A stretch of 11,238 nucleotides of DNA from Candidatus Sigynarchaeum calidifontis (GTDB lineage Archaea > Asgardarchaeota > Lokiarchaeia > Sigyniarchaeales > Sigyniarchaeaceae): the NCBI GenBank assembly GCA_030587475.2, contig JAUQYZ020000051.1, forward strand, positions 1 through 11,238, written 5' to 3'. A program made the position numbers and the translations under genes. This document shows positions 1 through 11,238 of the stretch, in pieces. The notes beneath the pieces are model-generated. The model was given only the letters and a program-made list of their open reading frames with translations. It had not been told where the DNA came from and did not search any database. Each line of letters begins with the position of its first letter. The stretch's first letter is position 1.

Positions 1-342
1 ACCGAACACGAACGCGATTTTTTTATAAGCCTTAATTGCATCAGCCACCTCGCCGATGTTGATTTGCCCCTTGAGCGCGAATTGTGGCGGCACGAAGATG
101 TAGATCTTGTCAAACGAAATCACGTCCCGCACGTCTTCGAGGTCACGGAGCACGAGGAAATTCTTCTGCGCTTTGAAGCAATCCTTGGAGGCCCCTTCGA
201 TGCCGCCGGACGCGCCGCCCATGACCCGGGTGAGGATCAAGTTGTCTTTACCGAAGCCCTCGATCACGATTCGGGTGAACTCCTTGATCACGCGAGCCGA
301 GTCGGGCGCGTGGAAGATAAAGTAGACATTTTTCCATGTCAT
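1..342 (-). CDS. DUF2122/COG4080 family protein (often annotated 'RecB-family nuclease', predicted SPOUT-like fold); 3' end lies outside the window
   Basis: Not in the ORF track because no stop falls in the window. Manual translation from ATG 342-340 stays open to base 1: MTWKNVYFIFHAPDSARVIKEFTRIVIEGFGKDNLILTRVMGGASGGIEGASKDCFKAQKNFLVLRDLEDVRDVISFDKIYIFVPPQFALKGQINIGEVADAIKAYKKIAFVFG. The pattern H..S...(GFG)..L..T...G.A..G......K..K.F.VL.DL.D matches my recollection of the archaeal DUF2122 family. Confidence 0.75.
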   Translation of the reverse strand, partial: MTWKNVYFIFHAPDSARVIKEFTRIVIEGFGKDNLILTRVMGGASGGIEGASKDCFKAQKNFLVLRDLEDVRDVISFDKIYIFVPPQFALKGQINIGEVADAIKAYKKIAFVFG

Positions 343-371
343 TGGGACATCAAGCTCCAGATCGTCGCCTT

Positions 372-376
372 AAAAA
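372..376 (-). terminator. T5 tract just 3' of tRNA-Val (candidate archaeal oligo-U terminator)
   Basis: The minus strand reads ...CTCGTCCA-C-TTTTT directly after the discriminator base. Confidence 0.35.
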
Positions 377-377
377 G

Positions 378-489
378 TGGACGAGGTGGGATTCGGACCC
401 ACGACAATCACGGTGTAAGCGTGACATCAATCGGTGCCCTTTTACACCCTTTTGCATGTAAGGGCTTAACCGGGCTAGATCACTCGTCC
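378..489 (-). tRNA. trnV: tRNA-Val (anticodon TAC) with a 37-nt intron at position 21/22; CCA not encoded
   Basis: Folded by hand. Acceptor stem GGACGAG/CTCGTCC (7 of 7 pairs). D-arm ATCT-AGCCCGGTTA|TGAT. Anticodon stem TCACG/CGTGA with loop CTTACAC. Variable loop TTGTC. T-stem GTGGG/CCCAC with loop TCCGAAT. Discriminator A. Confidence 0.93.
430..466 (-). other. tRNA-Val intron (37 nt, position 21/22, bulge-helix-bulge)
   Basis: Central helix CGGT(472-469)/ACCG(435-432), 3-nt bulges TAA(468-466) and ATT(431-429), inner helix GCCCTT/AAGGGC. Cutting after the second base of each bulge restores the typical archaeal Val D-arm GGUUA-UGA. Confidence 0.9.
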
Positions 490-645
490 TTGGTATGTTA
501 CCTTGTACTGCGGGATACAATAATTCGAGCCTCTTATATCCTTAGACAAGAAGACTGGCTGTTCCCATAGGATTCAAATGGCAATGGTGGCGTATAGACA
601 AATAACCAAACGCAATCCGTATCCCCCGCGCAATAGTGACGAAAT

Positions 646-1689
646 ATGGACTCGATTAATATCGATGGCGTGCAAATCTTCTTGAGCCACCCGACCACGA
701 TCGACATGGAATGGATTGGGCAACCGGACGTGATGGAGCAGTTACTCGCCGCGTGGGCGACCATTCATGAGGCAGACTTGCCCATGTGCCCCCGGATCCT
801 GGGCCCGCCCGGTTCGGGCAAAACCACCTTGGCCTACGCCGCCGCGAAGAAGATCAACAAGGAGGTCTATATTTTCCAATGTACGTCCGACACGCGGCCC
901 GAGGATCTCATCATCACGCCCGTGCTCGGCTCGAAGCAGGAGATCCGGTACCATGCGAGCCCGCTCGTGACGGCAATGATCAACGGTGCCGTGTGCATCC
1001 TTGACGAGGGCAATCGGATGCCGGAAAAGTCATGGGCTTCGCTCGCTCCTTTGCTCGACCGCCGCCGGTACGTGGAATCGATCCTGGCAGGGGTCCAAAT
1101 CAAGGCACACCCGAACTTCCGCGTCTGCGTCACCATGAACCAGGACGCGTCGGTATTCGAGATCCCCGATTACATCGGCTCCCGCCTCCAGCCAAAGATC
1201 CACGTCACGTTCCCCTCGCGGGAGAACGAGATCGCCATTTTACAGTACAATATCCCCTTCGCACCAAAGGAGGTCATCGATTACGTCGTTGACTTCTTGC
1301 AAAAAGCCCACAAGGCAGACGAGCCCTATTCAGTGAGGGACGGTGTGAACATCACCCGATACATGCTCAAGATGGCCGCCAGCGAACCAAAACCGTTCGA
1401 CAAGGCCCGCCTCGAAGCACACTTCAAGTCTGCCGCGATCATGGTGCTGGATACCGACGCACTGGACGTACTCTCCGGGAAACGCCGCCAGGCGGCACAG
1501 CCGCACGGGGTAGGCACCGGCCAACCGATGTTCCGGCTCAGGGACTTGATCAAGGGATTGGAAGATGCGTCCACGGGCGGCGTCGATGATGATATTGATG
1601 ACGACGAGGACGAAGAAGATTCCTCCGACGTTGAAGAACTGGACAGTGACGGGGATGAAAAACGTCGGTGGCGGAAAAAGAACCAATAA
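646..1689 (+). CDS. MoxR-like AAA+ ATPase (AAA_5; CbbQ/NirQ/YehL-type) with a D/E-rich, basic-tipped C-terminal tail
   Basis: Walker A GPPGSGKT, Walker B CILDEGNR, MoxR-type FQCTSDTRPEDL and HPNFRVCVTMN (sensor I), arginine finger SRL. Confidence 0.9.
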   Translation: MDSINIDGVQIFLSHPTTIDMEWIGQPDVMEQLLAAWATIHEADLPMCPRILGPPGSGKTTLAYAAAKKINKEVYIFQCTSDTRPEDLIITPVLGSKQEIRYHASPLVTAMINGAVCILDEGNRMPEKSWASLAPLLDRRRYVESILAGVQIKAHPNFRVCVTMNQDASVFEIPDYIGSRLQPKIHVTFPSRENEIAILQYNIPFAPKEVIDYVVDFLQKAHKADEPYSVRDGVNITRYMLKMAASEPKPFDKARLEAHFKSAAIMVLDTDALDVLSGKRRQAAQPHGVGTGQPMFRLRDLIKGLEDASTGGVDDDIDDDEDEEDSSDVEELDSDGDEKRRWRKKNQ

Positions 1690-1723
1690 AATGTCGTTCC
1701 CCGGTAAAGCATTCGCGAGAAAC

Positions 1724-1728
1724 AGGTG
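1724..1728 (+). promoter_or_regulatory. Shine-Dalgarno-like AGGTG before the 704-aa gene
   Basis: AGGTG ends 8 nt before ATG 1737, consistent with an operon-internal gene. Confidence 0.5.
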
Positions 1729-1736
1729 GCACATAA

Positions 1737-3851
1737 ATGGGCGACGCGACCGTGAGGATCCTTCCCGTGTATCACGGCAAGATCACATTCGCCAAGATCG
1801 CCACCGACACGATCACCAACTTCGATCCGGACATCATTGCCATCGAGCTTCCATCTGACTTGAAGGAAATATTTATCACCGCGGTGAAGCGCCTCCCGGT
1901 CTTGTCTATCGTCGGATACATCGAGAGGAACCGCGAACCGCGTGCAGGAACCGGCCCAACACCGCCCGCCGGCGATGGAGGGATCCCAGCAGTCGTCCTC
2001 GGCTCGGCATACACGTTCTTGCCTGTGCATCCGGGCGATCCCATGGTCGAAGCAATCCGGCTCGGGATTGAGAGAAACAAGCGGATCGAGTTCATCGATC
2101 TTGTCCTCGATAATTATGACCCGGTTGAATATGCACTTCCGGACGAGGAATGCTTGGAAAAATTTCCCGACTTCATGACTTTCCAGGAACTCGTCTTGGC
2201 GCACTTGCCAAGGAGTGGTAAGGGCAGCGTGGACTACGACCGCGAGTTATGTATGGCCTCCCGGGTCATGGATCTCGCTCAGGAGGGCAAGAAAGTATTG
2301 TGTATCGCTGGTTTTGCCCACTGCGCTCGCCTCAAGGAATTCATCGAGGCGAAAACGCGGGTCGACGTCGCCGATCTGGCAACCCACAAGTACCAACAGA
2401 TCTTCAACGTTGCCCCGGTGTCCTCTGATCTGGTCATCGAGGAGATCCCGTACATCGAATACCTCTACGAGCTCGCGCGGGATGTACGGGCGCGAAACGA
2501 GCCGCTGCAATCCATCGTCGATCGCGTGGTAGCAGCCAAGTTCGATTTTTTCAAGGCAAGCGAAAGGTTCTTCCAGCAGGGCCCAGGATCGAAGGATGAA
2601 GAGGCTTCTTCTGGAACTGGTGACGCGTCGGGTACAAGCGTGCCAACAGAGGAGGCAATCGACGACCGGTGGATCGAGGTGCTGAAACGCGTCACGCGGG
2701 TGGAGGTCGACGCGTTCGATCGCGAGCCCTACACGCGCAAGGCTGCCTTGTCACTCCTCTTTGCGACGACCAATCTCATCTACGAGGAGTACTACTTCCG
2801 AGAGCCCGTGTCAGCCCTTAAATCGAGGTCGATGATGCAATACTTGCGTAACTGGGCAGCAATTCGCGAGCGGCTCTTCCCCGGCCTCGATCAGGTCGCC
2901 TTGACGGCTAAAAATTTCGTTAACGAGGAATATGCGAGTATTCTACTCGATTTCGCACGCATGTACCCTTTCATTGATACGCACGACGAATATCCCGCCG
3001 TGTATCACGATGCGCGGTTCCAGCTTCTCGGTCCGAATAGCATTTTGTTCAAGAATCGCCAATCATCCCGACATCGATCCTGGATCCAGCTTCCGATCAA
3101 GCGGCGTCCCATGCAGCGATATCCTGGCGAGTGGCGGGACGCGTGGAATAAATGGAGTCTCGGCTTGTGCTCGTTCCCGCCTGAAGACAAGATAGAAGAG
3201 GATTTTTTCAATTCCATGAGGGTAAAAACCATCCAGATCCTCGAGGAGAAACACGTCAAGATCCACGAGTTCAAGGATTCGTTGATGGACGGGGTCGAGT
3301 TCCGCGAAACTTTGCGAAAAAGATTGCTCAACAAGCTATACGTTAAAGAAATAATGCCAGTTATAGGAAAAGCAGGAAGTGTCGTTATCGTGTTCGATCC
3401 CGACGAGATCAAGCACCGATACGACAACAAGATCACGTGGTGGGCGGAACACGATCAGGAATCGGACATGGCGTTCTATGCAACTTTTCCCGAGGAGAAC
3501 CTCATCGGCCCGGGCATCGCGCGCATCGAACTTGGCGGGCTAGTTTCCATTTTCCCGCCGAGGCACGTGCCGGATATCTGGAGATTGTATGACGAGAATT
3601 TCACTTCCTTGAAGAAACACGAGATATTGGTAATCGCGGCTATGGATTTTTCGGAGGAAAAATTCATCCCCTACGTTGCAGCCAACCCGCCATCCAGACA
3701 CATGGAAAGGCTCGCCGCGGAACGTAACAAGGTGTTGGTCCATATACCCATTTGGAAGCTGAGTGGGGAAACGCTCGACCGGGTACGATTCATCCACGTG
3801 CTCCGCGGGAAAGCCGTCCGTGCGTACGCGAAGGATTACATATTCCTCTGA
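1737..3851 (+). CDS. Uncharacterised MoxR-associated protein; N-terminal TraB/TIKI/YehM(DUF5682)-like domain and C-terminal domain of unknown function
   Basis: 704-aa ORF 47 nt downstream of the ATPase, with an SD-like site. Motifs ILPVYHG, DPDIIAIELP, IEFIDL, DRELCMA and VLCIAGFAH follow the order and spacing of the TraB/TIKI/ChaN/EreA-like superfamily. The family call comes from motif recognition only. Confidence 0.7.
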   Translation: MGDATVRILPVYHGKITFAKIATDTITNFDPDIIAIELPSDLKEIFITAVKRLPVLSIVGYIERNREPRAGTGPTPPAGDGGIPAVVLGSAYTFLPVHPGDPMVEAIRLGIERNKRIEFIDLVLDNYDPVEYALPDEECLEKFPDFMTFQELVLAHLPRSGKGSVDYDRELCMASRVMDLAQEGKKVLCIAGFAHCARLKEFIEAKTRVDVADLATHKYQQIFNVAPVSSDLVIEEIPYIEYLYELARDVRARNEPLQSIVDRVVAAKFDFFKASERFFQQGPGSKDEEASSGTGDASGTSVPTEEAIDDRWIEVLKRVTRVEVDAFDREPYTRKAALSLLFATTNLIYEEYYFREPVSALKSRSMMQYLRNWAAIRERLFPGLDQVALTAKNFVNEEYASILLDFARMYPFIDTHDEYPAVYHDARFQLLGPNSILFKNRQSSRHRSWIQLPIKRRPMQRYPGEWRDAWNKWSLGLCSFPPEDKIEEDFFNSMRVKTIQILEEKHVKIHEFKDSLMDGVEFRETLRKRLLNKLYVKEIMPVIGKAGSVVIVFDPDEIKHRYDNKITWWAEHDQESDMAFYATFPEENLIGPGIARIELGGLVSIFPPRHVPDIWRLYDENFTSLKKHEILVIAAMDFSEEKFIPYVAANPPSRHMERLAAERNKVLVHIPIWKLSGETLDRVRFIHVLRGKAVRAYAKDYIFL

Positions 3852-3863
3852 ACCGACGACGGA

Positions 3864-4697
3864 TCATGACGGCCTCGGGTCAACGGGCTTAATCCCCTGG
3901 GCCACGAGGTCTCTTATGAACCCCTTCAGCTCCAAGAAGCCGCACTCTTCGGCTTTCATGAAGCAAAACAGCCTTTCCGCCTTTTTTCCTGCCTTACCAA
4001 GGACATTACCGAGATTATACCAGAGTTCCTCATCAGATGGTTTCACACAGACAGCCTTGATGTGCCACGAGACAGCAGCATTCAGATCATTTCGAGCGTC
4101 GCTCACGATGCCGAGATTGTTGAGAGCAGACGCATTGGCAGGATCTACCTCGATTGCACGGCTGAAATACTACTCGGCATTTGAAATATCACCAGCCTTG
4201 AACGCGTTCATGCTAAGATTCGTGATGACCTCTGACAAGGCTTTACCCTCGCAACATTGTAGAGCAGCCTCGAAAGCGATTGCGGCTCTATCGTGCTCGC
4301 CCTTGATGAATAATAAGTTTCCGAGCGTTATCCGTGCGAGCACGTTCCAACCGAGTCGATTGATGCTTTCCATTAGATGCATCTCTGCTTCGCCGAGAGA
4401 ACCTGCTTGGTAATGCTTGTATCCAACGATATACTCACCCATGCTTTCGTCGATCGCATCAAGGCTTGTATCTCTGGAATTTAACGCATTTTCACTCGCC
4501 CGGCTCTTCATCATTGCTTTCAAGGCATGTAAGTCTGCAAGCAGCCCCCATACGCGCATGATGGATGTCTTTTCGTGCAATTTACGCTTGATCTCGTCGA
4601 TGCGTTCCTTGATAGCGGTGATCTCTTCGTCATCGCCGCTTGACCCGGTAGGGGGGTCGCATGATCGCCGCCGTGCTCCGGGCATCCTTAATTTCAT
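3864..4697 (-). CDS. Tetratricopeptide-repeat protein (about 5 TPRs, 277 codons) with one in-frame TAG at 4172-4170 (read-through or recent pseudogene)
   Basis: Track ORFs 4170..4697 and 3864..4106 share one frame. The intervening codons read *YFSRAIEVDPANASALNNLGIV, which complete a 34-aa TPR and begin the next. Confidence 0.85.
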
Positions 4698-4800
4698 CTT
4701 AATTCGCTAAGGACAAGTGAAATATTTGTTAATTGCGTCACGTGATCAAGCGCAAGCATTTGAACACTATACCAAGTTGTGTAACAGAGGCACCTAGACT

Positions 4801-5526
4801 ATGGAGAAACGAGCAGTCGTCACGCTGTGCATTGGCGACAAGGCTGACGCTTTCGGGAGATATTCCCACGTGCCGATGAAGGCATACGCTGACAAGGTGG
4901 GCGCGGACTTCATCAAGCTCGATAAACGACGTGTCAATTTCTTCGCTGCAAAAAAGTTCAACCCGATCTTGTTTGAAAAATACCAGGTCTACGACGTGCT
5001 TGGCACGTATGATCGAGTGCTTTTCCTCGATACGGACATACTTGTTACACCACATGCGCCGGATATTTTCAACTATGTGCCATTTGATAAAATCGGCGGG
5101 GTATTCGAGGATTTCGGCACGGAGCTGGAGCACCGGCGCAGCTTGATAGTGAAGGTACAAGAAGTGCTCGGTGATGTAAACTGGGTGGAAGGTTTTCTGA
5201 ACTCTGGTGTCTTCGTCGTTTCTAAACTACATCGAGAGGTCTTCCATTTGTACCAGAAGTATGGGTTTTATGATGGCTGTTATGAACAGACCAATACGAA
5301 CTGGTACATGCATAAAGCGGGCTTTCCACCCGTGAACATCGATTGGCGTTTCAATTTTATGGGAATCATGCGCATCTATTATGGACCCGTGCATCGCGAT
5401 GCATTCTTCATCCATTACGCAGGGACAGGCGGCTTGTTCCCATGGGTGCCCAGGGTGGACCAGATGCGGAACGATTATGAATTCTTCTACGAGCACAAGG
5501 ATGTGAAATCGTTCGAGGAATTATAA
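4801..5526 (+). CDS. GT-A fold glycosyltransferase, GT8-like
   Basis: YDRVLFLDTDILV (DxD motif), FLNSGVFV, EQ, WRFNF and FIHYAG are the GT8/glycogenin-type motifs, in the expected order. Confidence 0.85.
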   Translation: MEKRAVVTLCIGDKADAFGRYSHVPMKAYADKVGADFIKLDKRRVNFFAAKKFNPILFEKYQVYDVLGTYDRVLFLDTDILVTPHAPDIFNYVPFDKIGGVFEDFGTELEHRRSLIVKVQEVLGDVNWVEGFLNSGVFVVSKLHREVFHLYQKYGFYDGCYEQTNTNWYMHKAGFPPVNIDWRFNFMGIMRIYYGPVHRDAFFIHYAGTGGLFPWVPRVDQMRNDYEFFYEHKDVKSFEEL

Positions 5527-5557
5527 GTGAAAAAACTCTATCAAGAGTAAAAATTGC

Positions 5558-5980
5558 TCACGTGACAGTAAATCGGATGAAGAATTCGATAGGACGATCT
5601 TGATATATTTTCACCGTGAGCTTGTGCTCCTCGCCGACCTTCCAGCCGGGGTTCGGTACCCATACGATATATTGCTCACCCCGATCGACCTTCACTCCGA
5701 TGGTAGATTTGTAATTGTCCTTGTCGTATTTTTTACCCTTTGCTTCCACCATGAACTTTTCCCAGACCGGGGGATTACCCTTGCCCGCGATAACTTTACC
5801 ATTTTCGTCGATGAAATCGAAATGGTTATTCGGGCTATCATCCGGCAAGCTTTTAACCTCTATGGGGCTAATCACGTTGTTGACCGTGATCTTCAAATAC
5901 TCGACACCATTGTACGTTTCAATTTTAAAGGCATCATCACGAAACATTTTTTTCAAATAGATCTTCGCAATATAGCTCAT
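5558..5980 (-). CDS. Hypothetical protein, 140 aa, soluble and probably beta-rich
   Basis: Protein-like composition with alternating hydrophobic strands (YLKITV, YIVWVP, HKLTVKI, FFIRFTV). It fills the gap between its neighbours without overlap. I recognise no catalytic motif. Confidence 0.75.
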   Translation of the reverse strand: MSYIAKIYLKKMFRDDAFKIETYNGVEYLKITVNNVISPIEVKSLPDDSPNNHFDFIDENGKVIAGKGNPPVWEKFMVEAKGKKYDKDNYKSTIGVKVDRGEQYIVWVPNPGWKVGEEHKLTVKIYQDRPIEFFIRFTVT

Positions 5981-6123
5981 TCTTTTTCACTTATCTTTTT
6001 TATTTTTGTAGATATGGTTCTTTCCATCAGCATCATGGATGATGGTAATGATTGATCTTAGATATATTTTGCACGCTTAAAAAAGGCTAGTCTGCGTTTT
6101 AAAATAGAAGGGAAAGAATATCT

Positions 6124-6138
6124 CGAAAACTTTTTTTG
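6124..6138 (+). promoter_or_regulatory. Candidate BRE/TATA-like element for a leaderless Ubl-GDPD transcript
   Basis: CGAAAAC followed by a T7 tract, about 25-38 nt upstream of ATG 6162, within an AT-rich divergent intergenic region. The match to a TATA consensus is imperfect. Confidence 0.25.
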
Positions 6139-6161
6139 TTCACGGTACCATAACGAGCTCA

Positions 6162-6446
6162 ATGTGCGCGAAAGTCAAGCTCCACCTCCTAAACATCTTC
6201 CGGCTGGAACTCAAGCGGCAATACATCGACATGGAAGCAAACAGTATCCGGGATGTTCTGAGCACGTTTGAAAAGGAATACCTCGGCAAGCTCCCCGAAT
6301 ATTTGAAAACGAAGGATCAAAAGCATCTCACGGAACATGTCCTTATATTGCTAAATGGCGCGAACGTGAAAAACCTAGACGATTCGGAGACGGCCCTTCA
6401 CGATGGTGATGAGATCCAGCTCTCCGTGCCAATCATCGGGGGATGA
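6162..6446 (+). CDS. MoaD/ThiS/SAMP-family ubiquitin-like beta-grasp protein
   Basis: 94 aa with SIRDVL, VLILLNG, LHDGDEIQL and a free C-terminal Gly-Gly (PIIGG-stop). Confidence 0.9.
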   Translation: MCAKVKLHLLNIFRLELKRQYIDMEANSIRDVLSTFEKEYLGKLPEYLKTKDQKHLTEHVLILLNGANVKNLDDSETALHDGDEIQLSVPIIGG

Positions 6447-7171
6447 AGGCAGTGGGCATTAAACGAAAGATTTTCTTGTCTGGCCACCGTGGGTACAAGG
6501 ACTGTGAGATCGAGAACTCGTTGAAGGCATTCCAGCGAGCTATCGATGAAAAAATTGACTTCGTCGAGTTCGACGTGAAAAAAACAAGCGACGACGTGCT
6601 GGTCGTGTACCACGACGAGCGACTAACCCGGTTACTTCACGTGAACAAGCGGATAGGAAAAGTTTCATGGAAAATGTTGCAAGGGTATGCATACGACGAT
6701 GGACAGCACGTGCTATGCCTCGACGATTTTTTCACCGCGTGCAAGGGAAAGATCAAGTTCATGCTCGAGATAAAGGCCGGTGGCATTGAAAAGCAGCTTT
6801 TAAACCTCGTCGAAAAGCACGGTCTCGAGAACAGCATCATCATCCAGAGTTTCAACGGCCGATACATCAAGAAGTGCCATTCCTTGAGGCCAGATCTCGC
6901 CTACGGATTGTGCATTGGCTTGGCAAGGGGTACTTTTTCCTATCATTATCTGGTGCAACCGTATCCCGTCACCTATCTCAACATAGATGGCCCGCTCGTC
7001 GACGACCGGTTTGTAAAATCGTGTGTAAAAAACGGAAAAAAGATCATCCTCGGCTCAAGGAACACGTGGGAATATCTCGACAAGATCGAGCCATGGAACG
7101 TTGAGATCATCAACGCAGACAATCCTGCGCGCATCAAGCAGCTACTCATCGAGCGCCACTACGATTTTTAA
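6443..7171 (+). CDS. Glycerophosphodiester phosphodiesterase (GDPD, GlpQ/UgpQ family)
   Basis: GHRG, ENSLKAF, VEFDVKKTSDDVLVVYHD, MLEIK, IIQSFN and INADNP motifs. ATGA overlap with the upstream gene. Confidence 0.92.
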   Translation: MKAVGIKRKIFLSGHRGYKDCEIENSLKAFQRAIDEKIDFVEFDVKKTSDDVLVVYHDERLTRLLHVNKRIGKVSWKMLQGYAYDDGQHVLCLDDFFTACKGKIKFMLEIKAGGIEKQLLNLVEKHGLENSIIIQSFNGRYIKKCHSLRPDLAYGLCIGLARGTFSYHYLVQPYPVTYLNIDGPLVDDRFVKSCVKNGKKIILGSRNTWEYLDKIEPWNVEIINADNPARIKQLLIERHYDF

Positions 7172-7208
7172 CCGGGACGAGCCGCGTGCCAATCAGTTTT
7201 CGTGATTG

Positions 7209-7216
7209 CTTAAATA
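7209..7216 (+). promoter_or_regulatory. Candidate TATA box for rpoH-rpoB
   Basis: CTTAAATA about 70 nt upstream of the rpoH ATG in the intergenic region. Confidence 0.3.
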
Positions 7217-7283
7217 TTCGAGCCACACTTTCGAACTCCAAACCCGCTTTTTTACCTAGTCAGCAAATTGACCAGGGATCGAG

Positions 7284-7553
7284 ATGGCCAAGAAAGTCAA
7301 GCGAAAGTTCAAGAAGATTGACATCACCCGGCACGAGCTTGTCCCTAAGCACATCATCATGAGCAAGGAAGAGGTGGCGGAGCTTCTCGCTAAATTCAAG
7401 ATCAATCTCGTGAAACTCCCACGTATCTCCATTGACGACCCAGTGATCCAGATGTTAGGTGGAAAAATCAATGACGTGGTACGCATCATCCGAAAGAGTG
7501 AAACAAGTGTTGACTCGTCTGAATATTACCGCTTTGTCGTAAAAATGGCGTGA
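7284..7553 (+). CDS. rpoH: DNA-directed RNA polymerase subunit Rpo5 (H)
   Basis: HELVPKH, LPRI..DDPV, DVVRIIRKSET and YYRFV motifs; located immediately upstream of rpoB. Confidence 0.97.
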   Translation: MAKKVKRKFKKIDITRHELVPKHIIMSKEEVAELLAKFKINLVKLPRISIDDPVIQMLGGKINDVVRIIRKSETSVDSSEYYRFVVKMA

Positions 7554-7562
7554 TATTATCAT

Positions 7563-7567
7563 GGTGA
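7563..7567 (+). promoter_or_regulatory. Shine-Dalgarno GGTGA for rpoB
   Basis: GGTGA ends 4 nt before ATG 7572. Confidence 0.6.
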
Positions 7568-7571
7568 TTAC

Positions 7572-10500
7572 ATGGCATCCACCAAGACCGTAGCATTCGA
7601 AAAAAATGATATCTGGGATCTTCTCAAAGCATTTTTCGATGAAAAAGGACTTGTTCGACAACATTTGGACTCTTACAACGATTTTATCGAACATCAGCTC
7701 CAGGAGATCGTGGACGAGGTTGGCGAGGTTCTCCCAGACATACCTGGCTTTCAGATAAAATTCGGCAAGATAAAGATAGAGAAACCCCAGATACGTGAAG
7801 CGGATGGCGCTCTCAAGGAGATCACGCCATTCCACGCCCGCGTCCGTGATCTCACCTATGCCGCAGATATCAAGCTGGAGATGATCGCCATTAACATCGA
7901 CGAGCGCACGCAATCCCCTCAAGAGGATGAACCCGAGGAAATATTCATCGGCAAGCTTCCCATCATGCTCAAGTCGAATAAATGCCCCATGGCGACCATG
8001 AACGATAACGCTCTCATTAGCATCGGCGAAGATCCGCTAGACGTGGGTGGATATTTCATAATAAATGGCACCGAGCGCGTGCTCGTCACCCAAGAAGATC
8101 TCGCCCCGAACACGATTTTAATAGACGAGGCGAGCTCTAGTAGCAGTTCCACACATATAGCTAAGGTGTTTTCCACAACAAAGGGCTTCCGTGCTCCGGT
8201 TACGATAGAACGCCGAAAAGATGGCACGCTTAGGGTATCGTTTCCATCGGTTCCTGGTAAGATACCATTTGCCGTGCTCATGCGCGCGCTGGGGCTTGCT
8301 ACCGACCGGGAGATAATCAATGCAGTCTCCGATCATGAGGAAGTTATCCGAGCAATGCTGCCTGTCGTGGAGGTTGCAGCGTCGCTCAACATCACGAAGG
8401 ATAGCAAGGATCCACAGAAATCAAAAGAAAATGCCCTGGATTATATCGGCAAGCGCGTTGCTGTCGGCCAGACACGAAAGTTCCGGATCCAACGCGCAGA
8501 ACAAGTGCTCGATAAGTATCTTTTACCCCACATCGGAGACGCACCGGAGGACCGGGTCAAGAAAGCTTATTATCTCGGCCAGATGGCACAGAAGATCCTC
8601 GAGCTTGCTCTTAATATGCGCAAGCCCGACGACAAGGATCATTACGCTAATAAAAGACTCAAGCTCGCTGGTGACTTGTTTGCAAGCCTTTTTCGCGTGG
8701 CATTCAACAACTTGTGTCGCGATATCAAATACCAGCTGGAACGGACGGCGGTACGAGGCCGAAAACCGAGCATCAAGACGGCAGTCAGAGCCGACGTAAT
8801 TACGGAACGTATCCGCCACGCACTTGCAACCGGGAATTGGGTTGGAGGAAAGGCGGGTGTAAGCCAATTACTCGATCGCAACAATTATATCTCCTCGCTT
8901 TCCCACTTGCGGCGCATCGTCTCGCCGTTAAGCCGGAGCCAGCCCCACTTCGAGGCACGGGACTTGCATCCAACTCAGTGGGGGAAGATCTGCCCGGCTG
9001 AAACCCCCGAAGGGCCAAATTGCGGCCTGGTAAAGAACTTCGGCCTTATCGCCTATGTTTCCATCGGCACGGACGAGAAGAAACTCGAAATCCAACTCCA
9101 GGATTTCGAACTTGTCCCGATCCAAAAAGTTCGCGATGAAAAGCTCAAGGGTACAAATATATTTCTCAACGGGCGGCTTATCGGCATCCATAAAGATCCT
9201 CTCAAGTTCGTGAGCAACGTGCGAGAAGAGCGCCGGAAGGGCAATATCTCCCAAGAGGTAAATATCGGTTTCCGGAAGTATGCGAACGAGGTGCAGATTA
9301 ACTGCGATGCGGGTCGCTCGCGCCGTCCCTTATTCATCGTGGAGAACGGCGAGCTTCTCATAGATAATAACCAGATCAAGAAGATCAAGACGAAAGAATG
9401 GAACTGGTCAGACCTGATCGTTCCTAACGAGCAAGAGCACAAGAAAGGAAAAAAGGCATCGATCGAATATCTCGATGCCGAAGAAGAGGAGAACGCTTAC
9501 ATCGCCATCTACCCGGAGCAAATCACGGCGGAACATACACATTGTGAAATCACGCCGGCTGCGATCCTGGGCATTACGGCATCTCTTATCCCCTTCCCCG
9601 AGCATAACCAATCCCCACGAAATACCTACGAGGCAGGTATGGCAAAACAAGCTCTTGGCGTATTCTCTTCCAACTTCCACTTGCGCCTCGACACGCGCGG
9701 CCACACGCTGCACTATCCCCAGGTACCCCTCGTTGGTACCAAACCCATGGACATCATCGGCTTCGAGCGGAGGCCCGCCGGCCAGAACTTCGTCGTGGCG
9801 GTCTTATCGTACGCGGGGTATAACATCGAGGACGCCCTTATCATCAACAAGGCGTCAATCGAACGAGGCCTCGCGAGGAGTACATTCTTCAGGACCTATG
9901 ACTCGGAAGAGCGCAGGTACCCGGGTGGTCAAGAGGACAAGTTCGAGGTTCCCGATCAGACCGTCCGGGGTTACAAGCCCCAAGAATGCTACCGGCATTT
10001 GTCAGGCGATGGTCTTATCGAGCCCGAGAAAACGGTGGAGGGCGGTGACGTGCTTATCGGAAGAACGTCTCCACCCAGGTTTATCGAAGAGTACAAGGAG
10101 TTTGACGTGCAAACCACGAACCGTAGAGAGACGTCGGTCACGATGCGCCACGGCGAAAGGGGCATCGTTGACACGGTCATCCTCACGGAAACGAAGGACG
10201 GCAACCGTCTCGTTAAGATCAAGGTTCGCGACCAGCGTATCCCCGAACTCGGTGACAAGTTCGCTTCCCGTCACGGTCAAAAAGGAATCGTCGGATTGAT
10301 CATTCCACAAGAGGATATGCCTTTCACTGAAGAAGGTCTCGTGCCAGACTTGCTTATTAATCCTCATGCCATTCCCTCGCGAATGACGCTTGGCCAAATG
10401 CTCGAAACGATTGCAGGCAAAATCGCGGCTGTCACGGGCAAAACATTCGATTCGACTGCATTTTCGCTACGCGACCCCGAGGACATCCAGAATATGCTCA

Positions 10501-10988
10501 TAAAACACGGGTTCGAGTACAACGGGCGCGAAACAATGTACAACGGGATCACAGGGGAAAAGTACGAGGTCGGTATCTTCATGGGGTGCGTGTATTACCA
10601 AAAATTACATCACCTCGTCGCGGATAAAATGCACGCGAGAGCGCGCGGTCCAGTCCAGATCCTTACACGCCAGCCGACTGAGGGCAGGGCGAGGGAGGGC
10701 GGTCTCCGTTTCGGTGAGATGGAGCGGGACTGCTTGGTCGGCCACGGCGCATCTCTGCTCCTCAAGGAACGGTTGCTGGACGAGAGCGACAAGACCATAA
10801 TCACCGTTTGCGAGAAGTGCGGCCTACTCGCCAATTATGATAAAAAGCAAGACATGTACTTTTGCAATATCTGCGGTGATAAGACCATCATATCAAAGGT
10901 AGAATGTTCTTATGCATTCAAACTCTTGATCCAAGAGATGATGGCACTCGGCCTTGCACCCCGGCTGCGCCTGGACGAGAAAGCGTGA
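7572..10988 (+). CDS. rpoB: DNA-directed RNA polymerase subunit Rpo2 (B), unsplit
   Basis: 1138 aa with GGYFIINGTERV, DDKDHYANKRL, CPAETPEGPNCGLVKN, GDKFASRHGQKG, NPHAIPSRMT, RQPTEGRAREGGLRFGEMERD and a C-terminal CxxC...CxxC zinc finger. Confidence 0.99.
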   Translation: MASTKTVAFEKNDIWDLLKAFFDEKGLVRQHLDSYNDFIEHQLQEIVDEVGEVLPDIPGFQIKFGKIKIEKPQIREADGALKEITPFHARVRDLTYAADIKLEMIAINIDERTQSPQEDEPEEIFIGKLPIMLKSNKCPMATMNDNALISIGEDPLDVGGYFIINGTERVLVTQEDLAPNTILIDEASSSSSSTHIAKVFSTTKGFRAPVTIERRKDGTLRVSFPSVPGKIPFAVLMRALGLATDREIINAVSDHEEVIRAMLPVVEVAASLNITKDSKDPQKSKENALDYIGKRVAVGQTRKFRIQRAEQVLDKYLLPHIGDAPEDRVKKAYYLGQMAQKILELALNMRKPDDKDHYANKRLKLAGDLFASLFRVAFNNLCRDIKYQLERTAVRGRKPSIKTAVRADVITERIRHALATGNWVGGKAGVSQLLDRNNYISSLSHLRRIVSPLSRSQPHFEARDLHPTQWGKICPAETPEGPNCGLVKNFGLIAYVSIGTDEKKLEIQLQDFELVPIQKVRDEKLKGTNIFLNGRLIGIHKDPLKFVSNVREERRKGNISQEVNIGFRKYANEVQINCDAGRSRRPLFIVENGELLIDNNQIKKIKTKEWNWSDLIVPNEQEHKKGKKASIEYLDAEEEENAYIAIYPEQITAEHTHCEITPAAILGITASLIPFPEHNQSPRNTYEAGMAKQALGVFSSNFHLRLDTRGHTLHYPQVPLVGTKPMDIIGFERRPAGQNFVVAVLSYAGYNIEDALIINKASIERGLARSTFFRTYDSEERRYPGGQEDKFEVPDQTVRGYKPQECYRHLSGDGLIEPEKTVEGGDVLIGRTSPPRFIEEYKEFDVQTTNRRETSVTMRHGERGIVDTVILTETKDGNRLVKIKVRDQRIPELGDKFASRHGQKGIVGLIIPQEDMPFTEEGLVPDLLINPHAIPSRMTLGQMLETIAGKIAAVTGKTFDSTAFSLRDPEDIQNMLIKHGFEYNGRETMYNGITGEKYEVGIFMGCVYYQKLHHLVADKMHARARGPVQILTRQPTEGRAREGGLRFGEMERDCLVGHGASLLLKERLLDESDKTIITVCEKCGLLANYDKKQDMYFCNICGDKTIISKVECSYAFKLLIQEMMALGLAPRLRLDEKA

Positions 10989-10997
10989 AAATCTTGA

Positions 10998-11013
10998 TTT
11001 TTCATTGTTTTTT
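10998..11013 (+). terminator. Tandem oligo-T tracts (T5, T6) after rpoB; candidate intrinsic terminator
   Basis: TTTTTCATTGTTTTTT begins 10 nt after the rpoB stop codon. Confidence 0.55.
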
Positions 11014-11042
11014 CAATTCCATATCGTGCTAAGTCCCGCACT

Positions 11043-11056
11043 AGAAATTTTTTAAT
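11043..11056 (+). promoter_or_regulatory. Candidate BRE/TATA for tRNA-Lys
   Basis: AGAAA followed by TTTTTTAAT, about 50-65 nt upstream of the mature tRNA 5' end. Confidence 0.35.
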
Positions 11057-11121
11057 GTGTAGAACCATGATTCATCTCATAAACCACGAGCCATAGATGC
11101 AAACGCGGGCATGTAGCTCAG

Positions 11122-11153
11122 AACGGCAGAAGGTCTGCCTCTGCCGCGAGCAA
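11122..11153 (+). other. tRNA-Lys intron 1 (32 nt, position 15/16)
   Basis: Central helix GCTC(11116-19)/GAGC(11148-51), bulges AGA and AAC, inner stem CGGCAGA/TCTGCCG. Confidence 0.88.
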
Positions 11154-11177
11154 CCAGGCTAGAGTAGTGGGCTTTTA

Positions 11178-11208
11178 ACCTGGCCACCTTTCCGGTGGCG
11201 AGAACGTG
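11178..11208 (+). other. tRNA-Lys intron 2 (31 nt, most likely canonical 37/38)
   Basis: Removing it restores the loop CTTTTAA. Inner hairpin GCCACC/GGTGGC. The central helix CTTT/AACG has one mismatch, and a flanking ACC repeat makes the boundaries ambiguous by up to 3 nt. Confidence 0.8.
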
Positions 11209-11238
11209 ACCCATTGGCCGGGGGTTCAAATCCCCCCA

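Follow-up and report, generated by a model that had tools for sequence, protein, structure and literature searches.

The locus described here contains a TPR-repeat gene interrupted by a single in-frame amber codon, and the question it raises is whether this codon is translated or simply ends translation. The window, by which we mean the whole stretch of DNA analysed, is the complete 11,238-base contig C162 of Candidatus Sigynarchaeum calidifontis genome G000, a 4.99 Mb MAG of 269 contigs with a completeness of 89%, a contamination of 5.2% and a G+C content of 54%. A first-pass annotation, made from the sequence alone, gave most weight to read-through of the pyrrolysine (Pyl) type, with a recent nonsense mutation or a base-call error as alternatives. 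Were TAG decoded here, amber recoding would reach a further Asgard lineage and a protein other than a methyltransferase; the tests presented below say otherwise, and very probably the codon is an ordinary lesion.

The interrupted frame runs from 4697 to 3864 on the minus strand of the window and comprises about 277 codons; it is interrupted by a single stop and closes with TGA (Table 1). Translation bears out the proposal that the two listed ORFs form one reading frame in which the TAG at codon 176 is the only break, and the flanking residues are ...GDISNAE on the upstream side and YFSRAIEVDPAN... on the downstream side. A full 34-aa TPR had been described across the stop, with two intact TPRs after it, and this description is correct in every detail. 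In the N-terminal piece, a disordered segment and a helical hairpin precede the TPRs, of which it includes two and a half; the C-terminal piece contains the remainder of the TPR solenoid and is the most conserved portion of the family. The read-through product (P0001) matches five Pfam TPR models (TPR_11, TPR_17, TPR_1, TPR_8 and TPR_2), of which TPR_2 is matched upstream of the TAG and TPR_11 (2.4e-11) and TPR_17 (1.3e-9) downstream of it. The TGA is 12 nt from the end of a convergently transcribed gene coding for a 704-aa protein.

Table 1. Segments of the interrupted TPR gene (coordinates are those of the window).
Feature	Coordinates	Strand	Evidence
N-terminal piece, codons 1-175	4173..4697	-	ORF listing; TPR_2 match; corresponds to 171-aa database protein P0008
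In-frame TAG, codon 176, B helix of the third TPR	4170..4172	-	Codon read; orthologue codons; AlphaFold2 helix
C-terminal piece, codons 177-277	3867..4169	-	TPR_11 match; separate 80-aa and 60-aa ORFs in other assemblies
TGA, true terminator of the ancestral full-length gene	3864..3866	-	Frame and sequence

A protein database search with the read-through product identified nine full-length orthologues (279-300 aa), with 47-67% identity and 94-100% coverage. The best alignments have 100% coverage and E = 4e-119, and because the read-through product aligns end to end with these proteins, chance cannot reasonably account for its continuity across the stop. The named orthologues are annotated as Candidatus Sigynarchaeum springense, Sigynarchaeota or Lokiarchaeota archaeon, and in the database search the family was seen only in Sigynarchaeota/Lokiarchaeia-type MAGs and metagenomes. 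Alignment of orthologues had been suggested as a check, and the relatives do have Lys or Glu at the site: the codon is AAA in two loci (L024 and L025) and GAA in two others (L026 and L027), and a fifth has CGA (L013). Among the orthologues as a whole, the residue aligned with codon 176 is Lys, Glu, Arg, Gly or Thr, so that the stop does lie at a variable TPR position, as first described. A change of AAG or GAG to TAG is a single transversion.

The gene order is also shared. A JGI metagenome contig (L025) carries the orthologue with 67% identity, and its neighbours are ordered as in the window, with genes for a MoxR-type AAA+ protein, the 704-aa protein, the convergent TPR protein, a GT8-like protein, a 140-aa ORF, ThiS, GDPD and RpoB. 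The orthologues and the L025 gene order together show that the TPR gene is conserved, syntenic, lineage-specific and intact elsewhere. In this respect the locus has what is expected of a nonsense pseudogene, with intact orthologues, a sense codon at the site in those orthologues, and conserved gene order.

We note that the MoxR-type AAA+ ATPase gene (AAA_5, 1.1e-20) and the gene for the 704-aa protein form a pair, located at 646-3851 on the plus strand of the window and at 4952-7632 on the minus strand of L025. The pair is retained beside the TPR gene in S. springense, where the convergent TPR and 704-aa genes share an overlap of 6 nt. The 704-aa partner has only a weak match to DUF5694 in Pfam.

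A departure from this order is present in a genome of the same family (G002), in which the 704-aa homologue is followed directly by the GT8-like gene (L033, G002:C137:1-3628). The TPR gene is absent from between these two genes, and no orthologue was found in G002, which is 78% complete. With the same neighbours present and the TPR gene missing from between them, it is plausible that the gene is dispensable. The TPR, 704-aa and GT8-like genes were all not found in a genome of the same genus (G001), which is 81% complete and hence uninformative.

An AlphaFold2 model of the read-through product was built from the orthologue alignment (pLDDT 86.9, pTM 0.80), and contains a disordered N-terminus, a helical hairpin at residues 22-67 and a continuous TPR solenoid of paired helices at approximately residues 80-266. 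Codon 176 is within a helix (residues 171-184, pLDDT about 96) that is followed by five further helices. According to the model, a stop at residue 175 would cut the solenoid in the middle of a helix, with loss of the most conserved part of the family. The top Foldseek matches are generic TPR superhelices, including CTPR designs, the OGT/SPINDLY TPR domain, MamA and APC/C subunits (E = 3e-9 to 1e-6, probability 1.0).

The possibility that the two pieces are separate functional genes was also considered, and was rejected as the break is inside a helix of one predicted solenoid. A similar objection applies to the C-terminal piece as a gene of its own, in that the first in-frame start after the TAG is a GTG at 4106, 22 codons downstream.

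If the amber codon were decoded as Pyl, then UAG at codon 176 would be read by PylRS and tRNA-Pyl to give a full-length TPR protein. A lone in-frame TAG with an intact frame downstream is what such decoding would produce, and Pyl machinery, which the first-pass annotation placed in some Asgard lineages, is known in one of them, the Sifarchaeia (PMC9723677; bioRxiv 10.1101/2024.09.30.615893). Asgard Pyl is reported to be limited to a single family (bioRxiv 10.1101/2024.09.30.615893), and a search for the machinery, which had been recommended as a check, did not recover it from this genome. PylS was not found, the best match to the C-terminal model TIGR02367 scoring 32 bits against a cut-off of 178 and corresponding to a PheRS/SepRS-like class II synthetase. 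Searches of the genome for PylD (best score 20.5 bits, cut-off 150) and PylB (best score 30.4 bits, cut-off 348) were similarly negative, and there were zero matches to MttB (PF06253). The Methanosarcina acetivorans control was positive for PylS, PylD, PylB and MttB. PylS was found in none of 41 genomes at E ≤ 1e-10, these being the present genome and 40 others from its order, of which 23 have a completeness of 90% or more. In a genome that is 89% complete a missing gene is not proof by itself, but with PylS missing from all 41, incompleteness is not the likely reason for its absence here. The result is in line with the published restriction of Asgard Pyl to Sifarchaeia.

No tRNA with a CUA anticodon was identified. 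There is none among the 53 tRNAs (one of them a tRNA-Sec) reported by ARAGORN in the genome, and none among 56 matches to the Rfam tRNA model, for which the sub-threshold matches were read by eye; the anticodons of these weak matches are UAG, CAU, GAA, GCA, GUU and UAC, with one unclear. A custom scan of the genome for an anticodon arm together with a T arm gave no CUA candidates, and it recovered the control tRNAs, including an intron-bearing tRNA-Val in the window. A relaxed ARAGORN search (-ps80) returned 7045 calls that were pure noise, and was discarded.

The tRNA-Val (anticodon UAC) is at 373-489 on the minus strand of the window. The acceptor strand at its 5′ end (GGACGAG, near 489-483) is matched by CTCGTCC (near 380-374), TCACG-CTTACAC-CGTGA makes up the anticodon arm, and the T arm, GTGGG-TCCGAAT-CCCAC, is followed by a run of T residues. 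The D-arm region contains an insertion of several tens of nucleotides. This tRNA is missed by ARAGORN, and the Rfam tRNA model scores the 3′ part alone (21.9 bits). A 189-aa open frame at 1-570 on the plus strand overlaps it, has no Pfam match and may be spurious. Elsewhere in the genome there are two tRNA arrays, one with about 20 genes within 6 kb (C212:11600-17720) and one with six within 1.7 kb (C82:46-1703). Such dense arrays are unusual for an archaeal chromosome, and could belong to a mobile element or a virus, or lie on contigs that contaminate the bin (bin contamination 5%).

The pattern of stop codon use across the genome also bears on decoding. ORFs were scored by the log-odds of their codon usage, with the genome itself as the training set, and ranked accordingly; they are thus not gene-finder calls. 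The 3984 coding-like ORFs end in TGA (54.5%), TAA (26.4%) or TAG (19.2%), and the open frame that follows the stop is alike in length and coding quality for all three stop types. With 19.2% of the coding-like ORFs ending in it, TAG is a normal terminator in this genome; Pyl-containing archaea have less than 6% UAG stop usage, as cited by Sun et al. (PMC9723677).

The occurrence of TAG inside genes was evaluated with a local scan, which identifies stops in a start-free vicinity that have 50 stop-free coding-like codons on each side. There are about 60 candidate interrupted genes genome-wide (TAA 19, TGA 22, TAG 20), and these rest on codon usage and not on homology, such that they probably include false positives for all stops alike. 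The count of genes with in-frame TAG that had been proposed as a check, when applied to these coding-like candidates, gives no excess of TAG over TAA or TGA. Among random single-base nonsense changes, the expected share of TAG is 51-54% given the codon usage of the genome, and with 20 TAG candidates there is no enrichment of TAG inside genes. An earlier form of this test, which asked for at least 60 coding-like codons after the stop, was replaced; it was dominated by neighbouring genes in the same frame, and it missed the TPR gene, whose codon-usage score of 0.105 is below the cut-off of 0.13.

The first-pass annotation had allowed that a genome with no Pyl system or suppressor tRNA, normal use of TAG as a terminator, and relatives with residues such as Lys or Glu at the site would indicate a simple pseudogene. 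This is the combination we find: PylS, PylB, PylD and tRNA-CUA were not found in the genome, TAG is a normal stop, and the relatives have Lys or Glu. The headline proposal of Pyl-type read-through is therefore abandoned, and we regard decoding of codon 176 as Pyl as exceedingly improbable.

A tRNA-Sec gene (anticodon UCA) is present in this genome at C88:23669-23761 on the minus strand, and some of the in-frame TGA codons here may accordingly specify selenocysteine. Sec has been reported in Lokiarchaeia (PMC9723677), and the tRNA-Sec agrees with this.

A different concern is that the stop is an artefact of sequencing, assembly or consensus calling, with a real sense codon that appears as TAG through an error or because a minority variant was recorded. 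Consensus assemblies seldom contain substitution errors. Moreover, the 171-aa N-terminal piece (P0008, from the second Met) is present in identical form on four NCBI contigs in the protein database. The contigs with the split gene differ in length and include one of 140,709 bases (the longest), one of 29,016 bases and the 11,238-base contig of the window; the largest contig in the genome analysed here (90,011 bases) is shorter than the 140,709-base contig with the same N-terminal piece. The C-terminal piece is called separately, as an 80-aa ORF (P0030) starting from codon 198 on three contigs and as a 60-aa ORF (P0029) starting from codon 218 on one contig of 29,016 bases, and both match the window exactly except for the start residue. 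The shorter call may come from the use of another gene caller, or from an additional change within codons 177-217 of that assembly.

No intact protein with more than 67% identity was found among the 5.8 billion clusters of the protein database, and thus no intact, near-identical version of the gene. Since the gene is split at the same place in every assembly on record, a private consensus error is unlikely, and the base-call error that was first listed as an alternative loses most of its appeal. We note that the four assemblies, which are identical in protein sequence and are compared through protein records only, may not be independent samples, and the four contigs could stem from the same reads assembled several times. 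Even so, the separate N- and C-terminal pieces on contigs of different lengths make it very unlikely that the TAG is an artefact.

We next consider selection on the segment beyond the stop. Relative to the S. springense orthologue, dN/dS is 0.25 upstream of the TAG and 0.095 downstream. The ratio of downstream to upstream protein divergence is 0.72 for the gene in the window and 0.58-0.98 (mean 0.75) for pairs of intact orthologues, and, among the conserved columns, 8 of 67 upstream and 7 of 61 downstream carry a private substitution. Relaxed selection or decay after the TAG was thus not detected, with 101 codons remaining open, a dN/dS of 0.095 and no excess of private substitutions. With no detectable decay, the mutation would be very recent relative to the divergence between species. 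The downstream constraint fits a very recent mutation and fits continued translation equally well, and this result alone cannot separate them; the missing decay is compatible with a very young nonsense pseudogene.

Continued translation could occur independently of Pyl if a near-cognate tRNA (for example Lys-CUU, Gln-CUG, Glu-CUC or Tyr-GUA) occasionally decodes UAG, with selection keeping the downstream part, and this leaky read-through is the only non-trivial reading left. It would account for the 101 open codons with no sign of relaxed constraint, and for a stop that is common to all four assemblies on record with no intact allele seen. The site is variable and solvent-exposed, and as K, G, T, R and E are all tolerated there, whichever residue was inserted at codon 176 should be acceptable. 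Several observations argue against it. No PYLIS-like structure, or other RNA structure that would promote read-through, is indicated after the TAG, as the RNA there folds no better than shuffled sequence (z = 0.24), and we know of no read-through signal specific to the codon 176 site. The four assemblies are identical at the protein level, so there has been too little time for visible decay in any event; all three in-frame stops are similarly numerous, as ordinary lesions would be; and the related genome G002 lacks the gene. Leaky read-through is thus unlikely. A stronger form of it, in which the amber codon is kept as a fixed feature because useful Pyl-independent read-through gives a short 175-aa and a full 277-aa TPR form from one gene, is quite unlikely.

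A simple explanation, and the one we prefer at a probability of about 0.85, is that codon 176 is an ordinary recent nonsense allele in the TPR gene, which would make this a young pseudogene and not a case of genetic-code recoding. The recent nonsense mutation that the first-pass annotation offered as its alternative is therefore the part of it that stands, supported by the intact orthologues with Lys or Glu and by the use of TAG as a normal stop. In this Asgard archaeon, which is related to Sigynarchaeum, the gene would code for a TPR scaffold protein of about 277 aa that is specific to the lineage, and one base substitution would have created TAG from a sense codon at a variable surface position in the third TPR. 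The ancestral codon would most simply have been a Lys (AAG or AAA) or Glu (GAG or GAA) codon. As TAG is an ordinary stop here, translation is expected to end at residue 175 in mid-helix, with loss of the C-terminal 101 residues. The outcome would be a young pseudogene or a truncated loss-of-function allele present throughout the sampled population of the species, and we infer a lack of function for the truncated product and a recent origin for the mutation.

For annotation, a single in-frame TAG in this MAG should be treated as an ordinary lesion and the standard code retained in gene calling; the gene itself can be annotated as a disrupted TPR-repeat protein. Comparison of the counts of the three stops with the mutational expectation may be reusable for triage of other amber flags in the genome.

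Three types of known system provide a context for this locus. The first are the TPR superhelix proteins (CTPR, OGT/SPINDLY, MamA and APC/C subunits), which the read-through product resembles in its predicted continuous TPR solenoid, and from which this family differs by an N-terminal helical hairpin of its own and by the strong conservation of a C-terminal motif region. The second are the Pyl systems. Amber recoding by pylTSBCD is known from Methanosarcinales, Methanomassiliicoccales and, within the Asgard archaea, Sifarchaeia, and the likeness is confined to an in-frame TAG within an otherwise intact archaeal gene. In contrast to the Pyl systems, PylRS, PylB, PylD, tRNA-Pyl and MttB were not found in this genome, nor PylRS in 40 relatives; TAG often serves as a terminator, the protein is a TPR scaffold rather than a methyltransferase, and no RNA element follows the TAG. 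The third are the single-lesion nonsense pseudogenes of prokaryotes. The TPR gene departs from typical examples of these in that downstream decay is as yet undetectable and that the lesion is deduced from the protein records of four assemblies. It otherwise resembles them, with one in-frame stop at a site that is a sense codon in orthologues, an otherwise intact gene, a stop that is a normal terminator in the genome, and a gene that appears to be dispensable in a related lineage.
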